From an uncultured Verrucomicrobiae bacterium (GTDB taxonomy: Bacteria; Chlamydiota; Chlamydiia; Chlamydiales; Rhabdochlamydiaceae), in assembly GCA_963839895.1 (NCBI GenBank), contig CAWIWQ010000001.1:626724-690723 (forward strand): a DNA stretch of 64,000 nt. The letters run 5' to 3'. The first letter of the stretch is position 1. Each line of letters starts with the position of its first letter. Made by a program: the position numbers and the translations under genes. A model generated the notes under the pieces. That model was given only the letters and a program-made list of their open reading frames with translations. It had not been told where the DNA came from and searched no databases. Of this stretch, positions 1 through 64,000 are shown piece after piece.

Positions 1-17
1 ACTCCCCCAAGGAACTT

Positions 18-794
18 ATGCGACATCTACTCACTCTCTTAATCCTACTGACATCCTGTTTAGAAAGTAAAATTCTCAATATAGAAACAGCCGATCTTTC
101 TCAGGTCTTCTCTTACCACGAAGAGAATACTCTGTTCGTCTTTGATTTAGATAATACCCTGATCGAACTTTCACAACACTTAGGGAGCGACCAATGGTTT
201 TATCACAGACTACAAACCCTCATTGAACAGGGGATGACTCGCGATGAGGCCTATGCATTGCTTCTCGATCAAGCGTTTGCCATTCAATCGCGCTCAGAGG
301 TAAAGCTCGTCGACCCCGTTTTTCCAACATTACTTCAAGCGATGCAAACTCAGAATGTCCCCATCATTGGTCTGACCAAACGCAGTCCCGACCTCTGCGA
401 GCGTACCCTCGTGCAAATCGCACCTCATAATCTCGACTTCCGCAAAACAGCTCCCAGTGAAGAGACTTTGATCTTCTCAGAACTCAACAATACCATCTAT
501 AAACACGGGATCATTTTTGTTGGCCATGAAATTGCTAAAGGTCCCGCTCTCGTTGCCTATCTCAAACAACTCACACCACTGCCTAAAAAAATCGTCGTCG
601 TCGATGATAAATTAAGCCACGTGGAAAGCGTTGCTCGCGCACTCGATCAGCTCAATATTGATTGTATTGCCATCCGCTTTAGCGGCACTGACGGAAAAGC
701 CTTCAACCCCAAAATCGCCGACTTGCAATGGAAGCATTTTCACCAGATCTTATCTGATGAACAAGCCCTTCATCTCTTACAACTGGAGAATTAA
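18..794 (+). CDS. DUF2608-family HAD-like protein with N-terminal signal peptide
   Basis: Hydrophobic N-terminus; FVFDLDNTL (HAD motif I), GLTKR, VVVDDK motifs; similar to 59603..60469. Confidence 0.75.
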   Translation: MRHLLTLLILLTSCLESKILNIETADLSQVFSYHEENTLFVFDLDNTLIELSQHLGSDQWFYHRLQTLIEQGMTRDEAYALLLDQAFAIQSRSEVKLVDPVFPTLLQAMQTQNVPIIGLTKRSPDLCERTLVQIAPHNLDFRKTAPSEETLIFSELNNTIYKHGIIFVGHEIAKGPALVAYLKQLTPLPKKIVVVDDKLSHVESVARALDQLNIDCIAIRFSGTDGKAFNPKIADLQWKHFHQILSDEQALHLLQLEN

Positions 795-1321
795 CGCTTA
801 TCGTTTTGAGCCATTTGATTTACTTTTTCCTGAAGGAATTTTATTAAGATACGTCTTGCACCTTCATCAGGTTCTTCATCCATTAACTTGTTTAATTCAT
901 GAAAGTATTCCTCAGGATTCTCATCAATTTCCTCCTCGGCATCTACTGTACTATGAACAGAAGGAGGGGTCAGAAATATAAGTTGATTCGGTACTTGTTT
1001 TGCATGCCATTTGACAATTGCCCTTGATCTCATCGCTTCCGTGATCACAGGAACTTTGAAGTTGTCGTTTAAACATGTAGAAACTCTCTCTCCTTCTAGT
1101 GTCTTGGTCGCTGTGTCAAATGTAGAAACATTGGAGAATAAACGATTGGGAACGGGTGTAGCAACCTGAGGGAGGGATTGATATTCTTGATTATTTATTA
1201 CAGATGAAATTTTGCAGGCAGGGGATAATCCAGTACTCATTTTTTGCTCCTTAGAGTTCAAATTGCCTAAAATACTAACGCAATTGCCGAAATTGAGACC
1301 AGACACTTTCATCTGGCCCAT
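791..1321 (-). CDS. Hypothetical protein
   Basis: 176-aa ORF, acidic C-terminal region, divergent from next gene across an AT-rich spacer. Confidence 0.55.
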   Translation of the reverse strand: MGQMKVSGLNFGNCVSILGNLNSKEQKMSTGLSPACKISSVINNQEYQSLPQVATPVPNRLFSNVSTFDTATKTLEGERVSTCLNDNFKVPVITEAMRSRAIVKWHAKQVPNQLIFLTPPSVHSTVDAEEEIDENPEEYFHELNKLMDEEPDEGARRILIKFLQEKVNQMAQNDKR

Positions 1322-1324
1322 TTA

Positions 1325-1344
1325 GTTAATTTAAAATTTTAATT
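1325..1344. promoter_or_regulatory. 20-bp motif GTTAATTTAAAATTTTAATT with palindromic core TTAAAATTTTAA
   Basis: Identical 20-mer at 3116-3135; both lie about 92 nt upstream of effector-like ATGs; same palindromic core at 45635-45646. Confidence 0.35.
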
Positions 1345-1435
1345 TGATTAATTTTATAATAGTTTTTGCAATAAACAACAGGAAAACGATATAATTATCT
1401 GTAATTAACTTTTAATTTTAAAATGAGGAATAATA

Positions 1436-3064
1436 ATGGCGGCAACACCAATAAATCCATATACAGGCCCTTTAATTACGAAAGCAGAATCACAACAATT
1501 AACAACACTGTTGACTAGCAATGCAACAGGTTCAGGACAGCTGTTAACTAAAGGTGTGAGAATATTTCCCTGCGAGCATAGTGCACAGAAGAATGAAGTG
1601 GTTGAAGGACGCTCATGTCCTAATTCAACTTGCAAATACAAAGTAGAGAGAATTTTTGCGGATAAAACATTACAACAATTAAGTGAAAAACTCCCCAAAT
1701 TTCTAAGTACAATCCAGAATGTCGAAATTGTCCCATCAGCTTCTACTCCTTGCCTTTCTGCTAAAGAAGTTAAGGATATCACAAAAGTGGTCGAAGATTT
1801 CTACGAAGAAATCATCTGCCCCATTTCGATGACTGAAGAAATGACTCAAGCAATTACGCTACTTCCATGCGCACATCATTTACAATCATCATCATTTCAA
1901 CAAATGGTGAACACAGCGACTATTGTTAAATGTCCCTCATGTCGGGCAAATATCGATGCAAATTTTAGAGACAAACTCATTAGTCAGCTATCAACCATAA
2001 TGCAGACGATTAACGATCGAATAGTAAGCGCAGGTACTCATTTAAAACTAAAAAACACAGGTTCTTCCGCCCCTACAGCATCCCCAGCTCCAGTTCCGCC
2101 CAGAGTAAGGAACGATAATAGTATTTCAAACAATAATCAAGATGAAAGGAACTCGGCATTTACCGCTTTAATTGCTCTAGAAATATCTGATTTTATTTCA
2201 AAAACTAAAGGTTTGATTGCTACCAACCCCAATTGGTCTAAATCAAATGATTGGCAAGAAATTCTTCAGCAAATTTACGTAACTTTTAAGAGCCAAATTG
2301 CTGAATTTGATATCGATGAAAATCACCCGCAATTTAAAACATTTTTGGACAATACGACGAATCTTCTGATCGCCGAATGTCTTTCACTTGAGAATGATAG
2401 CGTTGTGAATGTTATCAGCGATGAATTTAACCGCATGGCATTTTATGATATCATAAATACTTTTGCTAATCGACCACTTGAACAGATTACAATCGAGGAT
2501 TTTAAAACTACCGTTGCCACACTCCAAACGACTTTCAAACATCGTACAATTGAAGACATCGAAATGAGACTCCGCCAAGCAATTACAAAAATGTACAAGT
2601 ATAATGATTTTATCAATGAAATTAAACAACTTGAAAACCCAACATCCAACACAGTCAATAGCATCAAATCGCAGATCAGAGAAAAACTCAGAGCGCGAAA
2701 AGATCGCCTTGAGAAAGAGCTTTCTAGATTACGCGGCCCAGACGGTTTTTCTGGAACGATCAATGCGGCTCACCAAGAGATGAATAATGCTTCAGATCGG
2801 CAAACCAAACAGGCCGCAGAAATCAAATTCAATAGATTGCTTGCAAGACTTGAAGAAATTGCGAAATATCAACCGGGTACAACGAATATAGTCCATGGAC
2901 AGCTAGCGCAGGCTTATGCTGACCTTGATGAGACAGCGCTTAACCAAGCCGCTCAAGCAGAAGCCCGAAAGCGAGTCAGTTTCTATCGATTGTTAACTGT
3001 CGTCATATTGGATGGGAAGGAAAGAGAAGCCCATGCCACATTACGTCAGCTCATCGGCAACTAA
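1436..3064 (+). CDS. RING/U-box-like domain protein, candidate E3 ligase effector
   Basis: CPISM..LLPCAHH..CPSCR motif plus an upstream degenerate copy (FPCEHS..CPNSTCK); helical/coiled-coil C-terminus. Confidence 0.65.
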   Translation: MAATPINPYTGPLITKAESQQLTTLLTSNATGSGQLLTKGVRIFPCEHSAQKNEVVEGRSCPNSTCKYKVERIFADKTLQQLSEKLPKFLSTIQNVEIVPSASTPCLSAKEVKDITKVVEDFYEEIICPISMTEEMTQAITLLPCAHHLQSSSFQQMVNTATIVKCPSCRANIDANFRDKLISQLSTIMQTINDRIVSAGTHLKLKNTGSSAPTASPAPVPPRVRNDNSISNNNQDERNSAFTALIALEISDFISKTKGLIATNPNWSKSNDWQEILQQIYVTFKSQIAEFDIDENHPQFKTFLDNTTNLLIAECLSLENDSVVNVISDEFNRMAFYDIINTFANRPLEQITIEDFKTTVATLQTTFKHRTIEDIEMRLRQAITKMYKYNDFINEIKQLENPTSNTVNSIKSQIREKLRARKDRLEKELSRLRGPDGFSGTINAAHQEMNNASDRQTKQAAEIKFNRLLARLEEIAKYQPGTTNIVHGQLAQAYADLDETALNQAAQAEARKRVSFYRLLTVVILDGKEREAHATLRQLIGN

Positions 3065-3227
3065 TTTCTACTCCTCCATTCTTTTCTAGGGTGGGGGATT
3101 TTTTATTTCCACATTGTTAATTTAAAATTTTAATTATAAATAAGTTATATTAAATATTAAATTGATTTAAACGTTAAATAAACATATAATAGTCTGTATA
3201 TTAATTTAAAAAACATAAGGTAAGGCA

Positions 3228-4604
3228 ATGGCTACAATTAATGATGTTATGTGTTACGGAGTTGGTGAGCAGATTTTTTCTTATTTGGAGGGAAAAGATC
3301 TCGTCAATGCAAGTCTGGTAAATAAGCAATTTAACAAAATTGCTTCAAATGAACCATTCTTTCAAGAATTATTTAAAAAAATGCATCCTGTTATTGCACA
3401 TATTATTATCCACAAAAACCAAGAAGGGTTTTTTAGAGAGATTAAAACTTATCATCCTAATAATTTTTGGAGATTAGCATGTAGTGTTCTATCTTCGCCA
3501 AGTCACCTTCTTAAACCCCAATGTATCAAAAAAGGTTTTGTGGAATGCGCAGGAGCAAAGGCCAAATCTAAACTTTCAGGGACTACTTCTTTTTTAGAAA
3601 AAGAGCTAAAAAAATTTAATGGAGAGTATTACCAAGATCCTGCCTCGCATATCCATCAGGCCTATCTCGACAATGAACAAAACCGAAATGATTTAATTAC
3701 ATATGGGTATGAGTTAGATCGAATTACACGAGAACTACAATATTGTTATGCAGATCTCAATCCACTTATTCAATCCTTCGCTCAAGAGGGTAAACACAAA
3801 TTGTTAAAAGCTAATCCTTGGCTATTAGATCATATTGTTACGCATAGCCAAGCGCTTAATGAATTCTTTTCACAAGATGAAGTGCCAAATCTTGACGAAT
3901 GTCTTGTAAGATTTCTGGAGGTAGCTCAGATTCTTTATAATGAGCAATTGAGCAACGGAAAATCACCTATGGAAGCAGTTTTTGAAGTAGATAAACTTAT
4001 GGGAATTAATCCAGTGTGGCGATCAAAATGTACAAAACTTGAGCAAGATCTTTCGAACTGCCAAAAAAACCATAAGAATTCAAGAAAACTACAAATCTTA
4101 TCTGAATGGCACCAACGTAAATTGTTTGAAGTTCGTAAGAATATCGAATGTATTTCGAGTAATATTAAAATAATTGAGGAAAAATATGAATTATTTTTCT
4201 GCTATATGTTTAAAATGGCGCAAGCCTTCGAAACTGTGTTTCCCCAAGCGATAAAATATCAGATTATAAAAGGCGCTGTTGCAATCCTTATAGACGATCC
4301 TTCTCACCCAAATGCCAAAGACGCACTGCGTGACATTCGAGAAACAATCGATTCGTTGAAACAAGATCCAAAAACGGGATTATGGAAAAGATTGTATGAT
4401 CAGTGCGCGAATGGCGCAATTGAAGATCATTGGTCGGAAAATCATTTCCCCGAATATCTTACCGAATTGGATGAGATTATCAATGAATATCACGAATATA
4501 GTCTTACAAAAGAATATAAAGATATAGTTTTCTTCATTGCCCTTTGTAAAGATTTTGGTGTGAAATTAGAGAAAATTATGAGCTTTGGCCAAAAGCATCT
4601 CTAA
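3228..4604 (+). CDS. F-box domain protein (candidate effector)
   Basis: N-terminal EQIFSYLEGKDLVNASLVNKQFNKIA matches the F-box consensus. Confidence 0.75.
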   Translation: MATINDVMCYGVGEQIFSYLEGKDLVNASLVNKQFNKIASNEPFFQELFKKMHPVIAHIIIHKNQEGFFREIKTYHPNNFWRLACSVLSSPSHLLKPQCIKKGFVECAGAKAKSKLSGTTSFLEKELKKFNGEYYQDPASHIHQAYLDNEQNRNDLITYGYELDRITRELQYCYADLNPLIQSFAQEGKHKLLKANPWLLDHIVTHSQALNEFFSQDEVPNLDECLVRFLEVAQILYNEQLSNGKSPMEAVFEVDKLMGINPVWRSKCTKLEQDLSNCQKNHKNSRKLQILSEWHQRKLFEVRKNIECISSNIKIIEEKYELFFCYMFKMAQAFETVFPQAIKYQIIKGAVAILIDDPSHPNAKDALRDIRETIDSLKQDPKTGLWKRLYDQCANGAIEDHWSENHFPEYLTELDEIINEYHEYSLTKEYKDIVFFIALCKDFGVKLEKIMSFGQKHL

Positions 4605-4606
4605 TA

Positions 4607-5896
4607 TCATCCTTGGACATCTTTGGTGAGGACATGTTCCTCACCTTCGGTGCGGGCTACTAAGACTGCACAGCAGCTGTCGCTAAATACGTTGACGGTG
4701 GTTCGGCACATGTCGAGAACCCGGTCTACGGCGATGAATAGGCCGATCCCTTCGATGGGCAGGCCGATGGCTTTGAGGATCACGATGATGGCAACCAGCG
4801 AGGCGGAAGGGACGCCGGCGACGCCGATCGAGGTGATTAGCGCAAGCAGCACGACCATGAACTGGGTGGTTAGGGAGAGGTCGATACCATAGGCCTGAGC
4901 GACGAACATAGCCGCCACGCATTCATAAAGAGCAGATCCTGACATATTGATCGAAGTGCCCAGCGGAATCACCAAGCTGCAAATGCGATTAGACACACCT
5001 GCACGTTTTTCCACGCAATCGATAGTGATGGGCAAGGTCGCCGAAGAAGAACTCGTCGAAAAGGCGGTGATCAGGGCCGGACCCATCGCGCGGAAATGGC
5101 GAGAGGGGCGAACACGTGCAATGAATTTTAGTAACAGGGGCAGGGCGACGAACATAAAGAACGCCAGGCCGAGTAACACTGCGAGGGTAAACACACCCAG
5201 TGAGCGAATCGATTGAAAGCCCGCTTCAGCGAATACCCGGGCCACCAGAAAAAAGACTCCAATCGGCAAAAATTTCATGATGATGTGGGTGAATTTAAGC
5301 ATCGCTTGAAACACCCCTTGCCAAAAGCCCATCAAAATCGTAGAAGCATGCGATTCAATTTTTGAGATGCAATACCCGAAAATCAGACTAAAGAAAATCA
5401 AGCCGAGCATTTGGCCGTGGGCAAACGTATCGACGATATTGGAAGGGATGATCTGCAATAGGACTTCACTGAATTTATGCGACTCTTGGGACGTGATGTG
5501 TTGTTCGATACCCGCAGTATTGACTTGAGATATCGCTTCGGGGTGGATCAAAGTGCCGGGTTTTAAAATATTCACGAAAAACAATCCGATCACAACTGCA
5601 AGCAAGCTCGTACCGATATAAAATCCAAAGGTTTTAACCCCTAAACGTCCAAACGCGCTTTCATTACCGATCCGCGCAATTCCTGTGATAATCGAGGAAG
5701 AAACTAAGGGGACGACCACCAGAGTTAGGGCATTAATAAAAATTTTTCCACCCATGTTATAAATCGGATAGAGAGTGTCAAATAAATTCCAGCCAAAAAG
5801 CGTTGATCCTTTCTGAGTAAACGTGCCGATCAGAATGCCGAGAATGATGGCGATGAAAACTTTCCAGGGACTTTGCTTTTTCTTGTGCGTCGTCAT
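4607..5896 (-). CDS. Dicarboxylate/amino acid:cation symporter (DAACS, GltP/GltT family)
   Basis: AFSTSSSSATLP, PLGTSINMSG, DRVLDMCRTTVNV signatures; multiple TM segments. Confidence 0.93.
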   Translation of the reverse strand: MTTHKKKQSPWKVFIAIILGILIGTFTQKGSTLFGWNLFDTLYPIYNMGGKIFINALTLVVVPLVSSSIITGIARIGNESAFGRLGVKTFGFYIGTSLLAVVIGLFFVNILKPGTLIHPEAISQVNTAGIEQHITSQESHKFSEVLLQIIPSNIVDTFAHGQMLGLIFFSLIFGYCISKIESHASTILMGFWQGVFQAMLKFTHIIMKFLPIGVFFLVARVFAEAGFQSIRSLGVFTLAVLLGLAFFMFVALPLLLKFIARVRPSRHFRAMGPALITAFSTSSSSATLPITIDCVEKRAGVSNRICSLVIPLGTSINMSGSALYECVAAMFVAQAYGIDLSLTTQFMVVLLALITSIGVAGVPSASLVAIIVILKAIGLPIEGIGLFIAVDRVLDMCRTTVNVFSDSCCAVLVARTEGEEHVLTKDVQG

Positions 5897-5972
5897 GAAT
5901 CACTCCAAAAGGTAAAGGGTCAATGGTCAAGTATAGCTTTTTTTTTCGTTTTTAGGCTATCATGTATCTACT

Positions 5973-6740
5973 ATGCCCGAACTTCCCGAAGTCGAATCTG
6001 TTGTCTGTGCTCTGAGAGAGTCCTCTTTGATCGGAAGAACGTTGTCTGTTATCGAAACAATCTGTCCAAAAATTCCTGATCTATCCTGTTTGATCGGACA
6101 AAAAATTCAAGCCATCTCCCGTCGAGGGAAATACATCCACTTTCAGCTTTCCACTGTCCATTTGATCGTGCATCTGAGAATGACAGGACAATTTTTACTG
6201 AAGCGGGAAAGTAAGCATCTGCGCGTGATCTTTTATTTTGAAGATCTAGTGTTGGCGTTTCACGATACGCGCCGCTTTGCCACTTTTGATCTCAGCCATG
6301 ATCCTAAACAATTTTTTAGCAGGCTAGGACCCGAACCTTTTGATACTTTTTTCGATTTTTCAAAGTGGAGTAAAGTGATCAAAGCCGTCCTGTTAGATCA
6401 GAGTATCATCGCTGGCATCGGCAATATTTATGCGGATGAAGCACTGTGGGAAGCTGGCATCCATCCGGAGCGACCTGCCTGCGAAATAAATCAGCAAGAG
6501 AATCATCAATTACTCGAAGCTGTGCGCAAGGTTCTTTCACAAGGGATTAAGCAAGGGGGAACGAGCTTAGGAACAGCTGCTCCCAATTTTCACCATCTCA
6601 ATGGTCACAGCGGCAGCAATCAAAACACGCTTCAAGTTTATGGAAGAGAAGGGGAGTCTTGTCTGCGCTGCGGCCATAGCATCGAAAAAATTACTCTGCA
6701 GCAGCGGGGTACTCATTTTTGTCCCGATTGCCAGAAATAA
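5973..6740 (+). CDS. mutM: Formamidopyrimidine-DNA glycosylase
   Basis: MPELPEVE N-terminus, HLRMTG, GIGNIYADE, C-terminal zinc finger CLRC..FCPDCQ. Confidence 0.96.
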   Translation: MPELPEVESVVCALRESSLIGRTLSVIETICPKIPDLSCLIGQKIQAISRRGKYIHFQLSTVHLIVHLRMTGQFLLKRESKHLRVIFYFEDLVLAFHDTRRFATFDLSHDPKQFFSRLGPEPFDTFFDFSKWSKVIKAVLLDQSIIAGIGNIYADEALWEAGIHPERPACEINQQENHQLLEAVRKVLSQGIKQGGTSLGTAAPNFHHLNGHSGSNQNTLQVYGREGESCLRCGHSIEKITLQQRGTHFCPDCQK

Positions 6741-7704
6741 CTTTAGTTAGCTGCTCTTGAAATCCTGTCAAACCCAAGCCTCCACCTGAATGGAGAAATA
6801 AGATATTACCGCTCAGCTTCTCCTCTGCTAGGATTTTTCGTCCTTGATCAAACAGTTTAGCAGTAAATACCGGATCGGTTAAAAATCCTTCCGTTTGAGC
6901 AAGCTCAGCGATGGTATTAAAGATTGCCGCATTAACTGAACCAAACGCCGTCGGGGAAGGGTAGAGTTTAAACAATGTAGGGGAGGAGATCGATTCTCCA
7001 AGGAGAGTCTCGAAATCCCGTTTTCTTAGAGAGAGCGTGCGTGCAAATTCTTCGGACGTTCCCGCGATTTGCACGATGTGTAAAAACAGCGGTTTTTGCA
7101 GATAACTTAAAGCGAGCAGTAAGGCGCACGCCGTAAGACCTGTTCCTGAATCGACAAACAGGTGATCAAAAGTAATCCCATTCTCTTGTTCATTGCGCAA
7201 GATATCAAGCGCGAGAGTCATCGCTCCAGGAAGTGACGCTGCACAATTGCCGCCTTTAGGGACAACAATCGCGTTTTTTCTCGTTTTGGCAAAATCCGCT
7301 GCAATCTGATCGATCGCCTCCCATTTTCCCCTAGAAATCCAGTGGATATTTTTGCTGATCAGTGCTGAATACAAAAGATTGCCTTGCCATTTACATGCTT
7401 CATCGCCCAGAAGAAATAAAATCGGCTCGACTCCATTTTCTTTCAATAACTGACTAAATGAGAGCACATGATTGGAATAGGCGCTGCCAATCAAGATCGC
7501 TTCCTCTGGCTGCTGCTCTAAAAGAGCAGGTAACAGCGAGAGATATTTACGCACTTTTGTTCCGCTGACTCCAAAGCCGAGTTCATCTTCCCGTTTGACA
7601 AAACAGTCTTTAGAAAACGAGCGCAAACGATGAATACGGGAGTGATGGGGAAAAGGCGCCAGTTTTGTGCGCTCAAGCACTTGTGTTAATTTTGCTAAGC
7701 TCAT
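6691..7704 (-). CDS. PLP-dependent D-cysteine desulfhydrase / ACC deaminase family protein
   Basis: FVKREDELGFGVSGTKVRK (PLP lysine), SNH, DSGTG, DPVFTAK, LHSGG motifs. Confidence 0.85.
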   Translation of the reverse strand: MSLAKLTQVLERTKLAPFPHHSRIHRLRSFSKDCFVKREDELGFGVSGTKVRKYLSLLPALLEQQPEEAILIGSAYSNHVLSFSQLLKENGVEPILFLLGDEACKWQGNLLYSALISKNIHWISRGKWEAIDQIAADFAKTRKNAIVVPKGGNCAASLPGAMTLALDILRNEQENGITFDHLFVDSGTGLTACALLLALSYLQKPLFLHIVQIAGTSEEFARTLSLRKRDFETLLGESISSPTLFKLYPSPTAFGSVNAAIFNTIAELAQTEGFLTDPVFTAKLFDQGRKILAEEKLSGNILFLHSGGGLGLTGFQEQLTKVISGNRDKNEYPAAAE

Positions 7705-7714
7705 CAGTTACGAT

Positions 7715-8581
7715 TTACACGGCCAAAGTGTATTTGTCGATCGAAATTTCCTGATAATTGTTCTGATCATCTAGCCACTTGCGCATCAACTTTTCAAAAA
7801 TTGCTGGAGAATCGACCTTAAACGATCCTTGAGTAGGATCAAAAAGATAGTGATGGGTAGCTGTTTTTCGGTAGACCATTTGATGATCGCTGGTAAAAAT
7901 GCTATATAGACCTGGTTCTAAACTTTGGATTTCTTGAATGATCTGCTGATTGCTCTTATTTTGTGGATCAATTTTTTTGTAATCCTCTTGAGCTTGTAAA
8001 TGCAATAGATCATAAACACGACAATGTCCGGTGAGCGCATGTAGTAGGGCTGCTTGTTTCGGAGCCCCTTTTTCGAATTGAGCTCCCACAGATCGAAAAT
8101 GCTGATCTTCATCGGTAAAGAGCGGCGCCGTTTTCAACAGCAGAAAAATAAACCAAAAACTCATCCCTCGACAAAGCCCGTCACGATGAAAAAACTGTAA
8201 CTTGACCGTCTCCCCAGTATTTAATTTGTAGCGACAGGGACGCTGAAGATACACATCGGAAGTGTCTGTACGATTGGCATTAACCGAAGGGGAGAGCATC
8301 ACATCTTTAAACACACGCTGAGTTTTGATCTCAGTGGATTTATGCAGTTCGTGGCGCGAGATCACCCATAATCGCTTAGAAAGATTGCTTAAACACACCG
8401 CTGCGAGTACATAACTGGTAAGCCCCAAAATCAGATAGTAGAGTTGATGTTTGACCTCCCTTAATCCACATATATCCCAACGGTCAGCCAGTCGAGATGG
8501 GGGATTATGACCCGCACGTTCTATAGCAGCGGCTTCGATATCTCCAGCAAAAAAAGTAGGGGAATCAATAATAGCAGTCAT
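7715..8581 (-). CDS. YopT/C58-like cysteine protease, candidate effector
   Basis: GLCRGMSFWF (Cys), DHQMVY (His), YLFDPTQG (Asp) in YopT/AvrPphB order. Confidence 0.65.
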   Translation of the reverse strand: MTAIIDSPTFFAGDIEAAAIERAGHNPPSRLADRWDICGLREVKHQLYYLILGLTSYVLAAVCLSNLSKRLWVISRHELHKSTEIKTQRVFKDVMLSPSVNANRTDTSDVYLQRPCRYKLNTGETVKLQFFHRDGLCRGMSFWFIFLLLKTAPLFTDEDQHFRSVGAQFEKGAPKQAALLHALTGHCRVYDLLHLQAQEDYKKIDPQNKSNQQIIQEIQSLEPGLYSIFTSDHQMVYRKTATHHYLFDPTQGSFKVDSPAIFEKLMRKWLDDQNNYQEISIDKYTLAV

Positions 8582-8633
8582 TTTTTAAATAAAATTTGAA
8601 AAAATAATAACAAAAAGTGGATTAATTAGAAAT

Positions 8634-8903
8634 ATGGAAGCCAGAGATCTGCAAGGTTATGTTTGGATTCAAGATTTACGTTATGAAGATTACTATTATT
8701 TAAAGGATTTCGAACATTTAGTTGTCATGAAAGTCGTCGATTTTAGTGAATCTCTCCCCAAAGAACATTGGGAGGCGATCATCTATGAAGACGAGCGCTG
8801 TCAGAAAGTGATTGGACGGCAAGCCTTTGCTACCCAAAGAGAAGCTCAAGCTTTTTTAGAACAATATATGGAAATTACACTTAAAAATAGAAAGTCTAAA
8901 TAA
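8634..8903 (+). CDS. Small hypothetical protein
   Basis: 89-aa ATG-initiated ORF, divergent from previous gene. Confidence 0.55.
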   Translation: MEARDLQGYVWIQDLRYEDYYYLKDFEHLVVMKVVDFSESLPKEHWEAIIYEDERCQKVIGRQAFATQREAQAFLEQYMEITLKNRKSK

Positions 8904-8954
8904 ATTGTTCTGTTTTAATTAACGTAAATTAACTGTATACTAACTCCACATTAA

Positions 8955-9605
8955 TTGGAGTTAGTTGTGAAAAATCTCTTTAAAAGATTATTCCCAGGCA
9001 CAGTCAGCGTATTAGCACTCGTACTTATTTTAGCTTCCGGTTGGCAACAGTATCAGTCTCATCCCTTAAAACCGGTGATGATGCCGCAACTCAAAACCTT
9101 CGCCTTAAATGATAATAGGGTTCTCGTCATGGCTAAAGCGATGTCACCAGCCGAGAGTAAACGCAATTTCGGGCATGATTTAATCAGCAGAAATGTCATC
9201 CCCCTGCACCTTACCATCGAAAACAACACCTCCAATGAATATAACCTCTGCCCCAGCTCAGTGGATCTGCCCCGTATAGAACCCAGTAAAATCGCCTCTA
9301 AAATCACCCGCTCTTCTCTTGCCCGAGGCATCGCTTACCGCATCGCCAGCTTCTTTTTCTGGCCTCTCATGATCCCAAGCACCATCGATGGCATTCGGGT
9401 CATGATCCATCATAAAAAGCTCAAAAAAGACCTCATCGCTAAGTCTATGCGAAAAGAGGTGGTAGCCCCCTATTCTACCTTTAACCGCGTCCTATTCGTC
9501 CCTAAAGACGAATTTCAACGGACCTTCAAAGTCACCCTCATAGAACTCGAAGACCTCAAAGCCACTGAGTTTGAGACCACTGCCGAAGAGGGCAATCCTA
9601 AATAA
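8955..9605 (+). CDS. Hypothetical membrane/exported protein
   Basis: 216-aa ORF with N-terminal TM/signal; its 3' half is duplicated at 11070-11400. Confidence 0.7.
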   Translation: MELVVKNLFKRLFPGTVSVLALVLILASGWQQYQSHPLKPVMMPQLKTFALNDNRVLVMAKAMSPAESKRNFGHDLISRNVIPLHLTIENNTSNEYNLCPSSVDLPRIEPSKIASKITRSSLARGIAYRIASFFFWPLMIPSTIDGIRVMIHHKKLKKDLIAKSMRKEVVAPYSTFNRVLFVPKDEFQRTFKVTLIELEDLKATEFETTAEEGNPK

Positions 9606-9727
9606 TTGAAAATTAATAACCTCCGTTAATAAATCGTCCAAAAGTCCTCAGTATCAATAACTTATTTAATTAACTTAATAAATATTATTATAATGAGAAA
9701 TGTGTTATAATTAAAAATAAAAAAGCT

Positions 9728-11059
9728 ATGTCTGTTTCAACAACTTCAATTCCTCTCTTTTCTTACACTCGTCTTCATAACTTAGGCTTCAGTGACAATT
9801 TAGATCACGTCTACATTTTGGCTAAACGGCAACTTTTAAATATCGAAAATTATGTAAATAGTTCAACCGTCATTGATGATGCAGTATGCAAAAGAGAATT
9901 AGCTGCATTAAACGACTATATTCTTGAATGTGAAAAGTCCAAGACAGAATATTATCAAAGTGGCTTTAAGGGTCGCATTAGCAAAATTGCCACATTAATA
10001 ATCTCGAGATTAACGTTTAGCCGAACTCCGATGGAGCGGTTGGAACATATTCACAAATATCTGGATTTGCGGTTAATTAAATTATCAAAATCATTTGAGA
10101 TGATATCAAAATCAGATTTTGCAAAATACTTAAAAAAAGCTGACTCAATAGATACAAATCAACAAGTTCAAATTTACCAATTTGCAGATTTACCGGAAGT
10201 AGCTTTTATTGTAGATGATAATAAAGAGGTAAATCTTGTTTTTCCTAATATCGTTCCAATAGCAAAAGGAAGTTTAAAAGAGTTTCATATTGTAATAAAT
10301 TTGACTAAGCAGAAAAAAAGAGGCTTCTCAAGGCGAATTCGTCAAGACGCGCATTCGGTTGCACAGATGGAACGAGAAATTTGCTTTTCCAGATTGTTCA
10401 TGGAAAAGCACATCCCAATTCCTAAATTGAAAGCCGCAATAGGAAATCAATTAATTATTACTCAATATTGCAATCAAGGCAACTTAATGGATTACTTGCA
10501 GAATAATCCTGATTTACCTTTGAAGACAAAAATTGATATTGCGTGTCAAATTGTTAATTTTGTAGCTGAGTTGCATAAGGAATTTATAAATAAGCATGGT
10601 AATAAAGATAGTATAATTCATTGTGACATTAAACTTGAAAATGTGCTTATGAAAAAAAGAAAAAATGGTGAGCTCCGAGCTATGGTTAATGACTTTGATT
10701 TATCCATATATGAAAGTGAGGCTAAATTACATTATTTTCGAGGTTCCCCTGCGTGTTTTTCACCTGATGTAGCTGCTAAAAAACCGCCGACAAAAGCCGA
10801 TGACGTTTGGAGTTGTGGATTACTTCTCTTCAACTTATTTTGCCCTGATATACGCTTACCCTGGGATATCGATTGCGAGAATATTCATGAAATTTTTGAA
10901 GGTATTAGAGCTTTAGAAAAAGATTGGTGTATAAAATATCTCGAAAAGCATCAATTGCCTCCAGCATTGATTACTGTTATTAATTATATGCTGAATCCCG
11001 CTGCTAGTGAAAGACCTAATATCAATTCCGCTGCAAAAGCACTCGCTGACTTAAAATAA
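9728..11059 (+). CDS. Eukaryotic-like Ser/Thr protein kinase
   Basis: IAKGSLK (degenerate Gly loop), HCDIKLENVL catalytic loop, NDFD, GSPACFSPD, DVWSCG, ERP. Confidence 0.88.
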   Translation: MSVSTTSIPLFSYTRLHNLGFSDNLDHVYILAKRQLLNIENYVNSSTVIDDAVCKRELAALNDYILECEKSKTEYYQSGFKGRISKIATLIISRLTFSRTPMERLEHIHKYLDLRLIKLSKSFEMISKSDFAKYLKKADSIDTNQQVQIYQFADLPEVAFIVDDNKEVNLVFPNIVPIAKGSLKEFHIVINLTKQKKRGFSRRIRQDAHSVAQMEREICFSRLFMEKHIPIPKLKAAIGNQLIITQYCNQGNLMDYLQNNPDLPLKTKIDIACQIVNFVAELHKEFINKHGNKDSIIHCDIKLENVLMKKRKNGELRAMVNDFDLSIYESEAKLHYFRGSPACFSPDVAAKKPPTKADDVWSCGLLLFNLFCPDIRLPWDIDCENIHEIFEGIRALEKDWCIKYLEKHQLPPALITVINYMLNPAASERPNINSAAKALADLK

Positions 11060-11069
11060 ATAATTCCAT

Positions 11070-11400
11070 GAACCCTGCAAAATCGCCTCAAAAGTCACCC
11101 GATCGCCCCTAGCCCGCGGAATCGCTTACCGGATTGCCAGCTTATGCTGGCCTCCTATGATCTCTAGCACCTCGACGGCATCCGGGTCGTGCGGGCCACC
11201 ATAAAACATTAAAAAGACCTTATGGCCAAGTCGATGCGCCAAGAGGTGGTAGCCCCCTTATTTGACCTTTAATCGTGTCCTATTCCTCCATAAAGAGGAA
11301 TTTCAACGCATTTTCAAGGATCACTCTCATTGAGCTTGAAGAACTTAAAGCTACCGAATTCCAGATACTGTCGAACAATCTTCATAAATCATTGAAAATG
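11070..11400 (+). pseudogene. Degenerate duplicate of the 3' half of 8955..9605
   Basis: Aligns by eye with 9279-9614 (e.g. AGAGGTGGTAGCCCC, GAATTTCAACG shared) with indels. Confidence 0.85.
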
Positions 11401-11524
11401 AGAAGCTTATTTTAAGTATATGCTTTAAAGCTCTTATATTAAGTAATTTGCATCAATAATTAAAATGTTTAAAATAAATAATAATAAAGTTATAATTAGA
11501 GTATAAGTAAAAAAAGCAATCATT

Positions 11525-12964
11525 ATGGCTATAGTTACACAAAATAATACAATTTCACCAGAAGTAAAAGACTTGCTAGCGACGCAGGGATTTAATTCCA
11601 CATGTTATAATTCAACAGTATTAATTACGTTGAACAAAATTGATGAATTTTATGGCAATGAAATCTATTTACCTGAAAATGTTCGTCATCAAAGAATACG
11701 CGATTTCGTACAGGTATGTTCTGATTCGGTAGATGCTAATGTAAAAGCTGAAAAGGCATTTTTTTATAAGAATGGATTATTGGGTAAAATAAGTTACCTA
11801 GTAACTTGGATATTTGCAAAATTGGCGTTTAGTCAAACAGACTTAGAAGAATTGCAAGAAACTCAAAGAAAATTGCACTATTTCTCATATGCACTAGAAT
11901 TGTCAGAAGAATATAGTTTATCAATTTCTAAATGTCTGAAATTTTTAGATAAAATTAGTCATTCAAAAGTTGAGAAGAAATATACATACTCTGTTGTATT
12001 TCCCGAAGAGGTACCTTCAATACCTGACTATGAAATATTTGTTTTAGATCGCAAAAGAAGGATAATTCATTGTAATCAGCTTAATCCGGAAGGTTCTGGA
12101 ACTTTCAAATCTTTTTACAAAGCAAAAAATCTGATTACAAATAAAATAGTGGGATGTGCTGTAGTTGGCTCTCATGATAAAAAGCAATTGGAATCTTCCT
12201 TACTAGAAACTAACTTAACCAAGCAATTTACTCAATGGAGTATCCCAGTCTCCAAAATAAAAGCCATTGTGAAAAGGAAAGATGAGAATATTATAATTTG
12301 CAAATACTGTAATAAGGGTGATCTCAAAGCTTATTTAGAGGCTAATCCAAATTTGCCATTGGATAAGAAAATAGATATTATGTCTCAATTCATATCTGGT
12401 GTTGTTTTGATGCATTGTCATGATTTCCTTCATGGTGATATCAAGCCTGGAAATATACTTTTAAATGAATTCGCAGATAAGCTCGAAGTTTTGCTTAATG
12501 ATTTTGATGCTTCTGCCCCATTCACGAATAGAGCAACTGAACTGCAAGGGAGTTCACAATATTTATCACCGAGTCTAGTTCAACATCTACCGACACGTCA
12601 CAATAATAATGCCCGTATACGACGACCAAACCCGCGTACAAAAGCAGATGATATTTGGGCCTGTGGCTTGGTTGCATTTCAACTCTTTTATCCCAATCAG
12701 CAATTGCCCATGTTTGCTGCTGTAAGTAGTAGACTAGCAATTTGTGCTCCTATAATTCAAGGCTTACAAGAAGGTTGGTTAACATTTCCTGAGGCCCAAA
12801 CAGAGAAAGAAAGAAATCTCCAGGAATTAATCACCAAAATGCTTGATTTGAACCCTGATAACAGGCCTTCGAGTGAACAGGTCAAAGTTGCTCTAAAAGC
12901 TATCGATAGTATGTCTGAATCAAATGTTACTTTCCCAGAGACTGATCTGATTGGTAGCATTTAA
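11525..12964 (+). CDS. Eukaryotic-like Ser/Thr protein kinase (paralog of 9728..11059)
   Basis: EGSGTFKSF, YCNKGDL, HGDIKPGNILL, NDFD, GSSQYLSP, DIWACG, NRP. Confidence 0.9.
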   Translation: MAIVTQNNTISPEVKDLLATQGFNSTCYNSTVLITLNKIDEFYGNEIYLPENVRHQRIRDFVQVCSDSVDANVKAEKAFFYKNGLLGKISYLVTWIFAKLAFSQTDLEELQETQRKLHYFSYALELSEEYSLSISKCLKFLDKISHSKVEKKYTYSVVFPEEVPSIPDYEIFVLDRKRRIIHCNQLNPEGSGTFKSFYKAKNLITNKIVGCAVVGSHDKKQLESSLLETNLTKQFTQWSIPVSKIKAIVKRKDENIIICKYCNKGDLKAYLEANPNLPLDKKIDIMSQFISGVVLMHCHDFLHGDIKPGNILLNEFADKLEVLLNDFDASAPFTNRATELQGSSQYLSPSLVQHLPTRHNNNARIRRPNPRTKADDIWACGLVAFQLFYPNQQLPMFAAVSSRLAICAPIIQGLQEGWLTFPEAQTEKERNLQELITKMLDLNPDNRPSSEQVKVALKAIDSMSESNVTFPETDLIGSI

Positions 12965-13088
12965 GCTAGGAATGCTGCCTTATTTAGATGAGGAACATCC
13001 TTTTGTAATGAATACACTTCTTTCTTATTGTACGATTTTTTTGGTGTGCTATTTCGCCTATAGAAAGCCTGTGTAGTCAACATAAGAT

Positions 13089-14051
13089 CAATTATCAGAC
13101 GTTCTGTGTGTAGAAAACCCTGCCGAATTACGTTTGCTTAAACTGAGTTCAAAGCTGGAAGACGCGCTGATAGATTTTTAGAATATCGTCATCATCGATT
13201 GGGTCATTTATGGCTATCTCAGCCATTCGCGATGCAAGTACAGTATATTCTTCCAAGGACCTGCTATAATGAAACTGTGTGATTAATTTCTGAAGCATGT
13301 CAATTTCAAAGATAAATTTGGGGTTATTTTCTGCTATGAATTCTTTTAGAACTTCTTGCCATTTATTCAGATCAAATAGCAATTCTTGGTTTTGATATTT
13401 TTTATAATTAAGACGGAATTTTTTAATGTCAATCGACCAAGTCAATTCATCAAAGTCTAGTTTACATCTGTTTTTCAGGCTTTTAAAAATCCCATTAATC
13501 CGCTGGACCTGGGCTTCTATAGGTTCGTCGATTTGGCAAATCATAGAGCAGAATTGTTCTTTATGATAATCCTTAAAATCGTTTTCCGGAAAAAAAACAG
13601 GAGCAAAATGAACCTGAAACCTCTGAGCATTTTCATTCGAGTCAAATTCAAAGGTAATTATCGCAGTATCTTCGAATCGATCCCCTTGAATGTTTGTTAT
13701 TTTGGGTACCGAAGCTATTGCAGATGTTCTCGTGAGCAGCAACTGTGTGAGTTTTTGGACTTCCTCCAAGCTATTTAACGAAATTGTAAACGTCGAAGTG
13801 CGAACAGGATTGTTTTCCATTTGAAATTGGAGTGTAATTATAGCTGTGCTAGCGTTGACTAAAAAAGCTTTTGTGGCGCTAATTGGGATCTGCATTTGAT
13901 CTATTTCAAAATTATCACCTAACGCTCGAAAATTAGCTATCGCTGATACACACATGAAATTCTCCGAATGAATTCTGTTAAAAAACAGAACAGTTTATTC
14001 TTGGATCAAATTTAGGTGAAGAAGTTTTTCAGCGTGAACGTCTGATAATTG
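13089..14051. repeat. 16-bp perfect inverted repeats (13089-13104 / 14036-14051) bracketing one ORF
   Basis: CAATTATCAGACGTTC and its reverse complement GAACGTCTGATAATTG. Confidence 0.7.
13149..13955 (-). CDS. Hypothetical protein, member 1 of tandem paralog family
   Basis: Shares QKLTQLLLTRT / FDSNENAQRF / VFFPENDF pattern with 14132-14748 and 14842-15633. Confidence 0.7.
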   Translation of the reverse strand: MCVSAIANFRALGDNFEIDQMQIPISATKAFLVNASTAIITLQFQMENNPVRTSTFTISLNSLEEVQKLTQLLLTRTSAIASVPKITNIQGDRFEDTAIITFEFDSNENAQRFQVHFAPVFFPENDFKDYHKEQFCSMICQIDEPIEAQVQRINGIFKSLKNRCKLDFDELTWSIDIKKFRLNYKKYQNQELLFDLNKWQEVLKEFIAENNPKFIFEIDMLQKLITQFHYSRSLEEYTVLASRMAEIAINDPIDDDDILKIYQRVFQL

Positions 14052-14131
14052 CATCCTAAAACACCTGTTCAGGGGCAGACAAAGGCCGATATAGCATTTG
14101 TACTTAGTTTTGGTTAGTGGGATTGATCCAC

Positions 14132-14748
14132 TCATCCCATTCTTGAGTGTCGTTCCATTATTCCTTCAAAGTCATAAGGGATGGCAACTCCACGGACGTT
14201 TCGGTAAAATTGACCTGGAAATTGGGGATCATTATTGCTATATAAAGCATTCGCAATTTCATGGCCAAATGTGCGCTGATCAAGCTGCGTCAAAATACTA
14301 TTGATCCGTTCAACCTGCTCCCCTTTTTTGCTAATTACGGTGCACCGATTGCCATCGAGCTTATACTCAAACTCGCTCTCTGTAAAAAAGCAAGGTCCAT
14401 GGAACATCCGAAATTCTTTAGCATTTTCATCTGCACGAAAGATAAAAGTGTCACCTCTGCTGAGCTAGGTTTAATGCTTGTTAAATTATGAAAATTGAAC
14501 TTTGTTTTCGTTTGCGCGACGAGAAGTTGAAAACACTCTTTAGTCTTCTCTTGCGTCAGACAGTTTATAGCCCCAGTGGCTTTGTAAGATGACCCAATAT
14601 TTGATTGGCAGACAACGGTGACGGTATTATTCGATTGAGTTGGCCAACAGTTCGTGGCCGTATCTGCTTTGATCGATATTTCTCCAATTTGTAAGTGGTC
14701 GTTGTTCATTTTGATTGTGCAATCTACGGATGATGAGATAGAACTCAT
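14132..14748 (-). pseudogene. Frameshifted paralog (member 2)
   Basis: ORFs 14335..14748 and 14132..14407 join into one homolog if one base is added in the A4 run at 14444-14447, restoring TLFIFRADENAKEFRMFHGPCFFTESEF. Confidence 0.75.
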
Positions 14749-14841
14749 AAATATCCTTTGTTAAGGTTCTGTTAGGACTGATCAGTTTTTTCATCGAGTA
14801 TGCAAGGAATCAAAATTTTCTGCTAGCGAATTTAGCAAAAA

Positions 14842-15633
14842 TTAATTGAGTGGCTTCAGCGACAGTTCTTTCGTAATGGCCGCTGTTAAAATCATTTTCT
14901 CCATCTCAGTAAGATTAGAGCCAATTACATTGAATCCATTTATGGGTTGAGAAGAATTTTGCGTCTGGATCTCTTTTTCGAATTGACCAAGTACATTATC
15001 TACCATACAATCGCGCACTGTAACTTCCTCTTTTTCGAATTGTCCCAATTTATTCAGAGAATAATCCACGCGCTTAACAAACTGTGGAGAAACGATGAAT
15101 TGATTTTCTTTTCCACGATATAAGCAAAAGATCTCCGGATCTCCTGGTTGAGGTTCACACAAAGGGTCGCCAAAAATCCGCCGTTTTAAATAATTAATTC
15201 TTTCTATAATTCGATTCTGAGCATTTTCAAGATTGCGACAGATGACGATGCAGCGATTTCCTTCTAGTTTAGATTCGAATTCTCTCTTGGGAAAGAAACA
15301 AGAAAAATAGCAGGTTCCAAATTCCTGAGCTTCGGCTTCTGTGTTAAAAAACAAGTGTGCCAAATTGTTTTCTATTTCAATGGATTTTTGCAGTTTGGTA
15401 ACAATCGCCACATTTGTGCGCGCGATCAAAAGCTGAGCGCATTTTTGTACATTCTCAATCTTTTCCAATTGAAAATTCAAAGTACTCTGCTGCTTGTCTT
15501 TTGAGTAACAAAAAACACGCACTGAATTCGTCTGCAAGTTGATCTGACAAACCCTTATATCCTGGAGCGGAATTGTCATTCGCATAATTTGCAACTGATC
15601 ATTTTGGATTTGAAGGGGAAAATTTAAGCTCAT
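14842..15633 (-). CDS. Hypothetical protein, member 3 of tandem paralog family
   Basis: CFFPKREFESKLEGNRCIVI matches CFFTESEFEYKLDGNRCTVI of member 2. Confidence 0.7.
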   Translation of the reverse strand: MSLNFPLQIQNDQLQIMRMTIPLQDIRVCQINLQTNSVRVFCYSKDKQQSTLNFQLEKIENVQKCAQLLIARTNVAIVTKLQKSIEIENNLAHLFFNTEAEAQEFGTCYFSCFFPKREFESKLEGNRCIVICRNLENAQNRIIERINYLKRRIFGDPLCEPQPGDPEIFCLYRGKENQFIVSPQFVKRVDYSLNKLGQFEKEEVTVRDCMVDNVLGQFEKEIQTQNSSQPINGFNVIGSNLTEMEKMILTAAITKELSLKPLN

Positions 15634-15678
15634 GAACCTATCTCACTATTGAAAATATCGCCTCTAGAAGTTCTGATT

Positions 15679-16281
15679 TTAAGGAGGGCAAGGAAAACCG
15701 GGAATGCAGGGCGGTCCATCGCAGCGCAGCAGGGATTGGCATTCAACGGGTGCTGTCACAGCAGGAATTGGCGCTGGAAAAGTCAATATGAAAGTAAGAT
15801 CATAGCGGTCGGGATAAACCGGCTGAATCGCGGGAGGAGGAAGATAACCAAATGCTTGGATGAGTTGACGGATGGCGGTGTGGTGCCAACAGATCAGGAT
15901 ATTTTTGCCGTCGTAGCGACTGTCATTTAGAATCAAATTCGCTAAGATGGGCTCTTGCGGGGGTGCATAAGGAGAATGGATGGGCAGATTTAATAACGCA
16001 GCGGTAGGCACAAGCGTATCTATACAGCGAGTGGTAAAATCATCAGAGGAATGGATGGGACGAGAAGCAAACAATGCAAAAGGCAGGCCAAAAGTCAAAA
16101 ATTCCTCCGTTTGGCTGAAATAATGCGCGAGTGCGCCGGCCCTCTCAAAGCCTTGTTGTGTCAGACCAAATGTCCCTGGATCTTTTTCACCATGTCGAAT
16201 GATGATGACCTGCCCAGGCATTGCATGAGTTAGGGCCGTTGACAGCAAGCAAATGGCCAAAATGGCACTGATTTTTAACAT
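15679..16281 (-). CDS. Secreted histidine phosphatase superfamily protein
   Basis: IIIRHGEK motif, LTQQGFERA, RCIDT, CWHH; signal peptide; start moved to ATG 16281 behind GAGGAG RBS. Confidence 0.75.
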   Translation of the reverse strand: MLKISAILAICLLSTALTHAMPGQVIIIRHGEKDPGTFGLTQQGFERAGALAHYFSQTEEFLTFGLPFALFASRPIHSSDDFTTRCIDTLVPTAALLNLPIHSPYAPPQEPILANLILNDSRYDGKNILICWHHTAIRQLIQAFGYLPPPAIQPVYPDRYDLTFILTFPAPIPAVTAPVECQSLLRCDGPPCIPGFPCPP

Positions 16282-16288
16282 AACTCCT

Positions 16289-17293
16289 CTAAAAATCAAA
16301 TCGGGTGGAAAATACTCCCCCTTGAAGTTGCAAATCGCGGTTGTGGGAGACGAGATGAAACTCCCCTTGTTTGAGCGCATTTTGATGAAACAACACCAAA
16401 TATTCCCATCCCAGTTTAAAACTTAAAGCAAAACGCTCATGGGAAAATAGCGTCTTCCAAAGAATGCCGATACCTAAATCGGAAATCCACGCCAAATGAA
16501 AGGGAAAGGCATGGCGATCAAAACGCTTTGCGAATAAATAGGTCTCTTGTTGATGCACATGAAAAGAACCTAATAGCATGGAAATTGCAGCATTGGCGTA
16601 AAGGCTCCACCCCGCTCCCAAATAAAAACGGGGGTCAACGCCAACAGTGGGTCCCATCCCCCAATAATTGTTTTTCATTTTAACTCGGTCGAAATCGCTT
16701 AAGAAAATTCCGCCGGCATATTCAATGTCGAAAGCTTGATTGACCCAACCCGCTGTCAAAGATGCAAATGGTTTTAAGATAAAGCGATTAAAAGTAAAGT
16801 CGCGGGTAAATTTAAGATCGAGCAGATCTAAATGCAATTTCCAATGCATTTTGCCAAAGGAAACATGATCTCCCGAAATGATATCGCTGCCGATCGACCA
16901 AATCGGGAACATTCCAATAAAAGCATTTTCGGGATCTCCGCGCTGTTGATGAGAAAAAGCATGATAATGCGTCCAATTAAAACTAACATCCCATTTCTGA
17001 TGCGCAAACAAGTATCCGATCGCTAATCGATAGCCAAATTCCCAATCAAAACTCGGAAAGACCCTTCCTGCTTTAGTAAAATCATCAGTGATAAAAATAT
17101 CTTGCTGTTTGGTGAGGAAGGCAATGCTTTTTTCGCGCGGTAAAAAATAGAACGCATCGCCTGAAAGCCAAATGTCATAGCCGCATTTGACGCTCGGATT
17201 AAATGAGCTTTGCAGATTGAGCAGTTTTTCAACGTTAACCTGTGTGTATGTCGCAGCAGGCTTATCAGCGGTCCACATCTCCATGGAAATCAC
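16289..17293 (-). CDS. Lpg1974/Legionella MOMP-like outer membrane porin
   Basis: Beta-barrel pattern, FDWEFGYRLAIGY, YWGMGPTVG, C-terminal STRFDF. Confidence 0.75.
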   Translation of the reverse strand: MISMEMWTADKPAATYTQVNVEKLLNLQSSFNPSVKCGYDIWLSGDAFYFLPREKSIAFLTKQQDIFITDDFTKAGRVFPSFDWEFGYRLAIGYLFAHQKWDVSFNWTHYHAFSHQQRGDPENAFIGMFPIWSIGSDIISGDHVSFGKMHWKLHLDLLDLKFTRDFTFNRFILKPFASLTAGWVNQAFDIEYAGGIFLSDFDRVKMKNNYWGMGPTVGVDPRFYLGAGWSLYANAAISMLLGSFHVHQQETYLFAKRFDRHAFPFHLAWISDLGIGILWKTLFSHERFALSFKLGWEYLVLFHQNALKQGEFHLVSHNRDLQLQGGVFSTRFDF

Positions 17294-17338
17294 TCAGATG
17301 AATTTTCCCTTTAAAGATGTCGAGAAGGCAAATAAAAT

Positions 17339-17869
17339 TCAAAGAATTTTAATCTTCATCAAATAGTGAGGATTGCCTTTGAAGAAGCCTTTGCCGCGGA
17401 TGAATGTCGCGACTTTGGCAAAGCCGGCTTTATCGTAGATGTGGACACCGTGTTCATTTTTAACTTCCGGCTCAGCCAGCAGCGCCGTGACGGGAGGTTT
17501 TTGGAGCTCGGCGAACCGTTTTAGCGTGGGCGCTGAATACCCTTTTTCCAGAAAAGCTTTTTCGGCGATGGCAAAATCGATTAAGAGTGTCATCCCTTCC
17601 GGCTCTAACCAAGACATGCGATGGTCTATAGGTTGATCGGACTCTGAGGCATCGGATGTGAGAATTAAGCCAAACGGTTGTTTGTCATAATAGCAGATCC
17701 AGAACTCGTAACGGGTAGGCTGCCCTCTTAAATAAGCATCTAAATCCTCAGTTAAATTATCCCAATATTTTTTAATATGAGTTTGTTTCAGCCAGCCCTG
17801 AATTAGTTCTTTATCTGATTTAACTGCTTTCTTAAATGTAATATTATTGGTGTCCATTTCTTTCTCCAT
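17339..17869 (-). CDS. GNAT family N-acetyltransferase (AAC(6')/Acetyltransf_8-like)
   Basis: WLKQTHIKKYW, GYSAPTL, EPEVKNEHGVHIYDKAGF motif B. Confidence 0.75.
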   Translation of the reverse strand: MEKEMDTNNITFKKAVKSDKELIQGWLKQTHIKKYWDNLTEDLDAYLRGQPTRYEFWICYYDKQPFGLILTSDASESDQPIDHRMSWLEPEGMTLLIDFAIAEKAFLEKGYSAPTLKRFAELQKPPVTALLAEPEVKNEHGVHIYDKAGFAKVATFIRGKGFFKGNPHYLMKIKIL

Positions 17870-17929
17870 GCCACAAATCAGATCATTTTCATAGTATTTT
17901 TTTTATACAATTCATACGATGTGTGAAAT

Positions 17930-18724
17930 ATGACACTAATCTTGGCTTGTATTTTATATCTTGTACTCGGAGCAATCGCGGGCATCTTAGGCGGTTTATT
18001 AGGGATCGGCGGAGGAGTGATCACTGTCCCCTGTTTGCTGATCATTTTTCGCTATTTAGGCTATCCGCAAGCTTACGTGATGCACATGGCGATTGCCACT
18101 TCGCTTGCCGCTATGATTTTTACGACACTTTCTGCGACCTGGGCTCATCATAAACGAGGCGGTGTGCTTTGGGATGTGCTAAAAAAAATGCTGCCGGGTC
18201 TTTTAGTGGGTTCTGTGCTGGGGGCTTTAATTGCGATTTGGCTCTCGGGAATTATGTTGGAGATCTTTTTCGGCGTATTTCTCTGCTTACTCGCCGTGCG
18301 ATTTTACCGTCAAAAACCCATCCACTCTGGACGGCACCATTTGCCGAAAATGCCTCTCTTAAGTGTAATTAGCGGTTGTATTGGAGTCTTATCTAATCTT
18401 TTAGGCATCGGCGGAGGCAGCTTAACGGTGCCCATGCTGACGACGTTTAATGTTCCAGATAAAAAAGCGATTGGCACTGCGGCAGCGACAACTTTGTTCA
18501 CCTCGATCTTGGGATCCCTTTCTTACTTGATTTTTGCCTGGGGAATTATTCCGATTCCCGACACGGTGGGACTGATAAATCTTCCTGCTTTTTTAATTAT
18601 CGGCGGGGTGACGTTTTTCTTAGCACCCTATGGAGCCAAACTCACACATCAGATCTCGCCCCAAAAGGTACGTAAAATCTTCGCGATCGTTCTTGCATTG
18701 ACAGGGATATCTCTGATTATTTAA
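17930..18724 (+). CDS. Sulfite exporter TauE/SafE family membrane protein
   Basis: GLLGIGGGVITVP repeated as LLGIGGGSLTVP; about 8 TM segments. Confidence 0.88.
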   Translation: MTLILACILYLVLGAIAGILGGLLGIGGGVITVPCLLIIFRYLGYPQAYVMHMAIATSLAAMIFTTLSATWAHHKRGGVLWDVLKKMLPGLLVGSVLGALIAIWLSGIMLEIFFGVFLCLLAVRFYRQKPIHSGRHHLPKMPLLSVISGCIGVLSNLLGIGGGSLTVPMLTTFNVPDKKAIGTAAATTLFTSILGSLSYLIFAWGIIPIPDTVGLINLPAFLIIGGVTFFLAPYGAKLTHQISPQKVRKIFAIVLALTGISLII

Positions 18725-18734
18725 AAGACGAGTC

Positions 18735-19856
18735 ATGCCGTTTATTTTAAGCGATTTTAAACATATCCGCCCCCATCATGAAATCGATCAGGAAAAAAGC
18801 CAGGATTGGATCGCAGAGGTACATGCACGCGCTGAAAATCAAGAGGGTTTTCACGAAGAGATGCGCTCTAAGATTGCACGTTTAGGTTTGGGCAAAGATC
18901 GCATTGCTAATCGCGGTGTACATATCCCCGATTTTTCTCAAGAAGATTGGTCAAAGATGGAGATCTATCCTGTGCTTGAAAAACCACAGGGAAAAGGTTT
19001 TGCAGAGCGCAGTGCGTTCTTCGATCGGGAGGTCACACAGATCTTTCAGCGATTTTATCCAGAACATGCCGCTTTGCCCAAACATTTAATCCACGTCACC
19101 TGTACAGGATATGTTGCGCCGAGCCCCGCACAAAAACTCATATCGCTGCGATGTGCCGGACCTCACACAAGTGTGACGCATGCGTATCACATGGGCTGCT
19201 ATGGATCGATTTCAGCTATTCGCATAGGACTGGGTTTTACCGCTTTTGCCTCCCCTTCTCCGATAACTGTCGACATTGTCCATACAGAAATCTGTAGTTT
19301 GCATATTCATCCGTTACGACATGCCTTAGAACAACTCCTTGTGCAAAATCTATTTGCCGATGGTTTCATCAAATATACGATTCAAGCAGAGGCTTCAAAT
19401 AAACCTCATCTCAAAGTGTTAGCAATCCATGATGAGGTGATTCCTAATTCAGCGCATTGCATGACTTGGCGCTGTGAAGATCACGGGATGGGTATGACTT
19501 TGTCTAAAGAAGTTCCCGTTCTCATCGCACGTCATCTGGAGGGTTTTTTACAGCGATTATGCGCACTTGCCGGACTAAATTCTGCTGAAGTGATTCATGA
19601 GGCGTTATTTGCAGTGCATCCAGGCGGCCCAAAAATTTTACAGCAAATTCAAGAGTTGTTACAGTTAGACACCAGTCAAATCGACCATTCAACGCTTGTC
19701 TTAAAACACTATGGGAACATGTCTTCAGCGACATTGCCGCACATTTGGGAAAGAATGCTTGAAGATCCCCAAGTTCCACGAGGACAAAAAATCATTAGTC
19801 TTGCTTTTGGGCCAGGTCTGGGAATTGCAGGCGGACTATTTGAGCTGGAGAAATAA
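18735..19856 (+). CDS. Type III polyketide synthase (chalcone-synthase-like)
   Basis: HVTCTG, HMGCYG (catalytic Cys), VHPGGPKIL (His), GNMSSAT (Asn), AFGPGL. Confidence 0.9.
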   Translation: MPFILSDFKHIRPHHEIDQEKSQDWIAEVHARAENQEGFHEEMRSKIARLGLGKDRIANRGVHIPDFSQEDWSKMEIYPVLEKPQGKGFAERSAFFDREVTQIFQRFYPEHAALPKHLIHVTCTGYVAPSPAQKLISLRCAGPHTSVTHAYHMGCYGSISAIRIGLGFTAFASPSPITVDIVHTEICSLHIHPLRHALEQLLVQNLFADGFIKYTIQAEASNKPHLKVLAIHDEVIPNSAHCMTWRCEDHGMGMTLSKEVPVLIARHLEGFLQRLCALAGLNSAEVIHEALFAVHPGGPKILQQIQELLQLDTSQIDHSTLVLKHYGNMSSATLPHIWERMLEDPQVPRGQKIISLAFGPGLGIAGGLFELEK

Positions 19857-19859
19857 TCG

Positions 19860-20360
19860 ATGCTGTTTTTAATCCTACTCCCCTTTGTGCTCCAACTGCT
19901 AGTGATTAGCATCGATGAATTTTTCTTCCATGTCAAACGGGGTCTTCCTAAGTGGGAACGGATCGGTCACCCTTTGGATACCTTAACAGTACTTGCGTGT
20001 TTTGCCTTTATCTTATTCGTCCCCTACTCTTCCTTCTATTTGAAAATTTATATCGGACTCGCTCTGTTTTCTTGTCTATTCGTCACGAAAGATGAATTTG
20101 TGCACAAAGAATGTTGTCCCGCTTCAGAGCAATGGTTGCATGCCCTGCTGTTTTTAAATCATCCCGTTGTATTGACATTAGCTGGTTGTCTCTGGCCGAT
20201 TGCCAGTGGCGACACAGGGCCCTCTTGGCTGAGCGCCTTAATTCCTCACGTGAAAACACTGCGCCTGTTTCTTATGATCCAAACAGGATCAATCGTCCTC
20301 TTTTTAGTTTATCAAATTCTGTACTGGAATCTCTTATGGAAAGACAAAGCGCCCGAATAA
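19860..20360 (+). CDS. Conserved multi-pass membrane protein
   Basis: DEFFFHVKRGLPKWERIGHPLD, KDEFVH, EQWLHA; 4-5 TM; tightly coupled to flanking genes. Confidence 0.7.
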   Translation: MLFLILLPFVLQLLVISIDEFFFHVKRGLPKWERIGHPLDTLTVLACFAFILFVPYSSFYLKIYIGLALFSCLFVTKDEFVHKECCPASEQWLHALLFLNHPVVLTLAGCLWPIASGDTGPSWLSALIPHVKTLRLFLMIQTGSIVLFLVYQILYWNLLWKDKAPE

Positions 20361-21070
20361 ATAATGCCTTTTATGAAGATTTGGGCGAATCGTGGTACGA
20401 TTGTTCCACTCATCCGATTGCACTGCTTCGCGCGGAAAATTCCGTACGCAACCCCTGGATCCTCAATGCAATTCCAAAAATCCCCTGTGACATTCTCGAT
20501 ATAGGCTGTGGAGCGGGTTTTTTAACAAATACTCTTGCGCATGCAGGCCATCGCGTCACCGGCATTGACCAATCTGGCTCGAGTTTAGCGATCGCCACAA
20601 AAAAGGATCTCTCCCAGTCCGTGCGCTATCTACAATCCGATGCCTTTGCCCTCCCCTTTCCAGATCAGAGCTTCGATGTGGTATGTGCTATGGACTTTCT
20701 CGAACACATTGAACATCCCGCGCTGATTGTCAAAGAAGCTGCGCGATTGCTTAAACCCGGTGGACAATTTTTCTTTCATACTTTTAATCGCAACTGGCTG
20801 AGTTATTTGCTCGTAATCAAAGGAGTTGACTGGTGCATTCCTAACGCTCCTACAAACATGCACCTATATTCAATGTTCATCAAACCTCAAGAATTAAAAA
20901 CATGGTGTGAGGAGTCAAAACTCACGATAAAAGAGTTGCATGGTCTTACACCTCGATTAGCTTCGCTTAACTTTTGGAAAAGTCTCTTCACGAGAAAAAT
21001 AGAAGGGATAGAGTTTCAATTCACTACCAGCCTGACAACAGGCTACCTCGGCTACGCCCAAAAAACATAA
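20336..21070 (+). CDS. UbiG-like SAM-dependent O-methyltransferase
   Basis: ILDIGCGAGFL, FDVVCAMDFLEH, LKPGGQFFFHT; start set at in-frame ATG 20336 overlapping upstream gene end. Confidence 0.85.
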   Translation: MERQSARINNAFYEDLGESWYDCSTHPIALLRAENSVRNPWILNAIPKIPCDILDIGCGAGFLTNTLAHAGHRVTGIDQSGSSLAIATKKDLSQSVRYLQSDAFALPFPDQSFDVVCAMDFLEHIEHPALIVKEAARLLKPGGQFFFHTFNRNWLSYLLVIKGVDWCIPNAPTNMHLYSMFIKPQELKTWCEESKLTIKELHGLTPRLASLNFWKSLFTRKIEGIEFQFTTSLTTGYLGYAQKT

Positions 21071-21078
21071 ATTGGTCC

Positions 21079-21134
21079 CTCTGTGGTTCTTGTCTCTGTG
21101 GTAAAATTCACCACAGAGTTAAAACACCACAGAG
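21079..21134. terminator. Bidirectional terminator-like nested inverted repeats
   Basis: CTCTGTGGT twice followed by ACCACAGAG twice, between convergent genes. Confidence 0.65.
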
Positions 21135-21143
21135 TCTAAGTTC

Positions 21144-21725
21144 TTAGTCTGTGAGGTATTTGATGACGCGATCCATCCGAAAATGGCGCTCTTCCTTCCT
21201 TTTTTCCCACTCTTGCAAATAGGGATTGTGTTCGGGCTCTTGTTTTGACGAAGATTTGATCGGGACGACTTGGTGTCGCTTCGGTCCGGGCAGTTTTTGT
21301 TTGGAGAGAGTTTTAAGACGTTTAGAAACTAGAAAATGCTCTTTAAGTCGGCATTGAACGACTCGTGCAGGGGAAAGAGGATTTCGCCGATGCAAATGAC
21401 CCCAGTTTTTTTGGCTTACGGTGCAATGGCTTAAGTCCATAGGAAAAATGAGTTTTTGCGAGGAATGATTTTCTTTTGTGACGCTGCGTTGCTTGGTTTG
21501 CCGTTTTTTTTTGGAGAGAACATATCCTTGCAAGGGCAAGTGTTTAATTTGTGAAGGAATGCGCGGTGGTTTGACTAGGTCGCATTTGTGTGTTTTGCAG
21601 AATTCTTGGGATTTCAAGGGAAGTTGTTTTACTTGAAGAAGATTATCTCGATCTTTTCCAAGCCAATATTGCACTCGCGCAGCGGCGTTTTCACAAGGTG
21701 TTGAAACAGGTGAATTTTCTTGCAT
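21144..21725 (-). CDS. Basic hypothetical protein
   Basis: 193-aa Lys/Gln-rich ORF. Confidence 0.55.
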   Translation of the reverse strand: MQENSPVSTPCENAAARVQYWLGKDRDNLLQVKQLPLKSQEFCKTHKCDLVKPPRIPSQIKHLPLQGYVLSKKKRQTKQRSVTKENHSSQKLIFPMDLSHCTVSQKNWGHLHRRNPLSPARVVQCRLKEHFLVSKRLKTLSKQKLPGPKRHQVVPIKSSSKQEPEHNPYLQEWEKRKEERHFRMDRVIKYLTD

Positions 21726-21893
21726 CCAACCTCAAAATTCATTGGCGAAGTTGATATCACGATCGGCGTTTACTGACCAGAAAATTTCCGGTTTAAAGCC
21801 GACAGCGATATTAATGTAATCTTAAAATTTTAAGCAATCACTTTCCCCTCAAAACCGAATTTTGTTATGCTGTGGTCAACAGGAGTATCACAC

Positions 21894-22397
21894 ATGGCAC
21901 AGGTCACTCTAAAAGGCAATCCGATCCACACCTTTGGCAATCTTCCCGCTGTTGGCTCGCATGCCCCCGATTTTCATTTAGTCGATGCTGAATTAAATAA
22001 TCGATCGCTCAAAGACTATAAAGGGAAACGTAAAATCCTTTCGATTGTACCGAGCTTAGATACTTCGGTCTGTTCTCTTTCAGCCAAAACCTTCAATGAA
22101 AAAATTAAGGAACATCCTGAAGTGATTGTTATCGTGGTATCCACAGATTTGCCGTTTGCACAAAAGCGATTTTGCACTGCAGAAAACGTGAAAAATATCG
22201 TCACTCTTTCGATGATGCGCGATAAAGAATTCGGCAAAGCTTATGGGACATTAATTACAGATGGGCCGCTGGCAGGCATTAACGCACGCGCTGTGCTGGT
22301 GTTAGATGAACACGATAAGATTGTGTATACAGAACTCGTGCCTGAAATCACGCAAGAACCTAACTACGACAAAGCGTTACATCATTTACGTCGATAA
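21894..22397 (+). CDS. tpx: Thiol peroxidase (atypical 2-Cys peroxiredoxin)
   Basis: VTLKGNP, VPSLDTSVC, DLPFAQKRFC, EPNYD; AGGAG RBS before ATG 21894. Confidence 0.93.
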   Translation: MAQVTLKGNPIHTFGNLPAVGSHAPDFHLVDAELNNRSLKDYKGKRKILSIVPSLDTSVCSLSAKTFNEKIKEHPEVIVIVVSTDLPFAQKRFCTAENVKNIVTLSMMRDKEFGKAYGTLITDGPLAGINARAVLVLDEHDKIVYTELVPEITQEPNYDKALHHLRR

Positions 22398-24070
22398 ATC
22401 GGATATTCGGGATACCACATCGTCGCATCGACTTTGCGCTCAATTTCTTGTGCAGAAGATTTAGGGACGAGCCCTTCTTCTTCTGCCACATGACCCACAG
22501 CAATGGCAATTTTACGTGAAACCTCACGTAATCCTTCCAGGGGTACAAAAATGTCAGCGGTTGAGTCTTTAAGCATCGGTGCATGATCGCTTAATACTTG
22601 CGCTGCGCGAATGAACATTTTTTCTGTAACTTTTGGTGACTTGCAAGCGACAATACCTAATCCCACACCTGGAAAAATGTACACATTGTTGCATTGTGCG
22701 ATGAGATGTTTTTTACCTTGATATTCGACGGGATTAAAGGGACTTCCTGTTGCGATAATCGCTCTTCCCTCTGTCCAGCGCAGTAAATCTTCCGGCTTGG
22801 CTTCTGCACGTGAAGTAGGATTAGATAGGGGAAAAATGATCGGCCTTTCAGTATAGCTGGCCATCGCCCTGACAATCTCTTCTGTAAACGTATTAGGCTG
22901 GGTAGACACGCCGATGAGAATGGTGGGCTTGGCATTGTGCATCACATCGAGAAGGGAAAATTTGCTCATCCCTGAATTTTTCCAAGTGCTAAGCTCCGAA
23001 AAGTCGCGTGCAAATTTGCGTTGTTCCGGATCGAGCCGCATTTGCTGCGTGTGCAAGAGCCCATCGATATCGACGATGTAAAAATTCTTGCGTGCTTGTT
23101 CTTCGCTACAACCGTCTAATTTCATCGCATGTAGGATCAAATTAGCAATGCCAAGTCCTGCAGAGCCTCCGCCGAGCATGGCAATTTTTTGATCTTTGAG
23201 CCTCACCTTAGATAATTTTGCCGCCCCCATAATCGCAGCGAGAGCCACAGAAGCTGTCCCCTGGATGTCATCGTTAAAAGAACAGATTTCATTATGGTAT
23301 TTTTCCCATAAAGGGCGAGCGTGCGGTTTGGCAAAATCCTCCCATTGCAATAGGACTTTAGGAAAACGCTTTTTAATTTCGCGCACAAATACATCGATAA
23401 AATCGAAGTATTTTTCACCGATTACGCGCGGATGACTCCAACCGATGTACAAAGGATCTTTGAGCAGTTGCGGATTATTCGTTCCCACATCTAGCATCAC
23501 CGGTAAAACTTTTGCCGGATGAATCCCTCCAAATAATGTATACAAGGCGAGCTTGCCTTGCGGTATAGCCATCCCACCCACTCCGACATCGCCTAAACCC
23601 AAAATACGCTCGCCATCGGTTGCGACGATCACTTCCACATCATCGAGCGGCCAACTTTCAATGATCTCACCGATTTTATCTTTTAAGGGATACGAAAGGT
23701 ACAATCCCCGATGCTGTCGATACAAAATGCTGTAATGCAGGGAAACATCGCCAATTGTCGGGGTATAAATTAACGGCACCATCTCCGAAATGTGCTCGGC
23801 GACCAGTCGATAAAATAAGATCTCATTACGGTTTTGCAAACTTGACAAGAAGATATACTTAGAAAGCTCGTCCCGACGCTGTTTAAAATTGTCATAGCGC
23901 CGCTCCACTTGTTCTTCAATGGTCGAGACATGAAAGGGAATGAGTCCATGCAACCCTAATTCATCCCGCTCCTCATTCGTAAAGGCCGTGCCTTTATTGT
24001 AGAGTGGTGTGTCCAGGATTTCCATCGGCTTCATTGCAAGTTTGACGATATCTCTGTCTTTATTCTTCAT
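22382..24070 (-). CDS. maeA: NAD-dependent malic enzyme
   Basis: PLYNKGTAF, YTPTIG, TDGERILGLGD, FNDDIQGTA, FPLSNPT, NNVYIFPG. Confidence 0.94.
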   Translation of the reverse strand: MKNKDRDIVKLAMKPMEILDTPLYNKGTAFTNEERDELGLHGLIPFHVSTIEEQVERRYDNFKQRRDELSKYIFLSSLQNRNEILFYRLVAEHISEMVPLIYTPTIGDVSLHYSILYRQHRGLYLSYPLKDKIGEIIESWPLDDVEVIVATDGERILGLGDVGVGGMAIPQGKLALYTLFGGIHPAKVLPVMLDVGTNNPQLLKDPLYIGWSHPRVIGEKYFDFIDVFVREIKKRFPKVLLQWEDFAKPHARPLWEKYHNEICSFNDDIQGTASVALAAIMGAAKLSKVRLKDQKIAMLGGGSAGLGIANLILHAMKLDGCSEEQARKNFYIVDIDGLLHTQQMRLDPEQRKFARDFSELSTWKNSGMSKFSLLDVMHNAKPTILIGVSTQPNTFTEEIVRAMASYTERPIIFPLSNPTSRAEAKPEDLLRWTEGRAIIATGSPFNPVEYQGKKHLIAQCNNVYIFPGVGLGIVACKSPKVTEKMFIRAAQVLSDHAPMLKDSTADIFVPLEGLREVSRKIAIAVGHVAEEEGLVPKSSAQEIERKVDATMWYPEYPIYRRK

Positions 24071-24135
24071 GGTTTTACACTAGCGTTTTTCTCATGAGTT
24101 GTCAAAACAAACGAATCATGCTATAAATCAAAATT

Positions 24136-25353
24136 TTGCAACTATGGTTACTCATGCGTCGAACTACAAATAGTACTACAACGTTTTTAGTGATATTGCT
24201 CGTTGCTTTAGGGCAATTCGCTATCGATATCTATCTTCCTTCATTGCCTGCAATGGTACGCGTTTTTCAAACAGATAAGTCGATAATTCAGCTCACGCTA
24301 ACTGTTTTTCTAATCACATTTGCTCTCTCGCAACTCATCTACGGCGCACTTTCTGAGCGATTTGGACGACGCAGGGTTTTATTTGTAGGACTTGCAATCT
24401 TCATTGCAGGCGCTCTTTGGAGCACCTTTGCAAATTCGATCACTGCATTGTTAATTTCACGCGCGGTTCAAGGTGCAGGAATAGGAGCTGCCAATGTTTT
24501 ATGTCGAGCCATTCTCCGCGATCTCTATTCGGGAAAGGAACTCGCCAAAAAGGTCTCATATTTAGGACTTGTTTGGGTCATGTCACCGATCATCGCTCCT
24601 GTCCTAGGCGGTTATTTTGAGCAGTATTTTGGTTGGAGGATGAATTTCATCTTTCTGGCGATATTTGTAGCCATTATTCTCTTCTGGGCCGTTATTAAAC
24701 TTCCCGAGACAAAAAATCTCTCTCAATTACATTCAATCCATCCCAAAATAATTGCAAATCATTATAGGACAATACTAAAAAATCGATTCTGCATGGGTTA
24801 CATTTTAGCCGATTTTATTCTCTATGGAGTATTTAGTGCTTTTTATGTCGCTGGACCTTTTCTATTGCAAAACCGTTTAAAGCTTTCTCCGATTGCTTTT
24901 GGCTGGATGATGCTGATCATTTCTACCGGCTACTTTTTAGGCTCTTTTACTAATTCGCGTCTTATCCATCATTTTTCTATAAAAAAGGTGATTTATTTAG
25001 GTTTAGGAATCGTATGTCTGTCTAGTTTGGCGATGCTTATTTTTGCGCTTTCAGATGTGATGAACGTTGAGGTTATTGTTGCCCCGCTTTGCTTTCTTTT
25101 TTTAGGAATGGGACTGATTTTCACAAATTGCATTTCAGGCTGCTTATCGATTTTCCCTCATCTTGCAGGTCATACAAGTGCCATATGGGGCTTTTTTGCC
25201 TTTGTCGGTGGTACGGTTACCACATTCCTTATGAGTCTTTTTCAAGAACAAACTCAAATTCCTTTATCATGGATGCTTTTAATCCAATCTATTCTTGTTG
25301 TCGTAACATTAACTGTGATGGTTTTTCGAAAACCAAATTCAGTTAAGAATTGA
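24136..25353 (+). CDS. MFS multidrug efflux transporter, Bcr/CflA family
   Basis: DIYLPSLP, GALSERFGRRRV motif A, 12 TM. Confidence 0.88.
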   Translation: MQLWLLMRRTTNSTTTFLVILLVALGQFAIDIYLPSLPAMVRVFQTDKSIIQLTLTVFLITFALSQLIYGALSERFGRRRVLFVGLAIFIAGALWSTFANSITALLISRAVQGAGIGAANVLCRAILRDLYSGKELAKKVSYLGLVWVMSPIIAPVLGGYFEQYFGWRMNFIFLAIFVAIILFWAVIKLPETKNLSQLHSIHPKIIANHYRTILKNRFCMGYILADFILYGVFSAFYVAGPFLLQNRLKLSPIAFGWMMLIISTGYFLGSFTNSRLIHHFSIKKVIYLGLGIVCLSSLAMLIFALSDVMNVEVIVAPLCFLFLGMGLIFTNCISGCLSIFPHLAGHTSAIWGFFAFVGGTVTTFLMSLFQEQTQIPLSWMLLIQSILVVVTLTVMVFRKPNSVKN

Positions 25354-25376
25354 AGGCTTTGCAAATAATTATATTA

Positions 25377-25406
25377 TTGAAAACAAAATATACTTTTGTT
25401 TATAAT
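25377..25406 (+). promoter_or_regulatory. Sigma70-type promoter with palindromic spacer
   Basis: TTGAAA-18 nt-TATAAT just upstream of 25433; spacer contains AACAAAA/TTTTGTT inverted repeat. Confidence 0.45.
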
Positions 25407-25432
25407 GTTATTAACTAATAAATTAGGTAACT

Positions 25433-27670
25433 ATGTCTTTAAGCATTAAAGATCTCGTAAAAAGTGATATTTATTTTTTCAACAATCAACAACCAAGTAA
25501 TTATTTAAACATTTCTATTGAAAACATTATCTCTGCAGGAAAGCTATTAACACAGTATAAACAAATTTTTGGTAAAGACAAGGAATATCTTGAACTTAAG
25601 AGACATATAAAGCTCGCTCGAGCCTCAAACTTTACCTTAAGAATTTCGGATCTTTTTAAACAAAACAGAAAAGATCAGAGGGCCTGTCCGATCGAATTAA
25701 ACGAAAAAATACCCCAAAATCTAAGGTTAGAGCCAAACCATTTAGAATATTGGCTTCAAATCACTTTTAATCAAACTTCTTTAGCATTAGGTTTAGGCTT
25801 AGATATAAATTGGGTTCATGGAACAAATAGTTCAATATTGCCATTTCTTTCTGCTTCAAATTACCGTTTAATCCCAACAGGACAATTGTTACAAAATGGA
25901 ATCGCGCCGATGTCAGGAGAAATAAGTTGCGGAGGGATGGATGTTCAGGGAACCAATCAAAATTCTATATCTGCGCTACCTATTGAAGGGGCTAATAAAT
26001 CCTGGGAAGATTATGCGAAGAAAAAAATGTATCATTTTCCTGTAGAAAAATATGAAAATATCGAAACTACCTTTGTTGCTGATTTAGAGTCTTTAAAGTC
26101 TTTGTCCCCGGCTGACGATAAATGGGATACAGTAATTGTTTCGTTACTCAGAAGTAAACAATGGAATCCAAAAGGTTTTGCGGAACTTTGTAAAAAATAC
26201 GAAAATCAAATTAAACAGGTTATCCAAGCCGGAATTGAAAAAAGTTCTCTAAGAGAAAATAGTATCTTAAAAGCCTTAGATTGGGACCTCGATGACCTAA
26301 GGGCAGCTTGTACTGATGAAACAAAAAGAAAAGCTATTGAAAAGGAATTGGGTTCATTTAACGAAGATGATTCATTTGATTGGTATAAAAATGATAAAGG
26401 AGGATCTCTTCGCTTAATTTCCACATATTTTATTAATGATCTTAATTTTCATTGGAAAACTATCGTTCATGTGATTTTAAAAGTTAAATTAAAATCCAAA
26501 GATCATTGGGATATTGCAGATGTTAATGCGATTAGAAAAAATTTAAATCTTAGAATTCAGAAAAATTTAATTCCTTATAAAAGGCGTTTTGAGCGTTTAC
26601 AAATGGCTTTTGAGCGTCCTCCTGCAGTGAATTTAACGGAACAGGATCGTGCGATGATCCAGTCCCCATTTCCGATTCTTTTTGCATCGACTAAAACGAA
26701 GGGAAAAAGCCATATAAAAGAGCTTTCGGTTAAATCTGCCCAATTGGAAAAAGACATCAATATCATTTTTGTAGACAAACAGAATATCAGCACCATGAAT
26801 CAATGGCTTCGCAACCAGGATATTCACACCGTTCAGGTTCTCGACGCAAAATATCTGGAAGAAATGCAACAATTTCCTTTGTATCATTCTCCCTTTCAAG
26901 TGTTAGAAAACTCATCGTATCTCTCCATGAACGAGCAAAGACAACTCCAAGATTTTTTAGAACAGAAAGTTTTCCCCTTATATAGAATTCCCTATCAGAA
27001 TGGACAACACCGGGTAGTTCATGGTGTTCCTCACGCGCTTCGTGTATCAGCAATATTTGGACAAATCATCGCAGAACTTTACAAAGAACAACTCCAAAAG
27101 ATTCGCTGCAAGCCAACGCATCTTATCTGTGGCATAGGACTCCATGATGTTGCAAGACAAGGAGATGGTGTGGATAAGTGGGATAAACAAAGCGGCGAAA
27201 AATGTGAAGAGGTCCTTGAAGAAATGGGCGCTGATAAAATAACTGCAAATCTATTTAATCAAGCAATCGATGACAAAGAAAGTCAAACACCTAACTCATT
27301 AGAGCATAAAATTTTACACGATAGCGATTGTCTCGAAATTATGCGAGATCTATCCGAAAATGAAGATTTTGATTTTAAACGACTGTGGATTTATAAAGAG
27401 TTGGAGCATGAAGTCGTGTTTGCCCTAATACACGAGGCTAAAGAATTCATTTCTTTAACTGAAATCCCCACAATTAAGAATTATATCGAAAACCATGCGC
27501 ATCCTTATGCCGCAATCATTAACATACTCAGTTATGCACATAATAACTCTGGCCGTTTCTCATTAATGGTGAACAATCTAAGCACAGCATTTGAAGCTTT
27601 TGAGGGAAATATTTCTTTGCCTCAAGAAATACAGCAGAAGATTCAAGAGAAAATCGGTAAGAGATCCTAA
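25433..27670 (+). CDS. Large candidate effector with C-terminal HD / SidE-PDE-like domain
   Basis: RVVHGVPHALR, GLHDVARQGDGVDKW, LHDSDCLEIMR; N-terminal region has WVHGTNS motif. Confidence 0.6.
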   Translation: MSLSIKDLVKSDIYFFNNQQPSNYLNISIENIISAGKLLTQYKQIFGKDKEYLELKRHIKLARASNFTLRISDLFKQNRKDQRACPIELNEKIPQNLRLEPNHLEYWLQITFNQTSLALGLGLDINWVHGTNSSILPFLSASNYRLIPTGQLLQNGIAPMSGEISCGGMDVQGTNQNSISALPIEGANKSWEDYAKKKMYHFPVEKYENIETTFVADLESLKSLSPADDKWDTVIVSLLRSKQWNPKGFAELCKKYENQIKQVIQAGIEKSSLRENSILKALDWDLDDLRAACTDETKRKAIEKELGSFNEDDSFDWYKNDKGGSLRLISTYFINDLNFHWKTIVHVILKVKLKSKDHWDIADVNAIRKNLNLRIQKNLIPYKRRFERLQMAFERPPAVNLTEQDRAMIQSPFPILFASTKTKGKSHIKELSVKSAQLEKDINIIFVDKQNISTMNQWLRNQDIHTVQVLDAKYLEEMQQFPLYHSPFQVLENSSYLSMNEQRQLQDFLEQKVFPLYRIPYQNGQHRVVHGVPHALRVSAIFGQIIAELYKEQLQKIRCKPTHLICGIGLHDVARQGDGVDKWDKQSGEKCEEVLEEMGADKITANLFNQAIDDKESQTPNSLEHKILHDSDCLEIMRDLSENEDFDFKRLWIYKELEHEVVFALIHEAKEFISLTEIPTIKNYIENHAHPYAAIINILSYAHNNSGRFSLMVNNLSTAFEAFEGNISLPQEIQQKIQEKIGKRS

Positions 27671-27676
27671 ATGTCT

Positions 27677-28960
27677 TTATTCAAGCTGCTCAACCGAATC
27701 TTTCGATGGCTCTTTGAGCAGCACGAAGACGATCGCTACCCAAGCTCCGAATAGCAAGATACTACCCCAGTTTAAAAAGGGTAAAAATGTGGTACCCAAG
27801 AGCGCTTGTAGCCCCAAAATCAACACAGAAGCGAGCGCTTTAGAAGAGCGGTAGGCAAAAACATCGATTACCGCCTTGGCGCGAAATTTTTCATCAGGTT
27901 TCAGCGGAATGTAGAGAACCTCTTTGATGATGCCGAAGAGAGAAAAGTCACAGCTTTTAATCGAGATGAAAGCAAACGAGATGACTCCGAACACTGGGAA
28001 AAATTGGAAAACAACAGCGTTGATGCAGAGTAAAAAAGGGATCAATAAATGACTGCGTTTGATGCCTAAATAATGGATCAAAAGAAAGCTTCCGACGAGT
28101 TGAAGAGAAATCGTCGCCATGTGGACAATGCCCATGATCCGCGCCATATATTCGGTGCGCAAATCTTTTTGCAAAATCGTCTTTTCCAGCACAGTATTGA
28201 ATTGAAATTCGATCAAGGTCGAGGAAAGTTGCATGAACACGACGATCAATAAAATGAAGGTCAGATAACGCGAGGCTCCAATCAGTTTTAAACCGTGATA
28301 AAACGCTTCAAGAGACGTTCGCTGCTTTTGATCGTCGATCTTCATCGACGTTCCCTCCTTGGTTTGCTTTAACGCAAAGTAATAACATACGGCAAGTACA
28401 AGAAAGATCGGAAGCGTGGCTACGAGTAGCGATTCTGAGCCCAATTGGACAGCAAAAAATCCCGGAAGTAAGCTTCCGGCAGTAGATCCGAGAGCACCGA
28501 CACCGAAAAAGAAACCGTAGAGATATTTGGCGCGATTAAAGGAAATTGTGGAGTGAATCATCGACCACAGCTGCTGAAACATCAACATGATGTAAATTTC
28601 TTTCCAAAGATAGAAAACAAAAGGCAGCCAAGAAATTTGCTTGAGAAAGACCGCGCAAAACAGATTGGTAGCTGTCACGAACGCCGCGATCATCACCAAC
28701 ATGCGAAAACAACCCAAGCGGGGCAAATATTTATTGTAGAGGGCAACGACCAGCAAATTAAGAGGGACGGCAGCTAGCCATGCGTAGGGAAAAGCGCCAG
28801 CACCATACGCGGTTAAAAACACAGCATTACTCACCGGTCTGATCACTGCATATTCAGCGCAAATTAAAAAACCGCACAGCATGGCAAAAAAGATAAACAG
28901 TCTTTCTTGCATTGAGAAAGCAGTCAGTTCATTTTTTAGCTGAGCCAGTTGTGTGCGCAT
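27677..28960 (-). CDS. Npt/TLC-like nucleotide transporter (MFS)
   Basis: EYAVIRPVSNAVF, WSMIHST, KEVLYIPL..KFRAKAVIDVFAYRSSK. Confidence 0.82.
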   Translation of the reverse strand: MRTQLAQLKNELTAFSMQERLFIFFAMLCGFLICAEYAVIRPVSNAVFLTAYGAGAFPYAWLAAVPLNLLVVALYNKYLPRLGCFRMLVMIAAFVTATNLFCAVFLKQISWLPFVFYLWKEIYIMLMFQQLWSMIHSTISFNRAKYLYGFFFGVGALGSTAGSLLPGFFAVQLGSESLLVATLPIFLVLAVCYYFALKQTKEGTSMKIDDQKQRTSLEAFYHGLKLIGASRYLTFILLIVVFMQLSSTLIEFQFNTVLEKTILQKDLRTEYMARIMGIVHMATISLQLVGSFLLIHYLGIKRSHLLIPFLLCINAVVFQFFPVFGVISFAFISIKSCDFSLFGIIKEVLYIPLKPDEKFRAKAVIDVFAYRSSKALASVLILGLQALLGTTFLPFLNWGSILLFGAWVAIVFVLLKEPSKDSVEQLE

Positions 28961-30163
28961 TTATTTCTCCAAAACTGAACGAAAATTGTGTTCAAACTCG
29001 GGAGAAACAAACGCCCATTGTAAACCAGCCGCGGGAATAGAAATTTGAGAAAATTCAGCCGCAGAAGCGATAAGACCGGAGCGGGTGTGCACAGGAAAAG
29101 AGAATTCTCTCCAGCCTTTTTTATGCGATCCCGGTTCCCAGAATAATTTATCCTCAGGAATATCAAACTGATGATCCTCCCCTTCTTTGAGTGCAATCGC
29201 TTTAAATCGTTTTTTTCGCCTTAAAAATGAATCGGCATCGCCATGGCCCGGAGCGTGCGGATCTTTTGCAGCGATGCGCAGTGCGGCTAGAATTTCACTA
29301 TCGGTAAGCGAAAGATATTCGTCCAAGCTACTCAAATAGTCATGCGCGGCAAAAAAGCTCTGCATAAATCTAGCCATATGAAATTTATAGGCTTTTACTG
29401 AGGAATATTGATACACCCGTTGATGCATGAAATGGCGCGCCAGCAGCAGCGCTTCACAGGCTTCGATCCCATTTTCTTCGATCCCCAGTTGCAACCCATT
29501 TCCAAAAGGAACCACGCACAACATTTCCAGCATTTGGTGATAATCGAACAGACCATAAGAAACCCCTGTGCATTGCGCATCGCGCAGTAAATAATCGATC
29601 CGATCTGCGCCAAAAAAATCACCGGTGATCACTTGTGAAAGCACCTGTTCAATCGGTGAAAAGCTAAGACCGATATCCATTTCGCGCAGTTTTTTCTCGC
29701 CGATCGCCATTTTGAGTATATCATCAACGATAGGGCGGCCTGGGAAACGAACATTCATCGCCGCCCAAACCGGCTGCAACGCGTCGCTTCGAATGACCCG
29801 CAGCGTCCAAGCTTCATGACCTGCTTTGCCAAGTAGTTCTTTTTCTGCATCATGGGAAAATGGCAAATGGCCCAAATCATGGCACAAGGCCGCCAAGCGG
29901 ATGATTTGCAGCCAATAATCAGCGTTCGGAAGAGAAAATTGCTTAGAAGTGATTCGCTTAAAAATGCGTGTCGCAAGTTCCATCGTTCCGAGCGAGTGCT
30001 CGAATCGGGTGTGGGTAGCACCGGGATAAACGACATAGGCTATGCCCAGCTGATGGATATAGTGTAGTCGCTGAAACGGCTCAGAATCGATCAACAGCCG
30101 CTCTATATCATTAAAACGGATGAACCCATGTACAGCGTCGTAAATTTTTTGGAGCTTTTCCAT
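28961..30163 (-). CDS. HD-domain protein, SAMHD1/dNTP triphosphohydrolase-like
   Basis: FQRLHYIHQLG, HTRFEHSLG, LCHDLGHLPFSH, ADRIDYLLRD. Confidence 0.88.
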   Translation of the reverse strand: MEKLQKIYDAVHGFIRFNDIERLLIDSEPFQRLHYIHQLGIAYVVYPGATHTRFEHSLGTMELATRIFKRITSKQFSLPNADYWLQIIRLAALCHDLGHLPFSHDAEKELLGKAGHEAWTLRVIRSDALQPVWAAMNVRFPGRPIVDDILKMAIGEKKLREMDIGLSFSPIEQVLSQVITGDFFGADRIDYLLRDAQCTGVSYGLFDYHQMLEMLCVVPFGNGLQLGIEENGIEACEALLLARHFMHQRVYQYSSVKAYKFHMARFMQSFFAAHDYLSSLDEYLSLTDSEILAALRIAAKDPHAPGHGDADSFLRRKKRFKAIALKEGEDHQFDIPEDKLFWEPGSHKKGWREFSFPVHTRSGLIASAAEFSQISIPAAGLQWAFVSPEFEHNFRSVLEK

Positions 30164-30165
30164 GA

Positions 30166-31179
30166 TTAGCGCCCTTCCGGCCGCGGCTTGCTTTCGTGTA
30201 AATAACTCGGCATCACTTCCACAAATTCAGCTTTGCGCTGCAATTCTTTGATGCTGCGGGCGCCACCATAGGTCAATCCGCTGCGCAAACCGCCCAGAAG
30301 TTGATCGAGTAGTTGCTTTGCCGAACCCGTAACAGGCGCCCAAAAATCGATTCCTTCTGCCACCGTTTTATCTTTGAGGCCACCGTAATAATCATTTTGG
30401 AAATCTTCGCTGGCTTGTCCGCGGAATTTCGCTTCCATTCCATGCGCTGTTTTTCGCTTCGGGGCGGCGCTCTCTTCGGTCATGGCAAATAATTTACCCA
30501 CCATCACGGTGCTCGCACCGGCTGCCAATGCTAACACGACATCACGGCTGTTGCGAATTCCCCCATCAGCAATCAAAGGCACACGCAATTTTTCGGCGAC
30601 CTTCGCGCAATCGTAGATAGCTGTCAGCTGCGGCACACCGAAACCGGTGACCATACGCGTTGTACAAGCAGCTCCAGGACCAACGCCCACTTTCACTGCA
30701 TCTGCACCGGCATTCACGAGATCGTGATAAGCCATTGCCGTACACACATTGCCGGCAATGATTTCTTTGTCGGGGTGGGTCCGTTTTAATTCGTGGATGA
30801 AATGAAACATCCGATCGGAATGCCCATGCGCCACATCGATGCAAGCCCCTATCGCACCCAGATCGAGCAAGCGCCTCGTATCTTCAATTTTGAGAATGCC
30901 GCAAGAGATGTAGGTCTTATCCTTGTATTTTTTTACCCATTGTTCTTGAACCTTGATCGGAGTGAATCGATGGAAAATGGGCAGCGATCCTGCCGCGAGT
31001 AAAATTTCCGCCAGCTCTTCACTGATCGCAGTATCCATGTTAGAACAAATAATCGGGATCTGCATTTTTCGATTTTTAGTCAGCCAAGTTTCTAGGGAAG
31101 GCTCGGTTCGCGAAGGAACGTTATTGAATTGGGGAACAAGGGCCACATCGTCAAAGGTATACGCTCTTCTAAATGACAT
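30166..31179 (-). CDS. IMP dehydrogenase / GMP reductase family protein (no CBS domain)
   Basis: [44 protein letters not shown]. Confidence 0.9.
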
Positions 31180-31282
31180 CGTTCACACTCCATTAAAAGG
31201 CAGAATATAGCATAGCTGACCTTGCCCCCGGTAGTTAAATTTAAGGTTTTAACTAAACGTTTTTTTGTGATAATTTGCCGGT

Positions 31283-32023
31283 ATGATAAGCGTAACCGTC
31301 CTCACCAAAAACTCTCAAGAAACCCTTATCCCCACTTTGGAATCGCTTCAAAAATTTCCTGAGGTGTTGGTATACGATTCCGGGTCTACCGACGCTACTA
31401 TCGAGATCGCTAAGCGCTTTGCCAACGTTAAAGTGATTTGTGGCTCATTTACAGGCTTTGGGCCCACCCATAATGCCGCTTCAGGGCTTGCTGCCCACGA
31501 TTGGATCCTCTCCATCGATAGCGATGAGGTGCTCTCCCCTGAACTGATCGATGAGATTTTAGCGCTCAAATTAGACCCTGCGCAGACCTATCAGCTAAGT
31601 CGTAAAAATTATTTTAATGGTAAATGGATCCGCTGGTGTGGAGGCTGGCATCCCGACCCCGTAGTACGCCTATATCACCGCCAAACGTCCGGCTTTACCC
31701 ATGATGCGGTCCATGAAAAAGTGGTTACGGATAACCTGCAAGTCATTCCGCTGACCGCTCCCCTCTTGCATACCCCGTATCGTTCGATGGGTGATTTTCT
31801 GTCGAAAATGCAGACCTATACCACCCTATTTGCTCAGCAACACCGCGGCAAAAAGCACGGTTCAATGCTCAAAGCGATAGCTCATGGCTGGTTTGCCTTT
31901 TTAAAGAGTTATCTGCTCAAAAAAGGCTTTTTAGGAGGCAAAGAAGGTTTTATCATTTCAGCCTACAATGGTCATACCGCTTTTTACAAGTACCTAAAAC
32001 TGATCGAGCTCAATAAAAAATAA
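31283..32023 (+). CDS. Glycosyltransferase family 2 (KdtX/WaaE-like)
   Basis: YDSGSTD, WILSIDSDE, VHE, LLHTPY, GFLGGKEG. Confidence 0.88.
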   Translation: MISVTVLTKNSQETLIPTLESLQKFPEVLVYDSGSTDATIEIAKRFANVKVICGSFTGFGPTHNAASGLAAHDWILSIDSDEVLSPELIDEILALKLDPAQTYQLSRKNYFNGKWIRWCGGWHPDPVVRLYHRQTSGFTHDAVHEKVVTDNLQVIPLTAPLLHTPYRSMGDFLSKMQTYTTLFAQQHRGKKHGSMLKAIAHGWFAFLKSYLLKKGFLGGKEGFIISAYNGHTAFYKYLKLIELNKK

Positions 32024-34522
32024 ATGCAGAATCCAGCTTTTTGGCAATTCTCCGTCGATCAACTGTATTCAGAGCTACAAAGTCGCCGCGAAGGTTTAAG
32101 TTCAAAAGAAGCGGAAAATCGTTTAAGAACTTATGGCCCAAACAGGCTGAAACCCCCTCAGCGTGGAAAAGGAATTTTACTCTTATTTGCTCAATTTAAG
32201 AGTCCTCTCATTCTGTTATTAATCGGCGCCGCGCTGCTATCGCTGTTTCTTAGAGGTTACACCGATGCAGTGATCATTCTCGCCATCGTTGTTCTCAGTG
32301 GGCTGCTCGGTTTTTTTCAAGAACACGGCGCTATCAAATCTTTGGAAAAATTGCTTAAGCTCGTTGAAAACAAAGCGGCTGTCCTTCGCGACGGCAAAGA
32401 AGTCGAACTTCCTCTTATCGCTTTAGTTCCCGGAGATATTGTGATTTTAAACGCGGGTGATCTCGTTCCCGCTGATTGTTTAATCATCGAAGCCAATCAT
32501 TTTCTAGTCGATGAGGCAACGCTGACTGGCGAAAGTCTACCTGTCGAAAAACAGCCAGGCCTTGTTGAAATTAATGCAATCATCTCAAAGCGAACAAATT
32601 CTGTTTTTTTTGGCACCATGGTCGCTAGCGGAATCGCACGCGTAATCGTCGTAGCCACAGGAAAAAACACCGAATATGGGCGACTTTACGAACAAGTACG
32701 TAAACCCCCACCCGAAACGGCTTTTGAACTCGGCGTGCGAAAATTTAGTAATTTTCTACTGATTGTCACGCTGCTTTTGGTCGGGTCGATTTTCGCGATT
32801 AACATCCTCTTGCAAAAACCCTTCGTTGATTCTCTGTTATTTGCTTTGGCTATCGCCGTCGGTCTGACCCCGCAGTTATTACCGGCAATCATCAGCGTTA
32901 ACTTATCGCATGGCGCTAGACGCATGGCAGCGAAAAAAGTGATCGTGAAACGCCTCGCTGCGATCGAAAATTTCGGGCAAATGAATGTCTTGTGTGTCGA
33001 TAAAACCGGTACTCTCACAATCGGTAAAATCCAATTAGAAGAAGCCATTGATTACCAAGGAAAGCCCCATGAAAAAACGGCGCTCTATGGCTTTCTCAAT
33101 GCTTTTTTTCAAAAGGCTTACACTAACCCACTCGATGAAGCGATTCGAGAGAAAGTGCAATTTGCCACTCAGGAGTGGAAAAAAGTCAGCGAGATTCCTT
33201 ACGATTTCGTCCGAAAACGCCTCAGTATTCTCTTGGAAAAAGATCGCAAGAAAATCCTGATCACTAAAGGGGCCTTTCCCCAAGTTATTTCCCTTTGCGA
33301 TCGCTTGGAATTACCCGATGGAAGAGTTGTTCCCCTTCCCGAACAAAAAAGCGCAATCGAAACTTACTTCGAACATCAATCGGCGCAGGGACTTCGTCTC
33401 CTGGCAGTGGCTTATGGCGACACCCAAGAATCGGATCTCATTTTCTTAGGCTTTTTAAAATTCTCCGATCCGATTAAACCCGACATCGCAAAAACTGTCG
33501 CCGATTTAAGAAGTAAAGGCATTCAACTAAAAATCCTCACAGGTGACTATCCGGCGGTAGCTTTGCATGTAGCTGAAACACTTGGCGTCAGCAAAACCGC
33601 CTATATTGCTGGAAGTGCATTACATGACCTCGACGAAGCGGCTCTGATTAAAATCGTCAACGAAAAAGACCTCTTCGTGCAAATTGAACCGAAACAAAAA
33701 CAGCAGATCGTCGCAGCACTTCGTAAGTCGGGTAACATCGTCGGCTACATGGGCGATGGAGTAAATGATGTGTCTGCCCTACATAGTGCCGATGTCGGCA
33801 TTGCTGTCGATAGCGGCGCTGATGCCGCCAAAGAAGCTGCCGATTTTGTTCTGCTTGAAAAAGATCTATCCGTGCTGCGCTCTGGCATCGAAGAAGGACG
33901 GATCACTTTTGTCAATACCCTCAAATACATCTACATGGCCACCAGCGCCAATTTTGGCAATATGTTCAGCATGGCAGGCCTTTCTCTGTTTTTAAAATTC
34001 TTGCCCTTACTGCCCAAGCAGGTGTTGCTCGTGAATTTTCTCAGCGATTTGCCGGAAATGGCTTTAGCAACCGATCGCGTCGATTATGAAGTTGTGCAGC
34101 GCCCTGTCAAATGGAATTTGCCGATGATACGACGTTTCATGCTCGTTTTCGGGTTGCTCAGTTCACTTGCCGACTATTTAACGTTTTTCGTTTTGCTATT
34201 TTGGTTTAACTTAAATCAATCGCAAATTCGCACTGGTTGGTTCATTGAGAGCGTGGTTTCCGCTGCCCTTGTCGTGTTTGCCATCCGCACGCGAAGATTC
34301 ATGCTGCGCTCAAAACCCGGGCGGTTACTCACAGTTTCCGTGCTAGCCATTGCCATCGGAGTCCCGTTTCTCCCCTATACAGGAATCGGCAAATTATTTG
34401 GTTTTTCGCCGATTCCACTAGCCTTTTACGGTATAATGCTCGCTATCGTCGCTGTGTATCTCACATCAGTTGAGATTGCAAAGAAGTTTTTCTTTCATAG
34501 ACGCTCCTCTAAAGCTTCTTGA
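32024..34522 (+). CDS. mgtA: Magnesium-translocating P-type ATPase
   Basis: TGES, PQLLP, DKTGTLT, PYDFVRKRLS, TGD, MGDGVND, SANFGNMFS. Confidence 0.92.
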   Translation: MQNPAFWQFSVDQLYSELQSRREGLSSKEAENRLRTYGPNRLKPPQRGKGILLLFAQFKSPLILLLIGAALLSLFLRGYTDAVIILAIVVLSGLLGFFQEHGAIKSLEKLLKLVENKAAVLRDGKEVELPLIALVPGDIVILNAGDLVPADCLIIEANHFLVDEATLTGESLPVEKQPGLVEINAIISKRTNSVFFGTMVASGIARVIVVATGKNTEYGRLYEQVRKPPPETAFELGVRKFSNFLLIVTLLLVGSIFAINILLQKPFVDSLLFALAIAVGLTPQLLPAIISVNLSHGARRMAAKKVIVKRLAAIENFGQMNVLCVDKTGTLTIGKIQLEEAIDYQGKPHEKTALYGFLNAFFQKAYTNPLDEAIREKVQFATQEWKKVSEIPYDFVRKRLSILLEKDRKKILITKGAFPQVISLCDRLELPDGRVVPLPEQKSAIETYFEHQSAQGLRLLAVAYGDTQESDLIFLGFLKFSDPIKPDIAKTVADLRSKGIQLKILTGDYPAVALHVAETLGVSKTAYIAGSALHDLDEAALIKIVNEKDLFVQIEPKQKQQIVAALRKSGNIVGYMGDGVNDVSALHSADVGIAVDSGADAAKEAADFVLLEKDLSVLRSGIEEGRITFVNTLKYIYMATSANFGNMFSMAGLSLFLKFLPLLPKQVLLVNFLSDLPEMALATDRVDYEVVQRPVKWNLPMIRRFMLVFGLLSSLADYLTFFVLLFWFNLNQSQIRTGWFIESVVSAALVVFAIRTRRFMLRSKPGRLLTVSVLAIAIGVPFLPYTGIGKLFGFSPIPLAFYGIMLAIVAVYLTSVEIAKKFFFHRRSSKAS

Positions 34523-35514
34523 ATCCGTGTGGCAAAAGCTAACGCTTGCGCATCGAGTGCTTCTCTTCGTTCAAGTTGCTCTTTTTCTTCAATGGAGAGT
34601 TTCGGTTCAATCCAACGCTGCCAAAACGTTTGTTCCTCTTGAGACATAGTATCTTCTTGGCAAAAGCCCTGAGTTTCTTCACTGCTATTAGCCACGACAA
34701 TCTGCATCCCGAATGTAGGATTCAAGCTCTCTTGGCACATCAACAGGCGTAGCTGCCGATGTGAATCGGGCTGAGGCTGTGTGAGATTCTGACCTGAGGG
34801 ACGCCCATACGCTTTAGCATCGTAGAGAATGCCATTCACCAAAGAAATCGGCACTCCGATCACCAGAAAATTCGCCGTTTTCAATTGACTATAGCCGTGT
34901 AAAATCCCATCAGCCTGTTTTAAAAAATGAAAGATTTTGCGATCCGCCATTCCCCGCTTTTTCATCGATTGCTCCAGCATGTTTTTAGCGTCACCGCTAT
35001 TGTGATTGTGCCGAGAAAAAAATCCCCACCACAAAGCCGATTCCTCATTTTCGAGGCTTCCAAACAATGCATAATTACAAGAAGTGACATAGGGACGAAT
35101 GTCAGTAGCATCATCCTCAAGCCCCCTTTGAAAAGCCCGATTAACTTTACTCCTGATTGCCTCACCCGTTTGCTCATACGAAGGATCAAAGCCGCGGATA
35201 CGCTTAAAAAACCCTTTGCGATTAGCTAATTGATTTTCCACCGTCATCGCTAAGGTAAAGGGAGCCGGTTGAGCGTGAACACAAGGAAACAAACCCTTGC
35301 TGAGCATGCTGTGTTCCAGCTTCAAAATATTATAAATCAACTGTTGATGTTGTTGAGTGGAGGGAAAAGTGCTTTTTAGTGCGTGTGGTGAGTATCCATA
35401 CTCATTCTCTAAGAAGCGAATAGAGTAGTAACTGCGCGAATACACCTTAAAATCATAAGGTTGCGACGACGTTCTAGCAGAATGTGTCATGGGGCGTGTA
35501 GCGCTCATAATCAT
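34495..35514 (-). CDS. Hypothetical protein
   Basis: 339-aa ORF, no family recognised. Confidence 0.65.
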   Translation of the reverse strand: MIMSATRPMTHSARTSSQPYDFKVYSRSYYSIRFLENEYGYSPHALKSTFPSTQQHQQLIYNILKLEHSMLSKGLFPCVHAQPAPFTLAMTVENQLANRKGFFKRIRGFDPSYEQTGEAIRSKVNRAFQRGLEDDATDIRPYVTSCNYALFGSLENEESALWWGFFSRHNHNSGDAKNMLEQSMKKRGMADRKIFHFLKQADGILHGYSQLKTANFLVIGVPISLVNGILYDAKAYGRPSGQNLTQPQPDSHRQLRLLMCQESLNPTFGMQIVVANSSEETQGFCQEDTMSQEEQTFWQRWIEPKLSIEEKEQLERREALDAQALAFATRIQEALEERL

Positions 35515-35677
35515 CCTCCGTAAAACGTTTTGTTTTGTATTTGTTCGTTTTTACTAAAAACACAAAGTTAATAAGCATAATTGTTGTCATAAAATCCTCT
35601 TTAAAAATTGATTGGTTAAAAAAATATAAAAGCACATATACGGCGACCGGTTTGATTTTGTGAATTTTTTAACGGGA

Positions 35678-35975
35678 TTTTGCGCCAGGATTGGATGTGG
35701 AGATCGAAGCTAACTTGAAGAAAGTTAGTGAGATCGATCAGACTGTCCTGGCTCAAAAGATGTTATAAAAATTCCAAATAGCAAATCGGGAGCAGTATAA
35801 CTATCCGCAGTCCTTACACCTAAGTTCGGTGCGGATAACAGGCCCTGAACTTAGGTAAACTACTGGATGTTAATGAGTAAAATAGAAAGGAGAATTGAAG
35901 AAAGGCCCACGACCCCAGCTCCTGAAGGAGTAGGGACACTACGGCAAACAAAGGCTGTAGATATCGTGTGGGTCA
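35678..35975. ncRNA. Putative structured RNA/DNA element (long hairpin, H-type pseudoknot, multibranch stem)
   Basis: GCCAGGA/TCCTGGC stem; TATCCGCA(35801-08)/TGCGGATA(35829-36) interleaved with ACCTAAGTTC(35817-26)/GAACTTAGGT(35846-55); further stems 35904-35974; no long ORF. Confidence 0.4.
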
Positions 35976-36088
35976 TAAAAAAACTTAATTTTGGTTAGTT
36001 TATAAAGTTAATTATAACAATTAACTATAATTCTGTCTAGAATAATTCTTTCCGAAGAAATTATTTCTTCGGAAAGAATGGAAAAGGA

Positions 36089-36499
36089 TTAACCTGCGGC
36101 TGCGGTTCTAAGTACTGGTAGAGGAGTAGTTTCTGTTGGATAACTAAAGCGTTGTTTGAACAGGTGGTCGTAAGGCAAACATGTCGCCAAGCTAACAAAC
36201 GGGAATATTTCCAAAATAGCACGGAAGATATTTGCAAGCCCATGTAAAGAGTAAGTAATGACGATTTCCACCGCTTTATCCAACTCTCTATTTCTCCCTT
36301 CAGCTGTCGGATTAAACAGGGCTTTAATCGCGAGCAAGCTCCCCGCTGCAACTGAGCCAATAATTTCAAGTTTCCCTAAATTGGCCCGTAAAGCCCCAGA
36401 AACAGTCGATACAAGAGGAATGTAACCGGCAGTATTCAACCCTTGTTCAACATTGTATAATGCACGATCTAAACGATTTTGAATTTGATTCATATACAC
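36089..36499 (-). CDS. Small hypothetical membrane protein
   Basis: 136 aa, GYIPLVSTVSG, hydrophobic segments. Confidence 0.65.
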   Translation of the reverse strand: MYMNQIQNRLDRALYNVEQGLNTAGYIPLVSTVSGALRANLGKLEIIGSVAAGSLLAIKALFNPTAEGRNRELDKAVEIVITYSLHGLANIFRAILEIFPFVSLATCLPYDHLFKQRFSYPTETTPLPVLRTAAAG

Positions 36500-36693
36500 C
36501 TTTAAAAATAAATTTCACAGATATTATAATTAAATGACGATTTTAAAACAATCATAAACAACATTTTATTAAATTAAATTTATAAAAGTATGCGCATAAA
36601 ATACATCCTGTTAATTTTTTATTTTAAGCAAAGTGATTGATTTCCTATTTCGCGGCTGATACTATCACGCCTTTTTTCTACGCTAATAGAGTT

Positions 36694-37668
36694 ATGCAGA
36701 CAATTCAGGCTCCTCTTCAAATCCTTTGCGAATCTGCACAAGAACTCTACGCGCAAGTCTTGCAAGCAATTTGTGAAGGTGAAGAGGTCTCTTCCGTCTC
36801 CGATCCGCTATCAGTGGGATCAGCTTGGGGTAACAGAGAAAGACCAACGAAAGAACTTCGCTACGCGACATTGATTTTGGAAAATCCTAAAAATAGGTTA
36901 ATTCAAAGCCCCACTTTCCGTTTTGAAGATGTATTTCCTCGAGTTTTGTTGTGTACACTGTCGGATGAAATCGATCTAAAAACAATCAGTTTCTATAACC
37001 CGAGAGCTCATGAATTCAGCGATGATGATCAAACTATTTCTTCTAATTATGGATATCGGATTCGTCATTTAAACGAGACAAATCAAATCGAAAAAGTGAT
37101 TAGTCAATTCAAACAAGATCGCAATACTCGCAGAGCCGTAATCCACGTTCATGCCGTCAGTGATTCTGAAATAAAATACGATCCATGCATTGATTGTCTT
37201 CACTTCCTCATTCGAAATGGAAAGCTTGAATGTCAATCCTTTTGGAGAAGTGAAAATGCATTGACCCTGTTACCTACCAATCTATTCGAGTTTACTCTTC
37301 TACAAGAATTGATCGCATCAGAGCTTGATATTCCTCTTGGTCGCTATGTTCATACTGTTAGCTCTTTGCATTATTATTTGGAAGATCAGTCTAAACTCCA
37401 TCAGACCCTAGATGAATTGCGAAACAAGAAATCTCTAGATCCTATGTTGCCGATGACGTCTCATTCTCTTTCGCAGATTGAATGCTTACGAAATTTTGAA
37501 AAAGCACTGCGTCTACAGCTGAATGAGGGCAACAAGTCTTTCTCAGAGCTATCTCCTTATTGGCAAAACTTTGCCGCCGTTATCGCTTATTCGATCACAA
37601 AAAAGTTACAAATTACTGAATCGATGAATTTTTGGAAAAAAACTTCAGCTTGGTGTGACCTTATTTAG
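36694..37668 (+). CDS. Divergent thymidylate synthase superfamily protein (dUMP-hydroxymethylase-like)
   Basis: NYGYRI, DRNTRRAV, DPCID (catalytic Cys), RSENALTLLPTN, SSLHYY; start moved to in-frame ATG 36694. Confidence 0.78.
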   Translation: MQTIQAPLQILCESAQELYAQVLQAICEGEEVSSVSDPLSVGSAWGNRERPTKELRYATLILENPKNRLIQSPTFRFEDVFPRVLLCTLSDEIDLKTISFYNPRAHEFSDDDQTISSNYGYRIRHLNETNQIEKVISQFKQDRNTRRAVIHVHAVSDSEIKYDPCIDCLHFLIRNGKLECQSFWRSENALTLLPTNLFEFTLLQELIASELDIPLGRYVHTVSSLHYYLEDQSKLHQTLDELRNKKSLDPMLPMTSHSLSQIECLRNFEKALRLQLNEGNKSFSELSPYWQNFAAVIAYSITKKLQITESMNFWKKTSAWCDLI

Positions 37669-38366
37669 GTAGATTGGTCACTATGAACAAATTCCTCCTT
37701 ACTCAATATTGGAATCAAATCGGAAAGATTAGAGACAGATTTAACATGATGTTTATCAAAGTCTTCAGCTGTATATAAACCTGTTGTGACTCCAATGAAT
37801 TCAAATCCAGCGCTGTTTGCGGCCTTCATGTCAGAAAGTTGATCACCGACATACAGAACTTCGGTGGTTTGAATATTGTTCTGTGCCAACCATTCCAAAG
37901 TCGGTTCGAACACCCGAGGATCTGGCTTATGAAAAATCGTATCATCTTCCGTTTGGATATAATCGAACAAGTTTTTCGGAATTTCAAGTGTTTGAAAATC
38001 ATAATTTAAGCTTGCCTGTGTTGTTGCCGTAACAAGCCCAACTTTTATCCCCGACTGCCGAATGACATTCAAAGTATCAAGTGTATCCTTAAAAAGTTTT
38101 TTGGGAAATCTGCTACGCGTTGCGATGTTATAAGACATAGCCATATCAATATGATCAGTTTCATATAAATGCTTCATCAATACAGTGAGAGGTTTTCCCC
38201 AATGCATCGTCAACTCTTCATTTTTAAGTTTCTTGTTGTAAAATGTTTTAGCAATATATTTATGCTGCGCCCACTTTGCTTTGATCGTTCTCACAAGCGT
38301 ATCATCGTGATCAAACAAGACTATTTTGATTGCCGCTTTTAAACTTTGCTTAACCTTTGATTTCAT
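37665..38366 (-). CDS. HAD family IA hydrolase (phosphoglycolate-phosphatase-like)
   Basis: LFDHDDTL, VTAT, HKPDP, YVGDQLSD, GVTTG. Confidence 0.88.
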   Translation of the reverse strand: MKSKVKQSLKAAIKIVLFDHDDTLVRTIKAKWAQHKYIAKTFYNKKLKNEELTMHWGKPLTVLMKHLYETDHIDMAMSYNIATRSRFPKKLFKDTLDTLNVIRQSGIKVGLVTATTQASLNYDFQTLEIPKNLFDYIQTEDDTIFHKPDPRVFEPTLEWLAQNNIQTTEVLYVGDQLSDMKAANSAGFEFIGVTTGLYTAEDFDKHHVKSVSNLSDLIPILSKEEFVHSDQST

Positions 38367-38514
38367 ACCTACACCAGTTTTTTTACTCTAAAGAGCAACT
38401 ATCGTAGTCCAATAAATCTTTAAATGCTATCCATTTGATTGAGTGGACTCAAAATGCCTTTCTAAGGCTTTTTCGCTATTTTGTCGATGACTTTTCATTC
38501 GTAAAGGAGGTCTG

Positions 38515-38787
38515 CTAAATCTTGATAAGAGAAAAAAATTTTGTTCGCTTTGGAAAAATCGTGCCTGATTGTAGAACGGTTAGGGACAGCAATTCTACCA
38601 ATTCAGTAAAGGGTTTTCCCCAATGCAAGCGTAATTCTTCATCTTTCAGATTCTTATGATAAAATGTTTTGGCGATATATTTATGTTGCGCCCATTTCGA
38701 TTTGATAGTCTGAACCAAAGTATCATCGTGATCAAATAAGATAGCCTTAATTTCAGGATTTGATCTTAGATCGCGCTTAGATTTCAT
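38515..38787 (-). pseudogene. Truncated tandem duplicate of the HAD gene
   Basis: First about 65 codons match (FDHDDTLVQTIKSKWAQHKYIAKTFY..HWGKP), then similarity is lost. Confidence 0.8.
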
Positions 38788-38881
38788 AGCTGCACCTCAT
38801 TTTCAGATGTTGGGCTCTGAAGAAAGCGTATATTTTAATACAAAAAAAGCTTTAAAAGCCATGCAACAGAGCCACACTGAT

Positions 38882-39433
38882 TCAAAGTTCTACGGCTTTT
38901 ACGGTATTTTGTCGATCGGCATTTAATAGAAACGCATCGAAAATTGCATTATTTATCCCGGTATTGCCTCCAATCAAGACAAGATCTCCCGGCGACCATA
39001 TTTCCAAGTGAGTTCTGTCAGATTCAGGGACGGTCCAAACTGAGCTATCGCTCAATGCAATTTGTCCTGTCGCGGGATCCGCTGAAACGACACTCGTGCT
39101 ACCCGCCGTAGGAGGCACTACATGCCATGCGATGAGCTTTGTTCCCCTTGTCACATTTTTAATGATGATCAATGGTGGAATAAACGGCAGGTTATTTTTA
39201 TGTGTGAAAATAGCGGGGAAAGTTGCGTCATCTTTACATAGGAGCACCTGATCTCCACTCATCCAACTCTGAGAAATATGTGAAAAAAAGCCCAGCGCCT
39301 CAAATACTGTCTGATTGACAAAAGTAATGGTCGTATTATCCACGGAAGAAAGTGGGTATTGTGGGATAGTGCTTGCGATCAAAGGACTGGAAAGAAAAAG
39401 CAATGATAAGCAAATAACGATGATTTTTTTCAT
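38882..39433 (-). CDS. Exported hypothetical protein
   Basis: Signal peptide MKKIIVICLSLLFLSS from in-frame ATG 39433. Confidence 0.65.
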   Translation of the reverse strand: MKKIIVICLSLLFLSSPLIASTIPQYPLSSVDNTTITFVNQTVFEALGFFSHISQSWMSGDQVLLCKDDATFPAIFTHKNNLPFIPPLIIIKNVTRGTKLIAWHVVPPTAGSTSVVSADPATGQIALSDSSVWTVPESDRTHLEIWSPGDLVLIGGNTGINNAIFDAFLLNADRQNTVKAVEL

Positions 39434-39557
39434 TTTTGTGATCCTCAGAAAAATTTTTTCCCTTGGGCTAGGGTAGCAGTTTTGCTTGTTTCCTAACAAG
39501 TTTCATGACAATTATTTATTTGGTTTGTTATTTTGGCATTTTTAGGAGGATAGTCAG

Positions 39558-40568
39558 ATGAAACTATTTAAGCATTTCTGCATCGCATCATTGGCATGCA
39601 TCACAAGTATTTCCGCTGGGCAAAAACTCGATCATAATGCGTTATTTCTCGATGGAGAGTTTCTGTATTGGCGCCCTGATCAAACAGCGATGACCTATTG
39701 CTTAGTTGCAAATGAAACCATCACCCCTATCGGTACCAAAAACAAAGAAGTCCATCAAGATTCCAACTGGGCTCCAGGGTTTAGAGTGGGAGCTGGATAT
39801 ATTCTGGCACACACTTCGTGTGACATATCCGCATACTGGACCCGTTTTCATCACTCGATGCACAGCTCTAGTCCTTCCGGACCATTTATCTTTGGAACAC
39901 AGTTGCTTGGAGTGGGCGGTGGGCTAGTCCTTGGAGGAACGGGAGTTGACGCAGGAAAAGCTCATAGTAATTGGCATTTAAAAATGGATCTCGTCGAACT
40001 CGATTTTGGCTACAATTTATGCTTCCATGAACGATTTCTTTTGCACCCTTATATCGGCGTAGAAGGGGGTTGGGTTAACCAAAATAGAACGGTTAAATAT
40101 GATCATTTTTTTGATACATCCTCACAGATTTTTTTCGATTCTGAGATTCATCATAAAAACAATTTCCATGGCGTGGGACCCAAAATTGGCATCAATACTG
40201 ATTTCTCGCTCGGGGCCGGCTTTGGCTTGATTGGAAACTTTGCGGCAGTCTTTCTGTGTGGAAAAGCCAATAATCCAGTGAAATATGAAATAGAAGGAGA
40301 TGAAAGCAGTTTTCCACTTCCTAAAACAGTCGTGAAGTACAAACAAAACAGACTGGTTCCTGCATTGCAAGCGCAATTAGGATTAAACTGGCGGTGGAGA
40401 TTGGCCTGTCATTTTACTTTTACTCTAGGCGCGATGTATGAAGTTCAATATTTCATCGGCACATGGCGTAATCAAAACTCAGGGATTCAAAACCTGTACA
40501 TCGCCGATGCAGGCTATGGAAACCTGATGCTGCAAGGATTAACAGCCCAAGGAAAACTCACCTTCTAA
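39558..40568 (+). CDS. Lpg1974/Legionella MOMP-like outer membrane porin
   Basis: Signal peptide, GEFLYWRP, WAPGFRVGAGY, FHGVGPKIG, C-terminal GKLTF. Confidence 0.8.
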   Translation: MKLFKHFCIASLACITSISAGQKLDHNALFLDGEFLYWRPDQTAMTYCLVANETITPIGTKNKEVHQDSNWAPGFRVGAGYILAHTSCDISAYWTRFHHSMHSSSPSGPFIFGTQLLGVGGGLVLGGTGVDAGKAHSNWHLKMDLVELDFGYNLCFHERFLLHPYIGVEGGWVNQNRTVKYDHFFDTSSQIFFDSEIHHKNNFHGVGPKIGINTDFSLGAGFGLIGNFAAVFLCGKANNPVKYEIEGDESSFPLPKTVVKYKQNRLVPALQAQLGLNWRWRLACHFTFTLGAMYEVQYFIGTWRNQNSGIQNLYIADAGYGNLMLQGLTAQGKLTF

Positions 40569-40574
40569 TCAGAG

Positions 40575-41117
40575 TTAACTTGGGTTCACTTCACAAAGAG
40601 TTTGTAGATATTGTCCGTTTTGATCGCCACGGGCAAGGGCTAGTTTAAAATGGCCTGCACTTTTTAAGAGCTCCTCAGGCCAACGCGAGATCACATCGGG
40701 AAGGCGAATACGCGCCAGCGTCAAATGAGGGCGATACAAATCACCACTGTCGTTGAGACTGTGAAAACCCTGTGCGCGAACGATTTCTGATGCAATCCGA
40801 TGAATCCGCATCACATTCTCATTTCTAGCAATCGACAATTCAGTCCAATAAGCTTCTTTGTGAAGACCTGTGCCTTTGACAAAACTCACTCCTGTAAAGC
40901 GCAGTGGGATAGGTTGGATGTTTAAGCTATCTACCCGCTGCCAAATAGCGCGCGCTTCTTGTTCAGAATCACATTCAAATTGACACACTGTCACATGGGG
41001 CAAGCTCGTTTCAGATAACAGATACCCATCATTGTCAGATGCAAATAGCATTTGAGCAGCTTGAATAAAAGCCGCTACGGTCTCTTTTGGAGGGATCAAA
41101 GCAAGAATGAATCGCAT
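40575..41117 (-). CDS. 2H phosphoesterase (2'-5' RNA ligase-like)
   Basis: Two HxT motifs: PHVTVCQF and PHLTLARI. Confidence 0.82.
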   Translation of the reverse strand: MRFILALIPPKETVAAFIQAAQMLFASDNDGYLLSETSLPHVTVCQFECDSEQEARAIWQRVDSLNIQPIPLRFTGVSFVKGTGLHKEAYWTELSIARNENVMRIHRIASEIVRAQGFHSLNDSGDLYRPHLTLARIRLPDVISRWPEELLKSAGHFKLALARGDQNGQYLQTLCEVNPS

Positions 41118-41119
41118 AG

Positions 41120-41845
41120 CTATTCCTGAATGTTTAAATCAGATAAATCTTGATAAGAAAAAAGAATTTTGTTCGCTTTTGAGAAATCATGCATGATTGT
41201 ATAGCGGTTGGGAACTGCGATTGCAATCATTCCGGCAGTAGCTGCTGCCTCCACACCTGCGCTTGTATCTTCAAACACAAGACACTCGCTCGGAGAAAGA
41301 TTCAATCTTTTCGCCGCTTCGAGATAAATGTAGGGCTTAGGTTTGTTTTTTCCCTCACTATCGACATAGCTGTCTAAGTCATCTGTTCCAGAGATGATCA
41401 GATCGAAAATCTCTTCCAGTCCAATCTGTTTTAGATTCTGCTGAATTTCTTCTCGAGAAGCTGAAGAAGCGAGCCCCAATTTAATGCCCAAACGATCTTT
41501 TTGCTCAGCTAAATTCTTAGCGAAGGTGATCATTTCAGGAATAGGAATCACTCCCTGCTTTTGCAGAATGTGATACCTTGCAGTGTTTAGCTCAATCACT
41601 TCTTCAGAAATACGCTCCACTTTCAATAGTTCAATCTGATGAAGAATATTCCGCTTGCTATGACCAATCAGCGGTTGATATTCCTCAAATGAAAGTGTGA
41701 TATTTTTACTTGCGAGAGCCCCTTGCCAAGCCAAGAATTTGAGATATTCCGTGTCGACAAGTACCCCGTCGCAATCAAAAATAACTGCCTTAGCCGACAT
41801 ACAGAAAAATCCCAACATACAACATAGCTTTCTCATAGCTTGCAA
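41120..41845 (-). CDS. HAD phosphatase (beta-phosphoglucomutase-like)
   Basis: IFDCDGVLVDTE, ASS, KPKPYIYL, VFEDTSAG. Confidence 0.88.
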   Translation of the reverse strand: MQAMRKLCCMLGFFCMSAKAVIFDCDGVLVDTEYLKFLAWQGALASKNITLSFEEYQPLIGHSKRNILHQIELLKVERISEEVIELNTARYHILQKQGVIPIPEMITFAKNLAEQKDRLGIKLGLASSASREEIQQNLKQIGLEEIFDLIISGTDDLDSYVDSEGKNKPKPYIYLEAAKRLNLSPSECLVFEDTSAGVEAAATAGMIAIAVPNRYTIMHDFSKANKILFSYQDLSDLNIQE

Positions 41846-41882
41846 AGTTTGAAGATGTGTTAAGAACTTGTCAAGATGAGTT

Positions 41883-42566
41883 TTATCTTATAATAGTTGA
41901 GAGATCCGTTCGAGTTAAGGAAAGATTCAACTTCTTGTTGATAAATTGAACGAGTTGTTCTCTCTCATCCGAAGAATGTAGACCTTTTGGATTATAGTAA
42001 TCACCTGCAGAATATGATTTTTGTGAAGAATAAAGCATTCCCCAATTTTTCCCGGAAAATTTACGGACACTCGCTTCTAAAACGTCTGTTTTCACTACTT
42101 TTGACTTTTTTAACATAAGCGTTGTACATCCATAGGTTCTTGCAAAGGGATTTTTTTTCATTTCGTTTTCAAAAAACTCCCCAGCTTTTTGTACTGCAGA
42201 TTCCTTGTCATTTGAATTTGGTAGGAAAGGAAATTGCAAATATTTGTTACCAACTCGAACGTTTATAAATATTTTGCTTGGATTAAATAAAACATAATCA
42301 TAGTTAACGGGATCCAAGCTACGCTTTAATATAGCCTCAATTTCTTTTTTAGTATCTTGAATTCTATTTTCAGACATACCAAAGATAGCTGCGAAAATGC
42401 GAAAAATTTTATTTAAAGCCTTATGTAAAGGATTTTGATCTATTTGGCTTCCATTTGTTAAAGAATCTTTGGAGTGAATCTCCGTTCGTGTATGGATTGG
42501 TTGATTCGAATTTAGCATATATCCTGCACTTTGACTCTGGGGGCTGTTTTGTGTTGGAGTAACCAT
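41883..42566 (-). CDS. Hypothetical protein (effector-like Ser/Thr/Gln-rich N-terminus)
   Basis: 227-aa ORF with AT-rich upstream region. Confidence 0.6.
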   Translation of the reverse strand: MVTPTQNSPQSQSAGYMLNSNQPIHTRTEIHSKDSLTNGSQIDQNPLHKALNKIFRIFAAIFGMSENRIQDTKKEIEAILKRSLDPVNYDYVLFNPSKIFINVRVGNKYLQFPFLPNSNDKESAVQKAGEFFENEMKKNPFARTYGCTTLMLKKSKVVKTDVLEASVRKFSGKNWGMLYSSQKSYSAGDYYNPKGLHSSDEREQLVQFINKKLNLSLTRTDLSTIIR

Positions 42567-42711
42567 GTAATAAATGCCTTTTTTAACAGGAAATTATGTC
42601 AAAACAATCACTTTAGGTCAATGCAATAAATTATAAAACGGCTTTTATTGTTGCGTGGTTAATTTTCATTTGTTACAATTTTAACTCATTAATCAAAATA
42701 GAGGTTTCTAA

Positions 42712-43455
42712 ATGAAGATCAATAAAGTAGAAGACAAATATTCAATTTACATAGATAGAAGTTCTTTGAATTCACACCCTACACTCTCTAAAAAGTCGAT
42801 TGAAAATCACAGTACATTAGCAGCTCAAAATATAGCGTGTGATTCAATTTTTTCTAGATTTTTTCAAGCTATTAGAGACATTTTCTCTTACTTTTTTGGA
42901 TCAAAAAACGAGCCTGAAGTTAAAGTTGATGTGAAAAAAATCCCCACCGCCCAAGAACTTGAACAACGCATTGAAAAAGGCTGCGAATGGATAAAAAATG
43001 ACATTGATGAACATTTTGGAAATGAAAATCGCAATCTTAGCCGTGATAAATTTCTTGTCGTCATGTCGTATAATGGGATGTCTGATGTCTCCATTCCCAC
43101 GACTCATCCGGTAAACATTGAACAATTCAAAACAGATACGATTAGAAAGTTTAAAGCCATGATGCGTTCACCCCATACGCAACCTGCCGACTCTGAAGAC
43201 ACTTTCTTAAGAATCAGTACACATTTTATTGTACGAAGGATTCGTCAAAGTGATGGCGCTGTTTCACCTTGGTTGTGGCATGGTAGTCGTGCGCATAGTC
43301 ATGATTACTTCCGAGGAAATAGAGATAATTACGGCTCTTACGGAGAAAAAATTGAAAATTCCCAACTCACACAAAAACTCAACGAATTAATTCCCCAAAT
43401 GCTCGTTGGTAGACAAGCGACAATTGACTATGCTTCTGGCGCACTTAATTGGTAA
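42712..43455 (+). CDS. Hypothetical protein
   Basis: 247-aa ORF, GAGG RBS. Confidence 0.6.
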   Translation: MKINKVEDKYSIYIDRSSLNSHPTLSKKSIENHSTLAAQNIACDSIFSRFFQAIRDIFSYFFGSKNEPEVKVDVKKIPTAQELEQRIEKGCEWIKNDIDEHFGNENRNLSRDKFLVVMSYNGMSDVSIPTTHPVNIEQFKTDTIRKFKAMMRSPHTQPADSEDTFLRISTHFIVRRIRQSDGAVSPWLWHGSRAHSHDYFRGNRDNYGSYGEKIENSQLTQKLNELIPQMLVGRQATIDYASGALNW

Positions 43456-43465
43456 TTAGAAATTT

Positions 43466-43504
43466 CTATAGGCTACCGACATCGAACGACTAGGTAGCCT
43501 TTAG
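43466..43504. terminator. Hairpin, probable terminator
   Basis: AGGCTACC (43470-77) / GGTAGCCT (43493-500) just after stop of 42712..43455. Confidence 0.5.
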
Positions 43505-43664
43505 GAAATTGTCAGAACGGAACCCGTTCCTATTTTGTAAAAATCTTCCCCATAAACCTCTCCAAATCGTCCGATTGTTGTCTCTCCTGAACAATGGCAG
43601 GGTTATTTGCTTTCAACGTGCAATAGATAGTTCAGGGCATCGTCTTTACGCCACGACGTTTAAT

Positions 43665-44099
43665 CTATGTGTGTTTCTTATGACTTGGGCAGACTTCATG
43701 CCCTGGATCCCACCAAAGCAGCCACAGAACGCTTCCCTCTTTGATGCCCCAGATTCTTTTACAGCCCGTAATACGAAGAGAAAAAAGTTCATCATAATCA
43801 TCTTTAGATAACTCAACCAGGCGTTTTTGAGCTTTGGGGCATAGATCAGTGACTTGAACCAAATGAGAACCATTATCTCGCAGGTTTTGCCAAGTAAGTT
43901 TCTGCGAATCAAATATTTTTTGAAAAAGCTCACGCAATAACAGAGGATCGAATTTATTCTATCCCCAGGGCCCATCCATATCCATTTGCCCTGCTCTAAA
44001 CTCAGGTAGGCATGAATCACTATAGGGAACTAACTTTGGAACCTTATTTTCAGTGAAGTTAACAAATGTTTTTGGCTTTTTCTGATCTTTTCGAGACAT
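43665..44099 (-). pseudogene. Putative toxin gene paired with Panacea antitoxin, interrupted by in-frame TAG
   Basis: One reading frame from ATG 44099 (MSRKDQKKPK..DGPWG*NKFDP..LFSLRITGCKRIWG..LLWWDPGHEVCPS) with a single TAG at 43959-43961. Confidence 0.7.
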
Positions 44100-44123
44100 G
44101 AGATAAAAACAATATTAAAAGCA

Positions 44124-44603
44124 CTAACTCTCGATAGGTTGACCCAAAGCATCTACACTACTGTAGTATTCGTCCATAGTTGCGAGTTGGATTTCTACTT
44201 CCCCTCGCTCCCCCGGCTTAAGGCCGTGTCTGGCTTCAATCCATGGCAGTTCTCGATGAGTGAGATCACTAAGCCACTGGGCTGATTTATCGCCATAGGC
44301 ATTTAGAACATTATCTATGGTGTCTTTCTGATTGATCGATATATGACTCGCATTGCCCTTGGAGAGCTCTTTTACATAAAACATGCCTTTGTGCTGATTG
44401 TAGAGTTCTTTTACAACAGGGCCATTTGCCCAAGCTAGAATCTTCTCTTTAAACAATGGTTGTTCATCCCATACAAGAGACCATGCTTGACAATAGTACA
44501 CCAATTTTTGCAATTTCCAAGCAGTAAGGGGATGTTTTTTAGGTTGTTTTTCTAATATGTAGGAGGCTACATCCAAAACTGAAACAGGTTTACCTTTATC
44601 CAT
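44124..44603 (-). CDS. Panacea-domain (DUF4065/SocA/GepA-like) antitoxin
   Basis: KLQKLVYYCQAWSL, AWANGPVVKELY, LSDLTHRELPW. Confidence 0.88.
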   Translation of the reverse strand: MDKGKPVSVLDVASYILEKQPKKHPLTAWKLQKLVYYCQAWSLVWDEQPLFKEKILAWANGPVVKELYNQHKGMFYVKELSKGNASHISINQKDTIDNVLNAYGDKSAQWLSDLTHRELPWIEARHGLKPGERGEVEIQLATMDEYYSSVDALGQPIES

Positions 44604-44830
44604 GCGAGACTTCTTTTTTTTCACCACATCATACCCCACATGTTCAAAAAAAATCAACCCATATCATTCGCAATGCAATAAAGCCATTGCTCACTATCTA
44701 CTTGATTAGCTCATACCTGTCAAATTTTAAGGTCCAATTAATTTTTGGTTGTGCGTTTTTTATCAGTTACAGTAAATAGTTCTTATCATCTTGTCCCTCG
44801 AGAAAACGATGGACACACAAGGAGAAATGT

Positions 44831-45130
44831 ATGTCAGAAAAGCTTAACAGACAACAAACTGAAGCTCAAATCAACCTGCGCGCATGGAACGATCCTGCTT
44901 TTAGGGATCAGTTAAAAAAGAATCCGCATGCGGCATTGAAAGAAATGGGAATGGCACAAGTGCCCGCCAATTTAGATATTCGCGTTGCTGAAGAAGACAA
45001 TAATCAATGGGTGATTCGCCTGCATAAACGCCCCCTAAATTTCAGAGAACTGTCGGAAATGGAACTTGAAAAAGTGGCTTGTGGAGAAACTCAGGAGGCT
45101 AAGTGCTGTCCAAAGAGTCCAGTATCCTGA
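44831..45130 (+). CDS. NHLP (nitrile-hydratase-like leader) family RiPP precursor
   Basis: RAWNDPAFRDQLKKNP, PANLDIRVAEED, ELSEMELEKVACG leader end; 14-aa core ETQEAKCCPKSPVS; AAGGAG RBS. Confidence 0.8.
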   Translation: MSEKLNRQQTEAQINLRAWNDPAFRDQLKKNPHAALKEMGMAQVPANLDIRVAEEDNNQWVIRLHKRPLNFRELSEMELEKVACGETQEAKCCPKSPVS

Positions 45131-45495
45131 ATTTGGATCTCAGTTTTGTCCAGCAACGACTTCTGGACAGAGAACAGTGGGATCAAGAAGATGTTATCGA
45201 AGCCATCAGAAGATACAAAAACTTCTTGATCCTCATCTATAAGTATCCTGATCATCTGCTTGCTCCTGCGTCAGATATCGATGAAGTTTGGCACAATCAT
45301 ATTCTATTTACGCGAGAGTATTCAAAGGCTTGTGAACACATTTTCGGGGGGTATTTGCATCATACCCCCGCTCAAAGTTCTAATACTGAAGAAAAAGACC
45401 TCATGAAAAACGCTCAACAGCATACCGCTGAACTTTATGTGAAGGAGTTCAATGAACCCTATTTTCTTGAGATAGATGTTTCCTCATTTTGGTAG
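45103..45495 (+). CDS. GRDP/DUF1399-like His-rich protein
   Basis: RRYKNFL..APASDIDEVWHNHILFTREYSKACEHIFGGYLHHTP; AGGAGG (45093-98) before GTG 45103 inside the precursor gene. Confidence 0.75.
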   Translation: MLSKESSILNLDLSFVQQRLLDREQWDQEDVIEAIRRYKNFLILIYKYPDHLLAPASDIDEVWHNHILFTREYSKACEHIFGGYLHHTPAQSSNTEEKDLMKNAQQHTAELYVKEFNEPYFLEIDVSSFW

Positions 45496-45764
45496 ACTCT
45501 TTTGGCCAATGTTAATCTAAAATACTTAAGATTAAAGACTTAACAAAGATTGTCGGCTGTTAGACATTTTTGGTTTCTATTTTCCACGCTTTTTTAAATA
45601 TTACTTATATAAAACAATCGATATCTTTAATAAATTAAAATTTTAATTTAAAATCGGATGATCATTTAAATACTTAAATAATAAAATTAGTATATTTTTT
45701 ATATTATTAAAATTAAAATACCATTACAATAGTATTAATTCATTAATTAACATAAGTATTTATT

Positions 45765-47594
45765 ATGACAGTTTCTAATAATAATAATTTTAAAGATCCC
45801 TACCTTCCTGTTGCTGATGCGAAGAAAAATTTACGTTACGCTGCGATGACCTGCGCAAGTTTTACAAATGACGCATCGTGGATTGAACCTTTTAAAATCA
45901 GATTGTTTTCTGCTGAGCAAAGCGACGTGCAAATCTCGAATCAATTACTTGAAAAAAGAAAATATTGTTTCTTTGATAGAAATACCGGATTAAAGATAGC
46001 TATCGGCGAAGGACAACATGAAGTTTTAATTGCTTTTGGTGCGATGGGATCAGCTGCGACAGAAGTTGCAGAAGAAGAGAAAAAAGCGTTTTTAGAAAAA
46101 CAAAAAGGACTAGCAACGAGCAATCTATATGGGATCTCCGTTGTTCCAGCGTATGAAGAAGCTGCAAATTTTGTCTCTGAAATTCAGGTCCATCCGTATT
46201 TTCGCAATAAGAAAATTATTCTTGTAGGACAGTCATTGGGAGGAAGTCTTGCTCAATATGCTGCCTTGAAAAATGCATTAGAAGCAAAGTGCTTTAATCC
46301 TATTCCTCTCGGAAGAGCGCATATCAATGCCTTAAAACAACAGAAGGTTTCTTTCGAGAATTCGAATCATTTGATAACTATCATTTCCAGCGAAGGAGAT
46401 TATGCGACAGATATCCCAAATTCAATGATTGTAAAAGCCGTGAATCTGGTAGCTACAGGTCCTCAACTTTTTGGAAAAAAATATCCCATTCCCAGTGCTT
46501 ATAAAGATTTAATCGAAAATCATTCCTATTTCATGGGAAGCCTGATGAAATATATAGGATATGACATCAGAACAAAAGCTAGCGAGCTCCATCCCAATGA
46601 TATTTTTTGCGAAGAAACGAATGATATTCAAATTGATTTAAAGCGCACGAAACAAATCATTGCGTGGCTTTATGAATTAAGAGAAAATCTAAACAATAAA
46701 CAAACAAACACTGTCCGCACTGTTCTTTATTTTATTAAAGAAAATGAAAAGCAACTATTCAATTACATGTGTTTGCAAGTATGGCTAGCTAATAACGGAG
46801 AAAATTTTGGAGACGCAAACTACGGGGAAAGAAGAATTTGGGATAATAGCGAGCTTCTCCTAAAAATCAAAGGCGCTGAGGGCACACTTTTAGATACCCT
46901 CATCCATCACTTTGAATCCCTAGATCAGATGCTCAAGCTTAAGAATTCACTGGCAGTGATTCGAGAACAAGCATCCGCAATTAAAAAAGAATTGTTTTGC
47001 ATTCCCTATTTCTCAATGGTTCCGATCCAGATGAATCAGTTAATAGATGCCTGTGTAGATCCTTCTCGTACATTGAGTCTTCAAGAATCTTCTTCTTTAT
47101 TATCAATCCTTGAAAACCTGGAACGAAAGCTTATTGACGGCAAAGTCTCACATGAAGAAAAGGTCAAGCTTTTGCAAGAGCTTGAAGCGAATCAACAACT
47201 ATTGTTTTTAGCTCTCTTGATGGTCTTAAGGACAGAAATTCAACATAAGTTAGATTTTCCTACTTTAAAAAACCTTGTTTTCGCAAATCCTTCGTTGCTT
47301 TTTCAGAACCAAAATGAGTCAACTCTTGTCAAAGTCATCGAATGCTTAAAATGTCTAAATACAATTCAGCAGGCCACAAATGACTTGCATGCATGTAAAA
47401 AAGTCTTAGAAAAAGCCTTCTCTCATTACCCTTATTCCAACACTTTGGAATCCCGGGATTTTCAATCGCTAATTAATCTTTTGAATCGATTTTCGGAATT
47501 TTTTTCTATTCCTTTAGACCATGAAAGGCTCCTTAAACAATTTCATGAAAATGGTCGTGAATTGGGTGAGATGGTTTCTTCTACTGGACTTTAG
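45765..47594 (+). CDS. Lipase (class 3)-like alpha/beta hydrolase, candidate effector; 3' end cut by IS repeat
   Basis: LIAFGAMG, ILVGQSLGGSLA nucleophile elbow, FNP, EGDYA; last codons and stop lie in the IS inverted repeat. Confidence 0.72.
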   Translation: MTVSNNNNFKDPYLPVADAKKNLRYAAMTCASFTNDASWIEPFKIRLFSAEQSDVQISNQLLEKRKYCFFDRNTGLKIAIGEGQHEVLIAFGAMGSAATEVAEEEKKAFLEKQKGLATSNLYGISVVPAYEEAANFVSEIQVHPYFRNKKIILVGQSLGGSLAQYAALKNALEAKCFNPIPLGRAHINALKQQKVSFENSNHLITIISSEGDYATDIPNSMIVKAVNLVATGPQLFGKKYPIPSAYKDLIENHSYFMGSLMKYIGYDIRTKASELHPNDIFCEETNDIQIDLKRTKQIIAWLYELRENLNNKQTNTVRTVLYFIKENEKQLFNYMCLQVWLANNGENFGDANYGERRIWDNSELLLKIKGAEGTLLDTLIHHFESLDQMLKLKNSLAVIREQASAIKKELFCIPYFSMVPIQMNQLIDACVDPSRTLSLQESSSLLSILENLERKLIDGKVSHEEKVKLLQELEANQQLLFLALLMVLRTEIQHKLDFPTLKNLVFANPSLLFQNQNESTLVKVIECLKCLNTIQQATNDLHACKKVLEKAFSHYPYSNTLESRDFQSLINLLNRFSEFFSIPLDHERLLKQFHENGRELGEMVSSTGL

Positions 47595-49337
47595 CCATTC
47601 GACAAAACAGTTAACACTTATGTGGTTTTGTCGGAGGCTATCGCCTCCCGCGCCACCGTTCCGCATTGTCGGCGTATTTATTCGCCAGCGCGCTGACCGC
47701 GCGTCGGGCGAAAAATACACCAACAACGCGTCTGCTAAAATTACTCAAGCCACCTCAGACAGTTCATCCACTAAGGCAGCAATTCGCCCTGGGGAAAGAG
47801 TTTCTACATGGTCGCCTTTTTCATAGAGCCAATTAAAATACCTACTACCCCATAGATGCCGACGCACTTCGCGGAGCATATCGGCAAAAGTTAAATGCGT
47901 TTTTTTGTACCACGCTGTGCTGCCGAGTTTCAGGGGAGAGGATGTTTGTAGGTGATTTGCAATGAGCACAATGAGAGAATATAAACCGAATAATGCCGGA
48001 GTAGTACGTGCTATTGCCTTGTCCGACCATTGTCGTTGAGTCTCGACTCCAAGATGCTCGCGTACTTCTCTATGTGTCACTTCTTGGTTCCATCTAGCAA
48101 CAAACCATTCGATTATTTCTATGGCCGTCAGTTGAAAAAGCTCATCAACCCCCATCAAAGCAATAGGTTCGTATTCTCCTGCAAGATCCTTGAGCAAAAC
48201 CAGCCGAATAGGCAATGGCTCATCTCCTTGCGTACACCAGAGACAGGTCGTAGTTGCATAGGAGACTCGCCTTATTTTGCCTCCGTACCATTTGACTTCA
48301 GCCTCTTTCCATTTTAAATCGGGTTGTTTGAACATCTGCTTGGGAGAAAATAGCCTACGATCTTTTTTGGGTGGTCTTCCACAACCTGTGTACTCTGGAG
48401 GAAAATCGAACAATCGTGCATCCATTCTTAATCGTGTCACGAGGCGAACGTGATATTTTATGCAGATCCATCCAAGCCGTACATTGGCAAAACCGCCATC
48501 AGCAGTCAGAATGATTTTTAAGGCGGGGAACCATCGATGTAATATTTTGACGAGCTGAATGGTCCAATCGATTGTGGTTTTATGCCGTTTTCCCGCTTTT
48601 GTATCCGCTTTTTCAGACGTTGCAAGAATCGTTAAAAAAGGCAAAGCCAGCAGACGAGGAACCCAAGAATATTGTTTCAGCACCATGACTGTAATCCATT
48701 TAAGCCCGAAGCATTTCACTATATGTTTTTGCGAAGAGCGCACTGCATCGCGATAACAGCCGATTGCTTTGATTTTACGACCGCTGCGTCGTTCGATATG
48801 CTCGTCAACAGCAATGACTAAAGGACCAGTCATATTTTCTATCAGCTGTTTCAGTAAAATTTTTCCGCCTTCGAGAGGATTCCATGCATCCCTGCTCAGC
48901 ACTCGGTGATATTTATCAAAATGCTCTTCTCCTTGCATGCCAAGAATTTTAAGTGCTGCGCATACAGTACGCCCTCCGCGACAAAGAATTGCTCCTGCCA
49001 AAAGCAACATCGCCTTGGAGGCTGTTTTGGGTCTTAAAAATATTGTGGAAAAAGGCATCAAAACTGTTAGAATGCTTTTTGGTAGAGATATCATGGTTCC
49101 GCCATTGACGTTTTGGTTTGCACTAAACATCTTAGCGTGTGCTTCTTGATATCTCTACTATTTTTTTGAGTCATGCGTTCTTTAGCGCACGCGTTGTCGG
49201 TGTATTTTTCGCCCGACGCGCGGCCAGCGCGCTGGAGAATAAATACGCCGATAACGCGGAACGGTGGCGCGGGAGGCGATAGCCTCCGACAAAACCACAT
49301 AAGTGTTAACTATTTTGTCGAATGGCTAAAGTCCAGT
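47583..49337 (-). mobile_element. IS701-like insertion sequence with 157-bp imperfect terminal inverted repeats
   Basis: 47583-47739 is the reverse complement (few mismatches) of 49181-49337; single DDE transposase between them. Confidence 0.82.
47745..49094 (-). CDS. IS701-family DDE transposase
   Basis: IAVDEHIERRSG, TADGGF, RLRMDARLF, RWNQEVTHREVREHLG, TFADML. Confidence 0.88.
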   Translation of the reverse strand: MISLPKSILTVLMPFSTIFLRPKTASKAMLLLAGAILCRGGRTVCAALKILGMQGEEHFDKYHRVLSRDAWNPLEGGKILLKQLIENMTGPLVIAVDEHIERRSGRKIKAIGCYRDAVRSSQKHIVKCFGLKWITVMVLKQYSWVPRLLALPFLTILATSEKADTKAGKRHKTTIDWTIQLVKILHRWFPALKIILTADGGFANVRLGWICIKYHVRLVTRLRMDARLFDFPPEYTGCGRPPKKDRRLFSPKQMFKQPDLKWKEAEVKWYGGKIRRVSYATTTCLWCTQGDEPLPIRLVLLKDLAGEYEPIALMGVDELFQLTAIEIIEWFVARWNQEVTHREVREHLGVETQRQWSDKAIARTTPALFGLYSLIVLIANHLQTSSPLKLGSTAWYKKTHLTFADMLREVRRHLWGSRYFNWLYEKGDHVETLSPGRIAALVDELSEVA

Positions 49338-49338
49338 C

Positions 49339-49626
49339 TTAGGTAATACACCATTAGTCGTTATCACAGGGAGAGAAAAAGGAACCACTCAAGAAACTGG
49401 GCAATCTCAAGAATTTCTAAATAAACAAGCAACCGTTTGGGACGAGCTGCAAAAAGACCTGGTGACTAAATCAACCAATGGGAAGCAAATCTTCGCTGAG
49501 AATAGTGCACATGGCGTGACACGACTACAACCAGAAATCATTGTTCAAGCAGTTCATGAATTGGTCACAGAAATCCACAAAAACAATTTCAAGACATGGC
49601 CAGAAGGAAAGCCGCCCGCAAATTGA
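49339..49626 (+). pseudogene. Orphan C-terminal fragment of an alpha/beta hydrolase
   Basis: Stop-free frame without start: LGNTPLVVITG..WDELQKDLVTKSTNGKQIFAENSAH..QPEIIVQAV*, abutting the IS end. Confidence 0.7.
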
Positions 49627-49633
49627 GCTCTGA

Positions 49634-50200
49634 ATGGCAGCAAAGAATTTTACATCTTTCAAAATCCAGGGAAGAATGATTGATATCCAAATACGCTCTC
49701 TGCGAGAACAAGATATTCCAATTCTAGGCGACCTGTATTTCCCATGGTCAACCAGAGAGGAGACGGTTACAAAATGGACCCGCTACCTGCATGAGCAGCA
49801 AACAGGTTCTCGAATGGCCTGCATTGTCGAGCAACATGGAAAAATTGTCGGATATGGGAATCTGCTCCCATCTTCTGAGTATCCTCATTTTAAGAAAAAC
49901 AGGACCCCTGAGATCAATGATGTCTGGATTTATGAGGAAAGCAGAAAAAAAGGGATCGCCACTGCACTAATCGCTCATTTGGAACAGCTAGCCAAACAAA
50001 AGGGCCATACCACAATCGGAATAGGGGTTGGCTTATATCGAGACTATGGAGCCGCTCAACGACTCTATTTTCGATTGGGTTACCAACCCGACGGTGAGGG
50101 AATTACCTATAAGCACATCGCCGTCGTTCCTGGAGAAAAATATGCAGTAGATGATCATCTCATTCTCTGGCTTACAAAGAGGCTGATGATTCATGATTAA
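49634..50200 (+). CDS. GNAT family N-acetyltransferase
   Basis: PEINDVWI..RKKGIATALI, GVGLYRDYGAAQRLYFRLGY. Confidence 0.85.
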   Translation: MAAKNFTSFKIQGRMIDIQIRSLREQDIPILGDLYFPWSTREETVTKWTRYLHEQQTGSRMACIVEQHGKIVGYGNLLPSSEYPHFKKNRTPEINDVWIYEESRKKGIATALIAHLEQLAKQKGHTTIGIGVGLYRDYGAAQRLYFRLGYQPDGEGITYKHIAVVPGEKYAVDDHLILWLTKRLMIHD

Positions 50201-50419
50201 CCCTATTGGGGGTTAGGGAGCAATAGGACAGAAAACTCCGTTAAGGATTAGATCCCTCAAACTACCCCCTTAACCCTCAATGAGATGGGTAAAAAAACAC
50301 TAGTTGACTTCGTAAAAAATTTGCTTTAAATCTAGAAATTTAGCAGACAATAAAAACTGCATAAGGATAATTGACTTACCAGTTAAGCGGGTCAAGTGTC
50401 ATAGAACAAAGGATATAAA

Positions 50420-50998
50420 ATGTCATCTGTAGCATTGTTAGTCATTGATTTTATTAATGATATTGTTGATCCCAAAGGAAAAATTGGACATTCTGCCGAA
50501 CGAATCATCAAAAATCATGTAATAGAACATACGAATCAAGTGATTGACTATGGAAGAAAAAAAAACTGGCAGCTCATTTTTGTGAAAGTGGGATTTCATC
50601 CAGATTATCCTGAATGCCCAAAGGATTCGCCAATTTTTGGGGCTGCGCCTACTCACAAGGCTCTTCTTCTTGGCAGCTGGGGAACAGAATTTCATAAAAA
50701 TTTGGCTATTGAAGATACCGATCTTGTAATCGTAAAACATCGAATCAACTGCTTTTATGCAACTCCGCTGGAAGCAATTTTACGAGCTCAAAAAATAGAT
50801 GCCTTAGTGCTAACAGGTGTGGCCACTCATATGGCCATTGAACATGCAACGAGAGCGGCCCATGATCTTGATTATTCTGTGAAAGTCATTCAAGATGCTT
50901 GTGAAGCAGGAACCGAAGAACTTCATAACAATGCCCTGGGGAGCATTAAGAATTTCGCAAAAGTAATGACTACCAAGGAGTTGTTGCATCAAGGATGA
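50420..50998 (+). CDS. Isochorismatase-family cysteine hydrolase
   Basis: LLVIDFIND, VKHRINCF, LTGVATHMAI, DAC; position of the usual catalytic Cys appears substituted. Confidence 0.82.
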   Translation: MSSVALLVIDFINDIVDPKGKIGHSAERIIKNHVIEHTNQVIDYGRKKNWQLIFVKVGFHPDYPECPKDSPIFGAAPTHKALLLGSWGTEFHKNLAIEDTDLVIVKHRINCFYATPLEAILRAQKIDALVLTGVATHMAIEHATRAAHDLDYSVKVIQDACEAGTEELHNNALGSIKNFAKVMTTKELLHQG

Positions 50999-51058
50999 GA
51001 TGCCATAGATTTCGAGTCCGTACTTTCTCAATGACACGTAAAACAGAATCAGTCATCG

Positions 51059-52009
51059 TTATTTCCGCATTATTTCTTTTTGTCCAAAATAAATAGCCAC
51101 GATTCCTCCAACAATCACGCAGACCATTCCAGCTAGTGTCATGATATCTAGAATTTTATGCCAGATCAGCCAATCTGCAATTACCCCAAAAATAATGCAA
51201 AGAAACATTAAAGGTGAAGTGATTCTTACTGGGGTTTTTGCATAAGATAGTGTGCTAAAAAATTGATAAGCTGCTCCAAAGAAGCCTACTCCAAGCAATA
51301 GAAAAAATGTGTAAGTATCAAACGATTGCCATCCGAAAGGTAAAAAAATCGCTGTGAGAACACTGCAAATAAAGAAATTATAAAACAATATTTGAGTGAT
51401 TGGAGTGGTTTTGGTTAGACCGCGGATGATTACAATTGCAATCGCAGCCAGAATACCTGAAGCCAAACCAAAGATTGAGGCGATTTGAAAAAGGCCCGGC
51501 GCCGGTTTTAAAACAAGTCCCACTCCAATAAAGCCCAAGACAATACCCAACCAAACTTTATGAGGAGTGTGATGCCTTCCCATAAACCATGCAACAATGG
51601 GGATAAATAAAGGAAAGGTGTTATTCAGCAATAGAGCGCTAGAGAGTGGAATAAATTTCAAAGCATAAAAGAAGGAGGCAACAGCGAATAAAGTAAAAAG
51701 GCTGCGAGTAACAATCGTTACTGGCTTCGCGAGATGCAAAGCCTCTTTGGGGTTTTTGATAACCCAAGGCATTAATAAAATCAGGCTTATAAAAAATCTT
51801 GCGAATAAAATCATGTCAGTTGAGGCCTTGTCACCGATGATCTTCCCGAATAGGCTCATCGAAGTGAAACTGACAGCGGCAAGAATAACAAAAATCACGC
51901 CCTTTCCAATATGCTGTTCATGTACATGTAAGGACGGGTTTGTTTTCTCAGATTTTGTCACGGTAAACCAAATAGTTCTTTGTCTCATTTCTGTAACCTG
52001 TTTTTTCAT
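51059..52009 (-). CDS. DMT/EamA family transporter
   Basis: About 10 TM, two EamA repeats; exact start uncertain. Confidence 0.85.
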   Translation of the reverse strand: MKKQVTEMRQRTIWFTVTKSEKTNPSLHVHEQHIGKGVIFVILAAVSFTSMSLFGKIIGDKASTDMILFARFFISLILLMPWVIKNPKEALHLAKPVTIVTRSLFTLFAVASFFYALKFIPLSSALLLNNTFPLFIPIVAWFMGRHHTPHKVWLGIVLGFIGVGLVLKPAPGLFQIASIFGLASGILAAIAIVIIRGLTKTTPITQILFYNFFICSVLTAIFLPFGWQSFDTYTFFLLLGVGFFGAAYQFFSTLSYAKTPVRITSPLMFLCIIFGVIADWLIWHKILDIMTLAGMVCVIVGGIVAIYFGQKEIMRK

Positions 52010-52029
52010 TTTCTACAAGATGTAGAAGG

Positions 52030-52580
52030 CGACTGGTTGTTAATGATGTCGGATAACACATGTTTTACGAAGCCTTGGCAACTCTATGTTTTTCCAGAAA
52101 ATGGCGAATTTGATTACCGCGCTTATACCTTCTGCGCATTGGAAGAACTACATATAGCTCTCCGAAGACGGGATGTATTTATCGCTCCAAGCTGGCGCTA
52201 CTCTGATCCTCGTGCAGGATTACTCGCAAACAAAGAATGGGAATCAACCAAGCCAATCATTTGTCGTACGCTCGATCTGTCAGATGATCCCCAACCAGTT
52301 TTAGTGGCATTAGCAGAGGAACTAGATCAAACCTATAAGTCTGTACTGGCTCGTCTACCCGATAATCCGGCGATTCGATTTGAGACTATAAAGGGGAAAT
52401 CTGAATTCATCTTAACCCCTCTCGATCGGCTGGAGGAATCGGCCTCTCTTAAAGCTTTAAGACATTCTGTGATGATGAGATTGCCCCGCATTGATTTGCC
52501 AGAGATTCTGCTGGAGATCGCGGCTCGTACAAAATTTACCGACGCCTTTACCCATGTTACGGAGCGATCGGCTCGCGCAG
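52030..52580 (+). pseudogene. Internal fragment of a Tn3-family transposase
   Basis: RAYTFCALEELHIALRRRDVFIAPSWRYSDPR, LPRIDLPEILLEIAARTKFTDAF; no DDE C-terminal part. Confidence 0.8.
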
Positions 52581-52748
52581 AGGTCAAAGATGGGACAGCC
52601 AATGTACAAAAAGATAGGATTCAAGCTTATGCAAACGATACGGGAGTACTCTTGCGCGCATCCATAAAAAATCTTGTTCTCATAGGGATGTTATGAAGAA
52701 TCATTACAAGGGAAAAGGGTGAGTGAGACAGCAGGGAACGGAAAGGGC

Positions 52749-53927
52749 CTACTGCTGCATGAGTTTATCAAGCTCTGGCTTGACCATCTCGCATCCAGAG
52801 TAGTTAGACAATACCACTGCGGTAATGGGTGGATTCGTCTGCCAAGTGTGAAGAAAGGAAGACATCCCCGGACCGCCGCCTGGATGGCCATATCCTGCTA
52901 CGGCACCAGTTTCTTTGTCGTGATCTACCCAAAAACCCAATCGTCCTTTATATTCCATCATCGTATTGAATGAATCTTCCCTAACAAGCACGTTATGCTG
53001 GTGAACCGCTCGTCTAAAAGCCAGTAAATCGCTTGCTGTCATACGCCAGCAACCATTGCCATGTGGATATGGGTCTGGAGATTCAACGCGCGTGGCAACG
53101 CCTTCCTTAGATACTTCGAAGCAGTCGGTCCGATGTCTTGCAGGAGAGTGAATCTCACGAATAGCCCCTTCCATACCGGCTGGTTTGAAAATCCTTTCTT
53201 CGATGTGAGAACGAAACCTTGCTTCATGATCTATGACGAGCATATTGCCACAGTTTGTATACTTGCCGATGATTCTAGCCAGTAATTGATAGCCATAATT
53301 GGAATAACAGTCTTTGCCGATTTGCCTGCGATCCCAGCTCTCTCCAGGCGCTATGCCATCCTTTTCCGATCCTGGCCTTTCAGTGAAGCCCGCTGTGTGT
53401 GATAAAAGATGCTCAACCGTGATTTCACCTAAATGCTCTTTAAGGCGCTGCAACGATTGCTGATCTGGCTTCTGTTCTAAATATGGAGGTTGAAGGAGGA
53501 GATCCAGCTCATCGTCTTGAAGCAACTCACTCAAAGGAGTATTCAGCGAAAATTTTCCATCTTCGATTAGTTGCATCACTGCGGTTGCTGTAAACAATTT
53601 CCCAATAGAAAGCACATTGAAAGTCTGATCAGCTGTAAATTCTGGTTGATTAGGGCAGTGACAGGCTTGCACAATGAACCCGTCTCCTGCTTGGAGGGCA
53701 ACCACCCCTGAGAAAGGAAATGGCACCATTTTCGGCAAATTCTGAGCGAGATAGATCAACCGCCCTTCAAGTGAAAGGTGTCGCGATTCAAACTTTGCCA
53801 CTTCAAAAGCGTGACTAACGGCCCTATCAGCAGCAGCTTCTAAATGCGCTTTGAGAGAGACATGCGGCAACGTGGGATCGTAAGGGACAAGCGCTGTTGA
53901 AACAGAAGATACCGGGTGAGATGTCAT
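52749..53927 (-). CDS. Serine hydrolase (beta-lactamase/AmpC-like fold) with N-terminal extension
   Basis: SIGK (SxxK), LLSHTAG, YSNYGY (YxN), GHPG. Confidence 0.85.
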   Translation of the reverse strand: MTSHPVSSVSTALVPYDPTLPHVSLKAHLEAAADRAVSHAFEVAKFESRHLSLEGRLIYLAQNLPKMVPFPFSGVVALQAGDGFIVQACHCPNQPEFTADQTFNVLSIGKLFTATAVMQLIEDGKFSLNTPLSELLQDDELDLLLQPPYLEQKPDQQSLQRLKEHLGEITVEHLLSHTAGFTERPGSEKDGIAPGESWDRRQIGKDCYSNYGYQLLARIIGKYTNCGNMLVIDHEARFRSHIEERIFKPAGMEGAIREIHSPARHRTDCFEVSKEGVATRVESPDPYPHGNGCWRMTASDLLAFRRAVHQHNVLVREDSFNTMMEYKGRLGFWVDHDKETGAVAGYGHPGGGPGMSSFLHTWQTNPPITAVVLSNYSGCEMVKPELDKLMQQ

Positions 53928-53949
53928 TCAACTCCTAAATTTGATTTTT

Positions 53950-55170
53950 TTATCTCGAATAAATCTCGTGAAACATTGTATCGACAATACCAGCATTTTT
54001 CACGAATTGAACAAGATCTTCATGAATCGCTTCTACAGGTATATTAAATGTAGGTGGCTTGCCAGACACGAAACACTCTAATTTAGCACGACAGCCGTCT
54101 TCGAGCACCTCTTTGAATGAGAGTGTAACAGTTCTTCCTGGTTCGGTTTTAATAGTATCATTCTTGAAAGTATATGTTGCTTGGAGTGGAGAGACCCAAA
54201 TAGTCCTACTGCTGCGCCCAGTTTTCGTTCCGTCCAGATAATAAACAGAGATAGGGATGGCTGGGTTTGCCCGACGAAACGGAGCTTCCATCATAAAATG
54301 TTTCGCTACAAGATCGTCTCCATTAGCAATATTGGTACAATATTCAAACTCTTCATCGTCATTCTCTTGGAAAATTGGCGTTTGAGATCCTGGTTTTGCG
54401 GCAGTGAATGTTTGACCATGAATTGTGACTGGCTTACCAAATGGCACTGGAAAAATACGATACTCGGGGTGGCTTCTTGGGTCGAGCAGCACATATCCAT
54501 CAGTACATTCAACAATTACCGTAGCATGTTCGAAAGCATCTTTGCCCTGTTTTCGTTGCACTGCAAACATCCCTTCAATGCGATGCCGATCCGACAATTG
54601 CTTTAATAGTGCATGGCTCATTCCAATACAGGTCGAGCCTGTTTCTTCTTCGTTTCTAGAATCAATCCTAGTTTCTAGGAAATTCCTTCCGTCTGAAATT
54701 TGTTTTGCCGTTTTGTTAAATGGCGCTAAACTATTATAGTTAATGTTGTTGATAGTCGTCTCAACAGTTTTTCTAACCGTGCAAGGTTCATCTTCACGGA
54801 CTCCATCGAGCAAGTCTTCCATAGTGCCCGGAAATCGGGCTGGTAATCCGGGACCAATTTGTGGAGAAGGGACTGCCCCTGCTAAGATCAAAGATCTTAC
54901 TGTAGGCGACTGCGGCCCCCGTTCAGTTTGTTGTAACCAGTCACCAGATGCCGTGCGGAGTAATTCTTGATCACTTCCAGACCAAGGGTCCTCATAAGAC
55001 CACATATACACAGGACATAAACGGGCATCCGCCATTTGCGTTTTAAACGACCGTTCCATAAAGACATTCTGCATCCTTTCTTTGTAGGCGCTGACTTGCG
55101 CAATGGGATGCTGTGGCGGTGTATAAACAACGAGAGCTGTGGATGTTACTGGATCTGAAAAAGATGTCAT
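53950..55170 (-). CDS. Hypothetical protein with transglutaminase/papain-like C-H-D triad candidate
   Basis: GSTCIGMS .. FEHATVIV .. YVLLDP. Confidence 0.55.
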   Translation of the reverse strand: MTSFSDPVTSTALVVYTPPQHPIAQVSAYKERMQNVFMERSFKTQMADARLCPVYMWSYEDPWSGSDQELLRTASGDWLQQTERGPQSPTVRSLILAGAVPSPQIGPGLPARFPGTMEDLLDGVREDEPCTVRKTVETTINNINYNSLAPFNKTAKQISDGRNFLETRIDSRNEEETGSTCIGMSHALLKQLSDRHRIEGMFAVQRKQGKDAFEHATVIVECTDGYVLLDPRSHPEYRIFPVPFGKPVTIHGQTFTAAKPGSQTPIFQENDDEEFEYCTNIANGDDLVAKHFMMEAPFRRANPAIPISVYYLDGTKTGRSSRTIWVSPLQATYTFKNDTIKTEPGRTVTLSFKEVLEDGCRAKLECFVSGKPPTFNIPVEAIHEDLVQFVKNAGIVDTMFHEIYSR

Positions 55171-55323
55171 AATAATCTAGTAATTCCAAATTTAAAAAAG
55201 TTTAAATAAAACTATTCCATTCTATGTTAATTATAACGCCTTAATAGTTAGTTGTCAATGTAATAATTTTAATTTTAAACTTATAACATTTTGATTATAA
55301 GCGAGATAGGTTTTTTGCCGACG

Positions 55324-55884
55324 TCAAATAGGGTGATTCGAACAGTACTTTTTCATGAAAAGGCCGCTTGCCGCGAGGAAAACGCTCCCTATGAAGACCA
55401 AGGTATGAACTCCAAATATCGGGACCAATTGAGCGGAAAATCCGGCAACAGCCCAAGCAATAGCCATGATCGCAACGGAAATTCCCATAACCCATCCCTG
55501 GGCTCTCTCATCTGCGGCATTGGAAAAAGAAGTGAACATCCCAGAAAAGGCGATTTCAACAGCGATGGCAAAGGGGAAGGCGAGGAGCCATATCAATGTT
55601 TGGGCATGCAAAATCGATGAGAAAAACTGGGCCAGAAAGGTCGTAAAGAGTGAGATGCAAACGATCTGTTCGATCTTGAAGCGTTTGAGCATTTTCGGAA
55701 GAACTAATAGCAATCCTAAAGCAAATCCAGCACCCATATACCCATTGAAAAGGCCAAGAAAAAGTGGTGTGTAGCCAAATTCAGTGGTCAAAAGAATCAA
55801 GATGATTGGAAGGTATAGCCCGACCCCAATCTGCATCAGTAGGAAAACAAAGCCCAGTTCTAAAGAGAAACTGAAGGCAGAGCG
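55324..55884 (-). pseudogene. C-terminal half of an MFS transporter (5' part missing)
   Basis: About 6 TM, SFSNAADERAQGWVMG; frame closed by stops near 55890 with no N-terminal half. Confidence 0.65.
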
Positions 55885-57649
55885 GTTTCAATCTCAAGTC
55901 CAGTTAGAAAGTATCAAAAAGATTAAACGCGTCTTCATGATTACTGCTGAATTTCCTGCAGTCATCAAAGCAGGAGGATTAGCAGAAGCTGTCTATGGTA
56001 TGGCAAACGGTCTCATCCAGAAAGGCCACCAGGTTACCGTCATCATGCCGTATTACAACACCGTTTCAGAAAAGAGCGATCTAAATGTAAAAGTGACGCC
56101 GATGCAAGTGACACATTATTTTGAGGGCATGAAAACTGATCGCATATTTACGGGTCATTTCAAAGGAATTAACCTTTTATTTATTCAGGATTCTCCCAAA
56201 ATAGGTGATTGGACAAATCATTTTGCTTTAACAGATCATAAACTTTATGCAATCCCAAATGATGAGAATGATAAAAAACTCAAAGAGCGTTTTGCTTATT
56301 TTGGAAGTGCAGCATCTGAATTAATCTATCAACTGAAAGAGCAAATGGATTTGGTTCTTATCCATGATTGGCATGGAGCAGTTGCTGTTCCCCTTTTAGC
56401 CCGTCGTCACACAACAGAGTGGTTGAATGGACAAATCTCCCCTCTTGTCTACATCATTCATAACAATGGATACTCTTCTCAAGGGAACCTAGATCGTTGG
56501 AATAACCAAGGGTTGTTAAATGCATTGGGCCTTCCTTTTGAAGGGATAAATCAAACTGCAGCCTGTTTAAAAATGGCAGATAAAGTGTGTACAGTCTCTT
56601 TACAGTATGCAGTAGAGGTCCTAGGTCGCGAAGCCAACGGCTTACAGCATGAGATCCAGCGAGCAGCTCAACTGGGTAAATTGACAGGGATTACTAATGG
56701 AAGCAATCTTGCCACTTGCAATCCTCAAACAGAGCCCTGCTTAATAAATTGGATCGATCCTTTCACTGGGGCTCCAACGCCTTTGAATTTTTCAGCTGAA
56801 GATAACCCTCAAGAGAAAAAAGAATTATGTAAATCCCAGCTGCAAAAATGGCTGATTACGTACCATCCTGAACTTGTGGCTCGATTCGGAATTGATGTCA
56901 GAAAGGAAAATGTCATCTTGACTTTGACCCGTTTTGATGTCTCTCAAAAAGGGATCGATAAACTTCATTTACTCATCAAAGTAGCCTATGAAAAGGGAGC
57001 TGCGGTCATTATCATGGGAACAGGAGGAGATGACAGTAGAACTTCCGAAATTCTCGACGATCTTGAAAGAATGGCAGAAAAAATGAAAGACCCGACTAAG
57101 TGGGGAGGGGCCTTAATTCTCCGCGACAAGATGAATAAACTGGGTAAACTCAACTTTCAACAAGGTTCTGAAGACGGAATACCAGGTATCGGAGCTGTTG
57201 TAAGAGCTGTTCCCAACTATATGTTTATCCCTTCCATTTATGAACCTTGCGGAAGCACTCAATTAGAAGGCAACAGATATGCTTCACTATCCATCGGTTC
57301 GGCAGTCGGCGGATTAGTAGATACGGTTTCTAACGACGAAGAAGATTTGACGACATTCAATGGATTTTTATTTGATCGCCATCCTCAATGGGGATCTTCA
57401 GAGCAAGATCGCTCGATCACACAAACTTTGAATCATGCTTGTGATTTTTGGAATGGCCTCGATAAAGAGCAAAAAAATGCTTTTATGAAGAAGGTCATGA
57501 TCGATTCAGAAAAAACAGGTTGGAATCAAAGTCAAGTGGGCCTTTCCCCTATTGAAAAATACGAACTCGTTGCATTAGCCGCCTTAGAGGCGAAAGAGCA
57601 AAGAGGTGTTCAAAATCGACTTAACCCTCTACTTTTAAATTTGGGATAA
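55784..57649 (+). CDS. glgA: Glycogen/starch synthase (GT5), divergent; true start uncertain
   Basis: MITAEFPAVIKAGGLAE, HDWH, IHN, GITNG, PSIYEPCG, GGLVDTV. Confidence 0.8.
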   Translation: MVKRIKMIGRYSPTPICISRKTKPSSKEKLKAERFQSQVQLESIKKIKRVFMITAEFPAVIKAGGLAEAVYGMANGLIQKGHQVTVIMPYYNTVSEKSDLNVKVTPMQVTHYFEGMKTDRIFTGHFKGINLLFIQDSPKIGDWTNHFALTDHKLYAIPNDENDKKLKERFAYFGSAASELIYQLKEQMDLVLIHDWHGAVAVPLLARRHTTEWLNGQISPLVYIIHNNGYSSQGNLDRWNNQGLLNALGLPFEGINQTAACLKMADKVCTVSLQYAVEVLGREANGLQHEIQRAAQLGKLTGITNGSNLATCNPQTEPCLINWIDPFTGAPTPLNFSAEDNPQEKKELCKSQLQKWLITYHPELVARFGIDVRKENVILTLTRFDVSQKGIDKLHLLIKVAYEKGAAVIIMGTGGDDSRTSEILDDLERMAEKMKDPTKWGGALILRDKMNKLGKLNFQQGSEDGIPGIGAVVRAVPNYMFIPSIYEPCGSTQLEGNRYASLSIGSAVGGLVDTVSNDEEDLTTFNGFLFDRHPQWGSSEQDRSITQTLNHACDFWNGLDKEQKNAFMKKVMIDSEKTGWNQSQVGLSPIEKYELVALAALEAKEQRGVQNRLNPLLLNLG

Positions 57650-57901
57650 ACATGCCTATCGACTTTTTTTACGACGGGCAAATGTTCTTTTTTTTGGATG
57701 GTTTGATAGGTACCAATTCCCAAGGGTTATGATGGCCAGCTCATTCCTGGAATCCCCGTAGTGGGTAGAGTTCTAACTCGGAGATTTCAGGCAGAGCCTT
57801 AAACAGACTATAAGTCGTTAAAAATTAATAATCTAATATTTTTAATATAATTAAATTACTATTTAATTTATAATAATTGATTAATTAAAACGAGAGTTAA
57901 C

Positions 57902-58825
57902 ATGGCTGTCACGTTTAATATTAAAAGTGAAATTAATTGCACGCAATACGATCGTAAAACAACCATCCCTGTGATGAAGGAACAGAAAAGCGATCTTTTA
58001 TCACAACTGGATGAGTTAAATAAAAAGGAACAAGAATTATTGAAATCTCTGAGAGAAGTCGAAGAGAAAAAGAAACAGATTCAAGCACAGCTCGCCCAAT
58101 TTGAGTCTCCCGAGAAATCTGAACTTCACGAACCGATCCAGGCACAAAAAAAAGTTGAAGAGTTTATTAAGCCCTATTTACTTGTCGACACAACAAAAAT
58201 CATGAAATCAAAAGACAGTAAGGGAATTTGGGAACACTACAGCCTTTGCTTGGTTTCCACAGAAAGTGAAAAAAACGAAATTCACAAACCCCCTATCAAT
58301 GTAAAAAAATATGGAAGCATCAGCCAAGTCGTCATCGATGATGGAACAAATAAAACTGTATTAAAAGCAGACGAATCATATCACATTCAGAGATTGATCC
58401 ATTATTTTTCGACTGATTTTGAAATTTTCCGTAAAGAGATAAATGCCGAAACTGTAGATCATAACGGATATTACAGTAACAATCGCTTTACTTTCGATTG
58501 TCAACGGTTTTCCTACTATTTACAGCATGGAAAAGAAGGCACATATACTTATAAATGGGGTGAACGCGCAGTAGACAACTACAGAGAAGCTAAGCACACA
58601 CCTGGTAGTTTTTATTCAATGACAGGGCAAACGCCTAATTTTGGGGAAAACGGAAAGTATCATCCAGAGGATTTTTGCGTTCATCATTATATGTGTTTAA
58701 CCAAAGATATATTTGTGTCTAAGTTTGGAAGAGACGAAGTTGTGTTTTCTTCATTTCAACAGATTCTAGATGCTTACTTTCCTTCTAAATTCACTCAAGG
58801 TAATTTTTCCCAAGAATACTACTAA
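57902..58825 (+). CDS. Coiled-coil plus putative papain/NlpC-like domain hypothetical protein
   Basis: N-terminal heptad-rich region; FDCQRF .. VHHY .. FVSKFG. Confidence 0.55.
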   Translation: MAVTFNIKSEINCTQYDRKTTIPVMKEQKSDLLSQLDELNKKEQELLKSLREVEEKKKQIQAQLAQFESPEKSELHEPIQAQKKVEEFIKPYLLVDTTKIMKSKDSKGIWEHYSLCLVSTESEKNEIHKPPINVKKYGSISQVVIDDGTNKTVLKADESYHIQRLIHYFSTDFEIFRKEINAETVDHNGYYSNNRFTFDCQRFSYYLQHGKEGTYTYKWGERAVDNYREAKHTPGSFYSMTGQTPNFGENGKYHPEDFCVHHYMCLTKDIFVSKFGRDEVVFSSFQQILDAYFPSKFTQGNFSQEYY

Positions 58826-58829
58826 ATGG

Positions 58830-58858
58830 AGCGGCAGTCGGATTTGAACGATTATGAT
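58830..58858 (-). repeat. att-like partial copy of tRNA-Met 3' end
   Basis: AGCGGCAGTCGGATTTGAAC (20 bp identical to 63021-63040) then GATTATGAT after an internal deletion. Confidence 0.75.
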
Positions 58859-58965
58859 CGAGGAAGTTTTCCTTTTAATCAACTCATTCCTGAAATCCCC
58901 GTAAGTATAGGAGATTCCAGGCAGAGCATTAGCTGAGGAAGAATTGGGCTTCTTCGCTGCGACGG

Positions 58966-59226
58966 TTATTCGTCAGTAAAGCCTTTGAAACCCCAGCCCT
59001 GAACAACGGCATTAATCATTTTTTTAAAAAATCCTACTATGTAGCCAACATCAAGAGTGCATACACGAGAAGCTAATCCTTTAGGTTTAGGGCGAGGACC
59101 TCCCCAATACTGCGCAAAAAGTGGTTCTTTTTCGGTCTTTTTAGATGTTTTTCCTAGATTAGGAAACATTTTATCTGCAAACGCGCGGTCACTAGCCGAG
59201 GCACCGCTGGATCTAAATATACTCAT
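58966..59226 (-). CDS. Small hypothetical protein
   Basis: 86-aa ORF. Confidence 0.45.
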   Translation of the reverse strand: MSIFRSSGASASDRAFADKMFPNLGKTSKKTEKEPLFAQYWGGPRPKPKGLASRVCTLDVGYIVGFFKKMINAVVQGWGFKGFTDE

Positions 59227-59396
59227 ATATTATCCTTTTTTTATAATAATCAATTAGGTGACATGTTTAATTATTTTATAAAAATGATTATTAGCACATG
59301 ATTTTAAAAATTAAAGAAATAAACATAAATAACTGAATATTAGATATTTAGAATAATAAAGGATTTAGTCTTAAGTAAATAATTTTGAATAAGTTG

Positions 59397-59435
59397 AGGA
59401 TTAGAGGGATAGCCGTAGTCCGTTCGCGACACAAA
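59397..59435 (-). repeat. Degenerate att-like copy
   Basis: ATAGCCGTAGTCCGTTCGCGACACAA resembles ATAGCGGCAGTCCCGGTTCGCGACACAA at 62911. Confidence 0.55.
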
Positions 59436-59450
59436 AAGGTGACCGAAAAG

Positions 59451-59590
59451 GCCATTAAGGAAACATTGGCAGGCAAGGGTGTGAAAAGATTCAAAACTCT
59501 CCATGATTTGATTGATGCCCTGGAAGACTAATGCTCATCTCGTCCTTGCCAAACAATTTAAAAAAGACTATAAATTAGCTCAAAGCCGCA
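59451..59590 (+). pseudogene. Relic of DinJ/RelB-YafQ toxin-antitoxin pair
   Basis: AIKETLAGKGVKRFKTLHDLIDALED* joined by TAATG to a frameshifted ..AKQFKKDYKLA.. Confidence 0.6.
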
Positions 59591-59602
59591 TCAGGAAAAT
59601 CT

Positions 59603-60469
59603 ATGATCTTAAAAACGCTTTTTTCTCTAGTTATTTTCACATTGAATTTGACCTTTCTTTTTGCCGACCATACTCAAATATCCTCTTTCAAGGAAATAGA
59701 AGAAGAGTTGGAAAAGTCCGATGAGAAAACCCTTATTGTTTTCGATGTCGATGAAGTTCTAATAACGACTGAGGATCATTTTATTCATCCTTATGCAGAT
59801 AAAGTGTTTGTTCCTTTAGTCCAGCAGGCCATGGCAAAAGCCGCATCTGAAAAAGAAAAGAGAGAAATAGAAGAAAAGCTAAGCTTGAGCATGCTATTAC
59901 CGAAAAGAATACTCATTGAAGAAAATGCCCCAAACCTTATTAAAAATCTTCAGCAAAAAGGCATCAAGGTTATCGCTTTAACAAGCTGCCCAACAGGCTC
60001 CTTTGGTATTATTCCTAAAGTAGAACGCTGGCGCATTGAACATCTATATTCGTTAAACATTAGTTTTGCATCTTCTTTTCCCAAAATAGAGCGCTGTTTT
60101 ATCAATGACCTTGTAACTAGTGGAAAACCTTCTCCCCTATTCGAACAAGGCGTTCTATTTTCAAAAGGCTACAAGAAAGGTGACGTTCTTAGCGCTTTTT
60201 TTAAAGAGTGCAACTTTTATCCTAATAAAGTCATCTTTATCGATGATCTTAAGGAAAATTTAGATAGTGCTAAGACAGCATTACAACCTTTGAATATCGA
60301 ATTGAAAGGATACCAATATGCAGGAGCAAAAAGATTTTTCAAAGTGGTCGACGAAGAAGTTCTAAAATATCAATTCAACCATCTCATGCAAAAAAAAGAA
60401 TGGTTAAGTGATAAACAAGTTGAGAAATTACTTGAAGTAGGGAAAAGTGCAAGCGCCATTGATCATTAA
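59603..60469 (+). CDS. DUF2608-family HAD-like exported protein
   Basis: Signal peptide, IVFDVDEVL, ALTS, IFIDDLKEN. Confidence 0.78.
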   Translation: MILKTLFSLVIFTLNLTFLFADHTQISSFKEIEEELEKSDEKTLIVFDVDEVLITTEDHFIHPYADKVFVPLVQQAMAKAASEKEKREIEEKLSLSMLLPKRILIEENAPNLIKNLQQKGIKVIALTSCPTGSFGIIPKVERWRIEHLYSLNISFASSFPKIERCFINDLVTSGKPSPLFEQGVLFSKGYKKGDVLSAFFKECNFYPNKVIFIDDLKENLDSAKTALQPLNIELKGYQYAGAKRFFKVVDEEVLKYQFNHLMQKKEWLSDKQVEKLLEVGKSASAIDH

Positions 60470-60479
60470 CCAAAATTCG

Positions 60480-60977
60480 TTATTTTTTTTCTTTCTTGGG
60501 ATTCAATAAGTCTTTCATATACAGCTCCATTTTGTAGTGGGGCACGGGATGCCAGGTTGCAATAAACTCTCCGATAATTTTAAAGCCTACTTTCTGATAT
60601 ACGTGAATGGCACGTGCATTTGTCGCTTCAGGATCTATTAGAACCCTTTTGACATTTGGAAACTGGCCGATCAAAAATTCCTGGATCATTAGAGCGGCAA
60701 GTCCTTTTCCTAAGTAATCTAATTCACAAATAAACAAATCTAAGGTAATTGCATCTTCTCCTTCGGGTGATGTAATTAGAAACGCAAAAGGAGTATCTTT
60801 ATCATAGCCAATCCAGTAGATAGTGCTGGTTGTTTTTTGAAAGAATCTTTCTATACCATTTAAGGTATTTTGAAGCCCCACTCCGTGAACCCATTCTTTG
60901 ATATGCTTTTGCTCCAACCACCGATGTATGAGTGTCCTTTGAGACAGCTTAGCAGGTGCAAAGTGCAGTTTAACCAT
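60480..60977 (-). CDS. GNAT family N-acetyltransferase (AAC(6')/Acetyltransf_8-like)
   Basis: WLEQKHIKEW, DLFICELDYLGKG, IDPEATNARAIHVYQKVGF. Confidence 0.82.
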   Translation of the reverse strand: MVKLHFAPAKLSQRTLIHRWLEQKHIKEWVHGVGLQNTLNGIERFFQKTTSTIYWIGYDKDTPFAFLITSPEGEDAITLDLFICELDYLGKGLAALMIQEFLIGQFPNVKRVLIDPEATNARAIHVYQKVGFKIIGEFIATWHPVPHYKMELYMKDLLNPKKEKK

Positions 60978-61204
60978 TTGAAACAACCGTAAATCCCATT
61001 CTTGTTTGTAACGGAAGCATTCAGCCCACGCCATGTCTAGCAAATATACATAATTCGCCTGTCAAAAATCCAGGCATCTAAACCGTTGCTCCTCATCCCC
61101 TAAAAGTTAGCCGTTAGAATCTTTGATCTCTATATTTCTGACATTTTTCTGACAAATGGGAAATTTAAGAAGGTTGAAGACAACGTAAAGGCTAGATTTA
61201 GAGG

Positions 61205-61246
61205 ATAGCGGCAGTCGGATTTGAACCAACGACCCACGGATTATGA
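61205..61246 (-). repeat. 42-bp perfect direct repeat of tRNA-Met 3' half (att site)
   Basis: Identical to 63019-63060. Confidence 0.9.
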
Positions 61247-61257
61247 AAACCTACTAA

Positions 61258-61458
61258 TTATCTTTTTCGACGGGCTTTCACTTTTTTCTTTTTGGCTTTT
61301 ATAGGCACTAGCTCGTAACGATAGGGAGGCTTTATTTCGACGATTTTGCCATTTCGAGAAAATATAAGGGCTGTACCTGTACGAATGGCTGTTTCGAAAG
61401 CTTTCTGAAAACTTCTCTCGTTAGCTTTTAATATGAGTTCATTCAAATCATTACTCAT
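61258..61458 (-). CDS. Small basic hypothetical protein
   Basis: KAFETAIRTGTALIFSRNGKIVEIKP; start overlaps stop of a 30-codon upstream remnant. Confidence 0.55.
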   Translation of the reverse strand: MSNDLNELILKANERSFQKAFETAIRTGTALIFSRNGKIVEIKPPYRYELVPIKAKKKKVKARRKR

Positions 61459-61627
61459 GGACAATCTCCTCCATTTTTTTCCAAATAGTCTTATCTATGA
61501 TATCTATGGGATTATTTCTGTTCTTTCTAGTGAGCGTTGCCATACTTATTAGCTCAAAACTAAAATGCAAAAAAATAGTTTAATGTAAATTAAATATTTT
61601 TGGGCCGATATTCGGAAACTCAGCAGA

Positions 61628-61703
61628 ACATGTATAGAAAAACGCCAAATTCTATACTTATGGCAGCTGATATGTATAGATATTGGCGGTTTTCTATACA
61701 TGT
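61628..61703. terminator. Long hairpin immediately after Fic stop
   Basis: CATGTATAGAAAAACGCCAA / TTGGCGGTTTTCTATACATG about 20-bp inverted repeat with inner TCTATAC/GTATAGA stem. Confidence 0.6.
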
Positions 61704-61704
61704 C

Positions 61705-62793
61705 TTAAACATATACCAGTCCATTCGCTTTACTCAGTAACGTAAAGAGTTGAACATTAATGTAATAGGTATCTCGCCCATACTTCACTTTGTCCATCAA
61801 ACCGATGCGGGCGAGCTCATCCAGATAACGGGTAGCTGTGATGCGAGTTGTGCCGAGCTCTCTCTCCACGAATGCAATTTTTGTATAAGGATGGCTAAAG
61901 ATAACGTTCAGTAAATCCTGACTGTAAATTTTAGGTAGCTCGCTGCGCATCTTATGTTTGTGGTGCTGCATTAAGCCCCTTATTTCCTGTATCAAGCGTG
62001 TGGTCTGATGCGCAGTCTTCTCTATACCTTCCAACACATAGAGAAGCCAGTCTTCCCATGCCTGATCGGTGCGCACAGTTTGCAGCAATCGGTAATATTC
62101 ACCTTTGTATTGATTAATGTAACGAGAAAGATAAAGCACGGGACTATCCAGTAGGCCACACTTGACAAGGTAAAGAATGTTAATAATGCGTCCTGTTCTA
62201 CCATTGCCGTCATAAAAAGGGTGAATACTCTCAAACTGATGATGGATAATCGCCATTTTGGTAAGTGGGTCAACGTCGCTTAAGGCATCATCGTTAATAA
62301 ATTGTTCCAGGTTGTTCATAAGCGACAGGATCTGTTCTGCATCTTGCGGAGGGGTATATACTATTTCTCCAGTCTGCTGGTTTTTTAGCTCAGTGCCGGG
62401 AAGCCTACGGAAACCTGCGCTATTTTCTTCCAGTATCCCCTGGATCTTTAAAATATTATTATTGATGAGTAGTCCCGTATTTTTTACCTCTTCATACCCG
62501 TCGCGCAACGCCGCAACATAATTGTACACCTCCTTGGACGCTAAGGTGGTAAATTGTTTTGTAAATACATCACTTTTATAAAGTTCGTCATGAGTAGTAA
62601 TGATATTTTCAATTGCAGAACTATCTTTAGCTTCTTGTAGGAAGAGCGTATTAATCAAAATGTTTTGATTGGGAATAATGCCGGTCACCCCTTTCAATTC
62701 CGCAAGTGCTTGATGTGCCCTGGCCAGCTTTTTCAACACAGCCTTTGTCTCTAGTTCAAAGGAAAGTGGCAGTTGTGGAATGACATAACTCAT
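61705..62793 (-). CDS. Fic family protein with Fic_N domain
   Basis: Canonical HPFYDGNGRTGR; inhibitory-type SSAIEN motif; C-terminal HTH-like region. Confidence 0.92.
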   Translation of the reverse strand: MSYVIPQLPLSFELETKAVLKKLARAHQALAELKGVTGIIPNQNILINTLFLQEAKDSSAIENIITTHDELYKSDVFTKQFTTLASKEVYNYVAALRDGYEEVKNTGLLINNNILKIQGILEENSAGFRRLPGTELKNQQTGEIVYTPPQDAEQILSLMNNLEQFINDDALSDVDPLTKMAIIHHQFESIHPFYDGNGRTGRIINILYLVKCGLLDSPVLYLSRYINQYKGEYYRLLQTVRTDQAWEDWLLYVLEGIEKTAHQTTRLIQEIRGLMQHHKHKMRSELPKIYSQDLLNVIFSHPYTKIAFVERELGTTRITATRYLDELARIGLMDKVKYGRDTYYINVQLFTLLSKANGLVYV

Positions 62794-62910
62794 AGTTGTT
62801 CTTCCTGCTATCTTAAATGGCACTGGTCACATTTTAATCTTAACTTGAAAAAAGACTTTTCTTCAAATGTGGAGTGACTTTACGATTTTAAGGTGAATGA
62901 ATTGAAAAGC

Positions 62911-62940
62911 ATAGCGGCAGTCCCGGTTCGCGACACAAGG
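62911..62940 (-). repeat. Degenerate att-like copy
   Basis: TAGCGGCAGTC shared with tRNA 3' end; GTTCGCGACACAA shared with the 59397-59435 copy. Confidence 0.55.
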
Positions 62941-63019
62941 TCGCTCACTTCAAATCCGAACGAAAGCCAAACCTTTGGCTTTCTCTGTCGCTATAGCCCC
63001 ATGGATATCCGTGAGGCTA

Positions 63020-63093
63020 TAGCGGCAGTCGGATTTGAACCAACGACCCACGGATTATGATTCCGTTGCTCTAACCAACTGAGCTATACCGCC
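63020..63093 (-). tRNA. tRNA-Met(CAT), probably elongator
   Basis: GGCGGTATAGCTCAGTTGGTTAGAGC..ATCATAA..GGTTCAAATCC..GCCGCTA cloverleaf; CCA not encoded. Confidence 0.93.
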
Positions 63094-63103
63094 GAAGAAA
63101 AAA

Positions 63104-63176
63104 TAGCGGGGGAAGGATTCGAACCTCCGGCCTTTGGGTTATGAGCCCAACGAGCTAACCACTGCTCCACCCCGCG
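63104..63176 (-). tRNA. tRNA-fMet(CAT) initiator
   Basis: CGCGGGGTGGAGCAG.., GGG-CTCATAA-CCC anticodon arm, unpaired C1. Confidence 0.93.
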
Positions 63177-63194
63177 ATAGGCCTGCAAAAGAAT

Positions 63195-64000
63195 CTAGGA
63201 GTTTATGTTAGAAGAGATTAAACGACAATCTTTTTTAGTAAATAAAGCTGCAAATGTGCGCTCCACAGCTCGAGGAACGCTCTGTGCGAGTCTTTCGCCG
63301 GCTTCAGCATATTTACGATGAAGGGTGGGGTTTTCTAGGAGTTTTTGAAGAATAGAAGGGAGATTTTCCAGAGTAACCGTAAGGCCTGCTTGGGCATCTA
63401 AAATCAATTCTTTGAGTTCAATTTGATTGTGCATGTAGGGGCCGAAAAGAACGGGAACGCCGCAGAGAATGGGTTCAAAAATATTATGACCGCCGATTTG
63501 CGGGCTAAAACTGCCAGCAACTAGGGCTAGATCAGCGATTTGATAGCAGGTATTGAGTTTACCCATTTCATCAATGAGGATTAAGCGGGCATCGTTTGGC
63601 TTATTTTCTGACAGGCGACGGAAGGCCCATCCCCTTTCTTGCAAGAGATGTGCGACTTCGGCAAAGCGTTCCGGATGGCGTGGAACGATTAAGATCTTGA
63701 GTTGGGGAAAAGTTTGCCAAAGAGGTGTAAGGACGGCTAATAGCTTATCTTCTTCAGGAGCGTGGGTAGAACCGATGACGAGGACGCGATCTTGGTCTGT
63801 AATCGAAAGAGAGGCTTTTAAGGCTTGTCGCTGGCTTGAATCTAGAAGTTGGACAGGAGTTTCGAATTTTAGGTTTCCGGTGATACTGAGTTTTTCCAGG
63901 GGAACGCCTAGGGCATGAAATCTTTGTTGGTAAAGATCGTTTTGTACGCAGAGGATGTCAAAATAGGAAAAGAGACGGCGCGCGAAAAACGGTACACATT
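63195..64000 (-). CDS. waaA: Kdo transferase, 5' end outside window
   Basis: Open frame runs to window edge: TGNLKFE, IGSTH.PEE, VPRHPERF, DEMGKL, GGHNIFEP. Confidence 0.92.
   Translation of the reverse strand, partial: CVPFFARRLFSYFDILCVQNDLYQQRFHALGVPLEKLSITGNLKFETPVQLLDSSQRQALKASLSITDQDRVLVIGSTHAPEEDKLLAVLTPLWQTFPQLKILIVPRHPERFAEVAHLLQERGWAFRRLSENKPNDARLILIDEMGKLNTCYQIADLALVAGSFSPQIGGHNIFEPILCGVPVLFGPYMHNQIELKELILDAQAGLTVTLENLPSILQKLLENPTLHRKYAEAGERLAQSVPRAVERTFAALFTKKDCRLISSNINS

Follow-up and report, generated by a model that had tools for sequence, protein, structure and literature searches.

An NHLP-type precursor gene overlapping a GRDP/DUF1399-like gene in Chlamydiae: a candidate minimal, split RiPP-like module

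Two small overlapping genes, one for an NHLP-type precursor and one for a GRDP/DUF1399-like protein (here called the partner), form a pair that recurs in environmental Chlamydiae. From comparison of their relatives we consider it rather probable that the pair represents, in split form, a RiPP-like class not described before, in which the partner would be a Cys-directed and probably metal-dependent maturase. Table 1 lists the features of the two genes within the window, by which we mean the whole 64-kb stretch of DNA analysed. The gene arrangement reported in the original prediction is present as described, with the two ORFs overlapping by 28 nt and the partner starting at a GTG preceded by AGGAGG.

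Table 1. Features of the precursor and partner genes, in window coordinates
Feature	Position	Strand	Basis or remark
Sigma-70-like promoter candidate, TTATCA-18-TATCAT, upstream of precursor gene	44760..44789	+	Consensus scan, 9/12 positions
Shine-Dalgarno AAGGAG, 6 nt before precursor ATG	44819..44824	+	Read from sequence
Precursor gene, NHLP-type, 99 aa + stop	44831..45130	+	ORF; TIGR03793 match
Leader region, residues 1-85, end ...LEKVACG	44831..45085	+	TIGR03793 match, residues 7-85
Core region, residues 86-99, ETQEAKCCPKSPVS	45086..45127	+	Homologue alignment
AGGAGG ribosome-binding site of partner	45093..45098	+	Inside precursor codons Q88-E89-A90, 4 nt before GTG
A-x-C motif, A90-K91-C92-C93	45098..45109	+	Also in fused tails and mini-precursors elsewhere in the family
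Partner gene, GRDP/DUF1399-like (UCP032817-like), 130 aa + stop, GTG start	45103..45495	+	ORF; PF07173
Partner motif D60-E-V-W63-H64-N-H66	45280..45300	+	Frequencies in 210 domains: D 0.98, W 1.0, H 0.96, H 0.97
Partner T70, Y73, C77 on helix 5	45310..45333	+	Frequencies in 210 domains: T 0.97, Y 1.0, C 0.90
Partner motif G82-G-Y-L-H86-H87-T-P89	45346..45369	+	Frequencies in 210 domains: G 0.93, H86 0.90 (Asp 0.07), H87 0.98, P 0.94

The predicted assignment of the precursor to the NHLP type is upheld by its match to the NHLP leader model TIGR03793 (57.3 bits against a cut-off of 50.9), in which residues 7–85 cover positions 2–77 of 77; the newer precomputed Pfam name for this protein is RNP_Burkhold. 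It also scores 35.3 bits against PF02979, reflecting homology to the alpha subunit of nitrile hydratase (NHase), and the profile of the precursor family aligns to NHase alpha residues of about 125–189 and 55–95. AF2 models the leader mostly at pLDDT 76–88, with values of 59–61 at the N-terminus and at residues 51–60, and places helices at residues 7–38 and 76–83. The top Foldseek matches of the leader are NHase alpha and proteusin precursors, but these are weak. The core, which lies at the C-terminal end (...ELEKVACGETQEAKCCPKSPVS), has an AF2 pLDDT of about 51 and is accordingly predicted to be flexible. The precursor is an NHLP-type protein with a folded, nitrile-hydratase-alpha-like leader followed by a short flexible C-terminal core.

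The pair resembles NHase alpha with its partner or activator in having a homologous leader and in being a pair of small proteins encoded by overlapping genes. However, the C-x-L-C-S-C metal motif of NHase alpha is absent from the precursor sequence, and the partner has no similarity to NHase beta or to the activators. The Cys-Cys of the core was considered as an equivalent of the NHase metal site and rejected, since the leader aligns to NHase alpha residues 125–189, after the Cys cluster.

Homologues of the precursor number 34, at 61–76% identity. Across the 34 sequences A83 and G85 at the end of the leader are invariant, and the residue between them can be A, C, M, S, T, L, R, G or N; with such variability before the invariant Gly, the leader does not end in a true double-glycine. 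The VACG originally noted in place of a double-Gly is indeed found in the window, but most relatives have A-A-G before the core where the window precursor has A-C-G, so that its Cys is one of several residues seen there.

The core itself is strongly conserved. Q88, C92, C93, P94 and K95 are invariant in the same 34 sequences and E89, A90 and K91 each reach 90% conservation or more, giving the consensus E-x-Q-E-A-K-C-C-P-K-x-P; the hypervariability typical of NHLP precursor cores is not seen in the window clade. More distant chlamydial NHLP proteins that adjoin a GRDP-like domain carry different Cys cores. Precursor codons Q88–C92 also contain the signals from which the partner is translated, its ribosome-binding site and start codon, and we considered whether core conservation might be a by-product of dual coding. 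This was rejected: every core codon has synonymous variants among 21 distinct DNA versions of the pair, showing selection on the peptide itself, and the partner start is kept as ATG (13 versions), GTG (7) or TTG (1).

The partner matches PF07173 (GRDP-like) at 38.1 bits, above the gathering cut-off of 22.7, with residues 31–74 aligned to positions 94–141 of the 143-position model, in agreement with its predicted family. A second family, PF27765 (UCP032817-like), is precomputed for the partner and for all of its close homologues (about 58–59). The motif picked out in the original prediction, D-x2-WH-x-H..C..G..HH-x-P, turns out to be the near-invariant signature of the family: in its fuller form, D-x2-W-H-x-H...Y...C...G...H-H-x-P, it is complete in the partner and 90–100% conserved across 210 domains. 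His-rich loops (HHHPHHG) and Cys/Gly-rich tails are present in relatives of the partner. AF2 predicts six helices with high confidence (pLDDT 89, pTM 0.85). A search of the PDB returned no relative of this fold (best Foldseek E-value 1.5, TM ≤0.33; hmmsearch E-value 0.43), and the lack of a solved fold pointing to a chemistry counts against the reading that we prefer. A RiPP recognition element (RRE) is not recognisable in the stand-alone partner protein.

The overlapping pair occurs in all 21 DNA versions, which come from independent assemblies, and in every one the partner starts on the first Cys codon of the core at a constant position. In the window the GTG is made of the last base of the K91 codon and the TG of the C92 codon. 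The GAGG of the ribosome-binding site is kept in 18 of the 21 versions, and the N-terminal residues of the partner are its variable ones. Given the start on the Cys codon, translation of the partner is probably coupled to that of the precursor gene. A conserved core combined with apparent translational coupling is closer to what one sees for proteins of one complex than to a classical pair of precursor and enzyme, an observation that runs counter to our preferred reading. The promoter candidate upstream of the precursor (Table 1) is weak evidence, as the scan gave no more sites than shuffled sequence. Only four metagenome runs, none of them RNA, contain fragments of the stretch, and no RNA-seq run of the source organism was found.

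The co-occurrence expected from the original prediction is seen from both directions: the partner was found at nine of nine loci reached from the precursor side, and the precursor at 15 of the 16 chlamydial loci reached from the partner side. With 21 DNA versions and a motif near-invariant across 210 family domains, the pairing is far beyond chance. Clustering of the genes neighbouring the chlamydial pair gave no recurrent family within 5 kb besides the precursor, and the flanking genes are wholly different among the window and two other loci (L001 and L003). At one further locus (L023) the precursor lies downstream of the partner rather than upstream, suggesting that the association survives rearrangement.

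The original prediction also held that known maturases and PCAT are absent, and this is borne out for the window, in which tblastn over the 64 kb and Pfam searches of the flanking genes gave no homologue of YcaO, LanM-type proteins, SagB or PCAT. Nor does the window contain a tblastn match to the NHLP export proteins TIGR03794, TIGR03796 and TIGR03797, or any match to the YcaO of P0251 or the SagB dehydrogenase of L092. DUF692 (MbnB/TglH/ChrH) has no match in the Pfam-scanned flanking proteins and is not recurrent near the partner in 80 loci, and PADLOC gave no defence-system match for the pair or its neighbours. Since no peptidase or exporter lies within the 64 kb and the leader has no true double-glycine, cleavage and export are unsupported for the window clade.

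The evidence linking the GRDP-like domain to RiPP machinery comes largely from its relatives. Two proteins (P0250 and P0107) consist of a winged HTH, a TOMM leader-peptide-binding domain (TIGR03882, 72–74 bits) and a GRDP-like domain, and their relatives P0251–P0264 have YcaO where these two carry the GRDP-like domain. Over the N-terminal 295 residues, leader-binding module included, P0250 is 55% identical to the YcaO enzyme P0251. In a Chlamydiales MAG (L089) such a fusion gene adjoins an NHLP precursor with the core SCASPSGCFGPP, an NHLP HlyD-type protein, a PCAT (TIGR03796, 890 bits) and ABC2. Another locus, L024, has in order an NHLP precursor, an overlapping stand-alone GRDP-like gene, HlyD, PCAT (860.6 bits vs 853.3) and ABC2, and at this locus there is no maturase candidate other than the stand-alone GRDP-like gene.

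Outside Chlamydiae the domain bears C-terminal Cys-rich tails or repeats, namely AAFCAR six times (in the fused protein P0196), AAWCGRE five times, AAYCW three times and AACLTLP twice. Where gammaproteobacterial proteins are tail-less, 21 of 28 loci have one to seven tandem ORFs of 17–22 aa just downstream, with the consensus MKKLFKLLKKAxSAxCx; most of these mini-precursors have a Shine-Dalgarno sequence (34/37), Ala at −2 (36/37) and Cys as the penultimate residue (34/37). A TehB-like or proline-N-methyltransferase-like gene lying by the fused forms of CPR was considered as a clue to the C-P-K of the core and dropped, as the tails there have no X-P-K. The co-occurrence, the replacement of YcaO, the NHLP/PCAT clusters and the Cys peptides together support the proposal first made for the window, that the partner is a new maturase or binding partner for the Cys core.

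NHLP/proteusin-type precursors were described for TOMM clusters by Haft et al. 2010 (PMC2887384), and a Chlamydiae MAG (L092) has such a set, consisting of an NHLP precursor, a fused C-D cyclodehydratase (YcaO) and a SagB dehydrogenase. The window pair shares with these systems a precursor within the TIGR03793 family and Cys in the core, and related chlamydial clusters share the NHLP HlyD, PCAT and ABC2 exporter. It differs in lacking YcaO and SagB, with a GRDP-like domain in their place, in its conserved core, in a leader ending in A-x-G rather than G-G, and in having no exporter in the window.

Taken with these relatives, the two genes can be read as a minimal, split RiPP-like module that would work as follows. 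The partner domain would bind a metal through the near-invariant D60, H64, H66, H86 and H87, with Y38, Y73 and C77 nearby; metal binding is proposed because this His4/Asp/Tyr/Cys constellation is conserved, which is its sole basis. On the strength of the same His and Asp residues we infer that the partner acts as a metal-dependent enzyme. It would recognise the precursor and, beyond mere binding, modify Cys of the A-x-C(C) motif covalently. As to the chemistry, we can offer by analogy only a tentative proposal of low probability, in which O2- and metal-dependent Cys oxidation or heterocyclisation, comparable to that of MNIO enzymes and standing in for YcaO, would create a redox-active or metal-chelating group. 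The conserved core and the lack of an adjacent peptidase or exporter suggest that the product of the window clade may act inside the cell or as a small protein that retains its leader, perhaps as bufferins do, rather than as a secreted and diversifying antibiotic.

A broader claim, to which we give slightly less than even credence, is that GRDP/DUF1399 is the class-defining maturase of a new RiPP class of very wide distribution. The enzyme would be small, metal-dependent and of a new helical fold, directed at Cys in an A-x-C context near the C-terminus of a peptide; its substrates would be fused self-modifying tails, tandem mini-precursors or NHLP-type precursors, and in a TOMM-type pathway of Chlamydiae it would have taken over from YcaO.

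The most serious alternative, which we think unlikely, is a stoichiometric metal-binding complex (metallochaperone, buffer or sensor) without covalent modification, in which the metal is ligated jointly by the partner's His cluster and the precursor's Cys-Cys tail, and the fused forms have both ligand sets in one chain. Such a complex would agree with the gene overlap, which through translational coupling suggests roughly equal expression, with a core that is conserved and not hypervariable, and with the lack of a protease or exporter nearby; the His-rich loops and Cys/Gly-rich tails of the relatives, and the derivation of the NHLP fold from a metal-binding enzyme subunit, also fit. However, up to seven mini-precursor genes or six fused repeated cores for each domain better fit a multi-substrate enzyme, and this ratio of one domain to many cores favours an enzyme over a 1:1 partner. 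The domain also replaces the catalytic YcaO behind a leader-binding module, and the dedicated peptidase-exporter in L024 and L089 implies a released product.

It is improbable, in our judgement, that the GRDP-like domain is instead a metallopeptidase that removes the leader or excises repeated cores by the A-x-C, leaving Cys unmodified. The window has no C39 peptidase and its leader end is not a true double-glycine, the fused forms with repeated cores would need excision, and a Zn hydrolase is compatible with the conserved His/Asp set. Against this, Cys and not a cleavage context is what all the associated peptides have in common, and in mini-precursors of 17–22 aa whose penultimate residue is Cys there is little for a peptidase to remove; moreover L024 and L089 already encode a C39 peptidase-transporter, and the partner has neither HExxH nor another known peptidase signature, nor a fold match.

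Class II bacteriocin operons have a small helical immunity gene after the structural gene. The partner is likewise small and all-helical, and its gene directly follows that of a leader-bearing peptide. By that likeness it could serve an unmodified bacteriocin-like peptide as immunity protein, chaperone or regulator, and relatives do sit in NHLP export clusters with C39-ABC exporters and no recognised maturase. We regard this as very improbable. This is an ancient domain of very wide distribution (14,237 clusters at 50% identity, with many multi-domain proteins among them and GRDP in plants), its near-invariant, catalytic-looking His/Asp/Tyr/Cys signature is unlike the poorly conserved, fast-evolving immunity proteins, and elsewhere it is fused to Cys tails, which would be its substrates, and, in the place of YcaO, to a leader-binding module. 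The leader too differs, being 85 aa long and of the folded NHLP type whereas class II bacteriocin leaders are short (15–30 aa) and end in double-glycine, and with no exporter in the window there is no obvious self-intoxication that would call for immunity.

Finally, an artefact, either a frameshifted single gene (a possibility raised with the original prediction) or adjacency and core conservation arising from dual-coding constraints, has in its favour that the overlap puts the translation start signals of the partner among the core codons with the highest conservation, but is already effectively refuted. Independent assemblies supply 21 DNA versions with the same two frames and the partner starting on the Cys codon, the core has synonymous variants and the N-terminus of the partner is variable, the order is inverted in L023, and no single NHLP-GRDP ORF was seen.

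Returning to the partner as a Cys-directed maturase, two known types of system offer parallels. The peptides of MNIO (DUF692) systems, which include methanobactins, bufferins and putative TIGR04222 substrates (PMC12452194), likewise have conserved Cys motifs that are targeted, conserved cores and small gene sets, and MNIO products are metal chelators rather than antibiotics. At one locus (L085) a single protein joins a GRDP-like domain to a TIGR04222 membrane protein that ends in a GGCGGCGG tail, and members of TIGR04222 are proposed MNIO substrates (PMC12452194). On the other hand, the window pair comes without a DUF692 or DUF2063 gene, a signal peptide is missing from the precursor, and the partner, a 130-aa helical domain, has no detectable relation to MNIO; that the two share a chemistry is our conjecture from the analogy. 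The second parallel is with plant BURP-domain peptide cyclases (burpitides), which occur in fused, autocatalytic and in split forms (PMC12186524, PMC12874468). Both families alternate between a domain fused to repeated cores and one encoded apart from its precursor, in both a His-rich domain is suspected of using a metal cofactor, and the GRDP-like family is also found in plants (GRDP1/2). The two are unrelated in fold and sequence family, however: BURP domains work through Cys-His motifs and copper, and it is aromatic side chains that they cross-link, whereas GRDP-like family cores lie C-terminal to the domain and their constant residue is Cys.

Should the partner prove to be a maturase directed at Cys, there would be a testable biochemical role for a large domain family that so far has no assigned function (at least 14,000 clusters at 50% identity). 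There would then be a new RiPP class with unusually simple gene sets, of one domain and one peptide or a single self-contained protein, and the enzyme types known to use NHLP leaders would number four; the chlamydial fusions would represent a natural swap, in which YcaO gave way to an unrelated domain and the leader-binding module before it stayed the same. The literature on DUF1399/PF07173 is nearly confined to papers on plants and one fungal transcriptome study, and no paper found ties GRDP, UCP032817 or PF27765 to RiPPs.

The original prediction placed the pair in an intracellular symbiont, which chlamydial relatives and a Legionella_OMP-type porin encoded in the window support only indirectly. 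A conserved, possibly metal-chelating or redox-active Cys-derived peptide could, more speculatively, bear on survival inside amoebae. We note that the pair module is conserved across environmental Chlamydiae and that its relatives are abundant in Legionellales-like bacteria.

All elements of the pair set out in the original prediction, namely both ORFs, their 28-nt overlap, the AGGAGG and the GTG start, are found in the sequence (see the table). The partner's GTG takes its first G from the third position of precursor codon K91 and its TG from the start of codon C92, which produces the overlap. The family assignments were borne out by profile scores: the precursor reaches 57.3 bits against the NHLP leader model TIGR03793 (curated cut-off 50.9) and also matches NHase_alpha, and the partner reaches 38.1 bits against the GRDP-like family PF07173 (cut-off 22.7). 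Newer precomputed Pfam names are RNP_Burkhold for the precursor and UCP032817-like for the partner.

Coordinates of features in the window and in loci from other genomes (L-numbers)
Feature	Source	Position	Strand	Details
Precursor ORF	window	44831-45130	+	99 aa, C-terminal end ...LEKVACGETQEAKCCPKSPVS
Precursor Shine-Dalgarno AAGGAG	window	6 nt before ATG	+	
Partner ORF	window	45103-45495	+	130 aa, GTG start
Partner AGGAGG	window	45093-45098	+	within precursor codons Q88-E89-A90, 4 nt before GTG
SocA/Panacea-domain antitoxin-like gene	window	44124-44657	-	PF13274, 68 bits; divergent, upstream of precursor
90-aa ORF	window	43665-43937	-	no family match; comes after antitoxin-like gene
Spacer and 609-aa protein	window	45496-47594		270-bp spacer, very AT-rich, then the protein
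DDE_5 superfamily transposase	window	47745-49130	-	83 bits; 2.2 kb downstream of pair
Legionella_OMP-family porin gene	window	39558-40568	+	128 bits
Two tandem tRNA-Met genes	window	63020-63177	-	
Chlamydiales GRDP-like/NHLP/exporter cluster	L089	8003-14509		
Chlamydiales GRDP-like/NHLP/exporter cluster	L090	7917-14423		
GRDP-like/TIGR04222 protein (Lysobacter)	L085	4261-5922		GGCGGCGG tail
Example mini-precursor arrays	L039	6424-6699 and 10129-10600		
Small Cys-ended ORF	L029	5804-5956		end ...ANCSGHCQSGTCMAE
Small Cys-ended ORF	L021	5650-5793		end ...ESNCYINGCSK
SAM methyltransferase (example)	L067	6367-6966		
~770-aa flanking protein (example)	L062	6518-8839	-	
Partner/phosphatase chimera	L100	4198-5019		

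Protein searches returned 59 relatives of the partner and 34 of the precursor, many of them sharing contigs. Searching from the partner side in species-representative genomes, we found an NHLP gene adjoining the partner in 15 of 16 chlamydial-type loci: 12 have a KCCPK-type core and the overlap seen in the window, two (L022 and L024) have the precursor upstream with a diverged core, and one (L023) has it downstream. From the precursor side, an overlapping partner was present in 9/9 metagenome loci, so the recurrent pairing that the original prediction sought is there. The loci come mostly from MAGs. The peptide patterns in the genome scan closely resembled the query, and for this reason taxonomic proportions are not representative. 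Flanks are wholly different among the window, L001 (MFS, cyclase, MarR) and L003 (NfeD, pyruvate dehydrogenase), and clustering of all ORFs within 5 kb gave no further recurrent neighbour in Chlamydiae. Across 21 distinct DNA versions the partner starts at a constant place (ATG 13, GTG 7, TTG 1) and GAGG is retained in 18. The same pair and start placement within different flanks rule out a frameshift or chance pairing; judged across these genomes, precursor and partner are a conserved unit. Synonymous variants occur at every core codon (CAG and CAA for Q, TGC and TGT for C, four codons each for A and P), so core conservation reflects selection on the peptide itself. In L100 the partner gene is truncated past the H-H motif and runs on into part of a protein-tyrosine phosphatase (HCSAGVGRTG). 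P0115 shows this chimera as well; the L100 gene may have been rearranged, may be decaying, or may result from chimeric assembly.

Model score and homology to NHase place the precursor in the NHLP family, from which it differs on three points: the Gly-Gly motif, the hypervariable core and the linkage to nearby exporter genes. Among its relatives (alignment A1) the leader is 61-76% identical and ends in L-S-E-E-x-L-E-K-V-A-x-G. The position preceding the invariant Gly is variable, so the site is not a true double-glycine. Whereas classical NHLP cores are hypervariable (PMC2887384), the core here, E-x-Q-E-A-K-C-C-P-K-x-P, is nearly invariant. AF2 modelled the leader with moderate confidence (pLDDT 76-88 over most of residues 11-90) and the core as flexible (pLDDT about 51). 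The sole Foldseek matches, weak but coherent, were NHase alpha chains and two NMR structures of proteusin precursors, and the part of NHase alpha to which the family profile aligns (residues about 125-189) lies C-terminal to the metal-binding Cys cluster.

For the partner, AF2 gave a confident six-helix domain (pLDDT 89, pTM 0.85) for which the PDB contains neither a structural relative (TM no higher than 0.33, best E-value 1.5) nor a sequence relative. An exhaustive profile search with this domain recovered 14,237 clusters (50% identity) at an E-value threshold of 1e-3, of which 6,242 also pass 1e-10, and many are multi-domain. Over 210 domains Y38, P55, D60, W63, H64, H66, T70, Y73, C77, G82, H86, H87 and P89 are near-invariant (the H86 position is Asp in 7%), which is exactly the motif singled out beforehand. 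The conserved His4/Asp/Tyr2/Cys set suggests a metal centre.

Two proteins from Chlamydiales MAGs, P0107 and P0250, combine a winged HTH, a TOMM precursor leader-peptide-binding domain (TIGR03882, 72-74 bits, cut-off 36.9) and, at the C-terminus, a GRDP-like domain that shares 46% identity with the window partner. Their nearest relatives, P0251-P0264, carry a YcaO domain at the GRDP-like position, and identity between P0250 (residues 3-297) and P0251 (residues 2-291) is 55%. Downstream of the fusion gene, L089 and L090 encode in turn an NHLP precursor (54.1 bits, core SCASPSGCFGPP), an HlyD protein of NHLP type, the peptidase/ABC exporter PCAT (TIGR03796, 890.7 bits, cut-off 853.3) and a second ABC subunit, ABC2; L092 is the classical version, with an NHLP precursor (core VGLSWYC), a fused cyclodehydratase and SagB. 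The order in L024 is RecX, NHLP precursor (core ATYRENICATEEPRG), an overlapping stand-alone GRDP-like gene, HlyD, PCAT (860.6 bits vs 853.3) and ABC2, with no other maturase candidate in the cluster; its architecture is like that of the window but adds the exporter.

In cyanobacteria, CPR bacteria, actinobacteria and others the domain bears C-terminal tails with 1-9 or more Cys, often in repeats (AAFCAR x6 in P0196, AAWCGRE x5 in P0212, AAYCW x3 in P0195, SYCG x4 in P0247, TCDNPSR x3 in P0246, AACLTLP x2 in Nostocales). Some fused forms have a membrane segment and a GGCGGCGG tail, as in L085, where an N-terminal GRDP-like domain precedes a TIGR04222 membrane domain (106 bits); TIGR04222 proteins are proposed MNIO substrates (PMC12452194). 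Similar Gly/Cys tails occur in L076, L081 and L086. The tail of gammaproteobacterial and Legionellales-type members is basic and amphipathic and lacks Cys, and directly 3' of the domain gene, on the same strand, lie 1-7 tandem ORFs of 17-22 aa in 21 of 28 such loci (L025, L027, L028, L033-L035, L038-L046, L050, L052, L053, L072, L077, L084), two of the other seven having no downstream sequence. These ORFs, with the consensus MKKLFKLLKKAxSAxCx, look like an unannotated mini-precursor family of Legionellales-like and other Gammaproteobacteria: their Shine-Dalgarno sites are strong, with a motif before 34 of the 37, Ala stands at -2 in 36 and at -5 in 32, Cys is penultimate in 34, and 37 of 45 regex matches over all loci fall in the downstream position. 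An A-x-C context is common to the window core (A90-K91-C92) and to mini-precursors and fused tails. The small Cys-ended ORFs of L029 and L021, directly upstream of GRDP-like genes with neither NHLP nor mini-precursors, may be further precursor types. In CPR/DPANN-type genomes (L005, L055, L056, L066, L067) a TehB-like or proline-N-methyltransferase-like SAM methyltransferase lies 20-570 nt downstream of Cys-tailed GRDP-like proteins. Cyanobacterial fused forms with two A-A-C-L-T-L-P-like motifs (L047, L060, L062, L063, L069, L078, L080, L082, L088) almost always have a convergent neighbour that encodes a ~770-aa protein with a sigma-70 region 4 HTH, NB-ARC and TPR repeats.

Every functional statement here is based on comparative genomics, by which what members of the family share is one domain accompanied by a peptide segment with Cys, supplied in cis, from tiny separate genes, or on an NHLP leader. 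The original prediction proposed a metal-dependent maturase or a binding partner. Many cores are served by a single domain, the domain takes YcaO's place behind a leader-binding module, and two chlamydial clusters have dedicated peptidase-exporters; on these three grounds our comparisons point to an enzyme that acts on the peptides, and away from an immunity protein or a partner that binds 1:1. The main rival is a stoichiometric metal-binding complex of precursor and partner. YcaO and MNIO enzymes both target Cys plus the residue before it, and by analogy an enzyme of this family would modify Cys oxidatively or by cyclisation, which we favour with low confidence. Since the KCCPK clade of the window has a conserved core and lacks an adjacent exporter, and its two genes are apparently translationally coupled, its product may act intracellularly, or as a leader-retaining small protein like bufferins. 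The window system belongs to none of the TOMM, lanthipeptide, proteusin-type rSAM and MNIO classes, whose hallmark enzymes are absent from the window as judged by tblastn for YcaO, SagB and PCAT and, for other classes, by Pfam scans of some flanking proteins only. Plant BURP cyclases (PMC12186524, PMC12874468) show a like alternation of fused and split forms, in logic only. Full-text literature searches found nothing tying GRDP, UCP032817 or PF27765 to RiPPs; DUF1399/PF07173 appeared almost only in plant papers, plus one fungal transcriptome study. What is new is thus a RiPP-like system with a putative, undescribed maturase family.

As originally noted, neither YcaO nor PCAT is encoded in the 64-kb window, and tblastn found no SagB homologue there either. 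The flanking genes are unrelated (SocA/Panacea-like antitoxin, lipase-like protein, DDE transposase, HAD hydrolases, Legionella_OMP-type porin and others), and the region around the pair looks like accessory or mobile DNA. The 90-aa ORF could be the toxin partner of the antitoxin-like gene. The sole match of the 609-aa protein, a weak one, is to the nucleophile elbow of lipases or alpha/beta-hydrolases (GQSLGG); the protein could be effector-like.
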